This document shows positions 1-64,000 of a DNA stretch of 64,000 nucleotides, piece by piece. Location: positions 1-64,000 of IMG/VR virus record IMGVR_UViG_3300020183_000055. One strand, 5' to 3'. Numbering within the stretch: position 1 is the first letter of the stretch; every line of letters starts with the position of its first letter. This stretch comes from an uncultured virus (IMG/VR IMGVR_UViG_3300020183_000055) (lineage: Duplodnaviria; Heunggongvirae; Uroviricota; Caudoviricetes). The notes beneath the pieces were generated by a model. That model was not told where the DNA came from, made no database searches, and saw only the letters and a program-made list of their open reading frames with translations. Made by a program: the position numbers and the translations under genes.

Positions 1-31
1 AAAAAACCCGACCTGAATTGGGCCGGGTTTT
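1..31 (-). terminator. Rho-independent terminator downstream of the small lipoprotein gene
   Basis: Imperfect GC hairpin AAAACCCGACC...GGGCCGGGTTTT with A/T tracts on both sides. Confidence 0.65.
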
Positions 32-45
32 AAGCTTGTCCGGAA

Positions 46-204
46 TTACTGGGCCGCAACGATTGAATCTACGGAGGTGGTGTCCGCCGATTCAACTACA
101 GTAGAATCCACTGTTGTCTCCTCGGAAGGAGCAGTTTCTTCTGCGGGGGTAGAACAAGAGCTCAGAATAAAAGCCGAGACAAGCAAGAAAAACAAAATTT
201 TCAT
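46..204 (-). CDS. Small lipoprotein
   Basis: Likely start MKILFF at 204, a hydrophobic stretch, lipobox ILSSC, then an acidic/Thr-rich tail. Confidence 0.6.
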   Translation of the reverse strand: MKILFFLLVSAFILSSCSTPAEETAPSEETTVDSTVVESADTTSVDSIVAAQ

Positions 205-263
205 TTTTTTGGTTTTGAGTTTCAAATTATATATTTGAATTGATGAAATGTTCCATGTGAAAT

Positions 264-1628
264 TCAATCTCCAAAATTTTCCAAGAAAAATTTTAAATCT
301 TCAGGAGTACCAAGTCCCCACATTTTTTGAATCTCGTAATTAATAATTTTTTTCCCATCTTTTATGGCCTGGTTGAAAACAGGGCAAACATAAAATTCCC
401 CATTGACTCTAATTTCCTTTTGTATCATAGATTCTGCATATTTAACAAAATCTGAACCTTTTTTCCAAAAATAAAATCCTACAGTAGCTACGTTAGAAAT
501 TGGGTTTTTTTCTGCTACTTCTGTTACCAATCCACTAGAATCTAATTTAGCAAAAGACCACTTGGGATGTGTGGCTTCAAAGGTGACCATTCCGCCATCA
601 GCCTGTGTTTCGTTCATTTTGTACATGAACTCTATGGAATCCCATTCCACAAATTGATCAGAGTTGGCAAAAAAGAGAGGTTGGTCGTTATCAATAAAAG
701 ATTTGGCCAGTAGAGCGGTACAAGCTGCTCCCTCCGTAATTCCTCCCGTTTCAACAATATCACATCCCGGTGCAATCAATTTTAACAATGAATCCAAATT
801 GTAAGTTTCCCTGTGTGATTTTTGAACAACAAAAATGTAATGTGCATCCAAATTTAAATTTTCGACAACCACCTGAATCATCGGTTTCCCATTTACCTCA
901 ATCAGAGGCTTTGGGAAAGTGTAACCAGCTTGTTGGAATCTACTTCCCGCTCCAGCCATGGGAATCAAAACATTTAACTTTTCTTCCTTCCACTTATGGA
1001 TGATTTTGTTTTTTGATTTATTTATTTTTTCTATGTTAGATTGTATATTTTTTAAAGTTACTTCTTCTGGTCCGGAAACTCGAAGAACATTGGAATTGCT
1101 ACGTGAAGCTGCCAATAACCCATACGGCGAATCTTCAACGATTAAAGTTTCTTCTGGGGTAAAACCGAAGGAAGAAATAGCGGACCAATAAATTTCTGGA
1201 TGGGGCTTGCTATTTCTAACATCCTCGTTAGATAAAATTAAATCAAGAAATTCTATAATTCCCAACTTTGACGTGGTGATCAAAACCGTTTTTCGAATTG
1301 AGTTGGAACAAACCGCTATCTTATAATCGGAATTTGAAAGAGATTGGAAAAGATGAATTAATTTATGATCTTGATTTAGGTTCTTTAAGTACTGTGCTGT
1401 CAATTTTTGTTTTTTCTCCCAAATTGATTTATGTTCAGAAGGATTTAAATTCTTTTCCCGCGTTAGAATATCTAATTTTTGATTTGTTTTCAAACCATCA
1501 AATTTTGCAAGATGTTCTTCCCATGAAATTAAGAATTGAGGACCCAAGGCCTCGTTCAAAGTATCGAAGTGCAACTTTTTAGAATTTAAAAGAACACCGT
1601 CAAGATCGAAAATAATTAATTTTATCAT
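264..1628 (-). CDS. HAD-family phosphatase fused to a sugar nucleotidyltransferase (NTP_transferase) domain
   Basis: N-terminal FDLDGVL, KPHPEIY and VEDS HAD motifs; C-terminal LIPMAGAGSRF...PKPLI nucleotidyltransferase signature. Confidence 0.85.
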   Translation of the reverse strand: MIKLIIFDLDGVLLNSKKLHFDTLNEALGPQFLISWEEHLAKFDGLKTNQKLDILTREKNLNPSEHKSIWEKKQKLTAQYLKNLNQDHKLIHLFQSLSNSDYKIAVCSNSIRKTVLITTSKLGIIEFLDLILSNEDVRNSKPHPEIYWSAISSFGFTPEETLIVEDSPYGLLAASRSNSNVLRVSGPEEVTLKNIQSNIEKINKSKNKIIHKWKEEKLNVLIPMAGAGSRFQQAGYTFPKPLIEVNGKPMIQVVVENLNLDAHYIFVVQKSHRETYNLDSLLKLIAPGCDIVETGGITEGAACTALLAKSFIDNDQPLFFANSDQFVEWDSIEFMYKMNETQADGGMVTFEATHPKWSFAKLDSSGLVTEVAEKNPISNVATVGFYFWKKGSDFVKYAESMIQKEIRVNGEFYVCPVFNQAIKDGKKIINYEIQKMWGLGTPEDLKFFLENFGD

Positions 1629-1640
1629 TCTGAATTTTAA

Positions 1641-1886
1641 TTAGGTGGAAGAAGATCCATATTCCATTTCAAGATAAGACATTTCAATTTCTGCTTTTTT
1701 CTGGTCATATCCAAATTCACTACGAATCAAATTAACTCCATATTGTCTCCACTCGGAAAGTAATTCTCCTTTTAATGGAAAATTCAAATTCCAATAAGGA
1801 TCTCTACTTAAAACTTCTTGTTTTAGATCAAGATAAATTCTGTGTCTCTCTTTGAGAGCTGTAAAAATTTTGGATTTGTTTGACAT
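1641..1886 (-). CDS. Hypothetical protein
   Basis: 81-aa ORF packed in tandem with its neighbours. Confidence 0.55.
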   Translation of the reverse strand: MSNKSKIFTALKERHRIYLDLKQEVLSRDPYWNLNFPLKGELLSEWRQYGVNLIRSEFGYDQKKAEIEMSYLEMEYGSSST

Positions 1887-1986
1887 AGAAATATGAATTA
1901 TAATTTTATTGTAATTTTAGTGATTTGTGATTCTGTTTTTTCTTTTGTTTAAATTTTCCAATCTTTTTCAGTTATTTTATTTGTAT

Positions 1987-2670
1987 TTATTGTTGATTTA
2001 CGAAATAAAACATCGTCTGATATTCCCCATTATTATTTACGTCCCAATAAAAAGAATGTCTAACTTTTCCTGGTATAAAGAAATTTTCATTACGGGCAGG
2101 GTCGTGCATCTCCACTGCTATTTTGTTGATTTTATTTAGGATTGATTCATCCAAATTTAAAAGTAAATCATATTCACCTCCTTCTATGTCACACTTTAAA
2201 AAATCAATTTTTTCCAAATTGAAAATTTTGAAAACATCCTCAATCTGCAAATAAAGAGGATTGTGTTTTGGCGACCATACATTTGTGGGTTCTAAAGATT
2301 TTCCCAAAATAGAAGCATTTAAATATTTTACATTGTCGTGTTCTTTTGTATTTTCAACAAGACAAGAAAAAATTTCATAACCTCCCTCTATTGCTATTAC
2401 TTCTTTACATTTTTTTGCAGCTAGGTGGGTGAAAAAACCTACATTTGCTCCCAAATCAACCACCACGTCACCCGAATCTAGTTTGCAACCCCACATTTCA
2501 TAAATGCAGTTAGTTTCGGAATATTCCCATCCATAAATTTCTTTAAAGAAAAATTCATAATGAATAAAATGGTTGGAACTTAAAACAAAATCAAGATTTT
2601 GATTCCAATAGTAATTGGATTTATCCGAATAAAGTTTCCAATCTTTTCCCGTCATTTTATTTGTATTCAT
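1987..2670 (-). CDS. FkbM-family SAM-dependent methyltransferase
   Basis: VVDLGANVGFF and IDFLKCDIEGGEY motifs; ATG at 2670 overlaps the upstream TGA. Confidence 0.8.
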   Translation of the reverse strand: MNTNKMTGKDWKLYSDKSNYYWNQNLDFVLSSNHFIHYEFFFKEIYGWEYSETNCIYEMWGCKLDSGDVVVDLGANVGFFTHLAAKKCKEVIAIEGGYEIFSCLVENTKEHDNVKYLNASILGKSLEPTNVWSPKHNPLYLQIEDVFKIFNLEKIDFLKCDIEGGEYDLLLNLDESILNKINKIAVEMHDPARNENFFIPGKVRHSFYWDVNNNGEYQTMFYFVNQQ

Positions 2671-3092
2671 TTTTGGCTGTCCCCTTTCCAAACCCGATAT
2701 GAATCCTCGTCAAAGTGTTGAGTAGAAACCTCGAAAATTATTCCATCTGTTATTGCCTCCAATTGATGTGGCTGGCCGGGCATTTGCCGAACTGAATCAC
2801 CTTTTTCTAATCTTGTTTCACCAACTTCGGCATTTCTGGTGTCGATATATCTATATAAAAAAGTTCCCTCTTGTACATACCAAGTTTCATCTTTGATCAA
2901 ATGATAGTGCATTGAAAATTTGGCTTCAGCCTTAAAACAAAGAAGTTTTCCACAATAAAGTTCGTTGTTTTCAAAGACGACCTCATATCCCCATCCTTTA
3001 GGAACGTTACAGCTAGGACATTCGATCACATTGAAAATATGAGGAGGTCGCATTTCAACAGGACCGACTGGTGGATTTGGAAGTCTAGCCAT
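2667..3092 (-). CDS. Cupin-domain protein (sugar isomerase-like)
   Basis: PKGWGYE, FSMHYHLIKDETWYV and PGQPHQL...EVSTQH cupin motifs. Confidence 0.75.
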   Translation of the reverse strand: MARLPNPPVGPVEMRPPHIFNVIECPSCNVPKGWGYEVVFENNELYCGKLLCFKAEAKFSMHYHLIKDETWYVQEGTFLYRYIDTRNAEVGETRLEKGDSVRQMPGQPHQLEAITDGIIFEVSTQHFDEDSYRVWKGDSQK

Positions 3093-3183
3093 TGTGATTT
3101 CAAAATTTGATATATAATTTTATGTACTTTATGGAAAAGTTTTCGGAGTTTGGGTTATATTTGTGTAAATAATTTTCAAATCT

Positions 3184-3390
3184 GTGGAATTATCTAAATA
3201 CATAAATCAGTTAAAATCTTTAATTTTATCTTTGGAATTATCTAACTCCGAGGAAGAAAAAAGTCAAATTTTGAAAAATATGAAAGATCTGTGCGAAAAA
3301 ATTTCTGATGAAATAGAAAAAAATCAAGCAACTACAGATTTGATTATTTCTCAACTTAAACAAGAAAATTCGAGATTAAACAGGATTTAG
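3184..3390 (+). CDS. Hypothetical coiled-coil protein
   Basis: 68-aa ORF with GTG start that fills the gap between genes. Confidence 0.45.
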   Translation: MELSKYINQLKSLILSLELSNSEEEKSQILKNMKDLCEKISDEIEKNQATTDLIISQLKQENSRLNRI

Positions 3391-3391
3391 A

Positions 3392-4360
3392 TTACCTCCA
3401 TTCTATTTTAGTAGATCCAACCCAAAAATCATACATTTCTTTATTCGATAAATCTATTTCTTCTATTTTTTCCTCGTATTCAATTTTAATTTTTTCTGGA
3501 TTACCAATTTTTCTCAAAATCCAGGTTTGGGAATTTATTTCAATTTCTTCTCTAATAGAGTCTAATGTCAAGTTCAATTTTATGCAATTTGGGCTAACGT
3601 TGTAACAAAAAAAATCCAAATTCTCTGGACCTTCCTGATAGAAACAGATTTCTAAACTCTTATTCAATTTATCGCGAGAAATTCTGTTTTCAAGTCCCAA
3701 ATTTTCCTTTTCTATACGATGTATTTTTTCCGGTTGAAAAAATGTTTCCGTAACTCTTTCCCCGCAAAAATCATAAGACCGGATCAGATCAAATAAATCT
3801 TCGGTTTGTAAAAAAAGAATTTTATTCTTTAATGAACTGATTCTGAAAGAAAAGAAATTTCCAAGCAAATGATTAATTGGATCTTTTTTTTGCCAAAAAC
3901 AAACTAAATCTGTATCTAAATCTTTTGTTAATATTTCATAAAATTGGTTGGAGACTTCATTTTTCCAATTATAATCATATTCAATATAATGAAGAATATC
4001 ATACCCAAAAGATTTTGCCATCAAAGTCCCTCTCTGTAACAATTTCAAACAGGCTATTCCATAATTATCAGTATTTCCCCACAAAAAATTAGAAGATGAA
4101 ATTTTAAAATTACCAAAATTCCAAAAGTAAAAATTTCTATGACCATATCCTTCCGTATGAATTTTATATTTAGGAATTAAATAGTTATCTGAATCATAAA
4201 CATAGAATTTAGATTCTTTGGTCAGAAATTCAGGGATTGGAGAATGGCTAACAATCGCAAATTCCTTTTTTTCCTTTCTTAAATTTCCTATGAGCTCACT
4301 GATAAAAGAAAGCTGGATTTCATCAGAAATGTGTGCGGCAACAAGAAAAATTTCTTTCAT
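3392..4360 (-). CDS. Hypothetical protein, possibly glycosyltransferase-like
   Basis: 322 aa; IVSHSPIPE, YVYDSDN and ILHYIEYD resemble GT-A-like phage proteins; lies in the glyco-gene context. Confidence 0.45.
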   Translation of the reverse strand: MKEIFLVAAHISDEIQLSFISELIGNLRKEKKEFAIVSHSPIPEFLTKESKFYVYDSDNYLIPKYKIHTEGYGHRNFYFWNFGNFKISSSNFLWGNTDNYGIACLKLLQRGTLMAKSFGYDILHYIEYDYNWKNEVSNQFYEILTKDLDTDLVCFWQKKDPINHLLGNFFSFRISSLKNKILFLQTEDLFDLIRSYDFCGERVTETFFQPEKIHRIEKENLGLENRISRDKLNKSLEICFYQEGPENLDFFCYNVSPNCIKLNLTLDSIREEIEINSQTWILRKIGNPEKIKIEYEEKIEEIDLSNKEMYDFWVGSTKIEWR

Positions 4361-4374
4361 CTAATTAAGATTAG

Positions 4375-4447
4375 AGCGGGAGACGAGGTTCGAACCCGCG
4401 ACCTACAGCTTGGAAGGCTGTCGCTCTACCAACTGAGCTACTCCCGC
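4375..4447 (-). tRNA. trnG: tRNA-Gly (TCC)
   Basis: GCGGGAGTAGCTCAGTTGGTAGAGC; anticodon arm CAGC-CTTCCAA-GCTG; T-loop GTTCGAAC; no encoded CCA. Confidence 0.95.
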
Positions 4448-4453
4448 TTGGTG

Positions 4454-4540
4454 CGGGGGCTCAGGGATTCGAACCCCGGTTACGGTTCCCCGTAAAACAG
4501 TTTTCAAGACTGTCGCATTCGACCGCTCTGCCAAACCTCC
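4454..4540 (-). tRNA. trnS: tRNA-Ser (TGA)
   Basis: GGAGGTTTGGCAGAGCGGTCGAATGC; anticodon arm ACAGT-CTTGAAA-ACTGT; long variable arm; GTTCGAATC T-loop. Confidence 0.9.
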
Positions 4541-4581
4541 GTTTTTGTTTTTATGTGTATTCAAGTAAAAGTTTCTTTTAT

Positions 4582-6195
4582 TCAATCTAATTTTGAAAAA
4601 ATTAAATTTCCTATGACCAACTCATCAACAATTCCCGTTTCAAGATGTGCAAAAGCTTCCGATGGTTTACAAACAATTGGCTCTTCGTGTACATTGAATG
4701 ATGTGTTCAAAAGTAAAGGAATTCCGGTCAACAAATAAAATTCATTGATAATCTCGTGAAATTTTGGATTGTTTTCAAATTTAACAATTTGTGCTCTGGC
4801 GGTTTTATCAATCGGATGAACCACCGCTGGGATCCTATCTATCCAATCCGGTTTAGTGTTATAAAGCATAGTCATAAATTCTCCGGTATAATTAGATTTG
4901 GAGCATTCGAAAATTTCTTGTGCTTTTTCGAATAAAACCGATGGAGCAAAAGGCATGAAATCATTCCTTTGAAGTCTATCATTAACCTTCTTGTAAGTCG
5001 AATTCAAACCAGGATGCGCCAAAATACTTCTATTACCTAATGCTCTAGGACCATGTTCATATCCATCTTGAAAAAAACCAATAATCTTTCCCTCGGATAA
5101 GGACTTTGCAACATCCGAAACCACATATTTCTTGGCCCCAAATTTCCGATTATCCCATTGGGAAATTACCTCATCAGACGAAAAAGAACTTCCCCAAAAT
5201 ACATTTTGTATTTTTCTCGGCCTGAAGTCAGAATTTATTTTTCTGTATGCACCAATACAAGATCCCACAGAAATACCTTCGTCTGACATTGGTGGCATGA
5301 CAAAAACCTCATCCACCCAATCCAGATCATTCAGTCTTTTATTTACTTTGATGTTTGCAAAAACACCGCCGGATAAAACCAATTTTCTAGCAAAGGGAAA
5401 TTCAGAATGCAAACTTTCAACAATCTCCACTATTCTATTTTCGAAAGCCAATTGTGCGTTGTATGCCAAATCTTGTTTTTCATTTTTCCAAAATCTACCT
5501 CCAATCAAATTGTAAAAATTTTGATTCAAAGTTTTGACCATCTGGTCCAAAGAAATAAATCTTGTGTGATAACCTTCTCCCCTAATTAGGTCATAAAAAA
5601 GGTCATAATAATTCTGGTTAAATTTGCCATGTGATGACATGCCAACTACTTTACCCTCATCCTTAACCCTTTTGAATTCTAAAAAATCGGTGACTATAGA
5701 ATAAAATAATCCTAAAGAAGCCATAGATCCCTCTTCGCCTACCCCCGAAATTTCAGAAATTAATAATAATTCGCCATTTTTACCCAAATAATATTTTCCT
5801 GATGCTCCAAAACCAGCCCCATCCAAAACTATATTCAAACAATCTTCTTCGAATCCGCTGAAATAATATGCTCCCAAAGCATGACACTCGTGATGGTCAA
5901 ATTTAAAAAATTTGTTTGGATCTTGAAAGGAAATACCTACACAAGACAAAACATATTGTATTTCTTCAAATGAATTATGGGATGATACTAGGTCAATATC
6001 TTCCCATTTTATTCCAATCCTGCCAAACAATTCATTTAAGGACATCTGTGGAAATCTGAACCAATTATTATAAAAGTCAACATACGGTTTAACTCTAGAA
6101 TGTCTTTCCTCCTCCAAGCAGAAAACGACTTTTCCGTTTTCCAGCAAGCTTATTGAACTAGAATGAGCTCCATAAGAAATTCCTAAAATTTTCAC
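4582..6195 (-). CDS. Carbamoyltransferase (NodU/CmcH family)
   Basis: EEERHSRVK, DHHECHA, EGKVVGMS, SGGVFANIKVN, EHGPRALGNRSIL and LLNTSFNVHEEPIV motifs. Confidence 0.9.
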   Translation of the reverse strand: MKILGISYGAHSSSISLLENGKVVFCLEEERHSRVKPYVDFYNNWFRFPQMSLNELFGRIGIKWEDIDLVSSHNSFEEIQYVLSCVGISFQDPNKFFKFDHHECHALGAYYFSGFEEDCLNIVLDGAGFGASGKYYLGKNGELLLISEISGVGEEGSMASLGLFYSIVTDFLEFKRVKDEGKVVGMSSHGKFNQNYYDLFYDLIRGEGYHTRFISLDQMVKTLNQNFYNLIGGRFWKNEKQDLAYNAQLAFENRIVEIVESLHSEFPFARKLVLSGGVFANIKVNKRLNDLDWVDEVFVMPPMSDEGISVGSCIGAYRKINSDFRPRKIQNVFWGSSFSSDEVISQWDNRKFGAKKYVVSDVAKSLSEGKIIGFFQDGYEHGPRALGNRSILAHPGLNSTYKKVNDRLQRNDFMPFAPSVLFEKAQEIFECSKSNYTGEFMTMLYNTKPDWIDRIPAVVHPIDKTARAQIVKFENNPKFHEIINEFYLLTGIPLLLNTSFNVHEEPIVCKPSEAFAHLETGIVDELVIGNLIFSKLD

Positions 6196-6210
6196 GATAT
6201 AAGTTTAAAT

Positions 6211-6660
6211 CAAGGCGTAGTTCTGCGATTTTATCCCCCTGTCTGGGAATTTTTTTTGTTTGAAATTTCGTTGAGCCTCATTTGGCTCAACTCGTAATTT
6301 GCATTCACCTGAGCCCAGAGCTTATCGCATCTGGAATCCAACTGCTTTTGTAAGGATTCGAATTGTTCTCTTCCCGATCTGATTCCGATTTCTTCTCGTT
6401 TATTGATTTCGTCGAGAACTTCATCGATCCGATTGTGGATGTAAGAATCATCGGAGTGTAAATTGTTCCTTGTAATTTCAATCTCTTTCATGACCGATTC
6501 GATGTGGCCGGAGATTTTGATTGTGATTTTTCGGTCTAAATCCGAATTCATCTTAAACACACCCGCCACGGTGACCAAGACCACCACGGTAAGCGCACCT
6601 AAAAGAAAATAAAATATTGCCATAATTTTTAAATTTTTTTTGAAGCAGAACTACGCCTTG
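6211..6660. repeat. Perfect 16-bp inverted repeat enclosing ORF 6231-6623
   Basis: CAAGGCGTAGTTCTGC (6211-6226) is the exact reverse complement of GCAGAACTACGCCTTG (6645-6660). Confidence 0.9.
6231..6623 (-). CDS. Membrane-anchored coiled-coil protein
   Basis: N-terminal hydrophobic helix MAIFYFLLGALTVVVLVTVAGVF followed by a helical region. Confidence 0.65.
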   Translation of the reverse strand: MAIFYFLLGALTVVVLVTVAGVFKMNSDLDRKITIKISGHIESVMKEIEITRNNLHSDDSYIHNRIDEVLDEINKREEIGIRSGREQFESLQKQLDSRCDKLWAQVNANYELSQMRLNEISNKKNSQTGG

Positions 6661-6715
6661 TTTTCTTATATCCCATAATTAAATTATGTTTCTTAGTACT
6701 TTCGAATCTTTTGAA

Positions 6716-6723
6716 GATATATA
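6716..6723 (+). promoter_or_regulatory. Putative late-promoter motif GATATATA
   Basis: 19 nt upstream of the ATG at 6743; the same motif recurs before many genes. Confidence 0.55.
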
Positions 6724-6742
6724 AGAAATAAAAAAAAATTCG

Positions 6743-9175
6743 ATGAAAAGATTAAGCAAATTATATTCAAAACGTTTGAGTGAAGCAAACGATGAATTCG
6801 AAAATGAGGATGGTAATGAGAATCGTCCCGAAGGCCAAGGCGGAGTAGGAGGAGGTACGGTTTGGAAAAGTTTTGGTGTTGATTTAACTGAAGAGGCAAG
6901 AGAGGGAAGAATAGATCCGGTGATAGGAAGAGAAAAAGAACTGGACCAAGTTTTACTCATTTTGGCTAGAAAAACAAAAGATAATCCAGTTTTGATTGGA
7001 GAGCCTGGGGTTGGAAAAACTGCCGTAGTAGAAAAACTAGCTTTACTCATGGCTAGTCCTCAATGTCCAAATTTCTTGAAAGGAACATCTTTATTAATGT
7101 TGAATTTAAATCAAGCCATGTCATCTCCTGCCTGGGGTCAGCTTCTGGAAGAGATAGAGTCAGAACCATTAATTTTGTTTATGGACGAAATTCATTCCTT
7201 AAGCGAAAAACTTTATGATCCTTTGAAACCTCTTCTTGCAAGAAGACAACTTCATTTAATTGGTGCTTCTACTTTGGGGGAATATAGAAATTCTATAGAA
7301 AAGGATGGAGCGATGGAAAGAAGATTCCAGAAGGTTATGGTAAATGAACCTTCTTACGAAGAATGTATGGAAATTTTGAGGGGAATTCAAAATAAATACG
7401 AGCAATTTCACAACGTAAAGTACACAGAAGAAGCTCTAGAATCATTTTATAAACTTTCACAAAGATACATCACCGACAGATTTTTGCCGGATAAAGCAAT
7501 CGATTTGATGGATGAAACGGGAGCAAAAATTCGAATGTCTGCCGGGGGAAACCCCAAAGCATTATCGCTGGAAGAAACCCGTCAAGATCTAATTAAACGT
7601 ATAGAATCTGAATCTAAAAAAGGAAACTATGATCTAGCAGCACAATTAGACGATGATAAAAGAGAAATCGAATCACAGCTAACACAAATGTCAAAAAATG
7701 GAGAAATGGGGGAGAGAGTAGATATTACCAGGGATATGGCTGAGGAATTGGTGGCTAAAAAGACAGGAATACCTGTTCAAACTATGAAGAAATCAGATAA
7801 AGCCTCTTTGAAAGAGCTTGCGAGGAATTTGAAGGCAAAAGTAATAGGACAGGACGATGCAGTTGATACTGTAGTGAAAACAGTTAGAAGAAATAGTGTT
7901 GGTTTGAAAGATCCAAACCGACCAGGGGGGGTTTTTTTATTTGTTGGACCCACCGGAACTGGTAAAACATACTTGGTCAAAAAATTAGCAGAGGAAATTT
8001 TTGGTTCCGAAAAAGCGATAATTCGTTTTGATATGGCTGAATTTGCAGCGGAACACGAAGGATCGAAATTAATAGGAGCCCCTCCTGGATTTGTTGGTTA
8101 TGGCCAGGGAGGCCAACTCACCGAAAAGGTAAGAAGACAACCATATTCTTTGATTTTACTTGATGAGATAGAAAAAGCTTCTAAAACAGTTTTGCAATCT
8201 CTTTTGGGCGTATTTGAAGATGGAAGAATGACGGATGGGGAAGGTAGAACTGTAGATTTTAAGAATACGGTTATTATAATGACATCAAACGCCGGTATGA
8301 AGCCTCAAGAAGATCCCAAATCGGCGGAAAGAACCAAAATCGGGGGATTTACTTCATCAAATTCAGAAAAATCTGGGGGAGGAGAAACGAAAGAACAGAT
8401 GAGGGAAAGGATCCTACAGGCATTGAAAACAGAAAAAAAATTCTCTCCAGAATTTTTAAATAGAATTGATGATATTGTGATCTTTCAACCAATATCAGAA
8501 GAAGCAATTAAAGGAATAGCAACAGCAGAATTGCAAAAAGTATCAGAAAGATTAAAAGACACTCAAAAGATTGAACTTGTTTGGGGTAATTCAGTTTATA
8601 AATTACTTGTTAAATATGGATTTGACCCAAGTATGGGAGCAAGACCTATGAAAAGAGCAATTAGAAGATATATCGAAGATCCAATTGCTTCTTATTTGAT
8701 TGAGGATGATGTGGAAGAAGGGACAAAGATCAAAGTTGATTATGACGTTGTTAAAGACGAACTAGTAATCAATGGGAAGCATCTTTCGGAAATTGTTCAG
8801 GAATCAAATACAAGATTCGTACAAAAGAAATTTTCTCTGTTTGAATCTAATTCATTCAGAAGAGTCACTAGTTTCTCGGAATTTAAATCTTCGAGAATTA
8901 ACGAGGCAGAACCAGCAAGACAACCAGAAAAAGAAGAGGAGAAGGAAACCCCTTACAAACCACAAGTTCCTACAAGACCGAAAAGAGATCCAAAGCCCCT
9001 ACCTCCTCCAGACCCTGGTCCGAAGCCAGAGCCAAAGCCTAACCCAAGACCAAGTCATATTCCATTAATTACACCTCCAGGACAGCGACAAGGGCCAGTG
9101 GCAAAAACAAAAAAACCAAACGAAATGGATGTGGTAAAAAGATATCTGAGAGAACTTAGAATGAGAAAAAAATAA
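6743..9175 (+). CDS. clpC: ClpC/ClpB-type AAA+ unfoldase lacking the N-domain, with a Pro-rich C-terminal extension
   Basis: DPVIGRE, GEPGVGKT, LFMDEIH and ERRFQKV (NBD1); short UVR-like middle domain; GPTGTGKT, LIGAPPGFVGY, LLDEIEKA, PEFLNRID and GARPMKR (NBD2). Confidence 0.85.
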   Translation: MKRLSKLYSKRLSEANDEFENEDGNENRPEGQGGVGGGTVWKSFGVDLTEEAREGRIDPVIGREKELDQVLLILARKTKDNPVLIGEPGVGKTAVVEKLALLMASPQCPNFLKGTSLLMLNLNQAMSSPAWGQLLEEIESEPLILFMDEIHSLSEKLYDPLKPLLARRQLHLIGASTLGEYRNSIEKDGAMERRFQKVMVNEPSYEECMEILRGIQNKYEQFHNVKYTEEALESFYKLSQRYITDRFLPDKAIDLMDETGAKIRMSAGGNPKALSLEETRQDLIKRIESESKKGNYDLAAQLDDDKREIESQLTQMSKNGEMGERVDITRDMAEELVAKKTGIPVQTMKKSDKASLKELARNLKAKVIGQDDAVDTVVKTVRRNSVGLKDPNRPGGVFLFVGPTGTGKTYLVKKLAEEIFGSEKAIIRFDMAEFAAEHEGSKLIGAPPGFVGYGQGGQLTEKVRRQPYSLILLDEIEKASKTVLQSLLGVFEDGRMTDGEGRTVDFKNTVIIMTSNAGMKPQEDPKSAERTKIGGFTSSNSEKSGGGETKEQMRERILQALKTEKKFSPEFLNRIDDIVIFQPISEEAIKGIATAELQKVSERLKDTQKIELVWGNSVYKLLVKYGFDPSMGARPMKRAIRRYIEDPIASYLIEDDVEEGTKIKVDYDVVKDELVINGKHLSEIVQESNTRFVQKKFSLFESNSFRRVTSFSEFKSSRINEAEPARQPEKEEEKETPYKPQVPTRPKRDPKPLPPPDPGPKPEPKPNPRPSHIPLITPPGQRQGPVAKTKKPNEMDVVKRYLRELRMRKK

Positions 9176-9182
9176 AAAACAG

Positions 9183-10208
9183 ATGTCAAAAACAAATAGA
9201 ATTTATTCTTTCTTGTCATTTAACGAAGCAGTTAGGGTAAAGGACATGACTTCAATTCCTAAGGGTTACTTGGATTCAATTACTCAGAGGGCCAAGACGA
9301 GATTGAATATAGCCAATCAGCCAGAGGGTGGATACGGAGCAGGACAAGCAGGTTCGGAAATGATGTCTAATTTTTCTAGATCTGCGCAACTTTCTCGGGG
9401 TCACGAAAAGGAATTGGAAGATTTAGCCACACGAGTAATTACCAAGTTATATAAACCCATTTTGGATTTTTATGACATAAAGTTGGACATAAAAATGTCA
9501 ACAGGTCCAGAAATGAGAAGATTTATCGATTCGGGCTTCAGGAAGACAGATGCCAACGAAGGTCCACCTCCAGGGAAAACAAGAGCTGTTATTAGGGCAA
9601 GAGGAGCGGATTTTTCAATGTTGATCCACGAAACTGTGAAGGGAATTTGGAGGGCTTTGTCACAGAATGCTGAGTCTGGGGACAGAGAACTCGATGCAGC
9701 AGTCGAATCACAATTTAGGCTTTCTGATGAACCTGATGAATGGAGATATGGACCTGAAGTAGCAAAAGATCTGAAAGATTTTATTTTTGTAAACCCCAAA
9801 GTTGAAATTTACGACAACCTCGCTGAAGAACTTTGGAGATACATGATCAATCCACAAGTTCTACCCTCAGAAGAGTTTTTAAATTTGATGTCTGGTATTT
9901 TGGATAAAACTCCAACCGCCAGAAAACAAATTGATGAACTAATCGATGTTGTAATTGAAAGAGTAGGAGAAAGAGATTTATGGTTAAAACAAGAATATGA
10001 ATATCAAGCACAGGAAGAAGAGTATAGAAAGAAACAGGAGGCTTATGATGAATATCTTGCTGCCGAAAAAGGGGAAGAAATCCCAAGAAATTTCTCTACA
10101 ATGAATCGAGAACAATTGAAAGAAATTGTAAGAAAAGCTAAAGAAGAAAATGATTTTGCAACTTTGAAACAAGTACTAGATTTCTTGAAAAATAACCCGA
10201 TGACATGA
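9183..10208 (+). CDS. Conserved large-phage hypothetical protein (probable virion protein)
   Basis: 341 aa; N-terminal YSFLSFNEA leader; MLIHETVKG and WRYGPE motifs. Confidence 0.6.
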   Translation: MSKTNRIYSFLSFNEAVRVKDMTSIPKGYLDSITQRAKTRLNIANQPEGGYGAGQAGSEMMSNFSRSAQLSRGHEKELEDLATRVITKLYKPILDFYDIKLDIKMSTGPEMRRFIDSGFRKTDANEGPPPGKTRAVIRARGADFSMLIHETVKGIWRALSQNAESGDRELDAAVESQFRLSDEPDEWRYGPEVAKDLKDFIFVNPKVEIYDNLAEELWRYMINPQVLPSEEFLNLMSGILDKTPTARKQIDELIDVVIERVGERDLWLKQEYEYQAQEEEYRKKQEAYDEYLAAEKGEEIPRNFSTMNREQLKEIVRKAKEENDFATLKQVLDFLKNNPMT

Positions 10209-10483
10209 AAAAATTGATGACCGAGATTGAAAAAAGAAAAATGATTAATCTTATCCAACAAGGGGAGGCTAAAAACACCAAAAGAATTTTGGTCATGCCA
10301 GAAGTTAAACAAGAGCTGAATAGGATTCTCGGAGAAGAGAAAGGTAAAGAATTGGCCGATTGCCTACTAAATTTAGCAACAGCGGCTGACAAATTGGATT
10401 GGCTCATGCCAACAGAACAAAGAGGAGCACAAATGCAACATGGATCTGGATTTGCAGGAGCAGTAGATATAGACTGGGAATAA
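10205..10483 (+). CDS. Hypothetical protein, translationally coupled to the upstream gene
   Basis: ATGA overlap with the upstream stop; KRKMINLIQQGEAK motif. Confidence 0.6.
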   Translation: MKKLMTEIEKRKMINLIQQGEAKNTKRILVMPEVKQELNRILGEEKGKELADCLLNLATAADKLDWLMPTEQRGAQMQHGSGFAGAVDIDWE

Positions 10484-10494
10484 AATTTTCAAAC

Positions 10495-11100
10495 ATGAAA
10501 CACGTTAGAAATTACCTATCATTCAACAAAATCAACGAATCAAGTCAAGAATTTGAAATTCTTTCTTCATTACCACCTGCTATAGACATTTCGGAATTCA
10601 CAAGAAGAATAGGTTTAAATGAAAATGAGGGGGAAAGATACACAGAACTTTGGACACAGGAAAGACCAAATTTCAAAATCCATTTTTTCCCATTCGAAAC
10701 CCAATTTCCAATATTAGGAGTATTTTTTTACGGAGAAGACGTTTGTATAAATAGCAAAGCTTTAGGACCTCCTCATATAAAAGCATTCATAGCCTTACAC
10801 GAATCAAGACACTGTGATCAATATTCCGATGGAATATTTGAGCCTCAATATTTTCAAACAGTTGTGGATGGAAATGAACAACAATTTTTAACAAATTATA
10901 GAATTCTAGAAGAAGATGCAAACACATTTGCTTTAGAAACTCTCACTGATTATGGTTTCGGAAATTTTGTTAGGTTTGAAGAAAGAAGAATAAGGGGAAA
11001 TGAAAATATGGGTCCGAAAATTTATCAAATGATGTCACAAGATATAGAAAGAACTGGTTCAACCTCTATGGCTGAATTGTTAGCAAGTCAAATATTGTAA
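10495..11100 (+). CDS. Zincin-like (HExxH) metallopeptidase-fold protein
   Basis: Likely start MKHVRNYLSFNKINES; ALHESRHCDQY with downstream LEEDAN. Confidence 0.6.
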   Translation: MKHVRNYLSFNKINESSQEFEILSSLPPAIDISEFTRRIGLNENEGERYTELWTQERPNFKIHFFPFETQFPILGVFFYGEDVCINSKALGPPHIKAFIALHESRHCDQYSDGIFEPQYFQTVVDGNEQQFLTNYRILEEDANTFALETLTDYGFGNFVRFEERRIRGNENMGPKIYQMMSQDIERTGSTSMAELLASQIL

Positions 11101-11150
11101 ACTTATTCCTTTGGACAATTTATAAATCGTATTAATTACCTTTTTACCGT

Positions 11151-12809
11151 TTATAACCCCACCAATCTTGTAACGGAATCTTTCACTTCATCTTCATCCT
11201 TTGCCAAGGCTATAACTGCCTCCACTCTTTGTCTGGTTTCATCGCTTTCCCCTGTACTTTGTTTATTTTGTGAGGTTTCTCCAAATCTCTCTTTTGCTTT
11301 TTGTATTAGGGCAAAAACTTTATCTGTTGATTCCAATATTTCTAGCTTTTCATCTGGTGTTAATTTGGGCAAAATGAATTCTTTAAAAATAGATAAAGAT
11401 GCTAAACTGTGAACTCCGGATTTTAAATATACTTCTTTAAGAGAATTCAATAATTGTCCGTTCTCGGATTCGAGTACTTCAGTAACAACTCCTAAAATGC
11501 CGTTCCATTCTTCTTGTGAAATATTCCCACCCAAATTTTGCCCTGCAACATCCCATAGAGCTCTTCCCAATACATTGTTTTTATTGGCACTTTTTTTACC
11601 AATTGCTTTTATTTTCTCTAAAGTTTTTTTCGTCATGATTTCAATCGGAATTACGTACTCTAAAGTTTTACAAAGATCTTCTGGGTAACCTAAACCTTTA
11701 AAATGGTGGTATATGGATTTTTCTGAATTTTGATGCATAATTCTACGGTCATTTTTATCATGTGAAGCAGTAACTCTTCCATTATATTTGATAGTAGTTC
11801 CAGTGAGATAATAAACATCAGATACAGGCAAATCAAGATTGAAAATGTTGATTTGGAGTCCTGGATCACTTTGGTTTCCTGCATATGAACCCCAATAGCC
11901 TCTATTTATACACCAGTTGGCTATAGCACATAAATCTTTTTGTGCTTGTTCTGTTCTACAAGACAAAACCAAATAGGGGGGTTCGTCATATACAATTCCA
12001 ACCTGGGGTGAAAGAGATCTGATTTTTTCTATAATTTCTTGATAAGATGAATCATTGAGAGCTTTTAGAGTGTTTTCAGCTTTTAGAATGAAACCTTCAA
12101 TATCTACTTCTCGTTCATAGGCTTTGAGTTTTTGTAGGAAAACGTTTGATGGCAATTTATCTTTGTAGGTGCCAATTTTTGCGGCTTCCATATCGAATTT
12201 TCTGAAAGAATTTCCTAAGTCGTATAAAGCCTGTTGTTTTTCTGGGGAGAGCTGTTTGAATTGTTTTTTGTATTTTTCGGTTAATCTGTCTATAAAATAT
12301 TTTCCTTTTTGGTTCAATTCCACAGTTCTAATTGCATCTGCTAGTGATTCAAATCCAGTAATCTGACCTTGTTCTGTCGGTCTAGAAGCATACTGATCTA
12401 CTGACATAGGCAATCTTTCGATCAAAACTTTTCTAGTTTTTAGCCAACCAAGAAGTTGACTGATGCTACTTATTTCTCTTTGATTTTGCTCGTCATCTCC
12501 GAAAAATTTTTCTGAATCGAAATTGTTGATTTCATTCCGAAATCCGATGGGAATTTCCTGGTTGAAATGAAATTTAACCATGGGAAGTGCATAACCTGTC
12601 ATGTCTTTTGTCAGCTCCATAATTTCGAGAAACTGTTTGTTTTCCAGGGCCTTTTTTTTATCCTCTTCTGTTAAATCAGCTGGTGCTATTTCTTTCCCCC
12701 GGGCTAGTCTCTTCACCATGAAAGACTTTGCTGCATCTACATTTTCAACGAGATATCCCTCTGTTTTGTAATTTTTCCAATTCGAAAAGTTATGTATGTA
12801 AGTTAACAT
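11151..12809 (-). CDS. Hypothetical (probable virion) protein, tandem paralogue A
   Basis: 552 aa; long stretches identical to 12831-14474; LCAIANWCIN motif. Confidence 0.8.
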   Translation of the reverse strand: MLTYIHNFSNWKNYKTEGYLVENVDAAKSFMVKRLARGKEIAPADLTEEDKKKALENKQFLEIMELTKDMTGYALPMVKFHFNQEIPIGFRNEINNFDSEKFFGDDEQNQREISSISQLLGWLKTRKVLIERLPMSVDQYASRPTEQGQITGFESLADAIRTVELNQKGKYFIDRLTEKYKKQFKQLSPEKQQALYDLGNSFRKFDMEAAKIGTYKDKLPSNVFLQKLKAYEREVDIEGFILKAENTLKALNDSSYQEIIEKIRSLSPQVGIVYDEPPYLVLSCRTEQAQKDLCAIANWCINRGYWGSYAGNQSDPGLQINIFNLDLPVSDVYYLTGTTIKYNGRVTASHDKNDRRIMHQNSEKSIYHHFKGLGYPEDLCKTLEYVIPIEIMTKKTLEKIKAIGKKSANKNNVLGRALWDVAGQNLGGNISQEEWNGILGVVTEVLESENGQLLNSLKEVYLKSGVHSLASLSIFKEFILPKLTPDEKLEILESTDKVFALIQKAKERFGETSQNKQSTGESDETRQRVEAVIALAKDEDEVKDSVTRLVGL

Positions 12810-12830
12810 ATTTATATGTATTATTTTCTA

Positions 12831-14474
12831 TCACCCGATCAATATTTTCAGAGAATCTTTTACTTCTTTTTCATGATCTAACAATGCTAAAGTAGTTTCT
12901 AACTTAATTTGGATTTCATCTTGGGATTGATTAATCCCTGTATTTTTCCATATTCTTTGTAGGCCTTGGAACTGTTTAAAAATTTTATCAGTTGCTACCA
13001 AAACTTGTTGCTTTTCATCTTGTGTTAGTTTTGGAAAAATGAATTGTTCAAAAATAGATAAAGATGCTAAACTATGAACCCCAGCTTCTAAATATATTTT
13101 TTTAAGAGAATTAAATAATTGTCCGTCCTCTGATTGAAGTACTTCGGCAACAACGTCTAAAATTCCGTTCCATTCTTCTTGTAAAATCATCCTATCTAAT
13201 TTTTGCCCTGCAACATCCCATAGAGCTTTTCCCAGAGCATTGTTTTTATTGGCACTTTTTTTACCAATTGCTTTTATTTTCTCTAAAGTTTTTTTCGTCA
13301 TGATTTCAATCGGAATTACGTACTCTAAAGTTTTACAAAGATCTTCTGGGTAACCTAAACCTTTGAAATGGTCGTATATGGATTTTCTTGAATCTGCATG
13401 AAAGATATTATTATTGTTTTTATCAGAAGAATGAGTAACTCTTCCATCGTATGTAATAGTAGTTCCAGTTAAATAATGAACATCAGATACAGGCAAATCA
13501 AGATTGAAAATGTTGATTTGGATCCCCGGATTGTTTACGTTTCCTGCATATGAACCCCATCTACCATTATTTATACACCAGTTGGCTATAGAACATAAAT
13601 CTATCTGTGCTTGTTCTGTTCTACAAGACAAAACCAAATAGGGGGGTTCGTCATATACAATTCCAACCTGGGGTGAAAGAGATCTGATTTTTTCTATGAT
13701 ATCTTGATAAGATGCATTATTCAGAGATTTCAAATTAGCTTGAGCTTTTAGAATAAAACCTTCGATATCTACTACTTTTTCATATGCTTTGATTTTTGAA
13801 ATGAAAGAATTCGATGGAAATTCTTTTTTTTCCTTTCCAATTGCTGCTGCTTCCATATCGAATTTTCTGAAAGAATTTCCTATGTCGTATAAAGCCTGTT
13901 GTTTTTCTGGGGAGAGCTGTTTGAATTGTTTTTTGTATTTTTCGGTTAATCTGTCTATAAAATATTTTCCTTTTTGGTTCAATTCCACAGTTCTAATTGC
14001 ATCTGCTAGTGATTCAAATCCATTGATTTGACCTGGTTCTGTCGGTCGAGAAGCATACTGATCTACTGACATAGGCAATCTCTCGATCAAAACTTTTCTC
14101 GTTTTCAGCCAACCAAGAAGTTGGCTAATGTTACTTATTTCTCTTCGGTTTTGCTCGTCATCTCCGAAGAATTTTTCTGGATCGAAATTGTTAATTTCAT
14201 TCCGAAATCCAATAGGAATTTCTTGGTCGAAATGAAATTTAACCATGGGAAGTGCATAACCTGTCATGTCTTTTACTAAATCCATAATTTCGAGAAACTG
14301 TTTGTTTTCTAAGGCCTTTTTTTTATCCTCAGGTGACAAATCAGATGGTGCTATTTCTTTTTCCCTGGCTAGTTTCTTCACCATGAAAGACTTTGCTGCA
14401 TCTACATTTTCAACAAGATATCCTTCGGATTTGTAATTTTTCCAATTTGAAAAGTTATGTATGTAAGTTAACAT
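12831..14474 (-). CDS. Hypothetical (probable virion) protein, tandem paralogue B
   Basis: 547 aa; preceded by GATATATA at 14489-14496 (minus strand). Confidence 0.8.
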   Translation of the reverse strand: MLTYIHNFSNWKNYKSEGYLVENVDAAKSFMVKKLAREKEIAPSDLSPEDKKKALENKQFLEIMDLVKDMTGYALPMVKFHFDQEIPIGFRNEINNFDPEKFFGDDEQNRREISNISQLLGWLKTRKVLIERLPMSVDQYASRPTEPGQINGFESLADAIRTVELNQKGKYFIDRLTEKYKKQFKQLSPEKQQALYDIGNSFRKFDMEAAAIGKEKKEFPSNSFISKIKAYEKVVDIEGFILKAQANLKSLNNASYQDIIEKIRSLSPQVGIVYDEPPYLVLSCRTEQAQIDLCSIANWCINNGRWGSYAGNVNNPGIQINIFNLDLPVSDVHYLTGTTITYDGRVTHSSDKNNNNIFHADSRKSIYDHFKGLGYPEDLCKTLEYVIPIEIMTKKTLEKIKAIGKKSANKNNALGKALWDVAGQKLDRMILQEEWNGILDVVAEVLQSEDGQLFNSLKKIYLEAGVHSLASLSIFEQFIFPKLTQDEKQQVLVATDKIFKQFQGLQRIWKNTGINQSQDEIQIKLETTLALLDHEKEVKDSLKILIG

Positions 14475-14515
14475 TTTTTCAATTTTTTTATATATCTTAG
14501 AAATAATTCAAAATT

Positions 14516-15088
14516 TTATTTTTTGATTTTCCAACACTCAGATTTCTGTATCATCTCTAAAAGAGGTAAAGGAATAATAGGGATATCTTCTTTTGATGTA
14601 AACTCTTTTATACCTCCGTTCCACCATTCATATTTTTTGGATTTAAAGAAAGATGGAGAGGTAAAAACTCTATCTTTAGTCAGAACATCGAACCCTATCC
14701 CATCATATTGCAAAAAATGTTTGGTTTCTAATTTGGTTCCTGTATTTCTAAAGAAAATATGGAGTCCTCCATTCAGTGAATTTTCAATCAGAAATGTGTC
14801 TGGATTTAATCCCACTCTTTCCAAAAAGAAAAAGAAATTTTGGACAGAACCGGATGGGAGATGTTCTATATCCAAACAAATTAAATCAGAATTTTGAAGA
14901 AAAATTCCAAAGAAATTAACGTCGCTTGGAATATTTTCTTTAGAAAGTAACATTTCTGAATTCAACTTCACGAATTTTTTGGAAAGTTTCTTACTTCCCA
15001 ATTCGGCTTCTACCCTCATTACGAAAGAATCAATCCCAAAAGATTTCCATTTGAGAGCTTCATCGTACATCAATTCTACCTTTGACAT
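14516..15088 (-). CDS. Bifunctional DNA primase/polymerase (Prim-Pol) N-terminal domain protein
   Basis: LICLDIE, NSLNGGLHIFFR and GFDVL...VFTSPS motifs. Confidence 0.65.
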   Translation of the reverse strand: MSKVELMYDEALKWKSFGIDSFVMRVEAELGSKKLSKKFVKLNSEMLLSKENIPSDVNFFGIFLQNSDLICLDIEHLPSGSVQNFFFFLERVGLNPDTFLIENSLNGGLHIFFRNTGTKLETKHFLQYDGIGFDVLTKDRVFTSPSFFKSKKYEWWNGGIKEFTSKEDIPIIPLPLLEMIQKSECWKIKK

Positions 15089-15933
15089 CAGAAAATTTCT
15101 TCAACAACACAATTTCCAGGAAGATCTTCTCTTCTCTTACCTAAACCAATTAAAATTGAATCTCCCCAATAAACTGGGACATCCCCAATTTTATTCATGA
15201 CACTCGAAAAAAAGTTTTCCATTGCTTCCAAATTTATGTTCTTATTTCGGGTGGGGCCGTTCAGTAAACCGACCCTCATAAAATCTATATGTTCATGAGA
15301 TTTTGAAATCATATTCAAAGTTGAATTGAAATCGATAACAGGCTCGAAACTCGCAAAGGTTTTAAATCCTAATTTGTTTATTTTTATCAATGCCTGTATT
15401 CTTTCTTCATTGGAATCTGTTCCAATCTCAACCTGATCTTGACCAGTTAGAGAAAACCCGAACGCGAACAGATCCATCTTTGGCTGCTGTCCCCACACAG
15501 TTCCATGATTTTTGAATTCCTGAATAAATTTATCATCAACCCACTTTGTGCACTTCGTCAAAACCTTGAAAGGAATATCTAAGTCGTGACAAATTTTCAT
15601 AGCCCCGTATGTTAATTCTTTGGTTTCAGGTAACATGGCATCTGTTGTCAAAGAAAAAAAAAGTCTACCTCTAGAGCGGAGAGATTCTAAATTTTCTCTG
15701 ACCTCTCCTTCAAAAATTTTTAAAGCATGATCTTCGTTTTCGAAATGTCTAATCAAATTTACCTTAGTGTCCCAATTATGTTTCAAAATGTAAGAGCAGC
15801 AACAATAGGTACATCCATTAGAACAACCGATATAAAAATTACATGTCCAAGGACTTCTTCGACCAGCCTTTTCTCTATAAACCAAACATTTGAATTTTCT
15901 TTTGGTTGAAACAAGTTTTTCTTTTATTTCCAT
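15088..15933 (-). CDS. Radical SAM protein (SplB/Rv2578c-like DNA-repair-associated family)
   Basis: NFYIGCSNGCTYC (CxxxCxxC), LTTDAM, VLTK and ASFEPVID motifs. Confidence 0.75.
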   Translation of the reverse strand: MEIKEKLVSTKRKFKCLVYREKAGRRSPWTCNFYIGCSNGCTYCCCSYILKHNWDTKVNLIRHFENEDHALKIFEGEVRENLESLRSRGRLFFSLTTDAMLPETKELTYGAMKICHDLDIPFKVLTKCTKWVDDKFIQEFKNHGTVWGQQPKMDLFAFGFSLTGQDQVEIGTDSNEERIQALIKINKLGFKTFASFEPVIDFNSTLNMISKSHEHIDFMRVGLLNGPTRNKNINLEAMENFFSSVMNKIGDVPVYWGDSILIGLGKRREDLPGNCVVEEIF

Positions 15934-15961
15934 ATTCTGTTTTCTATTCTATAATTTCTGA

Positions 15962-16306
15962 TTATTTATCCAAAAGAAAGCCTACGACAGACAAATCATC
16001 TTCCCCAGTTCTATCCAGAACTTGTTGTTTTATTTCTGGAAAGTCGTTCAAATAATATAAGAGAGTAGGATCTTGTTTTATCTTATCATCTAATATTCCT
16101 TCTAAAGTTGTACCCTCTTTTTGAGCTTGTTTCTTTAATCCGTTTAAAAACCCTTCAGGGAATTTAGGGAAATTTGTGTAAAGATCTATTGCAACTCTTC
16201 CAGATTTTTTCATTTCTTCTAAAATTTTGGAAAAAGCTTCTTCTGGGATTTTATGGAATTCGTTTTCATTCAAGAAGGTTGTAAATTTTTTTAAATGTGT
16301 ATTCAT
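15962..16306 (-). CDS. Hypothetical protein with a capsid-targeting-like leader
   Basis: MNTHLKKFTTFLNE; GATATATA at 16322-16329 (minus strand). Confidence 0.65.
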   Translation of the reverse strand: MNTHLKKFTTFLNENEFHKIPEEAFSKILEEMKKSGRVAIDLYTNFPKFPEGFLNGLKKQAQKEGTTLEGILDDKIKQDPTLLYYLNDFPEIKQQVLDRTGEDDLSVVGFLLDK

Positions 16307-16337
16307 TTTTTTTGTTTTTTTTATATATCTTCGTATT

Positions 16338-17351
16338 TCACATGATCCCGGATCTCACCAGTTCCAACAAGTTCTCAAAATCGTCCCTCAGATCTGAAGG
16401 AATTCGAATTGAATTTCTAAACTCATCTGGCAAATCGTCCCAAAATTCTGAAAGTTCAATAATTGTTGATTCGGGATTTTGGGAAATTTTGGAATTCCAG
16501 AAGTTTGAATCCAAATAGGGAAGTGTTATAATTAGTTTCTTTGCCTCTTCGGATCCATTTTCTAGAACTTCCAGCCATCCATCCATGTTCCATTCGCCCG
16601 GATCTAATTGGAATTCATCACACTGAAATTCACCACCAATTTCTTGTGGTGCTCCTGCCAGGGATTGGAGTTTGTTGCCGTAACAAAAAAAATCCCCACC
16701 AACTTTCAGTGGTGCTCCTTCTAGCGATTGGAGTTGGTTTTCATAACAACGAAAATACCCATCAACCTTCTGTGGTGCTCCTGCCAGGGATTGGAGTCCG
16801 TTGTCGGAACAATTAAAATCTCCAAAAACTTTCTGCGGGGCTCCTGCCAGGGATTGGAGTTGGTTGTAGGAACAATCAAAATCCCCATCAATTTTCCGTG
16901 GTGCTCCTTCCAGGGATTGGAGTTGGTTGAAGGAACAATTAAAATCCCCACCAACTTCCTGTGGTGCTCCTGCCAGGGATTGGAGTCCGTTGTCGGAACA
17001 ATTAAAATCTCCAAAAACTTTCTGCGGGGCTCCTGCCAGGGATTGGAGTCCGTTGTCGGAACATACAAAATTCCCATCAACTTTCTGTGGTGCTCCTTCA
17101 AGAGATTCGAGTTGAGTGTACAAACAATCAAAATCCTCAGTTACATTTCCAAATTTGACTCCAAAAAAACTTTTTGCTTCTTTGTTAATGTAGGTTCTAA
17201 AAAAGAATTTCCCCTGAATGTCAACAAGACCTGTTGTTGGATTCACGCTCCAGGTTCCTTGTGTGTAACGATTCAGAAAATCCTTCTGTTCTGAAGTCAA
17301 ACCAGAAGTATTTTTAGATTCGTAAACCCGAAAGGGAACGAGATGTCTCAT
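16338..17351 (-). CDS. LRR-like 22-aa repeat protein, paralogue A
   Basis: Start reassigned to MRHLVPFRVYES (17351) by alignment with its paralogue; 8 repeats of LQSLxGAPxxVxGxFxCxxN. Confidence 0.8.
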   Translation of the reverse strand: MRHLVPFRVYESKNTSGLTSEQKDFLNRYTQGTWSVNPTTGLVDIQGKFFFRTYINKEAKSFFGVKFGNVTEDFDCLYTQLESLEGAPQKVDGNFVCSDNGLQSLAGAPQKVFGDFNCSDNGLQSLAGAPQEVGGDFNCSFNQLQSLEGAPRKIDGDFDCSYNQLQSLAGAPQKVFGDFNCSDNGLQSLAGAPQKVDGYFRCYENQLQSLEGAPLKVGGDFFCYGNKLQSLAGAPQEIGGEFQCDEFQLDPGEWNMDGWLEVLENGSEEAKKLIITLPYLDSNFWNSKISQNPESTIIELSEFWDDLPDEFRNSIRIPSDLRDDFENLLELVRSGIM

Positions 17352-17371
17352 GCTGTATATATGCTCACATT

Positions 17372-18400
17372 TCACATGATTCCTTTCCTCACCAGATCCA
17401 ACAAGTTCTCGAAATCGTCCTTTAAATTCGAAGGAATACGAATTGAATTTCTGACATTGTCTAGCATGTCGTCCCAAAATTCTGAAAGTTCAAGAATGGC
17501 TGATTCAGGATTTTCAGAAATTTTGGAATTCCAATAAGTGGAATTGAAAAATGGAAGTGTTAGAATTAGTTCCTTTGCCTTTTGGCTATGTTTTTCAGAT
17601 CCTAAGATTTTACCACATGCTTCCATGCTCCATTCACCCGGAACTAACTCGAATTTATCACAATAAAAACCACCATTTATCTGTTTTGGTACTCCTATCA
17701 GGGATTGGAGTTTGATGCCGTTTTTTTTGCCGGTACACCAAAAATCCCCATAAACTTTCTCTGGTGCTCCCTCCAGGGATTGGAGTTGGTTTCCGCCACA
17801 TTTAAAATTCCCATAAACTTCCCGTGGTGCTCCTTCCAGTGATTGGAGTTCGTTGTAGGAACAAATAAAATCCCCACCAACTTCCTGTGGTTTTCCTTTA
17901 AGGGATTGGATTTTGTTCTCGGAAAAATCGAAATCCCTACCAACTTCCCGTGGTGCTCCTGCCAGGGATTTGAGATCGTTGGAGGAACAATTGAAACTCC
18001 CACCAACTTCCCGTGGTGATCCTTTCAGGGTTTGAAGTTGATTATACCTACAATCAAAATCCCCAACAACTTCCTGTGGTGCTCCTTCCAGAGATTTGAG
18101 ATTGTTGCCTTTACAACAAAAAAACCCACCAACTTCCTGTGGTGCTCCTTCCAGGGATTGGAGTTGGTTTCCGGCACAATAAAAATTCCCAGTTACATTT
18201 CCAAATTTAATTCCTAAAAAATTTTTCAATCCATCATTATCTGGAAAGAAATCACCCTGGATGTCAACAAGACCTGTTGTTGGATTCACGCTCCAGTTTC
18301 CTCCTTTTCTTATGTAACGATTCAGGAAAGCCTCCTGTTCTGGGGTCAAACTAGGAGGGATTCTGGATTCATAAACCCGAAAAGAAATAAGGTGTTTCAT
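17372..18400 (-). CDS. LRR-like 22-aa repeat protein, paralogue B
   Basis: MKHLISFRVYES start; 8 repeats; N- and C-caps shared with paralogue A. Confidence 0.8.
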   Translation of the reverse strand: MKHLISFRVYESRIPPSLTPEQEAFLNRYIRKGGNWSVNPTTGLVDIQGDFFPDNDGLKNFLGIKFGNVTGNFYCAGNQLQSLEGAPQEVGGFFCCKGNNLKSLEGAPQEVVGDFDCRYNQLQTLKGSPREVGGSFNCSSNDLKSLAGAPREVGRDFDFSENKIQSLKGKPQEVGGDFICSYNELQSLEGAPREVYGNFKCGGNQLQSLEGAPEKVYGDFWCTGKKNGIKLQSLIGVPKQINGGFYCDKFELVPGEWSMEACGKILGSEKHSQKAKELILTLPFFNSTYWNSKISENPESAILELSEFWDDMLDNVRNSIRIPSNLKDDFENLLDLVRKGIM

Positions 18401-18412
18401 GTTCTATATGTA

Positions 18413-18679
18413 TCAAAATTTTTGAATCAGAACATCCAATTTTGTTTTACCTTTTAAAAGTCTGTGCCATTTTCCGGCAGGAATGAAAAATTCTCCTATG
18501 GCTGGAACTGGTAAAACATCGTCTTCCTGATACATCCAATCGGTGTTACCCAAAAAAATCACAATCCTATCTTCGGAGTCTTGATGCCACTTCAGTTCGA
18601 CACTTTCAGTTGAGGGATCAAATGTTCTTTTGTATATCCCGTCAGAAATTTTATCTTCTGTGAACGGAAGGGATTTCAC
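18413..18679 (-). CDS. Small cupin-like protein
   Basis: ELKWHQDSEDR and FFIPAGKWHRLLKG. Confidence 0.6.
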   Translation of the reverse strand: MKSLPFTEDKISDGIYKRTFDPSTESVELKWHQDSEDRIVIFLGNTDWMYQEDDVLPVPAIGEFFIPAGKWHRLLKGKTKLDVLIQKF

Positions 18680-19266
18680 CAGGGACTACTGGATTTAATG
18701 CCAAGAAGTTTGCGATATCTGGCAACATTACAGGACCAATATCTAGGTTTCCATTTTGGTCCAGGGTTATCGCATCCGTGTCTGGCTCTGAACGACTTTG
18801 CCCTTTTAGGGTCGTCGTTTCTCACCCTCATTCCTGGCTGTCCAAATCTAACTAAAACAACTTTTCCGGATTCATTTTTTGTGTAGACCCCAAATTTTCT
18901 AGGACCTCCGGAAGTTCTGAAAGGTCTATTGAGATTTACTTTTCTCCCTCTATATTCCGCCTCGTGTAGGTCTTCTTCTAGAAATGGAACGTCAAGCCAA
19001 ACTTCAACACCTTCGAAAAAATCTCTTTTACCTAGATCTGACTCCAGAAAAAATAGTTCATCCTCATTAAAATTCAAAACGTTGTTTTCCCAAAGTTCTC
19101 TGGCCTCATTGATCATCTGAAACCATGATTCTGAACCAATTCTGAAGACGCTCTCAGAAAGTGAAAGATTGTTATCTATGTGATAATTGAATCTTTCGAA
19201 ATTAACAATCTCGAAAACTTTTTGGTTGTGGATCTTTGACCACAATTCTGGATCGGGTATTTGCAT
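18676..19266 (-). CDS. Conserved T4-like phage protein (DUF6321-like C-terminal domain)
   Basis: LHEAEYRGRKVNLN...VRFG...KSFRARHGCD...RYWSC, a motif set recalled from T4-like aquatic phages. Confidence 0.55.
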   Translation of the reverse strand: MQIPDPELWSKIHNQKVFEIVNFERFNYHIDNNLSLSESVFRIGSESWFQMINEARELWENNVLNFNEDELFFLESDLGKRDFFEGVEVWLDVPFLEEDLHEAEYRGRKVNLNRPFRTSGGPRKFGVYTKNESGKVVLVRFGQPGMRVRNDDPKRAKSFRARHGCDNPGPKWKPRYWSCNVARYRKLLGIKSSSPW

Positions 19267-19316
19267 AACTTATATATTCTTCTTTTCAACAAAAAAATTT
19301 CAAATAAGTGTTTTGT

Positions 19317-19748
19317 TTAATTCTTAAAAATATTTTTACCCTCAGATGTGAAATAAATGAAATTATGTGTACTTGTTTCTTTATAAAAATTATACTCACA
19401 TATTAAATTATTTTCTTTACTTAAAAATTTATTATCCCCCAAATCGTGATGAGATTTCATAATACTTTGGTACAACCTAACCGCAACATCGTCATCTTTT
19501 GTTGAGTGGCTGGCTAAAAAGTTTTTTGTCCCACCATATCTAAAGAAATAAAATGTGGTCATATCAAGGTAAGGGCTAGCAGTGTACATTACCCAATATT
19601 CATCCTGTCTAATCACATCCCATTCGGTTATTTTAAATTCAAGTCTATTTCGATGTTTGATTTCTTCTTGGGTAAAACCAACCATAGGTTTTTGGGCGAA
19701 TGACATTGAGCTAAGTAGAACAAGCAGGATTATAAGTAATTGTTTCAT
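19317..19748 (-). CDS. Secreted/periplasmic hypothetical protein
   Basis: Signal peptide MKQLLIILLVLLSSMSFA|Q; Gln at +1 is typical of Bacteroidota. Confidence 0.6.
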   Translation of the reverse strand: MKQLLIILLVLLSSMSFAQKPMVGFTQEEIKHRNRLEFKITEWDVIRQDEYWVMYTASPYLDMTTFYFFRYGGTKNFLASHSTKDDDVAVRLYQSIMKSHHDLGDNKFLSKENNLICEYNFYKETSTHNFIYFTSEGKNIFKN

Positions 19749-19778
19749 TTTAATTTTTTATTTTTAGATTTGTGAAAA

Positions 19779-20174
19779 TTATTTTATTTTTTCCGAAATA
19801 CGGGTTTTTGATCGTTCCGAGATAGGGATTGGGTTTCCTTCCTCGTCAATCCTCACAAATTTGATGTTTGTTCTAAGAATTACTTTCTGATCTCCAGTGT
19901 ACACGTTGTGTGCTCTTGCCTCGATATAAATTGTAACCGACGTTGTGCCGATTTCAGCCGGATTTCCATAAATTTTTAAAAGTTGACCTTCTTTTGCAGG
20001 CCTTTCGAAAAAGCATTTATCTATGGACACAGTTACCATTCTTGGAGAATCACACAGCTGCATGGCATATCCAGCAGCAGCAGCATCAATCCATTTCAGC
20101 AACTGACCGCCGAACAAATTTCCATGGAAGCCAAGATCTGACTTTTTAACAGGATACATCGAGAGCACTTCCAT
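19779..20174 (-). CDS. Acyl-CoA thioesterase (hotdog fold, YciA-like)
   Basis: DLGFHGNLFGGQLLKWID, MVTVSID, IGTTSV and FVRIDEEGNPIP. Confidence 0.85.
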   Translation of the reverse strand: MEVLSMYPVKKSDLGFHGNLFGGQLLKWIDAAAAGYAMQLCDSPRMVTVSIDKCFFERPAKEGQLLKIYGNPAEIGTTSVTIYIEARAHNVYTGDQKVILRTNIKFVRIDEEGNPIPISERSKTRISEKIK

Positions 20175-20184
20175 CTTTTTTCTT

Positions 20185-21432
20185 TTATGCTGAAGCCGGT
20201 TGATTTTGTGAATTTAGCTTCATGGCTGCTGCCTTTTTGAAGTTTTCTAAATTTCTGAGGATTCTTTCTTTTTCCCCTGGATGAAATGATCCGAAAAAAG
20301 GCATTTCGGTAACTTGTTTCATTTTTTCGTAGGAAATTTCCGGATTTCCAGTGTGATAGGCAGCCAAAGAAAATTCGTCCAACAACCTCCATTGCCAAAT
20401 TTCTGGTTCGATAAATAGGATGTCTCCGGTTCCTGGATTCTTCATGGCCATCGTACCATAGGTGAAAGACAACACAAACCGATTTTGCTCCCTCAATTTT
20501 CTCATACAGTGAAATACCGCCTCAAGTCTTTCTGGTCTGAATTCCCAAGCTTTAGAATAGGCCTGAATGACCTCGTCCGGATGTCTCCCGAGTTTTTCTT
20601 TCAACCTTCCAATCATGTACAAAGAGTAGTAGATCTCTTCTGGCCATCCCCCAGCGTTGGCTCTTTTTTCATAGGCTTGTAGAGACTTTAGGTTTTGGTT
20701 TGAATCCCGATAACTTTGGGCGAGATAAAACATGTATCTGGTATTGGTGGGATCCTCCTTTAAAGCTTTCTCCAAAATTTCAGCGTCTTTAGAGTACTTT
20801 TCTTCCAAAGAAGAAGCTCTTTTTAACGGGGAGATATTGGCGTTCACCAAACATCTGTCGTTGGGGATTTGTGCCTGATATAAAGGTTGTTTTCCAGGCA
20901 AATCTAAATATTCGTGAAGAACCCCTTTGTAAACCCAATTTTGGTCAGACTTCACAATTTGAGCCCGGTAGTACTGCAAAGAATTCAACTTGTATTGAAT
21001 TTGAAAGCAGTCTACTCCGTCTGGTAAATCTGAAAAGGGATTTGTTCCTGGATTTAAATTTTCAAATAAATCATCGGCATCAATAATCCATCGATAATCA
21101 CACTTTCCATAGGATAATTCCAAACTTTCTGTTCGATTGACTTCGAAATTAACCCAAGGTCTTTCATGGAGTTCGCCCGGGATATTTAATTCTTCCATGG
21201 TACTCCTGATCTCAGAAATGGTATTGTCCCGAGAACCAGTATCACAGATTACCCAATAGGAAATATAAGGTGCAACTCTTTCAAGACATTTGCGAATTGT
21301 GTCACCTTCGTCTTTGACGATCATGACCAAACAAAAGGTGAACTTTTGTTTGTGGGGTAAACCCGTTAAAGAAGTTAGTGATTTAGATGGAGATTTTTTG
21401 GATTTTGGTTTATTCTTTGTGGATTTAGACAT
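20185..21432 (-). CDS. GT2-family glycosyltransferase with TPR repeats
   Basis: LVMIVKDE, ICDTGSRD, IIDADD, GVLHEY and RYMFYLAQSYRD. Confidence 0.85.
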   Translation of the reverse strand: MSKSTKNKPKSKKSPSKSLTSLTGLPHKQKFTFCLVMIVKDEGDTIRKCLERVAPYISYWVICDTGSRDNTISEIRSTMEELNIPGELHERPWVNFEVNRTESLELSYGKCDYRWIIDADDLFENLNPGTNPFSDLPDGVDCFQIQYKLNSLQYYRAQIVKSDQNWVYKGVLHEYLDLPGKQPLYQAQIPNDRCLVNANISPLKRASSLEEKYSKDAEILEKALKEDPTNTRYMFYLAQSYRDSNQNLKSLQAYEKRANAGGWPEEIYYSLYMIGRLKEKLGRHPDEVIQAYSKAWEFRPERLEAVFHCMRKLREQNRFVLSFTYGTMAMKNPGTGDILFIEPEIWQWRLLDEFSLAAYHTGNPEISYEKMKQVTEMPFFGSFHPGEKERILRNLENFKKAAAMKLNSQNQPASA

Positions 21433-21472
21433 AAAAAAACTTTCTTTTTATATCTAATTTTTTGAAAAAATT

Positions 21473-22153
21473 TCAGATTTTCTGAATTTCTAAAATTTTC
21501 TCCAACGTGTAACCCAGAAGACTAGATTTGGTAAAGTTCGCCTTTATACGGATGGGATTTGATTTTGATTCGGAAACCAGTTCAAGGTCCAAGAAATCCG
21601 AACTATTTTCCTCTGGTATGTTTTGAGTATTTGCAAAGGATGATTTTTTTAAAGTTCGTCCAGTCCAAATCAACAAAGTTAAATTTGCCAATTTCGAATC
21701 CAAAATTTTCACAATTTGATTTGTTGTTAATATTTCCAACTTTATTCCGAGAAATCCATTAGAACTCGGCGAATAAATGGAAAATAAAGAATATCCAATC
21801 CCTTCCAAAAGTTCTGGGACCGTATCATTCTTTACAGTGAATAAAGGAAAGGATCCAGAATGAAGGTGCTGTTTGAATTTTATTCCACTTTCAACGAAGA
21901 ATCCAATTAGGGTTTCCGCCAGGAATGAATCAGAAAGCTTTCTTCGAAATTTGACATGTAAAGTTGGATTGGGTCCTGCCGCCAATTTTGTTGGCTTGAG
22001 ATCCATCCCAATTTTAAACAAATAATTTTCGAGCTGTATTCCTATTTTACCAACCTGGCTAAAATGTGACATTTCGATTTTATTCTTCAGATGAATTTCT
22101 TCTTCGAAGTTTTCTACAAATCCCGTCAGTAAATCTACCTTGTATTTTGACAT
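21473..22153 (-). CDS. Hypothetical protein
   Basis: 226-aa ORF; no recognisable motif. Confidence 0.6.
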   Translation of the reverse strand: MSKYKVDLLTGFVENFEEEIHLKNKIEMSHFSQVGKIGIQLENYLFKIGMDLKPTKLAAGPNPTLHVKFRRKLSDSFLAETLIGFFVESGIKFKQHLHSGSFPLFTVKNDTVPELLEGIGYSLFSIYSPSSNGFLGIKLEILTTNQIVKILDSKLANLTLLIWTGRTLKKSSFANTQNIPEENSSDFLDLELVSESKSNPIRIKANFTKSSLLGYTLEKILEIQKI

Positions 22154-22186
22154 AAATTAAATGTGATTCAGGTTGACCTGTTTCTT

Positions 22187-22828
22187 TTAATTTGTTTTAG
22201 AATCGGTTTTTTTGAGATTCAGTTGGTTCACAATTTTTTTGTATAAACGATCTATTCCTACACCGGAGTCGAATTTTTTCAATTTTCTGCTTTTGGTGTA
22301 CAGATCGATCAGAGGAGCAGTTTTTTCCGTGTAGGTTTGGAATCTTTTTTTAATTACCTCTGGATCTTTGTCATCCTCACGATTTTCTTTTTCGGCTCTG
22401 GATAAAATCCTATCCGTAGCGGTTTTTTCGTCCAAATCCAAATAGATTGTGTGGCTTAGACCTAATCCCATTTTACCGAGCAAAGAGTCCAACATTCCAG
22501 CCTGTTTAACCGTTCTAGGAAATCCGTCGAGAATGATTCCCATTCCAGGATCTAACTTTTTAAGTTCTTTTCTGAGCATTGATACCATCGTTCCATCGTC
22601 AATATACTCGCCCTTTGCAATCTTCGCTTTTAATTCTGGGTCCTTCGATTTTCGAATCAAATCCCCAGTAGAAATATGATTGTAACCTTCTTTTTCAGAA
22701 AGTCTTTTTGAGAAGGTCCCTTTCCCGGATCCAGGAGGGCCCATGATTACTAAGATCTTGCCCTGAAAATCAGGAAGCTCTCTTTCGTGAAGGTGGACAA
22801 ATTCGTCGAATTTTTTAACTGTGCTCAT
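22187..22828 (-). CDS. adk: Adenylate kinase (short LID) with an N-terminal capsid-targeting-like leader
   Basis: GPPGSGKGT, HISTGDLIR, ILDGFPRTVKQA and REDD; likely start MSTVKKFDEFVHLHE at 22828. Confidence 0.9.
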   Translation of the reverse strand: MSTVKKFDEFVHLHERELPDFQGKILVIMGPPGSGKGTFSKRLSEKEGYNHISTGDLIRKSKDPELKAKIAKGEYIDDGTMVSMLRKELKKLDPGMGIILDGFPRTVKQAGMLDSLLGKMGLGLSHTIYLDLDEKTATDRILSRAEKENREDDKDPEVIKKRFQTYTEKTAPLIDLYTKSRKLKKFDSGVGIDRLYKKIVNQLNLKKTDSKTN

Positions 22829-23033
22829 ATTTAATAATCGTATTTTGAATTGGGAATCTGAAAAGGGGAACTCTTCTTGAATCTTGGCTTTCTTGATAAA
22901 CCTCATAAAAATTGTAATGGGCTTGAGAAAGTTGAATGGTCATGATTTCAGAGTACACTCCTCTTAGATGTCGTGATTCAGATTCTACCTGGAGGGTGTG
23001 TTTTTTGGTGTTAAAGATTAAAATATTTGTCAT
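22815..23033 (-). CDS. Hypothetical protein
   Basis: 72-aa ORF between nrdA-C and adk. Confidence 0.5.
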   Translation of the reverse strand: MTNILIFNTKKHTLQVESESRHLRGVYSEIMTIQLSQAHYNFYEVYQESQDSRRVPLFRFPIQNTIIKYEHS

Positions 23034-23054
23034 GGTTTTTATTAAAATGTAAAA

Positions 23055-24851
23055 TTAAGATCCACAGGCGATACAATCATCTGGGTTGTCCAAACTACAA
23101 CTTAAATCTTCTAAAGTTTGGTTGGCCAGAACTTGTAATTCTTCATTTGGGGTTTCCAAAGTCTTTTTGAAAACTTTGGGCTCTTCTTTTTTTGGTATTG
23201 TCTGATATTTAGAAACGTCTATCCCAAGTCCAGTCATGGCGTCTACAGCGGACTTAGTGCGAAGATAATACATGCCAGTTTTCAAACCCAATTTCCAAGA
23301 ATGGAAATGGGCGGCAGTTAATTTGGCAGCGTTAACACCTTCAATGAAAAGGTTGAGAGATTGGGATTGACAAATGAATCTACCTCTTTCTGCAGACATC
23401 TCAATAAGATCTTTCTGTTTGATTTCCCAAACCGTTTTGTAAACCTCCTTGATGTCATCGGGGATGTTTGGAATGTTTTGAACAGATCCTTTGTGGATGA
23501 TAATCAAATTTTTAACATCTTCATTCCAAAGACCCAAATTGATTAGATCTTTCACAAGATATTTGTTGATGATGATAAATTCTCCCGACAGGGTTCTTCT
23601 TGTATAAATATTGGAGGTAAAAGGTTCAAATGCTTCATTGTTTCCCATAATTTGAGCTGTGCTCGCGGTTGGCATGGGTGCCAGAAGCAAAGAATTTCTG
23701 GATCCGTGTTTCATCACAGATTTTCTCAATTTATCCCAGTCCCATCTACCAGAAAGTTCGGAATCTGTAACGTCCCAGAGGTTAAATTGGAATTTGCCTT
23801 GGCAAAGAGGAGATCCAGGAAAACTCTCATAATGACCTTCTTTCTTAGCCAAATCCACAGAAGCAGACATAGAAGCGAAGTAAATGGTTTCAAAAATTTC
23901 AGAGTTGATTTTTCTTGCCTCTGGAGATGTAAATGGCAATCCCATAATGGCAAAAAGATCAGCTAAACCCTGAATTCCAATGCCAATTGGGCGGTGTCTG
24001 AAATTCGAATTTTTAGTTTCTGGGGTTGGATAAAAATTAACATCAATTACCTTGTTCAAATTTAATGTTGTTTGGTAGGCAACATTGTAAAGCAATTCGT
24101 GATCTACCTCGCATTTTTTTCTGGCAATCTTGGAGGTTCTTGCGTCTGTAGATTTCAGAAACTTATTCACCGCGATCGAAGCCAAGTTACAAACTGCAGT
24201 TTCGTCTTTACTGGCATATTCTATAATTTCTGTGCACAAATTAGAAGATTTGATTGTACCTAAATTTTGTTGGTTGGATTTCCTGTTGGCCGCATCCTTA
24301 TACAAAATATATGGGGTTCCGGTTTCAATTTGTGAATCCAAAATCTTGCCCCACAAATCCCGGGCCTTAATTGTTTTTCTGGCCTTCCCAGCCTCTTCTG
24401 CTTCCAAATAAGCGGCATTGAATTCCTTTCCAAATTTTTCATGTAAATTGGGAACTTCGGATGGAGAAAACAAAGACCAGGTAGAATCCTCGTGAACCCT
24501 CTCCATAAATAAATCGGGAATCCACAAAGCCAAAAACAAATCTCTGGCTCTTCTTTCTTCTTTACCTGTATTTTTTCTTAAGTCCAGAAAATCTTCAACA
24601 TCAGCATGCCAAGGTTCTAGATAAATGGCGAAGCTTCCCTTTCTCTTTCCACCCCCATTGTGAACAATTGATACATTCGTAGAGTAATTAGGAATCTCAG
24701 AAATTCGCAGATCGTAAACTTTTCCTTCCCTACCTGATATTTTTTCTACTTTTGTTACCTTATTGAATTTCAATTTAGAGACAGAAAGTACAGATGATTC
24801 CTCATGGAGCTCTCCATCCTGTAGAGGGTGATGTAAAAAGATGTTTGCCAT
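23055..24851 (-). CDS. nrdA: Ribonucleotide reductase class Ia alpha subunit, C-terminal fragment, preceded by the split-intein C part (65 aa)
   Basis: KVYDLRI...IVHN|GGGKRKGSFAIYLEPWH; SSNLCTEI (thiyl Cys), VCNLAS, APMPTAST, LKTGMYYLR and C-terminal CxxC. Confidence 0.95.
   Translation of the reverse strand: MANIFLHHPLQDGELHEESSVLSVSKLKFNKVTKVEKISGREGKVYDLRISEIPNYSTNVSIVHNGGGKRKGSFAIYLEPWHADVEDFLDLRKNTGKEERRARDLFLALWIPDLFMERVHEDSTWSLFSPSEVPNLHEKFGKEFNAAYLEAEEAGKARKTIKARDLWGKILDSQIETGTPYILYKDAANRKSNQQNLGTIKSSNLCTEIIEYASKDETAVCNLASIAVNKFLKSTDARTSKIARKKCEVDHELLYNVAYQTTLNLNKVIDVNFYPTPETKNSNFRHRPIGIGIQGLADLFAIMGLPFTSPEARKINSEIFETIYFASMSASVDLAKKEGHYESFPGSPLCQGKFQFNLWDVTDSELSGRWDWDKLRKSVMKHGSRNSLLLAPMPTASTAQIMGNNEAFEPFTSNIYTRRTLSGEFIIINKYLVKDLINLGLWNEDVKNLIIIHKGSVQNIPNIPDDIKEVYKTVWEIKQKDLIEMSAERGRFICQSQSLNLFIEGVNAAKLTAAHFHSWKLGLKTGMYYLRTKSAVDAMTGLGIDVSKYQTIPKKEEPKVFKKTLETPNEELQVLANQTLEDLSCSLDNPDDCIACGS
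24657..24851 (-). other. Split intein/Hint C-terminal part (IntC); the +1 residue is Gly
   Basis: Block F (VYDL) and block G (IVHN) followed by GGG. Confidence 0.85.
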
Positions 24852-24883
24852 TTTATGAATTTTATTTTTACTTTGAAATAATT

Positions 24884-26071
24884 TTACATTTTTAGTAAAA
24901 TATCGCTATCCGTTAATTTTTTTGCCTCAATCCACTCTGCTTCTACAATTCCCATAGATAACTTTTCTTCTAAATTGTCAATAGATGATCCGTTTCTAAC
25001 AACTAAAAAAAGATGATCTTCTGTTACTATGTTTTCTCCATCTTCCGTTTGAACTGATATTAAATTTTTATCTCCAATGGGGTAATCCAAATTTTGAATT
25101 ACCTCGTGTTTATTACCATCTGAAGAGATAACAAAATCCCCAGGATATATTTCATCAATTCTAGAGAATCCGCCTTCCATTTTAATCAAAGTTTCACCAA
25201 CAAAACATTGGTCAACATACCTAGCGGTTTCATTATAAACTCTAAGCATAGGTATAATCCCATTTGATTTACCATTTGTTCCTCTGATGTAAGAATCTGT
25301 TGCTCTAACATTGTGAATTGCCAAACCAATTCCCCCGGCATGCTGAGAAATCAAGGCAACGTCGGAAAGAGTTTTGTAAATTCCGGGGATAGAATCTTCC
25401 GACATGGTTAACAAGAAACAGGAAGACAATTGAGGCTTTTTCGTTCCGGCGTTAAAAAGTGTCGGAGTTGCGTGAGTCATCATGTGATTTGAAAGCAACT
25501 CGTAGGTCTTAATCGTGTTTTTGATGTCATCCCCCCAAATTCCAACCGCTACTCTCATGTACATGTGTTGAGGGGTTTCTGCCGGTTTGCCGAGCATCTT
25601 GAGAAGGTAACTTTTCTCGAGTGTTTTAAAACCAAAATATTCGAAATTAAAATCCCGATCGTGAATAATGGCTGAATCCAAAGTGTCTTTATGTTCCATC
25701 ACCACCCGATAGGTTTCTTCGGAGATCAAACCAGATTCCAATCCGGTTTCGGGATCGATGTAGGAAAACAAATCCTGGATAGTTTCCGAGAATTTTTTCT
25801 TTGTAGATTTGTGCAATCTTGAAACCGCTATTCTAGAAGCCAAGATGGAGTAGTCTGGATGTCGTGGAATCAAAGAAGCAGCTGTTTCTGCTGCTAAATT
25901 ATCCAGTTCCCAAGTTGAAATTCCATCATAAATACCGGCAATAACTTTTTGTGCTATCTCCATAGCATCTACGAAGTCAGAATTTAATCCATAGGTTACC
26001 TTTCGAATCCGATTTGAGATTTTATCAAATCTGACTGCTTCTTTCGAACCATCTCTCTTTTTTACAAACAT
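24884..26071 (-). CDS. nrdA: Ribonucleotide reductase class Ia alpha subunit, N-terminal fragment (288 aa) fused to the split-intein N part (107 aa)
   Basis: ATP cone (MFVKKRDG), [30 protein letters not shown] and [14 protein letters not shown]. Confidence 0.95.
24887..25207 (-). other. Split intein/Hint N-terminal part (IntN)
   Basis: Block [23 protein letters not shown]; block [11 protein letters not shown] (TxxH); [14 protein letters not shown], then a stop. Confidence 0.9.
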
Positions 26072-26086
26072 TTTTATGAATTTTTT

Positions 26087-27070
26087 TTAGAAATCTACAT
26101 CCAAATCAAAAGCATCGGATGATGCATTGAGAACTCCCGCCTTCTGATATTCAGCCACTCTTTTTTCAAAGAAGTTGGTTTTACCCTGTAAAGAAATGTT
26201 GGTCATGAAGTCAAATGGATTTTCCGACCCATATACCTTCGAACATCCCAAAGAAACCAAAAGTCTATCTGTTACAAATTCCAGGTATTGACTCATAAGA
26301 TCAGAGTTCATTCCAATCAGTCTCACCGGAAGAGATTCTAAAATAAATTCTTTTTCGATGGCCAAGGCGCTGACAATAATTTCCTTGATTCTCTCTTCCG
26401 AAACTTTGTTTGAAAGATATTTATTGTGAAGAAGAACAGCGAAGTCACAGTGCAGTCCCTCGTCCCGTGAAATTAGTTCATTGGAAAAAGAAAGACCTGG
26501 CATCAGACCTCTTTTCTTCAACCAAAAGATTGAACAGAAAGATCCAGAAAAGAAAATTCCTTCTACTGCAGCAAAAGCAATCAATCTCTCTTGAAAATGC
26601 GGCGAGTTAATCCATTTCAGCGCCCAATCTGCTTTTTTCTTCACGGCAGGAATAGTTTCAATGGCGTGAAATAGACGGTGCTTTTCCTGGGGGTCAGAAA
26701 TATAGGTATCAATCAACAAAGAATAGGTTTCAGAGTGAATGTTTTCCATCATGATTTGAAACCCGTAGAAAAATTTTGCTTCCGTGTATTGAACTTCTCT
26801 GACAAAGTTCTCTGCCAAATTTTCATTCACGATTCCATCCGAAGCTGCGAAGAAGGCCAAAACGTGTTTGATGAAATGTTTTTCATCCTCGTTCAATTCG
26901 TTTCTCCAATGATCCAGATCTGAAGAAAGATCAATTTCTTCGGCAGTCCAAATGCATGCCATTTGATTCTTATACTGAGACCAAAGTTCATCGTGTTGAA
27001 TTGGGAAAATGACAAATCGATCTGGATTTTCTTGTAGGATCGGTTCTGGTAACGAATATTCTTCCATCAT
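26087..27070 (-). CDS. nrdB: Ribonucleotide reductase class Ia beta subunit
   Basis: [39 protein letters not shown] and SRDEGLH. Confidence 0.97.
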
Positions 27071-27113
27071 AGGGTTTCTATTTATTTTTATGTTTTGAGT
27101 AAGATTTAGTAAA

Positions 27114-27602
27114 TTAATATCCGCCTGGTCTATTTTGTCTCTCTACGTTATGCTTATTCTTAGCAACATAGTAGTTAGTAATCATTTCAGGGGTTAATCC
27201 AATTGCAATGGCTTCATTCATTATGAAATGTAACTTGTCTATCCATTCATATCTAAGTTCTTTCAATTCCTCTTCAGTTAAATCCGAAAGGGATCTTGCC
27301 ATTGCTTCTTTGTGTTTTGATTTCCAAGGCTTCCAACAGGAAGGATAAGTGTGGATTCCGGTAAGAGCATTTTGCATTTCCCTGTCCTCGTCTCGGATTG
27401 CTTCCTCGTTCCAATCAATAAATTCTTTTAACTTTCCAATTGAAGACCGGATCTCTTCAAAGTTGTATCCATATACTTCTTCTTGGATCGATTTCTGCAT
27501 GTTATAGATTAGTTCTAAAGCATCATTTCCTTTTTCTCTTAAATCTTGATAGTCGTTATTGACATCAATCTGTGCACATTGTTGAAAATTCTTATTCTCC
27601 AT
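27114..27602 (-). CDS. Dimeric dUTPase/dCTPase (MazG-like all-alpha NTP pyrophosphatase)
   Basis: [17 protein letters not shown] and KNKHNVERQ...GY; adjacent to nrdB. Confidence 0.7.
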
Positions 27603-27762
27603 TTTTCTTTTAAATTTTTCTGTATTCGGTGTTATAATTACTTCTAATTTGATAGTACATCTTTCCCACTAGACAGGTTTGCAATCAAATAAATCATTCT
27701 TTTTCCCATTGGATTTTATATATCAAGCCCGACCTAGAAACTTGGGGTCTGATGTGGAATTC

Positions 27763-29166
27763 TTACGTTAATTTTTTTAATTGTTTCTCCAACTGGTCGA
27801 TTTCTATTTGAAGTTTTAACATCTTATCCTTGGCCTGTCTTCTTTTGGCATACAGGTCCTTAATGATCGACTTCAAAATCGGATCTTCATCGTCTCCTCC
27901 AAACACAGCTCCGGAGGAAGTTTTGATCCAACTTTCTTTTGTGTCCAATAAATTTTTACCTTTATAAACCTCGGGCGAGATTCCCCACTGCACGATCGTG
28001 TTGGGGTACAGAGAAGCGAAGTCATAACATGCTACCCATTCGTGCAATCCAACAATTGGATCTTTGACATATGCACCAGCAAATTTGACGTGATTTTCAT
28101 CCTTTCTTGTTTGCACAAAAACCTGTTTTCGATCAAGAAATTTTCTCATCATCATCACCTCGGTAGACCAAACTGGGGACAAAGCCCTATTGATCTCAAC
28201 CCCGTTTAAATTCGCTATTTTAAAGAAGGTCAACATCGTCTTTAATTTCTTGTCGATGTAATGAACCAGTGCACAGTCAATTGCGTTGTAAAAAATGAAT
28301 TTGGTGAAATCCGATTGGTAAAGGGTTCGGAGTGTTCCCTCATAATGGATTTTTTTCAATCCGGTTGCTTTTTCTGCAACATAATCCAAACGATTGCTTT
28401 CTTTGATTTTTATTACCCTATCCCACTTCTTGTAAATTTCAAGATAGTCAACCATGAGAATGTGGGCTGGAAGTTGATTTTGACCAATCAAATAACCACT
28501 CGGAGAAATGATCTTAGGATCTATCCCAAGCCTCTTCGCCCGATTGATAAGATAAGGCCAGTCATAACCAAACCAGTTCCAACCTGTGATGACTGACATT
28601 TTGGATGCTATATCCTTGAAGAAGGTGTAAAGCATGTCGTATTCAGACTCAAACTTTTTGTACTTAAAGTCCCAGGTGTCTCCTGTTTGTTGTAAATACT
28701 CGTTGACCTGTTGGTAGATCAATCCTTGTTGTTCGGCGTCCAAATCATCCAGCCCCAGGACAATCAATTTGCATTTATCTGTGGCTATCCCGATGGACAA
28801 AATTTTATTTTTTGCCTTCTCTGTATCCAAAGAATCTTTCATCTCGTCGGTCATTTCGACCTCAATATCCACAAAGAATTTTTTGGGTGTTTGGAATTCC
28901 CAGAGAGGCTTGGTTAGTTCTGGATCTGCCTCTTCGAGCAATTGTAAAATTCGATATTTGTCGTACTTCGTATTTTTGTGCTTTTTGATTGAGGATCCTT
29001 CCCAATTTTTCCAAGTTTTATCCCGGTCCCTATCACTGTGCGAACAAATTTGCCATACAAATCTTTCCTCTGGTGGAATTGGAACGTTAATGAATTTGAT
29101 TCCACCTTCTTCTGTAAAGGTCGAAATTTTAAGTTCTTCACCTTTATTTTCAATATCTACTATCAT
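27763..29166 (-). CDS. Family B DNA polymerase, N-terminal half (3'-5' exonuclease plus palm motif A)
   Basis: ExoI FVDIEV, ExoII GWNWFGYDWPYL, ExoIII YNAID and motif A YDFASLYPNTI; ends in the first finger helix with no motif B or C. Confidence 0.85.
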   Translation of the reverse strand: MIVDIENKGEELKISTFTEEGGIKFINVPIPPEERFVWQICSHSDRDRDKTWKNWEGSSIKKHKNTKYDKYRILQLLEEADPELTKPLWEFQTPKKFFVDIEVEMTDEMKDSLDTEKAKNKILSIGIATDKCKLIVLGLDDLDAEQQGLIYQQVNEYLQQTGDTWDFKYKKFESEYDMLYTFFKDIASKMSVITGWNWFGYDWPYLINRAKRLGIDPKIISPSGYLIGQNQLPAHILMVDYLEIYKKWDRVIKIKESNRLDYVAEKATGLKKIHYEGTLRTLYQSDFTKFIFYNAIDCALVHYIDKKLKTMLTFFKIANLNGVEINRALSPVWSTEVMMMRKFLDRKQVFVQTRKDENHVKFAGAYVKDPIVGLHEWVACYDFASLYPNTIVQWGISPEVYKGKNLLDTKESWIKTSSGAVFGGDDEDPILKSIIKDLYAKRRQAKDKMLKLQIEIDQLEKQLKKLT

Positions 29167-29196
29167 AAATGAAATCCTGAATGGATATATACACTT

Positions 29197-29523
29197 ATGT
29201 TGGACAATCTTAAAAGTTTCGGAAATTTCGTTTCAGAAAACTGGAGCGCCTTCGCTCCAGGTAGCGTGGCAGTACCCGGGGAATGGTACAAAGACAATGT
29301 AAATTCTAGAAATTACCGCCCCGCCTACACACAAATGCCCAGGGTTGTAGACGATCTTTACAACACCACTGATTTATACTCTTACCTTGATGAATTGGCG
29401 GAGGAAGAAGAATTCCAAAAGGTACTCGCCAAAGATCACAAGAATTCGAAGAAAATTTTAAAGTACGTCAAACAGAGAATTCACGAGACACTTTCAGGGA
29501 ACGCCAAAACGGAATCCAAATAG
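29197..29523 (+). CDS. Hypothetical protein with a capsid-targeting-like leader
   Basis: MLDNLKSFGNFVSE; GATATATA at 29184-29191. Confidence 0.6.
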   Translation: MLDNLKSFGNFVSENWSAFAPGSVAVPGEWYKDNVNSRNYRPAYTQMPRVVDDLYNTTDLYSYLDELAEEEEFQKVLAKDHKNSKKILKYVKQRIHETLSGNAKTESK

Positions 29524-29882
29524 GCCTGAAGCTTTTTGTCTGTCACCTGGATGCTGAGATTTTTATCAACAAAAATTTTCCAAGAATCTGACGCATATCT
29601 GCCAACACCAGGAAGTTCCAAAACCGAATCAAATCCTTCCACCCATTTTTTACTCATGTTCACGATCCTCTGACTTTTAACAGAAGAAAATCCGGTGCTT
29701 AGAATAATTTCTGAGATTTTCTCTGGCTCCATTTGTGAAGCAGAAATGGGATCGGGTATTAAAATAAATAAAGGATCTAAAATTTTTCTTACCTGCTGGT
29801 TGGTTGTTTGATTTAGAAGAATACAACAAACCATCATTTTCCACGGATTATAAAGATAATCTTCTTGGATCAGTCTTTCCAT
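29481..29882 (-). CDS. MBD4-like HhH-GPD DNA glycosylase
   Basis: PWKMMVCCILLNQT, LELPGVGRYASDSWKIF and TDKKL. Confidence 0.75.
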   Translation of the reverse strand: MERLIQEDYLYNPWKMMVCCILLNQTTNQQVRKILDPLFILIPDPISASQMEPEKISEIILSTGFSSVKSQRIVNMSKKWVEGFDSVLELPGVGRYASDSWKIFVDKNLSIQVTDKKLQAYLDSVLAFPESVS

Positions 29883-29894
29883 TTGCCTAAAAAT

Positions 29895-29926
29895 AAAAAA
29901 GCCCGTTCAAATTCGAACGAGCTTTT
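29895..29926 (-). terminator. Rho-independent terminator after hsp20
   Basis: AAAAAAGCCCGTTC-aaattc-GAACGAGCTTTT. Confidence 0.7.
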
Positions 29927-29949
29927 GTGAAATTGCCGAATATTTAGGG

Positions 29950-30306
29950 TTAGAGGACCGCGATTTTCTTTGAGATAGCCTGCTTTTTCTTCGGGATTCT
30001 TAGAGAAAGAATGCCGTTTTCTAATTTGGCCTCCATTTTAGACCCATCCACATTCTCCGGCAATTTGTATTTTTTAGAAAATCCGTTGGACCATTTATTG
30101 GTTTCGGATTTCGCCTCCACCAGAAGTACGTTATCAGTTACTTCCAATGAGATTTCTTTTTGGGCGAATCCTGGAACTTTAAATTCGGCTTCCAAAGAAT
30201 TTTCTTGTTCGTTGACCTGGTAATCTACAGAATCAACTAAACCGAGATCGTTGGATAAGATTCTATCCATCATCTCAAGAGGGTGATAAAAACGGTATTT
30301 GTTCAT
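29950..30306 (-). CDS. Small heat-shock protein (Hsp20/alpha-crystallin)
   Basis: VPGFAQKEISLEV, FSKKYKLPENVD and AKLENGILSLRIPK. Confidence 0.9.
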   Translation of the reverse strand: MNKYRFYHPLEMMDRILSNDLGLVDSVDYQVNEQENSLEAEFKVPGFAQKEISLEVTDNVLLVEAKSETNKWSNGFSKKYKLPENVDGSKMEAKLENGILSLRIPKKKQAISKKIAVL

Positions 30307-30331
30307 AAATGTTATTTTTTAACATTTAATA

Positions 30332-30413
30332 ATCGAATTTTGTTCCAAAATTTATTCCACATTAATTTTCGACAATTTGTCTTATTTTTTAAAAAAAAGG
30401 TGACAATTTGTCA
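30332..30413 (-). promoter_or_regulatory. Putative sigma54-like promoter and two palindromic operator sites upstream of hsp20
   Basis: TTGGAACAAAATTCGAT (GG-N10-GA) at about 30332-30348; GACAATTTGTC at 30371-30381 and TGACAATTTGTCA at 30401-30413. Confidence 0.45.
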
Positions 30414-30484
30414 AGACATTAATAAAAGGGAATTCTATGCAGGACAGATAAATTCAACAATTTTGTCGAAGTCTTAGTACCAAC

Positions 30485-30515
30485 AAAAAAAACCAGACCT
30501 AACGATCTGGTTTTT
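30485..30515 (-). terminator. Rho-independent terminator (possibly bidirectional)
   Basis: AAAAACCAGA-cctaacga-TCTGGTTTTT. Confidence 0.7.
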
Positions 30516-30537
30516 GAAATAAGTGAAAGTTTGATTT

Positions 30538-31923
30538 TTACAATCTCCAATCCAAGTCATCAGATAATAAAGAAAACTCAAGTTCTCCAAATTCTATTAA
30601 ATGACGATTTTCGTTTAAGAATTCTGAACCATAGACTTCATACATAGTAGATTCAAAGAATTTCTTTCCTTTTTCATACATAGATGATAGCCAGCTAACA
30701 GCCCCGCTGTAAGCTCTTTCTGTTGCTGCAACAACGCTTTTTCCAAAATTCTTAACCCCTTGAATAGCCCCTTGCAAAGCTTTCTTTGTAACATCAACAG
30801 CATATTGAAAACCTGCTTTTAGTGTCTCCTTCACCTTTGTGATTCCATCACCAATTGCTTTAACTGCGTTTACTACAAAAGTTTTTACTTCTTTTGCAGC
30901 TGAGATTACACCTTTGACGGCTGCATCAAACGTGTTAGCTGCTGCTTGGAAAATTGTTAATGCAACACCAGCGAGTGTATAAGCAACGGCTTGGGCTCCT
31001 TGTATAAAGCCATATACAATTTTGAGAGATGCTTTACCAAGAAGTGTAACAGCATCACATACACCTTTCCAAATTTCTGTAGATGCATCTTTGAGGCCCT
31101 CCCAAGCTTTTTCTCCCACGCTAGCAATCCATTTTCCGAATTCCATAAGTCCCTGAACTGCTACACCTGCAACATAAGCAGCTCCACCCAATACCATTTT
31201 AGAAATAGCAGTGATTCCGGATATCATAGCATTAGCTGTTTCTAAAGTAACTAGAACAATAGCGGCTCCAGTCCAAATAATTGCCTTGCCAGCATATTTA
31301 ACCCCCTCAAGTAACAATTTTAATCCTTCTGCCATACCACTTTCTCTTGCTGCTTGTACTTTTTCTTGAGCACCTTTTTTTGGTATTAAAATTATTTTTT
31401 TATTATTTCCGGATTTATCCGTATTAACGATGTAAACTTCGTAAAGAGCTAACAATTCCGGAGGCATTTTTGCCCTTAAATCTTCTAACAATTTATTTAT
31501 TTCACTTTGTTTTTCAGTGGGAACTTTCAAAACATCAACCATTTTTTGCAAAGTTTGGACACCAACTTTTCCATCTACAGTGAGTTTATTATTTTTTTGA
31601 AAATCTTTAACGGCTTTTATTGTTTTTGGCCCAAAATCCCCATCTACATCTTTACCTTCAAATCCAAGTATTCCTTGAAGCCATTTAACCCTGTCTCCTT
31701 TTTCTCCCGGTTTAATTGAACCGTATGCACTAATACCTGTCCCACTTTCTTTAATTGCTTTAGGATCGAGCTCTGCCATTACATCAGCTATTTGTTCAGA
31801 ACTAACCGCTAGATCATCAAGCCCTATGTCTATTTTACTTCCAGAAGATTCAGATTCTTTAATATAAAATTCAGATTCATATATCGAAGAAAATTGGTCG
31901 AAGTTTAAAATTTTGTTTTTCAT
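30538..31923 (-). CDS. Virion-type protein with a peptidoglycan-binding domain and an Ala/Gly-rich amphipathic helical region
   Basis: GEKGDRVKWLQ...VDGDFGPKTIKAVKDFQKNNKLTVDGKVGVQT (PG_binding_1); leader ILNFDQFSSIYES; GATATATA at 31939-31946. Confidence 0.75.
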   Translation of the reverse strand: MKNKILNFDQFSSIYESEFYIKESESSGSKIDIGLDDLAVSSEQIADVMAELDPKAIKESGTGISAYGSIKPGEKGDRVKWLQGILGFEGKDVDGDFGPKTIKAVKDFQKNNKLTVDGKVGVQTLQKMVDVLKVPTEKQSEINKLLEDLRAKMPPELLALYEVYIVNTDKSGNNKKIILIPKKGAQEKVQAARESGMAEGLKLLLEGVKYAGKAIIWTGAAIVLVTLETANAMISGITAISKMVLGGAAYVAGVAVQGLMEFGKWIASVGEKAWEGLKDASTEIWKGVCDAVTLLGKASLKIVYGFIQGAQAVAYTLAGVALTIFQAAANTFDAAVKGVISAAKEVKTFVVNAVKAIGDGITKVKETLKAGFQYAVDVTKKALQGAIQGVKNFGKSVVAATERAYSGAVSWLSSMYEKGKKFFESTMYEVYGSEFLNENRHLIEFGELEFSLLSDDLDWRL

Positions 31924-31950
31924 CTGTGGGTTTTTTTATATATATCTTTT

Positions 31951-32409
31951 TTAATTTTGAAATTTCTTAGTTGTTTCCAAAAAGTCAGAAAATGATTGAA
32001 TAATTCTTTTTCTTGGTTTTTTTCCTTTAGATTTTATTGTTGAAGAATTTGTTCCTACCGTTAAAGTGTCAAATTTATCTCCAGATCCTTGCTTGGAGGC
32101 ATCGTAAAAATTTACATTTGTTCCTGGACCTGTTGGTGGTGTCACCGGTCCCATCCCCGGGGTTGAGTTCAAACTAGCCATTCCCCCTTCGCTCTCCTCC
32201 ATCTTGTATTTCGGATAACCACATTCACGAACGTAATTTTCTACCTGCCAATTTTCGGTACAATATGAATTTTCAACCATCCACTCACAGAGAGATTCTA
32301 AAATTTCTTCCGGAGAATTGTTTTTAGATTCATGATAAGGAAGGTCGTCACAGCAACATAAACAAACTACTGTGTGTCCTTGTGTGGTTTTGCCGGTTGG
32401 AAAAAACAT
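31951..32409 (-). CDS. Hypothetical protein
   Basis: 152 aa; ASLNSTPGMG...GSGD low-complexity segment and C-terminal IQSFSDFLE. Confidence 0.6.
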   Translation of the reverse strand: MFFPTGKTTQGHTVVCLCCCDDLPYHESKNNSPEEILESLCEWMVENSYCTENWQVENYVRECGYPKYKMEESEGGMASLNSTPGMGPVTPPTGPGTNVNFYDASKQGSGDKFDTLTVGTNSSTIKSKGKKPRKRIIQSFSDFLETTKKFQN

Positions 32410-32423
32410 AATTTCAATTTTTT

Positions 32424-32660
32424 TTAAAGAACTTCTGACACATCTTTTGCGAAAATGCGAATAACCTTTCCTTCTTGGTTATTGGTTATATATCCTATAA
32501 TATCACCATTTATGTCTCTAATCGGCGAAGAGATGGTTAAAATCTTTCCGGTAGAATGTCTGATATTTTTTCCGGTTAATTCATCATGAATTATTTCATG
32601 GTTCGAAGAAACCATTTGTGCTCCTTGTTCGTGATTCATTTGATTACAGCCGCAGCCCAT
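32424..32660 (-). CDS. Small CGC-motif protein, paralogue A
   Basis: MGCGCNQ...IRIFAKDV; GATATATA at 32684-32691. Confidence 0.65.
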   Translation of the reverse strand: MGCGCNQMNHEQGAQMVSSNHEIIHDELTGKNIRHSTGKILTISSPIRDINGDIIGYITNNQEGKVIRIFAKDVSEVL

Positions 32661-32715
32661 ATTATGTTTGTTTAAAATTTATCTATATATCGTTCACTCA
32701 AAATAAAATTTCAAA

Positions 32716-32955
32716 TTAAATTCTAACTACATCTTCGGCAAAAATTCTAAGTAATTTCCCCGATGAATTTCTGGTTGTGAACCCTATCAATCTTTTATCA
32801 TTTTGATTCAAAATTGGAGATATGATTTCCAATGCTGTACCATTACTATGTAAAATTCTTCTCCCGTTCAAAGAATTAGGATTATCATAATCCAATAAAG
32901 GATTGTGAACTGGTTGTCTCTCGAATGATTGGTTTTGATCGCAGCCGCAACTCAT
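32716..32955 (-). CDS. Small CGC-motif protein, paralogue B
   Basis: MSCGCDQ...LRIFAEDV; aligns with 32424-32660. Confidence 0.65.
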   Translation of the reverse strand: MSCGCDQNQSFERQPVHNPLLDYDNPNSLNGRRILHSNGTALEIISPILNQNDKRLIGFTTRNSSGKLLRIFAEDVVRI

Positions 32956-32965
32956 ATTTTTTAAT

Positions 32966-34735
32966 TTAAACTACTTTGAATTTAATTTCTATTCTAGGAT
33001 CCATTAATTTTAATGGTTGACCTTTTAAATTATATTTAGCAAATTTCAAAAAAAGATCAATTCTTTTTATATCATCCTTAGAAAAGATATTATACGCGGA
33101 TGGTTTTTTTGCACTTTCACTAGCAAGCAAAATCAAGTGGTTAATGTGTTCAGGTGTGAAGTTTTCCCAGCCATTCTCTAAAATATTTAAAGCATATTCC
33201 CCATCCATATTTTCGTTTTCGTCTGGGTTTTCACATATGGTTTTCGCTGTTCGAACCAATTCATTTTCATAATCTGCTGGAGAATATTTAGGATCTGCAG
33301 CAAATATCAATCCCTCTTTTTTATTGATGTACGGAAAATCCCCACCAAAAATTTCCTGACTTGCTTCCTTTGGGTCACAAGTAAACGGCTGGTCACTATC
33401 CCCAAGGAGTCTCTTTATCATTTCTTTTGTGGGATTTTTGTAGAATGTTACAAAATAAGTGTTAGCATGGGACAAAAACAAAGGGCTTCCATCTAGCGTT
33501 AATTTTGACCAATCCCCGGTTGCTGTTATAATTCTAATTTTTCCTGTGAAAGCAGCAGTTGGATCCAATCCTCTCGTGAGCATTCTTTGATATTTATTAT
33601 ATGCTTCTTTTTCTTTTTGAGTTGGTTCTAATCTTGGTTTAGCATTAACCTTCTTATTATATTCCTGATAGTTTCGGTATTCCTCTTCCGTGAATTCTTC
33701 TTCTTGTCCTTTAATAGAAGGAAGACCCGATAATCTCCGTATCCTATAATATTTATTATATGCTTCTCTTTCTTTTTGCGTTGGTTCTAATTTTGGTTTA
33801 GCGTTAATCTTCCTATTATATTCCTGATAGTTTCGGTAATCTTCTTCCGTAAATTCTTCTTCTTTTCTTCGAAAAGGAGCAATTGGATCCAATCCTTTCG
33901 TTCTGATCCTATTATATTTATTATATGCTTCTTTTTCTTTTTGCGTTGGTTCTAATCTTGGTTTAGCATTAATCTTCTTATTATATTCCTTAAAGTTTCG
34001 GTAATCTTCTTCCGTGAATTCTTCTTCTTGTTTTTTAAGAGGAGCAATTGGATTCGATATTTTTCGTTGCCTTTGATATTTATTATATGCTTCTCTTTCT
34101 TTTTGAGTTGGTTCTAATCTTGGTTTAGTGTTGATTCGGTTAGATTGATACTTCCTACTATATTCCCGATAGTTTCGGTAATCTTCTTCCGTAAATTCTT
34201 CTTCTTTTCTTCGAAAAGGAGCAATTGGATCCAATCCTTTCGTTCTGATCCTATTATATTTATTATATGCTTCTCTTTCTTTTTGCGTTGGTTCTAATTT
34301 TGGTTTAGCATAAATCTTCCTATTATATTCCTTAAAGTTTCGGTAATCTTCTTCCGTGAATTCTTCTTCTTGTCTTTTAAAAGGAGAATGACCCAATATT
34401 CTTTTTTGCCTACTATATTTATTATATGCTTCTCTTTCTTTTTGCGTTGGTTCTAATCTTGGTTTAGCATAAATCTTCTTAATATATTCCTGAAAGTTTC
34501 GGCGATCTTCTTCCGTGAATTCTTCTTTTTCCCCCTTCTTTTCTCGGAAAGGGTCAATTGGATCCAAACCTTTACGCTTCATTCTATGATATTTTCTCAT
34601 TGCTTCCATTTGTTCCTTTGTTGACGGAATCCCTTTCTTGCTATTATTTGTATATTGTTTAAAGTTCAAATAGTCCTCTTTAGTGAATTCTTCAGATTCG
34701 AAAAGAAAAATTGTAAAATTTTTGATATGTTTCAC
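32966..34735 (-). CDS. Charged protein with 7 tandem repeats of about 52-60 aa and a capsid-targeting-like leader
   Basis: Repeat EEFTEEDYRNxxEYxxKxxAKPxLEPTQKEREAYNKY; leader KHIKNFTIFLFES. Confidence 0.8.
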   Translation of the reverse strand: MKHIKNFTIFLFESEEFTKEDYLNFKQYTNNSKKGIPSTKEQMEAMRKYHRMKRKGLDPIDPFREKKGEKEEFTEEDRRNFQEYIKKIYAKPRLEPTQKEREAYNKYSRQKRILGHSPFKRQEEEFTEEDYRNFKEYNRKIYAKPKLEPTQKEREAYNKYNRIRTKGLDPIAPFRRKEEEFTEEDYRNYREYSRKYQSNRINTKPRLEPTQKEREAYNKYQRQRKISNPIAPLKKQEEEFTEEDYRNFKEYNKKINAKPRLEPTQKEKEAYNKYNRIRTKGLDPIAPFRRKEEEFTEEDYRNYQEYNRKINAKPKLEPTQKEREAYNKYYRIRRLSGLPSIKGQEEEFTEEEYRNYQEYNKKVNAKPRLEPTQKEKEAYNKYQRMLTRGLDPTAAFTGKIRIITATGDWSKLTLDGSPLFLSHANTYFVTFYKNPTKEMIKRLLGDSDQPFTCDPKEASQEIFGGDFPYINKKEGLIFAADPKYSPADYENELVRTAKTICENPDENENMDGEYALNILENGWENFTPEHINHLILLASESAKKPSAYNIFSKDDIKRIDLFLKFAKYNLKGQPLKLMDPRIEIKFKVV

Positions 34736-34792
34736 TGGCTATATTTTTTAATTTTATAGGTATGAACGATTGATTATATATTTTGAAGTATT

Positions 34793-35212
34793 CTATCTGT
34801 AATCGTTTCTCAATTCTTTTCTTCTGAGATAATTAAAAAGATATTGTAAAGCCCTGTTATAATCCTTCAAAGTTTTAAAGGGTCTAGGAAATCTTCGGAT
34901 GTCATTTCCCCCTCCTTCTGGAATTTCGTGTGATTTTTCTGGATTGTACCTTCTGACAATTCCACTTGGATGAACCGTATAAAAAACATCGCCGTGTCCC
35001 CTTTCTCTTTGTTTGTGTTTTATCCTAACAAATTTCAAGGTGTTATTCAATTCCTGTTGGTGAGAGTGTTCCTCTTCAAATCCTAAATCAATAATATTTC
35101 TATATGCTCCGGATTTTCTGATGTCATCCAAAGAAATATCTCTCCTGGTATCGGTTTTGTATTCTAACCTAGGATCGTATTTTTTGAATTCCAAAAGGTG
35201 ATGGAGCATCAA
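34793..35212 (-). CDS. Hypothetical protein
   Basis: 139-aa ORF within the operon. Confidence 0.6.
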   Translation of the reverse strand: MMLHHLLEFKKYDPRLEYKTDTRRDISLDDIRKSGAYRNIIDLGFEEEHSHQQELNNTLKFVRIKHKQRERGHGDVFYTVHPSGIVRRYNPEKSHEIPEGGGNDIRRFPRPFKTLKDYNRALQYLFNYLRRKELRNDYR

Positions 35213-35905
35213 TTAAGATTTTTTGGTGGCAATATAATCTCGATAGTCTGCCAGATGTGACATTTTCTTTTTCCCCTTTGGTTTGGTCACGTCGGGGTTC
35301 AAATGTGGGGTAATTGGTTTGATCCCACCACCAACATTGAGACCGGGTGTGAAAGTTGGTATTTTCTTTGAACCAATTAAAGGAGATGTTGCCCCAGCTA
35401 CCGGGATTCCCTTTTCGTATAAAGATTCAGATTCTTGAACTTTACCAGTAAGCATTTCAATATCCTCGATACTCAATCCATAGTCATCGTTAAAATCGGT
35501 GAAATAAACGTGACCAACTACATTTTGTCCAACGTCTGTAATGGTAAGAACATCTCCTACTTTAACGTTCTCGAACCCCTTGGCAGGTGAATACCATTCT
35601 GGGTAAGTAACATTCAAAACACGAATTTTTTCACCTGGTTTGTAATATTGAGTTTTGGATTTGATTGAATCCTCATCCACTGCTTCATAGTCATCATATT
35701 CAAAAGTTTCTTTCACGTAATGCGGAAGTCTTTTTGTTTTTGTAGAGGCGAACTTTTCAAGTTCCCTATCCGACATTTCTCCATCGGCTATATCCTTAAC
35801 TATCTTCCTATATCTTGAATCTATATCTTTCAATTTGAGAGATCCAGATCTTAAGGCCCAGGCCTGGCCCATTATTGCTTGTTGTGCTTTTGAAACTGCT
35901 GGCAT
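35213..35905 (-). CDS. DUF3008-like N-terminal domain protein
   Basis: MPAVSKAQQAIMG...MSDRELEKFASTKTKRLP. Confidence 0.55.
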   Translation of the reverse strand: MPAVSKAQQAIMGQAWALRSGSLKLKDIDSRYRKIVKDIADGEMSDRELEKFASTKTKRLPHYVKETFEYDDYEAVDEDSIKSKTQYYKPGEKIRVLNVTYPEWYSPAKGFENVKVGDVLTITDVGQNVVGHVYFTDFNDDYGLSIEDIEMLTGKVQESESLYEKGIPVAGATSPLIGSKKIPTFTPGLNVGGGIKPITPHLNPDVTKPKGKKKMSHLADYRDYIATKKS

Positions 35906-35909
35906 TTTA

Positions 35910-36509
35910 TTATTCGATTTTTTTTAATTTAATGTAATAGTTCGGATCTTCAAATAGGTGATCCATTGCTATCTCTCTTGCTTTTTGTGGGGAATCCGTG
36001 TGTTCCATCTCAACAAAAACTCCATCGACCAATTGTCTGGTTAGGTAATCTACAACACCAGATAAATCGTGGTCAAGAGATCCGGTGTGTTTTTTTGCTA
36101 AATCTAAAATTGTGAGATTATCCCCAAGACCACCTTTGAGAATCTCTCTAGATGTATCCTCCTCTTTTAGATAAAGGTTTTTCATTTTCTTCTTCATCTC
36201 CGCCGGGGTCATAGGCTTTGCATTCAATCCCCAATTGGCATTCGGATTGATGATTTTAGAAGATTTCTTTTTCCACTCGGGAAAAGTCCAAAGCCACTTG
36301 TTGTATGCCTTTCCCACAATTTCGAATCCCTTGTCTCCGGGCTGGATAGCAATTGGGGATTGTGGTGGCATATAAGAACTCGTCTCCGCCTCATTGCTTT
36401 GTTTGAAAGCCTTATCCACAATCTTGAAACCCGTATCTCCCGAAGGAATTTTCTTGGCAGATTTTGGTGGTTTGTAGCTTGAGGTAAGAGACGGGTTCTT
36501 TCTTTTCAT
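35910..36509 (-). CDS. DUF5661-like domain protein
   Basis: GVFVEMEHTDSPQKAREIAMDHLFEDPNYYIKL. Confidence 0.6.
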   Translation of the reverse strand: MKRKNPSLTSSYKPPKSAKKIPSGDTGFKIVDKAFKQSNEAETSSYMPPQSPIAIQPGDKGFEIVGKAYNKWLWTFPEWKKKSSKIINPNANWGLNAKPMTPAEMKKKMKNLYLKEEDTSREILKGGLGDNLTILDLAKKHTGSLDHDLSGVVDYLTRQLVDGVFVEMEHTDSPQKAREIAMDHLFEDPNYYIKLKKIE

Positions 36510-36523
36510 TCCATTGAATTATT

Positions 36524-36730
36524 TCACGAAATCACTGCTTCGACTTTGGATTTTGAAATTTGGATTGTTTCAAAAAATCCGGAAACACCCTCGAGGTGTT
36601 GGGCAACTTTGTGTTCAACTTCCAGAACGGATTCTGCCTCGACCAAAAATTCTCCTTTGGACATGACAGGATCTCCATTTTTCTTGGTTTCACCAGATTC
36701 GAATTGTACTCTTGCGATGTAGTATGGCAT
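36524..36730 (-). CDS. DUF4494-like protein (Bacteroidota-type)
   Basis: YYIARVQF...KNG...EFLVEAESVLEVE...ISKSKVEAV. Confidence 0.55.
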   Translation of the reverse strand: MPYYIARVQFESGETKKNGDPVMSKGEFLVEAESVLEVEHKVAQHLEGVSGFFETIQISKSKVEAVIS

Positions 36731-36832
36731 AAAAATTTATTTAGATGTTTTTTTTACTTTTCTTCTAATTTTTGTTTCTCCAAGAAATACAAATCTTTCG
36801 ATCTATATATCTTTTATAAAATCACAAAGCAC

Positions 36833-36861
36833 AAAAAAAGGCAACTCTTAAAGTTGCCTTT
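36833..36861 (-). terminator. Rho-independent terminator after the Hc1-like gene
   Basis: AAAAAAAGGCAACT-cttaa-AGTTGCCTTT. Confidence 0.75.
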
Positions 36862-36879
36862 ATAATTAGTAGAAAGAAA

Positions 36880-37056
36880 TTACGCTTTGTTTTTTTCCTC
36901 TTGGATTTCAAGCCTAAGTTGCTGAGCCAGTTTTTTCAGTTCTTGCAAAGACTGTCTAACACGGGTGCCAGCAGACATATTGCCTTTAACTGAAAATTTC
37001 ACATAATCAGTTTCAACTGTTTCTACCAAAGATTTGATTGCTTCAAATGTTTGCAT
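36880..37056 (-). CDS. Histone H1-like (Hc1 family) small protein, absent from the supplied ORF track
   Basis: Hand translation: MQTFEAIKSLVETVETDYVKFSVKGNMSAGTRVRQSLQELKKLAQQLRLEIQEEKNKA (58 aa), with KGNxxAGTRxR motif. Confidence 0.8.
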   Translation of the reverse strand: MQTFEAIKSLVETVETDYVKFSVKGNMSAGTRVRQSLQELKKLAQQLRLEIQEEKNKA

Positions 37057-37133
37057 GATAATTGGTTTTTTGTTTTATTTTAGATCAAAAATTCTAAAAA
37101 GTTCCCATTTTTGGATGCATAAGTTCGATTTTT

Positions 37134-37667
37134 TTATCGATTCCAAAGGTAAATCTTTTTTGACGATCCATCTTGCATGTGCCAATCTTCTCCTAAAGCA
37201 AAAGAAAGCAGAGATTTAGAATATGCTCCATAGTTCTTGATATCCAAGTTAAAATTCATTTCGTCAACCATTCTGATGATTTTTGGATTTTTCTCCAGGT
37301 AGCTGGAAATACACTTTCCAATTTGTTCGAATAATCTTGAGAGTTCACCCCCGGATAATTTGAAAGAAACTTTGTTTTTTTCTGGCAAGCTTCCCTTGTT
37401 GATGGCTATGTCTTCAATAACTTCTGTTCCAATTTTGTTGATATTCAAAACAGCATATGAATTTTTAGGTCCATCCATCGACTCGTATTGTGAATACTTA
37501 CCAATCATAAGACAAAATCCCTCTGGGTCTTCTTTTTCTCTTTCCAATTGGAAAAAATAGTAATAAACATCACCTTCTTTTTTAAGCAAGAAGGGCATAG
37601 TTCCAAAGCCATCGGCCTCGTTCAAATTTTTGGATAGAAAATCTGTATAATTGAATAAATTTTTCAC
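37134..37667 (-). CDS. Hypothetical protein with a capsid-targeting-like leader
   Basis: KNLFNYTDFLSKNLNEA; GATATATA at 37685-37692. Confidence 0.65.
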   Translation of the reverse strand: MKNLFNYTDFLSKNLNEADGFGTMPFLLKKEGDVYYYFFQLEREKEDPEGFCLMIGKYSQYESMDGPKNSYAVLNINKIGTEVIEDIAINKGSLPEKNKVSFKLSGGELSRLFEQIGKCISSYLEKNPKIIRMVDEMNFNLDIKNYGAYSKSLLSFALGEDWHMQDGSSKKIYLWNR

Positions 37668-37691
37668 AGTGGATCTTTTTTGTGTATATAT

Positions 37692-39605
37692 CTATTTTTT
37701 TTTCAGCTCTGAGACCAAACCCGAATATAAATTGAGAACCGATTTTGGAAGCATCTTTTTCAATGAGGAATAATCTTCTTCTTCCAATTTAGATCTCACC
37801 TCTGTGGCAGATGTGCTTCTTGGTGTTTCAACCAATTTGAATCCTTCCGGTAATTTATCAAACAACTCTGTTTTTTTGATGTATTCCATCTGTTTGGCAT
37901 AATCGTCCTGTCGATCTTCACCTGCACCAACAAGATGAGGTTCAAATCCCATCTCAACCAATTTATTCACCGCAGATCCCAACAAACCCCTTGGAACAAT
38001 CATGTAGTCTTTTAACACATCACCATGTTCTTTCACCACAGCATCCATGTACTGATTTATTGTTTGCTCGCCAAATGGGGATTTTCCGCTCTTATTGTGT
38101 CCCGGATAAACAACGATCACAAAAGAAGGTAATTTATTTTTCTCGTGTAATTTTTTAGCCATATTCAGATGACCCAAATGGAAAGGCTGAAAACGACCCA
38201 CAATAACGTTGATCTTTTTGTCTTCTTCCTTCTCAACCAACGGCTCTTCTCCTTTATTTGAGTGTTGGTCGATGCTTTCTAATTTTGAAATGAAATCATC
38301 GAATGAAAGTAAAGGATTCTCGTTCTTCTCTGAATCCTCGCTTTCTTCCAACACATATTGGACATTGGGCTTTGAATCCTTTTGAAAATCCAAAAAACTA
38401 ACAAATTCTGATTCGTTGACTGCTTTTTTAGGACGTTCGATATGATCTTTAATTTCTTGAATTAGCAAATTTAGCTGGGCCAGAGTTCCAGAGGTAACAA
38501 TGCCAGAAGCACGGGTTTTAAGTTTTCTGAATGAATTTAACATCAGCTTGTACAGTGACTCGTATGCCTCGTCTTCTTCGACAAATTTAGCAACCCTACG
38601 ATCCCTGATTAAATCCCGATTCAACCTGAACTCGGGCTTCTTCAAATAATCAGGTTCTTCAAAGTCTGTCCCTTTATATTTATCGGAATTTTCATCCAAA
38701 AATTTAGCAAAAACATCAGAAATGAAAGAAATATATCTTTCGTCTTCCCCCTGACCTTCAACCTCGAAAGAATCTACACCTTGTTGAAGGATAAAATTCA
38801 TGACGTCCAAAAGTGTGATCCCAAGAAAATCAGAAGGCTTTTTATCCTTCTTTTCTTGATATTTAGTTTTGGCTAAATCGGTGAACAGTGGATCTACCAT
38901 TTTGGCCAGCACAGTTTCGTTCTCCGAGTTTGGTTCTCCAAATCTGAATACCACTCCTTCGACGTCTTTATCTAAATCATCGTTCAGGGCGGATGATTTC
39001 AATTTTGGATTCAAAACAGAAATGATGAATCTAACAAAACTCTGTGTTTGAAAACGGGAAACCAACTGTGGAAATGGGGTTGCCAAAAATTCGGTCAGCT
39101 GCTCTTTTTGTGTTTCATTCAGATATCCTTGGAAAATGATTGGACTTCTTTCCACTCCGAGAAGATCTGCCCAGGTATCCAACTTGTCTTTTTGTTGAAT
39201 TGTTTTGGCAATCTTTCCGTGTAAATCCATTTTGTGGACAAAAGAAAGAATGAGGTGATTCTTGGGAATTCTATCGTAAACAATTTCAACCGGACTTGTG
39301 TTGGCAAAATATTCAAAACCGAATCTCCATCCTCTTGGAATTTTCTCTAAAATATCAGGAGGCAAGGATTCGATGTACTGGATTGGTTTTTCATAATACT
39401 TCATCAACGTCCTGTCGACCAATGTTATGGGATTTCTTTGATCTCTACGATAAAAATTAAATTTTCCAGTGTCCAGATCTCTTTCAAAACAAAAGGCAGA
39501 CCCATCCATCTTTTCGTTGATGGTAACAAATTGAGAAAAGAGAGATTGAGTAAACTCCGCTCCTTTCTTATTGTACATATCATATAGGTGATTAATTCCT
39601 GCCAT
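37692..39605 (-). CDS. Fusion of an RNA-ligase-like covalent nucleotidyltransferase and an HxGH cytidyltransferase/NMNAT-like domain
   Basis: INEKMDGS (motif I), FGFEYF, VEGVVFR (IV) and LAKMV (V); C-terminal VGRFQPFHLGH, GAGEDR and RSTSATEVR. Confidence 0.7.
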   Translation of the reverse strand: MAGINHLYDMYNKKGAEFTQSLFSQFVTINEKMDGSAFCFERDLDTGKFNFYRRDQRNPITLVDRTLMKYYEKPIQYIESLPPDILEKIPRGWRFGFEYFANTSPVEIVYDRIPKNHLILSFVHKMDLHGKIAKTIQQKDKLDTWADLLGVERSPIIFQGYLNETQKEQLTEFLATPFPQLVSRFQTQSFVRFIISVLNPKLKSSALNDDLDKDVEGVVFRFGEPNSENETVLAKMVDPLFTDLAKTKYQEKKDKKPSDFLGITLLDVMNFILQQGVDSFEVEGQGEDERYISFISDVFAKFLDENSDKYKGTDFEEPDYLKKPEFRLNRDLIRDRRVAKFVEEDEAYESLYKLMLNSFRKLKTRASGIVTSGTLAQLNLLIQEIKDHIERPKKAVNESEFVSFLDFQKDSKPNVQYVLEESEDSEKNENPLLSFDDFISKLESIDQHSNKGEEPLVEKEEDKKINVIVGRFQPFHLGHLNMAKKLHEKNKLPSFVIVVYPGHNKSGKSPFGEQTINQYMDAVVKEHGDVLKDYMIVPRGLLGSAVNKLVEMGFEPHLVGAGEDRQDDYAKQMEYIKKTELFDKLPEGFKLVETPRSTSATEVRSKLEEEDYSSLKKMLPKSVLNLYSGLVSELKKK

Positions 39606-39608
39606 AAT

Positions 39609-40037
39609 TTATTTATTTAATGGGAGATCCTTTACAAATGTAAATATCCCAAACGCCTTTTCCATTTCTTTGTTTAAATCTTCAACCAGATCCAAATGAA
39701 TAACCTGACTAATTCCTTCGATAATTTTTCTAACAAAGATCTTTGATTTTAACTGTAAAGGAGAATTCCAAGCCAAAATAAGTTTAGGAAGGTAAATCTG
39801 AATTCCTGGAGGATCAAAATTTTCGAAATCAATCAATTCGAAGACCTTTTTTTCCAAAGTGTAAATTACCTCGTTGTTCAACACGATTTTTCTGTCCCCG
39901 TGTTTTGTTTTGATAATTAAACCAGAAGAACCGTTTTCTGTTTTGAACAGCACCAACTTTCCATCTCTGACGACCGCCTGGGGGGAATCGCCATCAAGGA
40001 AAAAATCCAAGGCCGTGTACAAAGGATCAAACATCAT
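39609..40037 (-). CDS. Hypothetical protein
   Basis: Likely start MMFDPLY at 40037, overlapping the upstream stop. Confidence 0.55.
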   Translation of the reverse strand: MMFDPLYTALDFFLDGDSPQAVVRDGKLVLFKTENGSSGLIIKTKHGDRKIVLNNEVIYTLEKKVFELIDFENFDPPGIQIYLPKLILAWNSPLQLKSKIFVRKIIEGISQVIHLDLVEDLNKEMEKAFGIFTFVKDLPLNK

Positions 40038-40965
40038 CTGGCACCAAATTTTGTTTTGCCTGTACCTCGGAGGGAATTGGTAATTTAGCATTTTCTAGAT
40101 ATCTGACAAAGTCTTCCATGATTTCTGGAAATCTATCGTTATAAACATAATTGAGAGAAGTAACTTGGGACCAGGCATCTTCGAATGTTTTTACTTGATC
40201 GGGTCTAATTCCTGGCCCAAACATAAGTTCTACTGCCTCTTTTGGATCGTTGGTAATAAATTGGGCTGTTCCTTCTATGGTTTGTGGCCGGGAAAGTCTG
40301 GGTTTTTTGATTCCACGATATGATTTTTTTGATTTGAAAATTCCTTCGCTTAATCTCAAAACATAACCTTCGTAATCCATGATATTTCCATCATCGTCCA
40401 CACTTTCTACCTCTTTCAAAGAGGAAAGAATGGCCTGAAATAGCCAATTTCTATGGGCAGATTTGTAAACAGATTCGTCCAGACGATAGTCTGGAGAGTA
40501 ATAAATAAACCTTGCCCAATCCATATCGGATAGAGGAATAAGGTCGAGCTGAACAATACCTCTTTCAGGCTCTCCTCCAATAGGCCATCCGATAGAAAGT
40601 ACACCCAATCCCTTCATTAACTTCATTTCGGGTTCAAATCCAAGAAATTCTGGTAATTCTGATTTCAAATATTGTTCCAAATCTACCAGAACATTTTCGG
40701 GTGTAGAACCCATTTGATCCACAAGAAATTCCTTTGAAATACCTAAATCAACGTCTCCCGAGTCATCTTCCGGATTTTTCTTTTTTCCAATACTTCCGAT
40801 GAGCAAAAAATCTTCATCGAAATTACCACCACCTAAAAGGGGAAATAAAGTTGATTCGATGTGGTCCAGTGTGGACTGTGCTTCGTCCTCTCGAATTCTA
40901 CGTGAGGATTTGATGGCAGATCCGCCTTCGTTTAATCTCATAAATTGGTTAAAATTAGCAATCAT
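40027..40965 (-). CDS. Pol-beta-superfamily nucleotidyltransferase
   Basis: LIGSIGKK...SGDVDLGI...VQLDLI (GS, DxD and third Asp); leader ANFNQFMRLNE. Confidence 0.65.
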   Translation of the reverse strand: MIANFNQFMRLNEGGSAIKSSRRIREDEAQSTLDHIESTLFPLLGGGNFDEDFLLIGSIGKKKNPEDDSGDVDLGISKEFLVDQMGSTPENVLVDLEQYLKSELPEFLGFEPEMKLMKGLGVLSIGWPIGGEPERGIVQLDLIPLSDMDWARFIYYSPDYRLDESVYKSAHRNWLFQAILSSLKEVESVDDDGNIMDYEGYVLRLSEGIFKSKKSYRGIKKPRLSRPQTIEGTAQFITNDPKEAVELMFGPGIRPDQVKTFEDAWSQVTSLNYVYNDRFPEIMEDFVRYLENAKLPIPSEVQAKQNLVPDDV

Positions 40966-41448
40966 TTAGTCTATGTCAAAATATGATCTTGATCTTCTAA
41001 GATAATCTCGGTATTTTCTCTGTTCTCTGGTTCTGGGTTTTTCAACATCAAAATCAGGACCGAAAGTTTCTTTGCCGGAGTAAATGGATTTGGTGTAAAA
41101 ATCTTCATAATCTTTTTGTTTGTTCTTACCGCTGGACTGGATATTTTCACCCCACCGGCTGAAAGCTTCCTCTTCGCCTTTTGAACCCGAATTAAATTTA
41201 TCTCCAATGGCACCAAAAATTGCTTTGCCAGCCTTTGAGAGACCAATTCCAATACCACCCAAAATTCTTCCTAGAGCTCCTTCCGGGTTGTCTATACTGG
41301 CATCCGTCCAGCTCGAGGATCCTCTCCAAGTTTCCCCACCTATTTCGGGAACTTTGGCTCTAATTCTAGCTTCCAAATCTTCCCATTTTTTCCGGGTTGA
41401 ATTTTCGTTTATGAAATTGAATTCATCGAATTTAAGTAATGGAGGCAT
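40966..41448 (-). CDS. Hypothetical protein with a capsid-targeting-like leader
   Basis: PLLKFDEFNFINE; GATATATA at 41467-41474. Confidence 0.6.
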   Translation of the reverse strand: MPPLLKFDEFNFINENSTRKKWEDLEARIRAKVPEIGGETWRGSSSWTDASIDNPEGALGRILGGIGIGLSKAGKAIFGAIGDKFNSGSKGEEEAFSRWGENIQSSGKNKQKDYEDFYTKSIYSGKETFGPDFDVEKPRTREQRKYRDYLRRSRSYFDID

Positions 41449-41483
41449 ACCAAATTTAATTTTACCTATATATCTTCTTTCGA

Positions 41484-43007
41484 TTACAGCTTTACCTTGA
41501 AAATTTGGTACTTGAATTTTTCGTTTTTGTAAATTTCAATTCTTGCCTGCCCGTGTTTCATTAAATAATTTGTGTATTTTGGGGAGGAAAAATCATCCAC
41601 AAAATCGATGACATTCACCTTCTCCTTTCCCTCCATCAACCTCATACCTCTGCCGAGACTTTGCTTGATCAGAATCTCGCTCTTGTAGGATTCTACCAGA
41701 AAAATGTTGTGAAGGTTATTGATGGAAATACCGGTGGCAAAGGTTCCGAAAGTGGCAACAAGGATTTTATTTTCTCCATCCCCCATTCTGGATTTGTACT
41801 CTTCCCTCAATTTTTCATCCGTGTCGCCGTCCACATAGAAAACCTCTTTCGAGGAATCTAGTTCTCTCAGACGATTCCAAATTTGTTTTCCATATTCGTC
41901 CTTAACGGATTGAAAAAGAACCAAAGAATTTTTAGAAGTTTTGGCCACAAAATCCACGATGTAGGCAAGTCTCTTTTCGCTTTCCACCACCATCTTTCTT
42001 TCAATGTTGTAAATTTCTGTTCCTTCTAAATTTTGGGAGGTGAATTTAAGCTGGGCTAGTTTGTCCTTGATTTCAGAATCTAACCAGTCGAGCATCACAA
42101 CTTTGATTGCCACCGGAGTAGCGTGTTTGTTTTGGAACAAAAAGTCGGGGGATATCTCCACAATGACCGGACCTAAAAATTGCTGGATCGTAAGATGGTC
42201 TGCCGTTCCCCTCTTGGTAAGAGTCCCGGTTAGTCCAAAACGCCACCCGGTCCCCATACATTTCGACATGATTTTCTTGATGGACATAGAATTAGTGTGA
42301 TGGGCCTCATCCACAAAAACGGCGTCTATGCCCTCAAAGAAATCTTGTTCTTGTTTCACCAAAGACTGAAATGTTCCGATGATAATGTCACAGCCTTCTC
42401 TTATCTTGCTACCCCCACCTATCTGTTGTATCTTTACTCCAAGTTCCCCGATCCCATAATCCAAAAAGTCGTCGTTTCCTTGAAAAACAAGATTGGTGCT
42501 GGGAACCACCATCAGGAATTTTCGAATCAAATTCCTAGATTTTAGAAAAGTCAAAATCATGAAGGCAATGAGTGTTTTACCAGATGAAGTTGCTATCTCA
42601 GAAACCGAATAACGATATTTGACGATCTTCCAGGCGGCCTCAATCTGATAGTCCCTTGGTTTTATTTCTTTGTTTTCAAAAAATTCGTTCACCCAATTTT
42701 GGAATTCCTCCAAAGTCAGATCTGAAAGTAGCAATGAATCCAGGCCTTCTATCTGAACTTCATATCCGAATTCTTTTCCTATGTTAAAGATCTCCATCCA
42801 TAGACCTATCGGAACTCTCCAAACCAAACCTTTTTTTTCTACAAAACAAATGTTTCCATCCCAGATTTTTTTCTTGACCAGAGGATGGAAAAACCAATTG
42901 TGAACTTTTCTTGTTAGAGAAATCTCAATTTGTCTTTTTTCTACTTCCGTGACAAGATTGCTCATGATGAGCCACTGGCGATCTTCGGAAACTGTAAACT
43001 TCAACAT
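41484..43007 (-). CDS. uvsW: UvsW-like SF2 DNA helicase
   Basis: PRDYQ, ATSSGKT, VDEAH, RFGLTGT, GTFATGISI and KQSLGRGMR. Confidence 0.85.
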   Translation of the reverse strand: MLKFTVSEDRQWLIMSNLVTEVEKRQIEISLTRKVHNWFFHPLVKKKIWDGNICFVEKKGLVWRVPIGLWMEIFNIGKEFGYEVQIEGLDSLLLSDLTLEEFQNWVNEFFENKEIKPRDYQIEAAWKIVKYRYSVSEIATSSGKTLIAFMILTFLKSRNLIRKFLMVVPSTNLVFQGNDDFLDYGIGELGVKIQQIGGGSKIREGCDIIIGTFQSLVKQEQDFFEGIDAVFVDEAHHTNSMSIKKIMSKCMGTGWRFGLTGTLTKRGTADHLTIQQFLGPVIVEISPDFLFQNKHATPVAIKVVMLDWLDSEIKDKLAQLKFTSQNLEGTEIYNIERKMVVESEKRLAYIVDFVAKTSKNSLVLFQSVKDEYGKQIWNRLRELDSSKEVFYVDGDTDEKLREEYKSRMGDGENKILVATFGTFATGISINNLHNIFLVESYKSEILIKQSLGRGMRLMEGKEKVNVIDFVDDFSSPKYTNYLMKHGQARIEIYKNEKFKYQIFKVKL

Positions 43008-43019
43008 GCTCAGGTGAAA

Positions 43020-43457
43020 TTATTTTATTGTGCTTCCTCTCAGATATTCTTCCAAAGAAACTCTTTGTTTTATCCCATATAGCATGTGGTCAACAGTTTG
43101 AACAGTCTGATCCATGAATTTACGGTGTCCTTCTACGAGTTCTATTTTTTGTGTTATCTCGGCAAGATCTCCTTCGATTAGAGTTTTGGTTTCATTGCTA
43201 CCATACCTGATATCTTTGTTTTCCTGGTATTCCTTCAACTTTTTTGCCCTTTCTTGTCTTTCTCTTGATGAAAGCTTGGAAATGATCGATGCCAGTTTGA
43301 AGCTGTACTCGATCAAAATTTGTCTGGTGCTAAAAAGTTCGATTTGTGCCTCTGCCACAGTTCTGATGTTCTTCAAACTTAAAGAAATAACCTGGATTTT
43401 TTCTCTCCATTCGGCTCTTTCCGATTCGAAAACTTTGTGAAAATCTGTATCTGCCAC
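43020..43457 (-). CDS. uvsY: UvsY-like recombination mediator
   Basis: Helical 145-aa protein with LIEGD...VDHMLYGIKQRV; adjacent to uvsW as in T4-like phages. Confidence 0.6.
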   Translation of the reverse strand: MADTDFHKVFESERAEWREKIQVISLSLKNIRTVAEAQIELFSTRQILIEYSFKLASIISKLSSRERQERAKKLKEYQENKDIRYGSNETKTLIEGDLAEITQKIELVEGHRKFMDQTVQTVDHMLYGIKQRVSLEEYLRGSTIK

Positions 43458-43459
43458 TT

Positions 43460-43669
43460 TTAGAATAATTGATTTCTGTTATTTTTTTTCTTTCTATTTA
43501 AATCTACTGGGATCGACTTCTTTTGTTTCAATTTAGGTTCTTCGTAAGATGCTAGATCTTCGATCACATTCAAAGAATGTAGTTCATCGACCTCATGGAG
43601 GGTGATAGGAAATTTCAGCCCATTTTGTTTTTTTGGTGGCTTCTCAGGATTATAATCGTGTAAGAACAT
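43460..43669 (-). CDS. Hypothetical protein
   Basis: 69-aa ORF packed in the operon. Confidence 0.5.
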   Translation of the reverse strand: MFLHDYNPEKPPKKQNGLKFPITLHEVDELHSLNVIEDLASYEEPKLKQKKSIPVDLNRKKKNNRNQLF

Positions 43670-43671
43670 GT

Positions 43672-44736
43672 TTAAACCTCCATGAAGTATGTTAGATCTA
43701 AAGTTTCTTTTGTGAAATAATCTTCAAATCTTCTGATCTTCAATTTCTTCAAACGAAGATAATTCACCAGATCGTTTAAATCCCACTTTTTGTCCAGGGG
43801 TAGGTTGTGATCTTCTAAAAATTTTCTCCAGTTGAAAACCAAATTTCCTTTGGTGAGCATTTCCAAAGATTTTGTTCTTCCTGCTTTATCCCAATCGTAC
43901 CAAAATCTGATGTCTTCAAATTCAAATGGAAATTTGTTTTCTATCGAACAAAGACCAACCGAATTTTCCCAGAACCAAGAATCCATTGGGCCCTCAAAAA
44001 TTGTGATCGTACGATCGAATGAAATTCGACCTATTCCAAAAACATGGGAGATAGGATCTATCTTACCACATTCCATTAAAAATTCAGGGTTGGTCTCGCC
44101 CATCATTTTCTCCCAGATCCCGCTCAACTTGTAGGTGTAATATTTAGAAGCCCTGGTTGATTTGGACATGGATCTGACCTGAAGACCTAAAATTTCTTCA
44201 TCTTTGGTCAAATTGAAAAGGAAAAGTCTTTCCTCCGCCGGATCCCATGCGAACCTGTGGTCAAGAACTTGATTTCTTCTTTTTAAATATCCGGCGATTG
44301 AAGAACCCTCAACATTTTCCAAATTCAAACGTTGTATTAAAACATTTCTGGGGATAACACATTTTTTGAAGTCGATTTCAAACAACATTGAAATATCAAC
44401 ATCCCCATAATGTGTTTTTCTTTTTTCTTTACTTTCCTTGACGATCTTAAGGATTTCTCTTCTATCTTCAGGATTCAGCTCAGACAGAACTTCAAAATCT
44501 GTAAAGAAAGCATAGCCATCTTTAAAAATACCACATCCCCCATTATAACACTTATAACACAAAGTGGTCAGATAAAAGTTTCCTCTCTTTTTCCTTCCCG
44601 TTGAACTGTCTCCACAGTAAGGACAAGAAAAATTGATTCTGTTGCCGGCCAGGTAAATTTTTTGTCTGGCAGAATCTCCAGGAAAGGATTTTCTGAGAAC
44701 AGTTTCGACTAGATTTTCTATTTTGGCGAGTTCCAT
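43672..44736 (-). CDS. DNA primase (T4 gp61-like)
   Basis: Zn finger NFSCPYCGDS...KRG...CYNGGC; TOPRIM IFEGPMDS, WYDWD and KWDLND. Confidence 0.85.
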   Translation of the reverse strand: MELAKIENLVETVLRKSFPGDSARQKIYLAGNRINFSCPYCGDSSTGRKKRGNFYLTTLCYKCYNGGCGIFKDGYAFFTDFEVLSELNPEDRREILKIVKESKEKRKTHYGDVDISMLFEIDFKKCVIPRNVLIQRLNLENVEGSSIAGYLKRRNQVLDHRFAWDPAEERLFLFNLTKDEEILGLQVRSMSKSTRASKYYTYKLSGIWEKMMGETNPEFLMECGKIDPISHVFGIGRISFDRTITIFEGPMDSWFWENSVGLCSIENKFPFEFEDIRFWYDWDKAGRTKSLEMLTKGNLVFNWRKFLEDHNLPLDKKWDLNDLVNYLRLKKLKIRRFEDYFTKETLDLTYFMEV

Positions 44737-44744
44737 AGTTTGAC

Positions 44745-44770
44745 AAAAAAGGGGAGGTTTCCCTCCCCTT
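44745..44770 (-). terminator. Rho-independent terminator after the SSB gene
   Basis: AAAAAAGGGGAGG-tttc-CCTCCCCTT. Confidence 0.75.
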
Positions 44771-44794
44771 GTGGTTTTAATTTAAGCATGCGAA

Positions 44795-45775
44795 TTAAAG
44801 ATCTGCGTATAGGTCATCCAAAGAAGAAGCATTTGTCGGTGCTGCTGGTCTTTTCAGACCTGCCTTTGATGCCTTTGCTGCCGGTTCTTCGTCCGGAACT
44901 GAACCTACTCTGGTTGAAGTTGCTTCTTCGTACAAAGAAGATGATTGGGCAGGGATCTCTGACCTAGAGGGGGAATGAGTAGATTTATTAACTCCTCCTA
45001 AAATTTCATTAACCAATCTTCCGTCTGGAACTGTGTTTCGAACAACCGCCATTACTTTTTCGGTCAAATCATCGTCCCAATCTTTGTACTCGAAGGCTGT
45101 GAGATTCGAAGGTCCAGATTCCAAATAGGCGGTGATTGCCCCCATGTCTTCCTGATTTTTCTTCATTTTCTTTCCGTCAATTTCAATGGCACATTTATCT
45201 CCGACGAAAGAACAGAGATCGTAGTTGTTCCATTCGCCAACTTTACGGGATTGGATAGAAAAAAGTTTTCCGCTAAAAAGATCGAATGGATTACAAGGAT
45301 CTCCATATTCTGGTTTTAACTGGGCTTCCAACATTTCGTTGAGCTTCTTACCAAATTTGAAAATCATAATTTTGCCTTCCAAGTCAGGATTGTTTTTGTC
45401 CTGTACAATTTGAATCAAGGCATAGTAATCTTCCTTGCGGCCGAATCCTTTTGCCAATTCTTGATCTGCTGCCGAATGAGAATTCTTCAATTTCCAAAAG
45501 ATGTCTTTTAAAATTGATTTTTTTCCCACCGTTGATGGGCAGTCGACCGAAAATCCATCACCTGTGGAGGGATCGGTCAGATACACGTAGTACTTGTGGA
45601 TTTTGGATTTAGCAGGATCCGAGATATTCGGAACGAATCTCACCAGTGCCTTGTAAACTCCATCTTTTCCATTTTCGGGGTAGGGCTTGTAGAATTCAGA
45701 TTCCTTACCTCCTTTCTCATTTGTTTTTGTTACAAAATTTTCCAAATCTAAATTGAAGATGTCCAAGTTGCTCAT
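44795..45775 (-). CDS. Single-stranded DNA-binding protein (T4 gp32-like)
   Basis: ALVRFVP, DKNNPDLEGKIMIFKFGKK, NPFDL and NNYD; acidic tail LDDLYADL. Confidence 0.85.
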   Translation of the reverse strand: MSNLDIFNLDLENFVTKTNEKGGKESEFYKPYPENGKDGVYKALVRFVPNISDPAKSKIHKYYVYLTDPSTGDGFSVDCPSTVGKKSILKDIFWKLKNSHSAADQELAKGFGRKEDYYALIQIVQDKNNPDLEGKIMIFKFGKKLNEMLEAQLKPEYGDPCNPFDLFSGKLFSIQSRKVGEWNNYDLCSFVGDKCAIEIDGKKMKKNQEDMGAITAYLESGPSNLTAFEYKDWDDDLTEKVMAVVRNTVPDGRLVNEILGGVNKSTHSPSRSEIPAQSSSLYEEATSTRVGSVPDEEPAAKASKAGLKRPAAPTNASSLDDLYADL

Positions 45776-45843
45776 AATTTTTTAAGTTTTTTTTTATTTG
45801 TGTGTTTAATTGCGTTCAAAATGAAAAGTTTCCTTTAATTTTC

Positions 45844-46308
45844 TTATATATCCTTATTTTTTTCTTTTTTTAATTTGTATTCGGCTATAAGATCCGAACA
45901 TATTCCATGACATGAATCGATTGGATCGTGATGAACCTCCGGCAAAACTGCGATTGAGCCGGGGATGGGCTGTCTTCCTGGATAAACCCAAACAAACCCA
46001 CGGCTGGTCAAGGTTGCCAGATCGGATTCGTGACAGAAATAGTGCAAGTCCGTTTTCATCATTTGAATCAAGGCGTCCTCGTTTTTAACGTGAATCCACA
46101 ATCCTTTTTCTCTTTGAATCAGCCAGCCCAAATCAACCGAATGTTTTCCCTCATCATGGCCCAAGAAAAATTTATTATCATAGGACCATAGATCTACCTC
46201 GACATCAAATCCAAGATCCAAAGCATTGTCAATATAATCTGGTCTATTTTCGAATTCTGGCATCGGTCCTGCCAAATTTCCCCGATGAGAAATGAATTTA
46301 AATTTCAT
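45844..46308 (-). CDS. Glycerophosphodiester phosphodiesterase-like (PLC-like TIM barrel) protein
   Basis: ISHRGN, ENRPDYI, FDVEVDLW, LGHD, WIHVKN and GICSD. Confidence 0.7.
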   Translation of the reverse strand: MKFKFISHRGNLAGPMPEFENRPDYIDNALDLGFDVEVDLWSYDNKFFLGHDEGKHSVDLGWLIQREKGLWIHVKNEDALIQMMKTDLHYFCHESDLATLTSRGFVWVYPGRQPIPGSIAVLPEVHHDPIDSCHGICSDLIAEYKLKKEKNKDI

Positions 46309-46978
46309 CGTTTGATTTTACTGATTTCATGTCCTGAAATAACTTCAGACAAATCCAGGTGGCGTCAACCAGATCATCCACTGGTTTATTTACACTTTTA
46401 GCCGGGGTTATCCATTGGGATTGATACATTCGAAGGGTTTTAGTGAATTCGTTCAAATTTGTTTCTGGAAGTTCATGCCCACACAATGAAAGATAAAGTT
46501 CATCCTTCTTGGCGTTTCCTTTGAATGCAAATTTTTTAACAGCAGTTGGAGAAAAAACGTGGAAATTATCACTTCCAATATTTTTCACAATTCTTTCTCT
46601 CATCAAGGAGGTTGCCATTGAAATATCAATCAAGGCATTACCATTGGACGCGAAACTTAATCCCTCCATTGCAATTTTTGTTTGGCCGGATTCAACGTGA
46701 TTTTTTATTTTTTCCCAGAAAAAATCAACAAGTTCTAAAAAATAATCAATTTTAACTCTTTCCTTTTCGGAATAATCATCTGGCATTACCCTTTTTTCCA
46801 AAACATCTAATTCGAAATTTTCAAATTTCGATAAAACTGCATAGGGTTTATCTGCAGATTTTGACAAGGATTTTAAATTTTTATCAGATCGGGTAACGCT
46901 AACCCAAAAAAATTTATTTTGATTCAAAACACAACAAGATGGAGAATTTAGGGAAAAATCTATCCCAAGATAAGTCAT
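46298..46978 (-). CDS. RuvC-like (RNase H fold) Holliday junction resolvase/endonuclease
   Basis: LGIDFSLNSP, IAMEGLSF, PTAVKKFA..GNAKKD and DDLVDA. Confidence 0.75.
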   Translation of the reverse strand: MTYLGIDFSLNSPSCCVLNQNKFFWVSVTRSDKNLKSLSKSADKPYAVLSKFENFELDVLEKRVMPDDYSEKERVKIDYFLELVDFFWEKIKNHVESGQTKIAMEGLSFASNGNALIDISMATSLMRERIVKNIGSDNFHVFSPTAVKKFAFKGNAKKDELYLSLCGHELPETNLNEFTKTLRMYQSQWITPAKSVNKPVDDLVDATWICLKLFQDMKSVKSNDEI

Positions 46979-47011
46979 AAATTTGAATTTTTAGAATTTA
47001 TATATTCGAAT

Positions 47012-47341
47012 TTAAAATGAAACCATATTTCCGATCGATAATCCAACCTCATCATCGGAAGTAAAATCTAAAATTGCTTCCGGTTTTTTTGGGTCCGTGA
47101 AAATCCCCGACAAAGATTGTAAAATTTGAAAATATAAATTGTAACCTTGATTCATTTTCGTGAATTGTACGTATGTACCGTAATATTTAAAATCTGGGTC
47201 CAATACTTCCAACGAGAAAATCGTATTAAAATACAAAATACAATTATCCCGGGCAGCAAAACATTGGGTTAAATCGTTCGAAGAAAAAATTAACTTTCGG
47301 GCGGTTTGTGCCGCCGTGTAACAAATAATAATTTTTTTCAC
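47012..47341 (-). CDS. Hypothetical protein
   Basis: Likely GTG start overlapping the upstream TGA (GTGA). Confidence 0.45.
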   Translation of the reverse strand: MKKIIICYTAAQTARKLIFSSNDLTQCFAARDNCILYFNTIFSLEVLDPDFKYYGTYVQFTKMNQGYNLYFQILQSLSGIFTDPKKPEAILDFTSDDEVGLSIGNMVSF

Positions 47342-47667
47342 GGAGAAAAAACAATTGTTTGTTCGAATGTACACCCCTGAGAGGAAAAATTTAATTTCAC
47401 AATCTGAGGTTCTACAATCAAAGAATTTGTTGCAGAAATCCACTCGTTCTCCATCGACTGTGCGACATTCGAATTGGGGGAATTAAAAAAAATTTTGGTG
47501 GAATAATTTTTATCATTTAGTGAAATATTGGTATTCACCGCGTTCAGAAAAATGTAAAATCCAGTAGGACCCGTATAAACCGATCCCACATGTTTTGGAT
47601 TTAAAGCAAAAGACAAGGGATTGCCGGAGGGATCAAATCCATATTGGATATCAATCAAACCCAACAT
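47338..47667 (-). CDS. Hypothetical protein
   Basis: Likely start MLGLIDIQY at 47667. Confidence 0.45.
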   Translation of the reverse strand: MLGLIDIQYGFDPSGNPLSFALNPKHVGSVYTGPTGFYIFLNAVNTNISLNDKNYSTKIFFNSPNSNVAQSMENEWISATNSLIVEPQIVKLNFSSQGCTFEQTIVFSP

Positions 47668-47680
47668 CCTTCGACAAAAA

Positions 47681-47926
47681 TTAGACAGTAGGAGGTACTG
47701 CCTCTCCAACTTTTCCCGTGTAATTATAAACCTTGAGAAGTTTGGAGTAGCACTTTTCCATCTGTTCGTCTGTTAAACAATCGACAATATCATTTAAAAC
47801 CCGCTGATCGTTGCCAGAGGCAGCAACCAGCAAATTTTTACGATGTTGTTTGAAGTCGTTTTCACCGTACATGGGCTGTCCATACTTCATTTCGTTTATC
47901 TTTGTCAGTTCTGAGAATTTTTTCAT
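47681..47926 (-). CDS. Small protein with a capsid-targeting-like leader
   Basis: Start reassigned to MKKFSELTKINE (47926), 10 nt after the upstream stop. Confidence 0.6.
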   Translation of the reverse strand: MKKFSELTKINEMKYGQPMYGENDFKQHRKNLLVAASGNDQRVLNDIVDCLTDEQMEKCYSKLLKVYNYTGKVGEAVPPTV

Positions 47927-47936
47927 GATATTTTTT

Positions 47937-50900
47937 TTATATTTTAACACATCTACAAGTGCCTCCGTAACCTGGACCAGCGGCAAAATAATAGATGTTG
48001 TTGTCGTCATGCCATCCCGCAAAAACAGCTCTATCTTGATTGTTGTTTGGATATTCCCCGTCGAAGGTCCAATGGTAATCACTCCAAAAAGGCCCGAATA
48101 TTGTACCGTTTTGGGTGATAGCTCCTGTAACCTGAGAAGAAAAATCTGTATTTCCACAGGTGAATATGTTACCTGATTGTTGCGCGGTTCCGTACCCATC
48201 AACATAATCCCATAGCCCAGCACAAGTCGACTGGGGACTAGGCCTAAAATTTTGATATCCAAACGTAGCTTGTATAAGGGGGTTGTTAGTCGTAAACGTG
48301 ACACCGGGAGCATTTGTATAAGCATATCTCTCAGCCTGAGGGATACTTGCACTACCGGTTCCGCCATTCCCGAAATAAGCAAACATGGTGTTGAAATCTG
48401 ACAGTGTAGCAACTCTCCAACCGGATGGACATATACTTTGACCGGGGGTTTGCCCAGAAGGCCCGGTAAGAGCATACCAATTGTAAAAATTCCCTTCTCT
48501 CTCTGTTCCACCAGTACCGCTCGCTGATGTGTACTGAGGGGTAATGGTGGTTATATTCCAGGATGCTGGAGCAACATATGCGATAGGTGTTCCGTTATTG
48601 TATCTAGAAGTTCTAAGATTTGATTTCATCCAACAAGCAGACCCTAGAAGAACGGTTTGGTACACATTGCCATCTATATCAGAAACAGTAGAAGTACCAC
48701 AGGTGAACACGAAAGATTGAGATGGTGTTGGGGTTGGAGTTCCAGTTGGAGTTCCAGTTGGAGTTCCAGTTGGAGTTCCAGTTGGAGTTCCAGTTGGAGT
48801 TTGGGTAGGAGTTACTGTCGGGGTTTGGGTAGGAGTCGGCGTATTAGTACTGGTTTGAGTAGGCGTAGGAGTTGGTGTGGGTGTTTCTGTAGGTGTTGAT
48901 GATTGTGGCACAAATTCGGTGCTGGTCGGGGTACATGTTGGTGTATTTGTCGGGGTTAAAGAAATTGTGGGGGTGTTAGATGGGGTTGGAGCTGGAGGTC
49001 TACAGTCTCCATTGTTTAAACAACAATTGGAACAGGTTTGACTAAAACTAACACCGGTTATTGTGGGAGGTGTCCAAGATCCATTAGCGCAGATCATCGT
49101 CGGATATCTTCGGGCATTCAAATTTATGGTTTGACCAGTTATACAATCCATGTATTGTATTCTAACATCTGTACCAGGAGTAACATCAACCTTCCAACAA
49201 TTACAAGTTCTATCAAGCGGGGTAAGAGTTGGTGTAGGCGTTACTCTTATAGGAGTTGGAGAAGGCTCAAAGCTTGATTGACAAACTGTATCCCAGTAGG
49301 GAACTCCTGCAGGAAGAAGAGTAACAGTAGTTTCCGGGACAATTCCTGCTACTGGGCCAAACTGATACTGAGTAAAATATTCGGTGACTTGAGTAGAAGG
49401 ATTTCGTGGAGGTGTGTCACGCCAAATTCTCAATAATTGGTAATTATAATCTCCTCCACTTTCCCATCTTAGCCAGATATAATCTCTAAGTTGAAATTGA
49501 CTTTGTATGGCATCTCCTTCGTCTGTAGTTTGGGGGTTAATCCAAATTTGCGGTGTCAATCTGTCAAAAACGTTCCATGATCCTCCTGAAAAAGAAGTAA
49601 TATATCCTGGATCAACGTTTGAATTTGGTTCATCCCAAGTTAAAAAATCCCATCCAGTTAAATTTCCAAGGTTTGTGGTTAATCCAGATGTTATTGTTAT
49701 TCCCGCAACATTTCTTGATGATTGTTGGGCTTCAGATGAAGACATAAAATCAACCCCAAACGTGTATTTGGTAGATACACCTCCTACTGAGTCTGACGAT
49801 ATTGATGTAACCTTGAAATTATACCAAACATCTAGACCTTGGTAATCATTTCCTGTTCCAATAAGAACCCAAATTGCATTCCCAACAGTTTGGCCTGTAC
49901 AAAAACCTCCCAAAGTTCCAGGAGTTGCTGTTGAGAATTGTATCTCAATTCGATTTGTGTTCGAACTAACTGTTGTTGGGAAAGAACCATTTACGCTGAA
50001 TCTAATTTGGAAGTCGATCATCCCTCCAGTTGCAGCCAGGGTTGAAGCAGAAATACTGTAAATGTTCGACGGGGAAACTGGATATGAGGCATAATACTCT
50101 TCATTACACGGTGAAGCATTTATGTTGAATCCCTGGGCTCCACTTCCACCTGCGGGGAAAGTGGGATTGGTATTAACTGCATTGGTGAAAGCATATTCGA
50201 ATGGGACTGGTGCTCCTCCCCCATCTGGTTGTTCCATCCGAAGCAAGGCATAGGAACAAATTGATCCTTGAGTATCTTTATCGATTACCTGAGAATACAA
50301 TGTGGTGTCTTCGTTGTTACATGACGTATAATAGACTATGAAGGGGGCAGATGCTCCCATCACTGGTCCTGTTGATGTGGTATCCCACTTATAACAATTA
50401 CAATTCAGACCACATTGTGTCGTTGCAAAGTTTGAGCATCGAAGAATATTTCCCTGCGACCAAGAAGGAGTTGCGGAATTTCCGGGATAAATATAAAGGT
50501 CACTGGAATAAACGAGATAAGAATAACAAATTTGACGTACTTGTCCCGGCTGTATATTAATATTAAAAGTTTGAACCCCGGTTCCGGAGGTATAGTAAAG
50601 TCTTCCCTGTCTTCCCTGATCTGGTCTAGTCCAAATCCACGCACATAATCTGTTATCAGCATTTTCTGGAAAATATCCAAAATTATTAGCTGGGGTTGTG
50701 CTGGTATTTTCTCCATAAGTTCCCGACGAAAAAGTTGGCTGAAAAGGAGAATAAAAAGTAACCGTGTCGGCCTCGTCTATTTCAATATTTTCGATCGTTT
50801 GCGAACAATCACATCCAACAACACTTACAGTTGCATTACTCACGTTAGAGTAAGTCCAGGCAAAACAGGTGGTTGGATTAGAACAAGTTGTTGGTGTTGG

Positions 50901-52868
50901 TGTAGGAGTTGCATAGGGAGTGGGTGTCTGTGAAACTAAAATAGGAGAAGCATAAGGAAGACCCGCGGGAGGTGTTGGAGCTGCATCTGTGGTTGCGTTT
51001 AATGCATCAACCGTGTACACAATTTGCTCGTTGGAAGTTATAGATAGAACGGATAAAGTACCGGCATTTGATAAATTCCCAGCGGTAGCCCCATCCCAGT
51101 TGGCTTCATATCTGATCGATGCACTAGTTTGTCCGGCATACAAAATCAAAGTGGATGTAATCTCGAGAGGATTTCCACTTAAAGTCATTTGGTGTTTGAA
51201 GTTTACCTCTATGTTGGCTTTCTGCGGAACAATATCCTGCAAAGTATAGGTGAAAATTATAGACCCAGAATCAACATACGAGGAAAGAACCAAATTAGAA
51301 AAACGAATTGTGTTGGCATTGAAGTTTTCCAAAACAGCTTCTGGCGTCAAAGCCCTACCATAAATTCTAGTCAAAGCGATTTTTCCATTCAAATAATTTG
51401 CAGGGTCTGCAGATGATTGGGAAGCGTCAGAACCTATATTAACTTTAGTTTCAAACAGGGAAAATTCCGTTTCATTTGGAACAACATTAACATTCTGTTG
51501 AACTCCATCTACAAAAAGTCTGAGAGTGAATCCATCAAATGTTCCAACCACATGATACCACCTTCCAGTTTCGGGAGTAAAATTGGACGCGGAGGTATAC
51601 CACACATTTTCCACTCTTATACCTACATCTAACGTTCCAGTATGTTCACCAGGGTGATTTACACAAGTTCCCAGCTGGAAAGGCACATCATCACCAAGTT
51701 CCCATGATGTTATTAATGAAGTATTCTTTCCTTGCAAATCGGTTTCCAGATAAAACCAAGATTCCAAACTCCATCCCTCAGTAGATTCAATTGTGGAATT
51801 TAAAAAGGCTTTTTGATTAGATGAATCAGTGAATCTAAATTGCCCTCCATTTTCAGAAGACCAAGATGGAGAATTAACTAAACTTGCCGAAGGAATCCCC
51901 TGTTGGTCAGCAACCAAATTAAACCAGGTTGAACCGGCTTGGGGATAAGAAGAGTAATTGGCAGCATCCAATGAAACAATTAAATTTTCTTGTTGTGCTG
52001 GATTATATGTGGACCACAAATTGTTGGAATTCATGTACAGAACGGCTGCGTCACCATTGTCTCCGAAAACTTGACCGGTTGATCTCTCGAGCAGGGATAT
52101 GAATTCAGAATAAGTGGATGCCTGGTTGAATCCAACCCCCGCTAACACAGATAAGCCAAATGTTGGTGCTGCAATTCTAATTGTGAAATCGCATTCGTCG
52201 AATGCAGGCAAGGAAATCGAAATTTCCCCTCTGATTGCATTTGTTGAAACTCCGGTGAGCTGCCTAATAACATAATATTCTACAGGTTGTTGTAGGTTTG
52301 AATTTGAAACTTTGTTCGCAAGTGATTGGGAGGATGGTCCTTCTGTAGCATTGCTCATCTCTTGGAGCTCAACAAAAACACTATTATTCAAAGGAAGAGT
52401 TCCGGATTGCAAAGATAAAGTGGCCGTAAGGGTCCATTTCTGTCCAGAAGAAGCAGAAACCGGAGAAGGATTGGTGGCAAGAACAATTTTTGCCTGCCCA
52501 TCTCCAGCCGAAGATCCCGTAATTCGCACGTCATAATAAATAAATCCATCCGCAGTCTGACCTGGACCCGTAATCTCTCCTGTTATTCCCTCGGGATAAG
52601 TAGTATTGTCTGTATCGATAGACCAACCTTTAGGATTTATTTTAGGGCCCAACACCACAATGGTAGGCTGAGTTTCTGAAGGAACAGGGTTGGCTAATAT
52701 CCAACCTAATTCCTCGTCCGGCCCGTTCCACCATTTCAAACCACCTGGGGATTGATAAGTGTATGCGTCTGCCGTACCACCAACGGACAAAGTTCCTATT
52801 TGTAAAGTTCCTGGAATCCTATTTCCTGTTCCACCGGCATTATAGGCAAATGGTCTCGATGTTGACAT
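47937..52868 (-). CDS. Large multidomain virion/receptor-binding protein: LamG-like domain, Cys-rich modules, Pro/Thr linkers and a C-terminal FISUMP (Fib_succ_major)-like domain
   Basis: [10 protein letters not shown]...LFVDG...TRIYGRALT (LamG); TPTPT repeats; VSDIDGNVY...WMKSNL...YNWYA...ICPSGWRV...CRCVK; GATATATA at 52884-52891. Confidence 0.8.
48733..48801. repeat. 12-bp tandem repeat (GTTGGAGTTCCA x5 plus a partial copy) encoding a TPTG linker
   Basis: Directly visible; encodes (TPTG)n on the minus strand. Confidence 0.9.
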
Positions 52869-52894
52869 TCGATGTTTTTTTTCTATATATCTAT

Positions 52895-53452
52895 CTAGGT
52901 TCTAGAAACCTCGTAATCAAAACTCAAATAATTACATTTAAATCCAACCGTAAAAGTGTTAACAGAAGGGGAGTTATTCGTGTAATTTAGGTTTATTGTT
53001 CCAACCCCGGTTAGAGTAACCTCTTTGAAAAGAACAGAAACAACAATTCCCCCCTCATTATTTAAAATTCTTAATGGTAAAACAGGGGTGAAAATGTTAT
53101 CATTTTGAAATGCTAATTTATCGAGAACTGTTTCCAACATGATAAAATAATTCGAAAATCCCTCACCAATTCTAAATGTGACATCAAAATCCCTAGAGAA
53201 AAGATCCTGAACGGGAGTGGCACTTTGATAATTGATTTCCTTTCCTAGATTTTTTGTTTGTGAAACTAGTCCGGCAGTCAAAGTAGGAAATCCCACCGAT
53301 TGTATGCTGCTGTTCATGTAAGAAGTGATTGTGTCGTAAGGAGTTGGTTGTTTTTTCAAATAATCTATCCATCTATTTTCCACGGAAAGTGGAAAAAAAC
53401 CCTTCGGAAAATTGAAATAAAAAGAATTGGATCTTGCGTTTAAAATTGCCAT
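52895..53452 (-). CDS. Tail tube-fold protein (T4 gp3 tail terminator / gp19-like)
   Basis: [22 protein letters not shown] and FTVGFKCNY pattern; size and context fit. Confidence 0.55.
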
Positions 53453-53471
53453 TCAATCAAAATCATTTTTA

Positions 53472-55994
53472 TCAATTTCCTCTTGGTCTATATCCACCAG
53501 AAGGTGGTCTTGTGTTTGTGCTACCTCCACCAGAAGGAAAAGTTGGACGATTTGGACTTCCCGAATCAGATCCGCTTTGATTTGCATTGCTTCCTCCTTG
53601 AGCGGCAGGACCTCCGGTGTCCAAACCGCCTTGGGTGTTTCCATATGCAGCTAATTCATCCATGAATAGCTGACCAGATACTCCGTAAGATCCAAAAAGT
53701 CCAGATACGGCATCTGTAAATATTTGTTTCGTAATTCCGGAATACAATTTAAATCCTACGGAAGAAGGATTTAGAAAATAATCGATAATTTGGGAAGATG
53801 CCCATCCAGAATCAACCTTTCCCTGAACATCGGAAGCTATAGCCGCTTTGAATGCTGCTATACCCATAATATCCAGGGCTCTTGCAGGCTGTACCCCGCC
53901 AGATGAAATACCAGAGATTCCGGTCGCTCCCGCCTGAGAACTTTGAAACTGTTGCCAATAACTTTGTATTGGTGTCAATTTACTTCCTGAGGTTTGGAAA
54001 GAAGATGGAGATGGTACGATAGGAGTAGAAGACCCTGAAGTATCAAAGGAAGAAAATAAAGCAGGGATAGGCTCGTTATCCTTCAACCAATTTCCATAAT
54101 ATAGAACAGAAGAGGAAGACCCGGAAATTCTTGCTGTTCCTTGCGAGTTATCTTTTGTTGAACCTCGACCAGCCAATTGAATGTCTTGTATAGAATCAGA
54201 GGCAGAAAGGGATTTCTTGGCAAATCTTTCCTTCACAGATGACAGTTTAGAAAAAAGAGGAGTTTGACTTTCTTTACTACTTTGGGCAACCACTGGCTGG
54301 TTAGAAACATAAAATCTTCGGTTGGTGAAGGTTAAAATTTGATTTGCCAAACTTTCATCTACCTTGAATGCTAGTTCACCCTTTGCAGCATTTGCCAAAT
54401 TATTTCCAACTATTGAAGGGGCAAATAATTTATTGTTCTTGTTGTCGATGAAAACCAACTTGAAGGTTCCAGAGGAAGTGAGATCTAACAAATCCATAGT
54501 TCCGTTTGCATTTCTTTTGTAAAAAGTGAACTTGTAGAAATTATCAAACGGAGAAATACGAATGTAAGCCTGTCCTAGCCCATAGGATATTGTTTGAGTA
54601 ACCCCCCCGTCTGCCTGGTCGATTGTGAATCCTTTCACGGATAAATTGGACATAGTCAAATTCACCGTGTTATTTTCAACAAAAACATTTTGATATTTGA
54701 TAGTTTCTCTTGGAACAAGAGTGTTGGCGGGAACCGAAATTGAGGACTGATTTGCTAGTTTATTGTAAATTTTTTGGGTTTGAGGAAAAACTGAAAGTTG
54801 AAGTGGTGCAATTTCTGGTCCATATCTACCAGTATCCAAAGAAGTGAAAGAGGCATTTCTTACCAGTCGTGACTGATCAACCGAATTAACCAAGGTCATT
54901 GTGTAACTCAAGGTAAATCCTGATGCAACGGATGGGTATCTAACAATGGGTCTATACAGAAGGGGAACATCAAATGCAGTAGTTTGTATGGTTGAAAAAT
55001 TGTTGGTAACAATAAAAGATGCACCAATTTGTTCCAAAGTTTCAACTTTATGATCGATATAATATTGGTTACCGATAGAATTTTGAAAAAGAATGAAATT
55101 TTCGATGAATCCACCCGAATCAGTGGCGAAGTATTCGAAATAATCGCCGTTCCGGGCAGAACCTATGTAAGCCCCAACGTTGAAAAATGGATCCTCCGAT
55201 TCCAAAGATAAAGTTGCATATAAAGTGGATCCATATTGATCATATCCATTGACTTGTGTTGTATCATCTATTTGCCACACCGAAATTCTCATGGGTGAAC
55301 CGGTAACATAGCCCCTTCCACTTCTCGATGTTTTTCCAGCTAGTGTGTTCGGTTTATTTGGATAAGAGGCTGCTGCATATTGGTTGTTCATGTCAACCAA
55401 AGATGGAACTAAAATTTGAAAATATTTGTCGTAAATATTTGAACCTATTGTTAAAGGGTTGGGATCTAAGGTGTAATTTTGTGCTGTACCCGAGCTTATC
55501 TCAATTTGCGAGAAAGTAACATAGGATAAATCCTGATCCAAATAGGATATGGATATGATTAGACCATCTATGTTTTCCAAATTATATCCTTGCAAAATGT
55601 GATATCTCACCGTGTCGTATACAACTGAAATATTATCTGGAAAAGAAATTTCCAGGTTGGCGGTAGGTGTCAGCTTGGGATTAAAATCGTTGTAAGGAAC
55701 AATCAAATTAGGATTTAGAGGTATAAAAGAATTTTCCGAAGTTTTTACCACATTGTTCAGGGCGGTGTTTTGTGTTGTGACATAATTTTGGTTCAAATTG
55801 AAAATTTGAACTTCGTTGGTCGGTGATCCTTTGTATTCTAAAATCCCATTAATCAACTTGTTGAATCCCACTGTCGGATTTCCTCCCCCGGTGTTAACAT
55901 TGTAAGTTTGTGGATTTGGTTGAGCAGCATACATGTATTCCAACACCAGATAAGGAGTTAGCTGTATGTATTTAGAAGTTGTGGTGTATGCCAT
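53472..55994 (-). CDS. Large structural (virion) protein of unknown function
   Basis: 840 aa; S/T/N-rich with beta character; lies in the tail cluster. Confidence 0.6.
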   Translation of the reverse strand: MAYTTTSKYIQLTPYLVLEYMYAAQPNPQTYNVNTGGGNPTVGFNKLINGILEYKGSPTNEVQIFNLNQNYVTTQNTALNNVVKTSENSFIPLNPNLIVPYNDFNPKLTPTANLEISFPDNISVVYDTVRYHILQGYNLENIDGLIISISYLDQDLSYVTFSQIEISSGTAQNYTLDPNPLTIGSNIYDKYFQILVPSLVDMNNQYAAASYPNKPNTLAGKTSRSGRGYVTGSPMRISVWQIDDTTQVNGYDQYGSTLYATLSLESEDPFFNVGAYIGSARNGDYFEYFATDSGGFIENFILFQNSIGNQYYIDHKVETLEQIGASFIVTNNFSTIQTTAFDVPLLYRPIVRYPSVASGFTLSYTMTLVNSVDQSRLVRNASFTSLDTGRYGPEIAPLQLSVFPQTQKIYNKLANQSSISVPANTLVPRETIKYQNVFVENNTVNLTMSNLSVKGFTIDQADGGVTQTISYGLGQAYIRISPFDNFYKFTFYKRNANGTMDLLDLTSSGTFKLVFIDNKNNKLFAPSIVGNNLANAAKGELAFKVDESLANQILTFTNRRFYVSNQPVVAQSSKESQTPLFSKLSSVKERFAKKSLSASDSIQDIQLAGRGSTKDNSQGTARISGSSSSVLYYGNWLKDNEPIPALFSSFDTSGSSTPIVPSPSSFQTSGSKLTPIQSYWQQFQSSQAGATGISGISSGGVQPARALDIMGIAAFKAAIASDVQGKVDSGWASSQIIDYFLNPSSVGFKLYSGITKQIFTDAVSGLFGSYGVSGQLFMDELAAYGNTQGGLDTGGPAAQGGSNANQSGSDSGSPNRPTFPSGGGSTNTRPPSGGYRPRGN

Positions 55995-56003
55995 TTTGTA
56001 ATT

Positions 56004-56837
56004 TTATTTGCCGAATTGAAGAAATTTAGGGGAATAAGTGACCCCAATCACAACATTAGGACCCATTCCTACAAAACCCCCAGGTCCAGATGTCAAACCT
56101 AATCCAAGGCCAAACCCTATCCCGAAAGGTTTTCTTGAATTCCTCAAAGCCCTCTTGGATTCCCCGTCGTCTAATAAATTAATCGAATTTAATTCCGCAA
56201 AAGAAATCCCCGGGAAATCAGTAGAGGCTCTAACATAAAGTTTACCAGATTTAGGATCTCTAACCAATCCTGTTATGAGGTCAATTTTTTGATTTATTTT
56301 CAGATGTGCAGATTCTGTGTTAATTTTGGGAATTATTCTCCAGCCCAATCGAAGAGAATCCATCAAAATCTTCGAGGTGTCGTATGTAATAGAATAAGGT
56401 AAAATTCCTTCTATGGACAAATAATTTTTTCCCTTCAAAGTAGGTTTATACGAAAAATACAATTCGGGGGTTTTTTGGTTGAACCTGGATATCACCGGGA
56501 CGTAGATTGAAGAATCCCGATATTCAACAACAGTTTGGATGACCACTTTGGTTTTTTTTCTTTTTTCAACATCCAATTTTTGAATTAAATCCAAATTTTC
56601 CGATCTTAACTCTTCATAGTAAAATTCCAAAGAAAGTCTTTGTGCCAACAAAGTTTCATTTTCGGAGGAAATTATCACCACAGAATCTTGAATAGCGGCG
56701 TAATTTCTTTTGTGTCTATCTGCCTCTTCTTTGGATTCTTTTAATTCCTTTAGATTCCAAATTAATGCTAAAATAAAAATCAAAATTGTGGCGGATAAAC
56801 CAACAATTATTCGCAATTTGTAATCAATATTTTTCAT
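56004..56837 (-). CDS. Membrane-anchored coiled-coil protein with a Gly-rich beta-hairpin C-terminus (possibly lysis/spanin-like)
   Basis: N-terminal TM helix, coiled coil, and C-terminal FGIGFGLGLG...VIGVTYSP. Confidence 0.5.
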   Translation of the reverse strand: MKNIDYKLRIIVGLSATILIFILALIWNLKELKESKEEADRHKRNYAAIQDSVVIISSENETLLAQRLSLEFYYEELRSENLDLIQKLDVEKRKKTKVVIQTVVEYRDSSIYVPVISRFNQKTPELYFSYKPTLKGKNYLSIEGILPYSITYDTSKILMDSLRLGWRIIPKINTESAHLKINQKIDLITGLVRDPKSGKLYVRASTDFPGISFAELNSINLLDDGESKRALRNSRKPFGIGFGLGLGLTSGPGGFVGMGPNVVIGVTYSPKFLQFGK

Positions 56838-57060
56838 AATTGAGGGTGAGTGGGTTTAATTTTCCTGGTCCATATTTTTTTTTAAGACTCTCTACAAAAT
56901 TTTGTTCTTGAGATCTAAGATCTTCCAGATGATTAATCAACGATTCTGCTTTTTGGTTTAAACTTGACATTTGTTCTTCCGCAAGATGGATTTGGTCTTT
57001 GATTTGGCCAAATTCTTGTATTAATTTTTTTGCTTCTTGGATTTCGTTTTCGTTTAACAT
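56824..57060 (-). CDS. Small coiled-coil protein
   Basis: 78 aa ending LKKKYGPGKLNPLT. Confidence 0.6.
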   Translation of the reverse strand: MLNENEIQEAKKLIQEFGQIKDQIHLAEEQMSSLNQKAESLINHLEDLRSQEQNFVESLKKKYGPGKLNPLTLNYEKY

Positions 57061-57071
57061 GATTTGGTTTT

Positions 57072-57329
57072 TTATAAAATAAAGACAGGTACAGTGTTTA
57101 AATCTTTCGTCAAATAATAATTAATGAATCCACTTCTGGGATTATAATTTGTAAAATCTTTTTCTGAATTTCTTAAATTTTCAAGTTTGGTCAGGAGATG
57201 TTCAGCCTCCGTTTCAAGATTCTTGGTTTTACCATTCACAATAGACATGTCTTCTAACACTCTAAAGAATTTTATTTTTAGATCTTTTGTCGAGATCATT
57301 TCATCTTGGGTAACAGGCGGGGTTTGCAT
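57072..57329 (-). CDS. Small coiled-coil protein, paralogue of 56824-57060
   Basis: AEHLLTKLENLRNSEKDF vs AESLINHLEDLRSQEQNF; GAATATATA at 57350-57358. Confidence 0.55.
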   Translation of the reverse strand: MQTPPVTQDEMISTKDLKIKFFRVLEDMSIVNGKTKNLETEAEHLLTKLENLRNSEKDFTNYNPRSGFINYYLTKDLNTVPVFIL

Positions 57330-57384
57330 AAAAAAATTTAAATCCTATGTATATATTCACTCCAGAAAAAAACGAACTACGGGA

Positions 57385-58098
57385 TCAGTAATTCTGGATC
57401 TGAATAAATTCTAGTTCGGTCTGACTTAAAAAATCAGAAACTGTCAGAAAATTGATCAAAGGATTTTTTTCAGAATTTGCTATCCTTTTAATGATTTTAT
57501 CATGTAAATCAACTTCAGAAAAATCGATCATAACCAAATGCTCACCAAATAAGAGGGAAGTTTTTTGTGCAGTTCGTGGGGAATCCCTATAATCAAAAAC
57601 TTGAATCGTGTCTCCTATCTTTTTTTCCATTCTGCTTATTTTTACATATTTATGGGAATATTTTCCCTGCAGGGGCGGACTAATTCTGGGAAATTTCCAT
57701 TCAGAAGCTGGGGTGTTTTGATTATTTTCAACTAGATCGGATTTGGTTGGTAAAAGACAGGCAACATTGAGATGTGAAACAGTGATATCCACGAGAAGAC
57801 AGTGTCTATTTAGAGCCAGATTGTAAAGCTTGTGGAGATCTGAAGAAATTCGTGACCAATCCGCGATATCAAAATCACAGGCCAAACCCAAATCAAGATC
57901 CCACGTCTGAAAATTTTTCCACAGAAAATGTCCGTAAATATAGACGTTTTGATATTTAGAAAAAATTTGCTGACAATCAGGATCCAATAAAAATTCTTTG
58001 ACGGACGCGTAAGTTAGCATGGGCCAGGGCCGCGTGGTGCTTACCTCCCCTATCTGATATCTGAATTCCTTTCCTTCTTCATAGAAAAAATTTTCCAC
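57385..58098 (-). CDS. Possible Pol-beta-type nucleotidyltransferase-fold protein
   Basis: VYIYGHFL...TWDLDLGL...LLVDI. Confidence 0.4.
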   Translation of the reverse strand: MENFFYEEGKEFRYQIGEVSTTRPWPMLTYASVKEFLLDPDCQQIFSKYQNVYIYGHFLWKNFQTWDLDLGLACDFDIADWSRISSDLHKLYNLALNRHCLLVDITVSHLNVACLLPTKSDLVENNQNTPASEWKFPRISPPLQGKYSHKYVKISRMEKKIGDTIQVFDYRDSPRTAQKTSLLFGEHLVMIDFSEVDLHDKIIKRIANSEKNPLINFLTVSDFLSQTELEFIQIQNY

Positions 58099-58107
58099 AA
58101 CAAAAAA

Positions 58108-60174
58108 TTAACTACCAATTCCGCCACCTCCTAAAACTGGGTTGCTGTTTCTTACCACCAGTTGTGTTTGTCTATATGGTATAAATCCAGATGTTGTTGC
58201 AGAAGAGACACAGCCAGTTTGAGGAATGAAATCTCCTTTCCAAACATTTAATCCAGTTTGTGAAAATTGGCCACCAGTTGCACCTAATCTTTGATAAGAA
58301 AGAATATTTGAAGAAGTTTGATAAGCTTGAAGACTTACTGCTCCTGTACCCCCTGAACAATTTTCATAAGAAAAATTAAGGTTACCGGGTCCTGGATTAT
58401 AAACATTCCAGCAAATACAAACTTGGTTGAATGCCTCCCAAAAAATTTGACTATCGTTGATAAAAGTCAGCCTTAATTTTCTACATCCTTTGACTCCTTC
58501 TGCTTTAGCCTGATCTCCCGAATCCCAAATTGGAACAGTAGATATTCCCCCAGCATATACAGTTTGTATTCCACCAAAACTGAAATCTTCGTTTAAAAGT
58601 AAAACCGTAAAAGTCCGGGTAGAAGAAGGTTCCCAAATTCCAGAAAAATCAGTCAAACGTAGATATACCCTTTTTCTTCTAGAATCCGCGATGGGAGTCC
58701 AAGTATTACGATTAGAACTATTATAAGCCACACTTGGTGATCCATCTATACAAATCGTATCGGGGGAAGAGGAATTCAAATCAAGTAACATGTAGTTGTT
58801 GTTTTGTAATTGATTACCAAGAGGATAAGTGTTAGAAAAAGTTGTGTTCCATGGTACATTACTTATAAAACCAACCTTATTTACCCATAAACCTTTACCT
58901 TGGAATCCGGATCCTGAGGTTCCTTGTCCTTTCATTACCCCGCCTGCCACATTGAATCCAACACCTCTTGATTCAAATATTTTCAATGGGATAGAAGCCA
59001 ACCCGCAAGAATTCAATTGTACGGGTGCAATACCTACAGCTCCTGAAATTCTATATGGTGTTGTTATAGAACAGACTACAACGTAAGTATTAGCACCAAC
59101 AAAAATGGTTTGTGGTGTATTATCACAATCAGTATATCCGTATATTGTGGAACCTATACCCGTATTATCAAGTAAGAACTCATAACAAGTGATAGTTTCT
59201 TCAGAGATAAGTGAAGCAATTTTAGTTCCAGAAGTAGCACCAGTTCCGTCAATCTGTACTTTGAATCCAGGTCCAGATGAATTATTACAAGAAAAGCCTG
59301 ACCCAGTTCCACCGATTGTCGTTTTATAAAAACCAGAAAATTTAGAACCGTCCCATTTCAAGTTGGGCGAATTAATTTGAAATAATGGTGAATTTATTTC
59401 AAGACTCCCATTTGTAATTTGAATGTTGTTTGCTGTACTTAGAGTTATTCGATTCGAACTAACAGATCCACCGGATGCTCCTGCTGTCAAACCTAATCCT
59501 TTTGAAGAAATTTGTAGATTCTGTGGGGATTCAAATTTCAAATTGTAGTTCGTTGGTGAATTGTCTTCCCAAGAAAATTGGGGCAAAGAATTGGATAGTG
59601 AAGATGTTTTTCCAAAAGACAACAAAGGTCTGGTTCCATCTGTTCCGATCAAAAATTTAGAACCAGTGGGATTGGCCCTCTGTTTCTGGAGTTGTAAGGA
59701 AATATTGCTAAAATTATAATCGGAGAAAACAAAAGTATTCCCCGATGGTCCTGTTGCAAATCCAATAGCTGTTTTATCTTCGATCCCACCAGGACCAGAA
59801 ACTCCTATAACATAATTCCAAACTGAATTTTGTAACAAATCAAATCCAGAATCCACCCAGAATGGGGAAGAATTTTGGAATTCGAAAATAGAAAAACCAG
59901 ATGTTGGCCCAGTATTAACCCAGTAATCTCCAGGCTTTGAATTCCCAGTAACTGGTGGTAAAAAGGAAAAATTCCATTTGGATGCGGACAATCCCAATTC
60001 TCCAATAGTTCCATCATTTCCAACTTGCCCTATTATTCCTGTGGGTCCTATGAGACCAACCGGACCATTTGAACCAACCCCCGAGAAAAAAACTTGTTCA
60101 AAGTTAAAATTTGTTTTGAAGATTATTTCTTGTGCATCATCTCCAGGTAAAATATACTTAGTGTTGAATGTCAT
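58108..60174 (-). CDS. Tail/baseplate fibre-like protein with a short collagen-like segment
   Basis: GSNGPVGLIGPTGIIGQVGNDG (Gxy); GDYWVN; N-terminus paralogous to 60196-61659. Confidence 0.7.
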   Translation of the reverse strand: MTFNTKYILPGDDAQEIIFKTNFNFEQVFFSGVGSNGPVGLIGPTGIIGQVGNDGTIGELGLSASKWNFSFLPPVTGNSKPGDYWVNTGPTSGFSIFEFQNSSPFWVDSGFDLLQNSVWNYVIGVSGPGGIEDKTAIGFATGPSGNTFVFSDYNFSNISLQLQKQRANPTGSKFLIGTDGTRPLLSFGKTSSLSNSLPQFSWEDNSPTNYNLKFESPQNLQISSKGLGLTAGASGGSVSSNRITLSTANNIQITNGSLEINSPLFQINSPNLKWDGSKFSGFYKTTIGGTGSGFSCNNSSGPGFKVQIDGTGATSGTKIASLISEETITCYEFLLDNTGIGSTIYGYTDCDNTPQTIFVGANTYVVVCSITTPYRISGAVGIAPVQLNSCGLASIPLKIFESRGVGFNVAGGVMKGQGTSGSGFQGKGLWVNKVGFISNVPWNTTFSNTYPLGNQLQNNNYMLLDLNSSSPDTICIDGSPSVAYNSSNRNTWTPIADSRRKRVYLRLTDFSGIWEPSSTRTFTVLLLNEDFSFGGIQTVYAGGISTVPIWDSGDQAKAEGVKGCRKLRLTFINDSQIFWEAFNQVCICWNVYNPGPGNLNFSYENCSGGTGAVSLQAYQTSSNILSYQRLGATGGQFSQTGLNVWKGDFIPQTGCVSSATTSGFIPYRQTQLVVRNSNPVLGGGGIGS

Positions 60175-60195
60175 GTTTATTGAAAAATAAATTCC

Positions 60196-61659
60196 TTAAG
60201 TGATTTCACCAGAGACTCCATTTGCGGTGTAATACATTTTAGTCACAGCTGATAATCTTATAATTGTAACCTGAAAATTTTTGATTGTGTTAGAAGATGT
60301 AAAATCCACCTTTGTTCCGGGGGTACTTCCATTTATTCGAACCAGATATTGAATCCCAGGAACACAAATGAATCTGAATTCTATTGATTCATTCTCTTCA
60401 AGAAAATCAACCCACGATCCCGTGTCTCCGGTTCCTCCTTGAAATTGAAATCCAAGATTAGCAGAGTAAGCCCCAGAAGGATTGAAATATATTGTATTTC
60501 CAGTTGGAATTGTCGAACTTGATATTTCCCAATAATTTTCAGGAAAAGAAAATCTATTTGAATTGTAAGTTATTTCTCTAACTGCATTTCCAAATTTAGA
60601 CAAAGTCACTTTACCATCGGATCTTGCTTTGAAAACAGACAAATTGTTTGCTCCAAATTCGGCGACAGTTTGTGAAGAGGTTGAATTTCCAACAGTTACA
60701 GAAATTCCATTCCCATTTGGATTTTGATTTGTTATAATTGCTGCAAAATCCGTAGATGTGTTAGATTCTATTGAAAATCTTCCTGTCAAATTTATAGTAG
60801 AGGCAGTCGAATCCACATTGAGATTTTGGGAATTTATATCTATGTTATTTGTAGAATTTATGGAAACAGAATTGGAAGAAATCAGTTGAGTAGATGCGGA
60901 TGAAGAAATCAACAAATCATCATTGGAACTAATGCTGACAACTCCAGAACTTTGTAAATTCAAAAATTTGGAAGATAAAGTTAGAGTATCCTGCGGAACT
61001 GTAAAAAGTAAATTGTAATCATTCGCTAATGCAGTCATCCATCTAAATTGGGGATGCCTTGTATAATCTGCAGGTAAACCTATATCATTTGCGTTTGTTT
61101 TAGCAAATTCTAAAAGAGGAGCATCATTGGTGGTTGAATTAGTAGCAATCAAAACTTTGGAATAGGTTGGATTTGCTGTTGGTGGGTCAAGAACTGCATC
61201 CGAAATTACCAAGGTTTGGAGTTCCGGGATCGGGGAATTTAGGAGAATTGCATTCTGAGCAGTAGACCCATTCGGACCAGAAACCCCGGTCAATGTGTAA
61301 AAAATTTCTTGATTTATCAACGTATCTCCAACCTGAAACCATCCAGAAGGTCCAAATTCATAAATAAGATTATCTCCGCTTGTTGAATCCAACCAATAAT
61401 CACCCACTAAAATTGGATCTCCAGTTCCTCCGGTTGGAGCATTTTCCTGAACAAACCATTTTGTTCCTCTAACCCCCTGTTGACCAGGATCTCCTTTTGG
61501 ACCGACTGGACCTACTGGCCCCTGCTTACCTTGGGCTCCCTGCAATCCCTGAGGCCCACCACCATTGGCAACTAAAGAATCAAAATTGGAATTTATTTTG
61601 TTTCTTATATTTTCCTGGGTATCCCCCTGATTTAAAGTCAAAATATTTAGAGAAGGCAT
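60196..61659 (-). CDS. Tail/baseplate fibre-like protein with a collagen-like segment
   Basis: KINSNFD...GPQGLQGAQGKQGPVGPVGPKGDPGQQG; GDYWLD; GAATATATA at 61678-61686. Confidence 0.75.
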   Translation of the reverse strand: MPSLNILTLNQGDTQENIRNKINSNFDSLVANGGGPQGLQGAQGKQGPVGPVGPKGDPGQQGVRGTKWFVQENAPTGGTGDPILVGDYWLDSTSGDNLIYEFGPSGWFQVGDTLINQEIFYTLTGVSGPNGSTAQNAILLNSPIPELQTLVISDAVLDPPTANPTYSKVLIATNSTTNDAPLLEFAKTNANDIGLPADYTRHPQFRWMTALANDYNLLFTVPQDTLTLSSKFLNLQSSGVVSISSNDDLLISSSASTQLISSNSVSINSTNNIDINSQNLNVDSTASTINLTGRFSIESNTSTDFAAIITNQNPNGNGISVTVGNSTSSQTVAEFGANNLSVFKARSDGKVTLSKFGNAVREITYNSNRFSFPENYWEISSSTIPTGNTIYFNPSGAYSANLGFQFQGGTGDTGSWVDFLEENESIEFRFICVPGIQYLVRINGSTPGTKVDFTSSNTIKNFQVTIIRLSAVTKMYYTANGVSGEIT

Positions 61660-61700
61660 GTTCTTGAGTTCTTTTTGTATATATTCTAAATTTCAGAATC

Positions 61701-64000
61701 TCAAATTTTTTGTATCCTAAATGAAAAAGTCATGGAATAATTTTGAGAGTTAGACAAATCGTATTCGAAGGAGTAAATCAAATCCGTTTGTTTAGTCAGT
61801 TGAAAATTTGTCTGGGCATAATAAGCGTACCTTACTCTATCTGGATTAATTAAATCCCCTCTAACCAGAATTTCGGTAGATGTCAAATTTTGTCCGGTTT
61901 TTTTTACAAAAAGATTGAAAGAAATTCCCTCATAAATGGGGGTAATGTTATTTTCGATGTAAGTGTCTATGTCATCATTTATGTTGTTAGGATTACCGAC
62001 TCCAAAATCAGAAACCATATTATTTACAAAGACGGTGGAAATTCCAGAGTTAAGAAGATATCTCCTCAAGATTCTATCCAATCTGATTATTCCGCTTACT
62101 GTGTTAGTAACTGGATTTTTCTGCCAGAAAACTTCAACTTGTGGAAAAATGTTTTGGTTTAACACGGGTAAATCAACTGTACTTAAATAAGTTCCAAGCT
62201 GTCCAATACCCGTATTAGAAGTTTCGGGGTTTATATTTTGGATCAAAGGTACTGCCGTGTTAGCAGCCTCGTTGATATTAGGAACTATTGTAGTTCCGGT
62301 TTCTCTAGAAATTTCTAATGTAATAAATGTGTAAATTGTTATTGTATATGGGGTTTGCATCATTTTTGATCCCAAAAAAGATTTTAATTCCAACATTGAT
62401 CTGGTACCAGCCACAGGGTTTTGATTTCTTGCGTTAGAAAAAACATTATAATAACCAGGATCCCATGAGGATAAAAAAACAGAAAAATCTTTGTAAGAAA
62501 TTGGCGTCTGACCAACCAGCGGATATCTTGGTCCCTGGGGTAAATTTTGGGATGCTTCTAAAATATTTTGCCCCAAAGAAACCTTCGAAAATCCCAAATT
62601 TATTATTTTTCCAAAATTAGATTGTTCAGGAGCGAAAGTACAGTTTCTAAAACTCAGATCAACATAAGTATTTCTGGCTAATGTGTCGTTTTTATCCCCC
62701 TTGAATTTGAAAATCTTTTTGAAGAGAGGTTCATATGGCCCATTATATCTTAGAATATCGGATGCATATTGAGATCCTCCTTCTACGATTTCAAACCCGG
62801 TAGGTTTATTTCTACTCAAAGTTTGGGGACCGTCGTAGCTTTTTTCTGGATAAACCCCCTCAGATTTAAATATTGCTGTTGGCTGTACCAAAGAAATTTG
62901 AAACTCATTTTGAGTAACGATCTCTGAATTGGTGGCAGTATCCCAGGAGTAAGTCGTGTATTTGATGTAAGGGCTCTCCACGTTTACTCTTTCGAAAATT
63001 TGAGATAGGGAAATTCTCTTCATGATAAAATCGAAGTAATTTCCTCCCCCCTCTACCTGAAAAACTGGATATCCGGCATATGCCGATCTCGGGCCAACAG
63101 GTATTGTAACTGGGTTAGAAATCGAAAATGGAATTTGGAATACATAATCTGGAGAATCGATGGCCTGAAAATTAACCAGATTTTGTGATCTTCCAATCGG
63201 CCAAGGGTAAAGATAACTTTGGCTAGGAACAACAAAACTACCTGCTCCAGTTCCTCCTACACTTCCAGTAGATCCTATTGGATAAAAAAGATTAATTTCT
63301 TCTCTCAAATCGGTATCATAGTTTGGATTGGATATGATGTAAACATTATTGTTGTTGTTCAAAGTTGTTACTGAAGATAAAGATGTTATCGATAAATCTA
63401 AAGCCGAAGACAATTTGGTGTCCGATATTTTGTAAAGCAAGGAACCAGTAGGACCAGGATCTCCGGTCAATCCTATCCCCGAATTCTGCTTTTTATCCAC
63501 CAAACTGTACATTAAAAGATAATCCAAATAAGGATCACCAGTTCCCCCGGTATTTACCAGGGGCAAAGCTCTATAATCTTTCATTACCACGGTGGTTACA
63601 AAAAGAACGAATTTTTGTTGGGTGTTTTCTATGATTTCATATGTTACCGGGGATTGGATTGTGGTAGAGTCCTCCTGAATAACCCTTAAAATTGAGGAAA
63701 AATTATATCCTTCAAACCCCCTATAATTCAAAATGTATTTGTCCAAATCTGAGGCTGGGTTTGGGTTACTACTTCTTCTTTTCAAAGAAATTTTAACTCC
63801 TCTGAAAACTGAATCATAAAATCCAGTTGCAGGGTTGTAAAAGAAAGGGGTAAAAAATTCTTTTGTTGTGTTTTTAGGATCTACATATGGGGACGGATAA
63901 TCTGTAGGTTCAACAGTTAAAAAGGATGTTGTATACAAAGAAGCACTAGGGTTGGCATTTCTGACCTGGCCCAAATCAATTTTACCGGGTAGATAGTTTT
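61701..64000 (-). CDS. Large structural protein, 5'-truncated by the window edge
   Basis: The frame of the 757-aa ORF appears to stay open to the window end; tail-cluster context. Confidence 0.65.
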   Translation of the reverse strand, partial: NYLPGKIDLGQVRNANPSASLYTTSFLTVEPTDYPSPYVDPKNTTKEFFTPFFYNPATGFYDSVFRGVKISLKRRSSNPNPASDLDKYILNYRGFEGYNFSSILRVIQEDSTTIQSPVTYEIIENTQQKFVLFVTTVVMKDYRALPLVNTGGTGDPYLDYLLMYSLVDKKQNSGIGLTGDPGPTGSLLYKISDTKLSSALDLSITSLSSVTTLNNNNNVYIISNPNYDTDLREEINLFYPIGSTGSVGGTGAGSFVVPSQSYLYPWPIGRSQNLVNFQAIDSPDYVFQIPFSISNPVTIPVGPRSAYAGYPVFQVEGGGNYFDFIMKRISLSQIFERVNVESPYIKYTTYSWDTATNSEIVTQNEFQISLVQPTAIFKSEGVYPEKSYDGPQTLSRNKPTGFEIVEGGSQYASDILRYNGPYEPLFKKIFKFKGDKNDTLARNTYVDLSFRNCTFAPEQSNFGKIINLGFSKVSLGQNILEASQNLPQGPRYPLVGQTPISYKDFSVFLSSWDPGYYNVFSNARNQNPVAGTRSMLELKSFLGSKMMQTPYTITIYTFITLEISRETGTTIVPNINEAANTAVPLIQNINPETSNTGIGQLGTYLSTVDLPVLNQNIFPQVEVFWQKNPVTNTVSGIIRLDRILRRYLLNSGISTVFVNNMVSDFGVGNPNNINDDIDTYIENNITPIYEGISFNLFVKKTGQNLTSTEILVRGDLINPDRVRYAYYAQTNFQLTKQTDLIYSFEYDLSNSQNYSMTFSFRIQKI

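Follow-up and report, generated by a model that had tools for sequence, protein, structure and literature searches.

How might the large subunit of a ribonucleotide reductase (RNR) be made whole when it is encoded by two genes, each carrying half of an intein, and when the residue after the intein is glycine? The locus that raises this question belongs to a lake-water phage, in which the large subunit (R1, NrdA) is encoded by an adjacent gene pair with one intein half on each; we analysed it within the window, the whole 64,000-nt stretch of phage DNA. Textbook protein splicing requires Cys, Ser or Thr at the position directly following the intein (+1). The first-pass annotation of this DNA proposed aminolytic trans-splicing, double cleavage or a non-covalent clamp, and all three outcomes are still live. 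Our preferred reading, to which we give a little less than an even chance, is that the locus carries a genuine, ancient split intein in loop 2 of a class Ia R1, that its endonuclease gene has been deleted, that Gly at +1 is a family trait, and that ligation resembles that of type A bacterial intein-like (BIL) domains, with the freed amine of Gly as nucleophile. The enzyme probably matures by chemistry never shown for a true intein.

Layout and integrity of the split nrdA locus

The two-gene layout of a split NrdA described in the first-pass annotation, with its coordinates, frames, 32-nt spacer and both intein halves, was borne out by reading the open reading frames:

26087..27070, minus strand: nrdB, RNR small subunit (Pfam Ribonuc_red_sm, E 1.1e-109), directly upstream, 15 nt ahead of gene 1
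26073..26082, minus strand: AATTCATAAA, immediately 5' of the gene 1 start codon
26071-24884, minus strand: gene 1 ORF, 395 aa, comprising NrdA 1-288, the 107-aa IntN and a stop
25208..26071, minus strand: N-extein, NrdA residues 1-288, ending ARYVDQ (Gln288)
24887..25207, minus strand: IntN, 107 aa, with Cys1 (CFVGET), block B VTEDHLFL, ending ILLKM
24884-24886, minus strand: gene 1 stop codon
24852..24883, minus strand: intergenic spacer AATTATTTCAAAGTAAAAATAAAATTCATAAA, exactly 32 nt, including a second AATTCATAAA (24852-24861)
24851-23055, minus strand: gene 2 ORF, 598 aa, in a different frame from gene 1
24657..24851, minus strand: IntC, 65 aa, with block F VYDL, PNYST and block G SIVHN
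24648..24656, minus strand: C-extein positions +1 to +3, GGG GGT GGA, encoding Gly-Gly-Gly (Gly289-291, loop 2)
23055..24656, minus strand: C-extein, NrdA residues 289-821 and stop, beginning GGGKRKGSFAIYLEPWH

Catalytic motifs are intact in both exteins. The N-extein holds the ATP-cone, the all-alpha domain, the start of the barrel and the Cys of SSCFLL, and the C-extein holds the SSNLCTEI thiyl-radical site, GMYYLRT and the C-terminal CIACGS. IntN has a net charge of -13. IntC opens with an N-terminal extension of about 25 aa, with conserved L-x-H-x3-DGE-x3-E, ahead of its canonical part, and the codons across its C-terminal junction are CAC AAT / GGG GGT GGA. Removing both halves restores YVDQGGGKRKG and a protein of 288 + 533 = 821 aa, as had been claimed. 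This is also the length of the uninterrupted NrdA of another locus (L007), which reads YVDQGGGKRKG and is 97% identical to the window over the N-extein. A shifted splice junction that supplies a nucleophile, for example with the intein ending before a Ser or Thr of PNYSTNVS, was rejected because exact removal from Cys1 to Asn gives the empty-allele sequence. The Ser at +8 was likewise discarded as a stand-in nucleophile, since P0019 has GGGKRAGA.

Other sequencing data repeat the junctions. Contigs from other runs have the same stop, spacer and Gly codons: a 7,684-nt Logan contig from another run covers all of 24560-25260 with one substitution at 25147, and a second Logan contig covers 24560-25177. 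Across the split region, no indel or joint was found in the Logan contigs and the Gly codons are unaltered. Identical contigs also occur under other IMG/VR records (L003 and L004). None of the sequencing runs with the stretch is listed as RNA; two marked 'RNA?' are probably DNA, with partial coverage.

The first-pass annotation took the start context shared by the two genes as a sign that the split had evolved. The context is real at both genes, two of the three exact AATTCATAAA copies in the window lying directly 5' of the two start codons, but it is absent from relatives, and by itself it is therefore weak evidence for an evolved split. The conclusion that the split is evolved and not an error holds nonetheless, its main support being that the split is kept across 50 clusters. 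A promoter and terminator scan was at chance level (15 vs 13.4 expected; 5 vs 3.4 expected), and in that scan no terminator-like site was found in the 32-nt spacer. The spacer contains no ORF and no endonuclease gene.

A glycine +1 intein family and its split clade

General intein profiles match the window below threshold, Pfam Hint with 27.1 bits (cut-off 29.7) and TIGR01445 with 16.7 bits (cut-off 24.5). A family profile built from 12 contiguous inteins at the same site scores 63.4 bits against IntN (positions 1-107) and 18.6 bits against IntC (positions 105-149). The best sequence match in the PDB is the gp41-1 intein (6qaz, E 0.004), not a BIL. Evidence on the fold comes from AF2 modelling of L083 (pLDDT 92.9), a contiguous relative of the 149-aa mini-intein type, and not of the window's own halves; the model is about equally close to 6riz (the gp41-1 intein, E 7.3e-8) and 2lwy (the Clostridium thermocellum BIL, E 8.1e-8, TM 0.83). 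Association of the window's IntN and IntC is predicted from homology. Of the features that define class 1 inteins, the element has the Hint fold with blocks A, B, F and G, the Cys at position 1 (CFVGET), where Ser would also serve, the block-B Thr-x-x-His (VTEDH) and the terminal His-Asn (SIVHN), and it is an in-frame insert at a conserved site with exact intein-free alleles. Cys, Ser or Thr at +1 is lacking, the position being the first of Gly-Gly-Gly.

The first-pass annotation had placed Gly at +1 on a split intein. It is there, but it is a trait of the whole family at this NrdA site and not of the split version alone. Among intein-bearing matches, HN is followed by G in 78/78, and Cys comes first in all 43 resolved N-junctions. 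Of the 179 profile matches extending to the C-terminus of the intein, 178 have HN/G, whether the form is contiguous, endonuclease-bearing or split; the remaining one, with HN/T, belongs to another intein inserted elsewhere. No Ser, Thr or Cys follows the intein at this NrdA site in any of 276 stored proteins. Giant-virus contigs with inteins of 356-369 aa also have HN/GGG, and some contiguous alleles carry LAGLIDADG (Pfam PF14528). An internal control is provided by a second intein, SSNL/.../CTEI, which occurs in 70 of the same proteins with Cys at +1; L006 carries a further split intein, with Thr at +1.

Searches of cellular and deposited genomes yielded few members. A profile search of genome contigs returned 3 loci, with the Gly +1 NrdA intein in L083 alone, on a 3-kb MAG contig; a second RNR alpha is present in that genome. 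A profile search of 401 Bacteroidota genomes had matches in just 2. Neither search turned up a cellular genome with a Gly +1 NrdA as its only RNR, which we count against ligation. When 50,697 deposited phages were searched by tblastn with IntC and 20 residues of extein as the query, 9 records came up, all matching mainly the extein and none covering IntC; LR756502.1, whose match reaches into the intein end, is intein-less. An IntC-only phmmer search of 1.8 billion representatives gave only 3 matches at E <= 0.001, the query being too short for mapping other host proteins. A possible cellular member is the nrdA intein of Azotobacter vinelandii DJ (Avin_33290), which spans aa 442-800 (PMC4465626, where the +1 residue is not stated); its position fits this site, given that window residue 288 aligns to NF005544 position 443. 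Our search of the literature found no characterisation of any family member and no discussion of Gly at intein +1.

The split form comprises 50 N-half clusters of 395-401 aa, with IntN identities of 40-99%, and 19 C-half clusters that begin at the IntC Met. Cys1, Phe2 and the block-B T..H are kept in 50/50 N-half clusters, and the block-F Asp and VHN/GGG in 20/20 aligned IntC genes. Ten sampled split IntN sequences form one clade (support 94/90), and from these sequences the split form appears to be one old clade. The extra IntC segment of about 25 aa, in which a His and DGE are conserved, might represent an adaptation by this clade.

The gap between the halves is 934-941 nt in L091, L092/L071/L093 and L096/L098, and 2 nt in L094/95. 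In L006, which shares its contig with L093, an ORF of 297 aa lies in the gap and matches DUF7487 (E 3.4e-15) and, weakly, phrog_3339 'homing endonuclease' (E 1.2e-4). The statement that no endonuclease lies between the halves is thus correct for the window spacer but describes a secondary state, relatives carrying an ORF of about 300 aa there; by this comparison, the putative free-standing endonuclease gene has been lost secondarily in the window lineage.

We examined selection by comparing the window with L006, both of which are split. Because dS is saturated, no dN/dS figure is given, and pN and pS are reported instead: 0.128 and 0.792 for the N-extein, 0.176 and 0.866 for the C-extein, 0.343 and 0.809 for IntN, and 0.296 and 0.730 for IntC. 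With pN below pS in the exteins and in both intein halves, the enzyme and both halves are constrained while split. One could still suspect a sequencing or assembly error, or a pseudogene decaying in a phage dependent on the RNR of its host, given that the completeness of the record is just 27% (CheckV), that phage RNR is dispensable in principle, and that one truncated IntC fragment of 64 aa is known (P0171). Such a dead gene or artefact is very improbable when the same sequence recurs without indels in other contigs and runs, the split is conserved in 50 clusters, pN is far below pS in both exteins and every catalytic motif is kept.

Comparison with fractured genes, BILs and other RNR inteins

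The element resembles the fractured-gene split inteins (IMPDH-1, gp41-1, NrdJ-1 and NrdA-2; Dassa et al. 2009, PMC2677866) in that IntN and IntC are encoded by two neighbouring genes with a start codon each, and in the shared setting of phage nucleotide-metabolism genes. The free-standing homing-endonuclease gene between the halves that characterises fractured genes is absent from the window, as it is from gp41-7 (PMC2677866); the relatives L006, L091 and L096/98 do have an endonuclease-like ORF in that place. Among inteins of other host proteins, IMPDH split inteins (VGIGPG/CF...HN/S[IV]CTTR) come closest to IntN, at 25-33% identity. The inteins described in PMC2677866 are followed by Ser or Cys, unlike the Gly of the window, and the published NrdA split inteins (PMC2677866) lie just N-terminal of the thiyl-radical Cys, whereas that of the window lies in loop 2. 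IntC also differs, with 65 aa and a conserved extra N-terminal segment in the window compared with about 40 aa in fractured-gene inteins.

With the type A BIL of C. thermocellum (PDB 2LWY), the element shares the Hint fold, Cys1, the C-terminal His-Asn and the missing +1 nucleophile, which is the type A BIL signature. The resemblance ends at the setting. BILs generally occupy variable parts of bacterial proteins instead of conserved sites in essential enzymes, and are not known to be linked to homing endonucleases. The window element does not fit this description of a non-conserved bacterial region without homing: it lies in a conserved catalytic loop and has empty-site alleles, contiguous alleles with LAGLIDADG and split alleles with an endonuclease gene.

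The same insertion point, YV(D/N)Q/C...VHN/, is used by the RNR inteins of CroV (InBase) and Pandoravirus, which are contiguous whereas the window intein is split. In the rows for Pandoravirus inopinatum, P. dulcis and P. salinus intein-1, the N-extein ends ARYVDQ and the C-extein starts GGGKRKGAF, that is, with Gly at +1 (Green, Novikova & Belfort 2018, PMC5784728, supplementary file 3). The main text of PMC5784728 does not contain the word 'glycine', so that the missing nucleophile is tabulated there but not discussed. The CroV intein differs from that of the window in having a canonical Ser at +1 (SGRRKG). It is the sole InBase-listed intein at this site, and its Ser shows that the enzyme accepts a nucleophile there, perhaps by preference, an observation that counts against ligation in the Gly family.

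Another phage nrdA cut in two by a mobile endonuclease is that of Aeromonas phage Aeh1, in which a mobE insertion gives a two-chain active RNR, as Crona et al. (2011, PMC3045599) describe it. Aeh1 has no intein, and its short tails are described in PMC3045599 as retained interaction domains; the window junctions, in contrast, have a complete set of conserved intein catalytic residues.

Loop 2 and the proposed maturation of R1

The insertion point, between Gln288 and Gly289, is in specificity loop 2 of NrdA, where, according to PMC5819950, recognition of the substrate base falls to the side chain of Gln288 and contact with the effector is made through the carbonyl of Gly289. A permanent nick or insert within this loop would therefore be costly. 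In a survey of 80 loci, the empty site YVDQGGG(K/R)RKG was found in L007 and 52 more viral loci (53), and YVDQ/CF... in 5, with 22 left unclassified by the search pattern. All 53 empty-site loci are continuous genes, and Gly289-291 are conserved in intein-less NrdA as well.

In our preferred reading, the acidic IntN would pair with IntC to form one Hint domain and bring the two parts of R1 together. An N-S acyl shift at Cys1 would then produce a thioester at Gln288, and cyclisation of the terminal Asn would free H2N-Gly-Gly-Gly. Without a +1 side chain for a branched intermediate, the alpha-amine of Gly289 would attack the thioester directly, and the product would be an 821-aa R1 with a native loop 2. 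The anatomy of the locus, the family, the conservation of catalytic residues, the precise empty site and the purifying selection are observed; from these we infer ligation, rather than mere cleavage, as the outcome. Counting against ligation, canonical inteins in which +1 is mutated to a non-nucleophile usually give cleavage products and no ligation. A precedent for the chemistry is described in the review PMC4031507, in which type A BILs are described as carrying His-Asn but lacking a +1 nucleophile, and attack by the freed amine is the proposed route of ligation; the reference list of PMC4031507 includes a paper on BIL trans-splicing 'without nucleophilic side chains'. The same review also reports points against ligation, namely that type A BILs yield mostly cleavage products and that a Magnetospirillum magnetotacticum BIL spliced only after Tyr at +1 was changed to Cys (PMC4031507).

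Alternatively, the halves may unite the R1 parts only for the Cys1 thioester to be hydrolysed and Asn cyclisation to free GGG; the intein would leave, and active R1 would be a nicked two-chain enzyme held by its own fold. Two cleavages would call for precisely the residues that are conserved here (Cys1, T..H and His-Asn), PMC4031507 describes cleavage as prevailing in type A BILs, and the two-chain NrdA of Aeh1 is active, assembled through its NrdA-a/NrdA-b tails (PMC3045599; PMC2677866). We nevertheless consider this outcome unlikely, if a serious contender. The nick would fall at Gln288/Gly289, in the loop 2 backbone that reads the effector and positions Gln288 (PMC5819950), and the Aeh1 tails are described as essential and stay attached (PMC3045599), while here nothing would be left to hold the chains. 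Cleavage alone also predicts intein-free split genes at this site, and none occurs among the 53 empty-site loci. As a separate observation, conservation of Cys1 and His-Asn fits cleavage without ligation equally well. Phage RNR, moreover, is not essential, so that selection could act on a weaker activity, a further point against ligation.

The reassembled Hint domain could instead perform no chemistry and persist as a loop 2 insert that zips the chains together, much as the interaction tails rescue split NrdA in Aeh1 (PMC3045599). Natural split inteins bind tightly, which would suit a clamp of this kind. Cys1, the block-B His and the terminal Asn would be superfluous in such a clamp, but all 50 IntN and all 20 IntC clusters keep them unchanged while the rest of the sequence falls to 40% identity, and 178 relatives keep them as well. 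We also infer that regulation should suffer from a domain of 17 kDa, or some 40 kDa in contiguous relatives of 355-369 aa, wedged into loop 2 between the sites for specificity and catalysis. A permanent clamp is for these reasons quite improbable.

There is, finally, a small chance that ligation follows a route without Hint precedent, for example transfer from the Cys1 thioester to the Asn-Gly backbone nitrogen, with an imide as the branched intermediate, after which cyclisation of Asn would yield Gln-Gly directly. As reported in PMC11775684, S-acyl-Cys peptides undergo thioester-to-backbone-imide transfer with backbone cleavage, yielding intein-like 'spliced' peptides, with Gly best (25%), Ala at 7-8%, and Pro and Val giving none. 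The invariant Gly at +1 would suit this chemistry, but Gly289-291 are also conserved in the absence of an intein and their invariance need not reflect it. The imide of PMC11775684, moreover, arises at pH 8-10 on the amide of the very Cys that is acylated, with no distant residue involved, and extending it to the window is purely conjectural.

In the review PMC4031507, a branched intermediate at a +1 Cys, Ser or Thr belongs to every one of the three intein classes, and BILs, which lack it, are kept separate. It is a tentative proposal, with odds a little short of even, that true mobile inteins ligating without a +1 side-chain nucleophile make up a mechanistic class of their own, the fourth, with the acyl group of the Cys1 thioester passing to the alpha-amine (or the backbone nitrogen) of Gly at +1 efficiently enough to sustain RNR across phages and giant viruses. 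If ligation is true, a natural split pair would offer Cys-free, near-traceless protein trans-ligation with a Gly junction, usable under oxidising conditions, and the split form in the window would be a ready-made pair that needs no Cys, Ser or Thr at the junction. We speculate that, given the loop 2 position, intein maturation may gate control of substrate specificity in the phage enzyme. A large family of real inteins with Gly as the constant next residue means either that the +1 rule is broken or that RNR can work while nicked or with a domain in its specificity loop, and either would be new.

Structure and authenticity of the split nrdA locus

The nrdB-nrdA pair sits inside a nucleotide-metabolism block of the window, with nrdA divided between two open reading frames.

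Features of the nrdB-nrdA region of the window
21473-22153: 226-aa ORF, no family match
22187-22906: adenylate kinase
24851-23055, minus strand: ORF 2 (598 aa), in another frame, 32 nt after ORF 1
26071-24884, minus strand: ORF 1 (395 aa), N-extein and N-terminal intein half (IntN), then a stop
27070-26087, minus strand: nrdB, 15 nt before ORF 1
27114-27602: MazG-like NTP pyrophosphohydrolase/dUTPase

By Pfam, ORF 1 contains the ATP-cone, the all-alpha domain and the ribonucleotide reductase (RNR) barrel up to position 72, and ORF 2 contains barrel positions 67-523. ORF 1 reads ...NETARYVDQ/CFVGETLIK...VTEDHLFL... before its stop codon (slashes mark intein junctions). ORF 2, which begins with the C-terminal intein half (IntC), reads MANIFLHHPLQDGELHEE...KVYDLRISEIPNYSTNVSIVHN/GGGKRKGSFAIYLEPWH..., with junction codons CAC AAT/GGG GGT GGA. 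The first-pass annotation described a two-gene nrdA with Hint halves and a Gly-Gly-Gly C-extein start, and the ORFs and junction codons bear out each of its observed statements. Removing the 107 and 65 intein residues leaves 821 aa, confirming the restored R1 length that it gave, and the extein catalytic motifs SSCFLL, SSNLCTEI, GMYYLRT and CIACGS are all intact. The initiation context that it reported for both genes is also present: the window contains three perfect copies of the 10-mer AATTCATAAA, two of them immediately 5' of the ORF 1 and ORF 2 starts. This 10-mer is absent as a common context in the related loci L005/L006.

The split locus is not an artefact. The source record is an IMG/VR virus whose 74.5 kb CheckV rates as 27% complete, and an identical locus occurs on two further IMG/VR contigs (L003 and L004). 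At least 95% of sampled words of 24560-25260 were found in 18 lake-water sequencing runs, which date from 2018, possibly from one campaign, and of which 7 may be the source. We compared contigs for this stretch from four runs not flagged as source. One contig of 7,684 nt covers all of it with a single difference, the substitution 25147 A>G, and a second covers 24560-25177. The contigs of these four runs contain no indels, joints or changes at the stop, spacer or Gly codons, and no Cys, Ser or Thr codon follows CAC AAT.

Among 80 viral loci related to ORF 1, the junction was interrupted (YVDQ/CF...) in 5 and uninterrupted (YVDQGGG(K/R)RKG) in 53; the other 22 were more distant and their junction pattern was not matched. 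The uninterrupted locus L007 shares 97% N-extein identity with the window and encodes an 821-aa NrdA that is the only PF02867 match in its genome (88% complete). Its residue-for-residue alignment with human RRM1 (3hnc) through the insertion region places the break between Gln288 and Gly289. The insertion is precise and lies in specificity loop 2. A cryo-EM study of human RNR (PMC5819950) assigns both residues to loop 2: Gln288 recognises the substrate base through its side chain, Gly289 touches the dATP effector through its carbonyl, and closure of the active site is attributed to Arg293.

Glycine at the +1 position

A search with IntC plus 20 extein residues returned, among its best 120 matches, 78 with an intein at the loop-2 site and 42 without. 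The intein ends in HN followed by G in all 78 (76 GGG, 2 GG), and the N-junction is (D/N)Q followed by C in all 43 of the best 120 in which it was resolved. Intein sizes in these 78 include mini-inteins of 147-212 aa and larger forms of 355-364 aa, and several of the best 120 matches contain a LAGLIDADG domain (Pfam PF14528). A profile built on 12 contiguous members and run against longer proteins gave 383 matches, the best 120 of which are all NrdA. The conservation of Gly+1 and of the split, raised in the first-pass annotation, is upheld: of 179 profile matches extending to the C-terminus of the intein, in a collection of 276 proteins, 178 read HN/G, and the split occurs in 50 N-half clusters. 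The lone other match is a different intein (PTAS/.../TAQI, +1 Thr), and neither Ser, Thr nor Cys occurs at +1 of the loop-2 site in these 276 proteins. Versions of 356-369 aa on giant-virus MAG contigs likewise read HN/GGG. An internal control is provided by 70 of these proteins, which contain a second intein, SSNL/.../CTEI, with +1 Cys. Second inteins with +1 Cys or Thr indicate that the missing nucleophile is specific to the site and is no trait of the genes or of gene calling. Gly+1 is a trait of the intein family at the loop-2 NrdA site at large, not just of the split form.

Two family members, P0021 and P0038, have a loop one residue shorter and the junction ...HN/GGKRKG, with WINQ/C at the N-junction of P0021. 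Gly+1 is therefore also found in the shorter-loop NrdA type, where CroV has Ser: the CroV RNR intein, marked InBase, occupies the same site with the C-extein SGRRKG (Green, Novikova & Belfort 2018, supplementary file 3, PMC5784728). Intein-1 of three pandoraviruses (Pandoravirus inopinatum, P. dulcis and P. salinus) is tabulated in the same file, the N-extein being given as ...ARYVDQ and the C-extein as GGGKRKGAF; these Gly+1 rows carry no comment there, and the word "glycine" is absent from the main text. An Azotobacter nrdA intein (aa 442-800, with a LAGLIDADG_3 endonuclease) is described beside a class II RNR, with no +1 residue stated in that description (PMC4465626). Our literature search, which covered sources outside subscription journals, found no paper discussing or testing an intein followed by Gly; as far as it reaches, Gly+1 inteins are uncharacterised.

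Age of the split and loss of the endonuclease gene

The 50 N-half clusters found with the IntN region are each 395-401 aa except for one 311-aa fragment. Their IntN identity is 40-99%, and Cys1, Phe2 and the block-B Thr..His are kept in every one. At least 19 C-half clusters start at the IntC methionine (identity 53-99%), and the block-F Asp, PNY.T and VHN/GGG are invariant across 20 aligned IntC, an alignment that omits the truncated 64-aa fragment P0171. This IntC fragment, the only decayed member seen, loses frame shortly before PNY...VHN, perhaps owing to a frameshift or to faulty assembly. At 65 aa, the window IntC is ~25 aa longer than the 40-aa IntC of IMPDH split inteins. Its first ~25 aa (24777-24851) include L-x-H-x3-DGE-x3-E-x3-L, invariant in 20/20 aligned members. 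The extension is absent from IMPDH-type IntC and from contiguous Gly+1 mini-inteins, so it is not required for Gly+1 handling in general.

A tree was built from 10 of the 50 split IntN, the N-parts of 10 contiguous same-site inteins and 6 split IntN of other host proteins. The 10 sampled split NrdA IntN form a single clade (support 94/90) that groups weakly with contiguous NrdA inteins (68/85), apart from the IMPDH split inteins. The split point falls at about position 107 in the 149-position profile of contiguous mini-inteins. By these patterns the split is old, and the earlier view that it evolved and is no sequencing error agrees with its conservation and its recurrence in other runs' contigs.

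pN and pS between the window and L006, a split relative; synonymous sites are saturated, hence no ratio
N-extein: pN 0.128, pS 0.792
C-extein: pN 0.176, pS 0.866
IntN: pN 0.343, pS 0.809
IntC: pN 0.296, pS 0.730

Purifying selection has acted on the two exteins and on IntN and IntC alike during the split state. That the locus is a dead gene or an artefact is highly improbable.

An IntN alignment found 32 loci, and in 25 of them we inspected the gap between the IntN stop and the IntC start; those set aside were L090, which duplicates L089, and six 25%-identity loci (L112, L113, L116-L119).

Gap between intein halves in the split NrdA loci
934-941 nt: L091; L092/L071/L093; L096/L098
32 nt: L089, the window type (present again on a further contig as L090)
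2 nt: L094/L095
Not measurable: L097, whose contig stops before the second gene

The 32-nt gap accords with the annotated lack of an endonuclease between the genes; however, several relatives have the 934-941-nt gap, filled in L006 by a 297-aa ORF ending one base before the IntC start. This ORF matches DUF7487 (E 3.4e-15) and has a weak match to a PHROG labelled homing endonuclease (E 1.2e-4). Because the CFVPETQ subgroup contains both endonuclease-bearing and endonuclease-free split forms, the endonuclease gene was lost more than once. The window locus is probably a fractured gene that has lost its endonuclease. The fractured genes described by Dassa et al. 2009 (PMC2677866) have the same arrangement, and one locus listed there also lacks an endonuclease; the NrdA split inteins described there occupy another site, right before the thiyl-radical Cys. 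The nearest IntN relatives in another host protein (25-33% identity) are the IMPDH split inteins, VGIGPG/CF...VHN/S[IV]CTTR, which have Ser at +1 in contrast to Gly in the NrdA family. In viral contigs L101, L102, L104, L111 and L115 their inter-half gap ranges from 0 to ~1,020 nt, indicating endonuclease-bearing and endonuclease-free forms, as in NrdA.

Other arrangements were also observed. In L006 (4001-8490 of G002, an IMG/VR contig of 180,758 nt; 72% identical), two split inteins cut nrdA into three genes: the loop-2 intein, HN/GGGRRKG, with the DUF7487 ORF between its halves, and a second, PTAS/CLVPES...MVSHN/TAQIMG, with +1 Thr. P0001 (753 aa), which matches the first part of window gene 2 at 99% identity, has an additional contiguous mini-intein of ~155 aa (PTAS/...HN/TAQIMGN); its absence from the 598-aa window gene indicates a presence/absence polymorphism between very close genomes.

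Junction chemistry and the fate of the R1 halves

Type A bacterial intein-like domains (BILs) have His-Asn and can splice, although cleavage dominates; in the route proposed, a thioester forms at the N-terminus, Asn cyclises, and the amino group so released attacks the thioester (PMC4031507). Trans-splicing by a BIL "without nucleophilic side chains" is the subject of a further study cited in that paper. All residues needed for this route are present in the window element, and Gly+1 would offer the least hindered amine possible. A thioester would form at Cys1 of the N-junction, Asn would cyclise, and the freed Gly amine would attack the thioester to yield ligated R1. We tentatively favour such amine-mediated trans-ligation, at somewhat below an even chance. 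Cleavage alone, leaving a two-chain R1, is less likely. The split NrdA of Aeh1 shows that two chains can work, but its tails remain attached and its break is not stated to be in loop 2 in the account consulted (PMC3045599). Ligation and cleavage need the same residues, so sequence does not separate the two. The invariance of Cys1, the block-B His and the terminal Asn, while the remaining intein diverges to 40% identity, disfavours a permanent clamp, which we consider improbable. Ligation by an unprecedented route, for example a backbone imide at Asn-Gly, merits similarly little confidence; chemical precedent exists (PMC11775684), but in that source it is limited to peptides.

An AF2 model of the contiguous relative L083 (pLDDT 92.9), which is not a model of the window's own halves, matched the gp41-1 intein (6riz; E 7.3e-8, TM 0.86) and a C. 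thermocellum BIL (2lwy; E 8.1e-8, TM 0.83) almost equally, so the fold does not decide between them. A Candidatus Peribacteria MAG contig (568,603 nt) carries, at L084 1321-2058, tandem Hint domains ending LVHN, followed by KNG and the next CFLxGT; this BIL-like array has Lys at +1 and no recognisable host enzyme.

The earlier interpretation is partly supported, and its scope widens from one odd split gene to a member of a large family. The window element is a true, naturally split intein in the RNR specificity loop, with predicted BIL-like junction chemistry. Sequence comparison points to a large family at the loop-2 NrdA site whose inteins are apparently never followed by a nucleophile.
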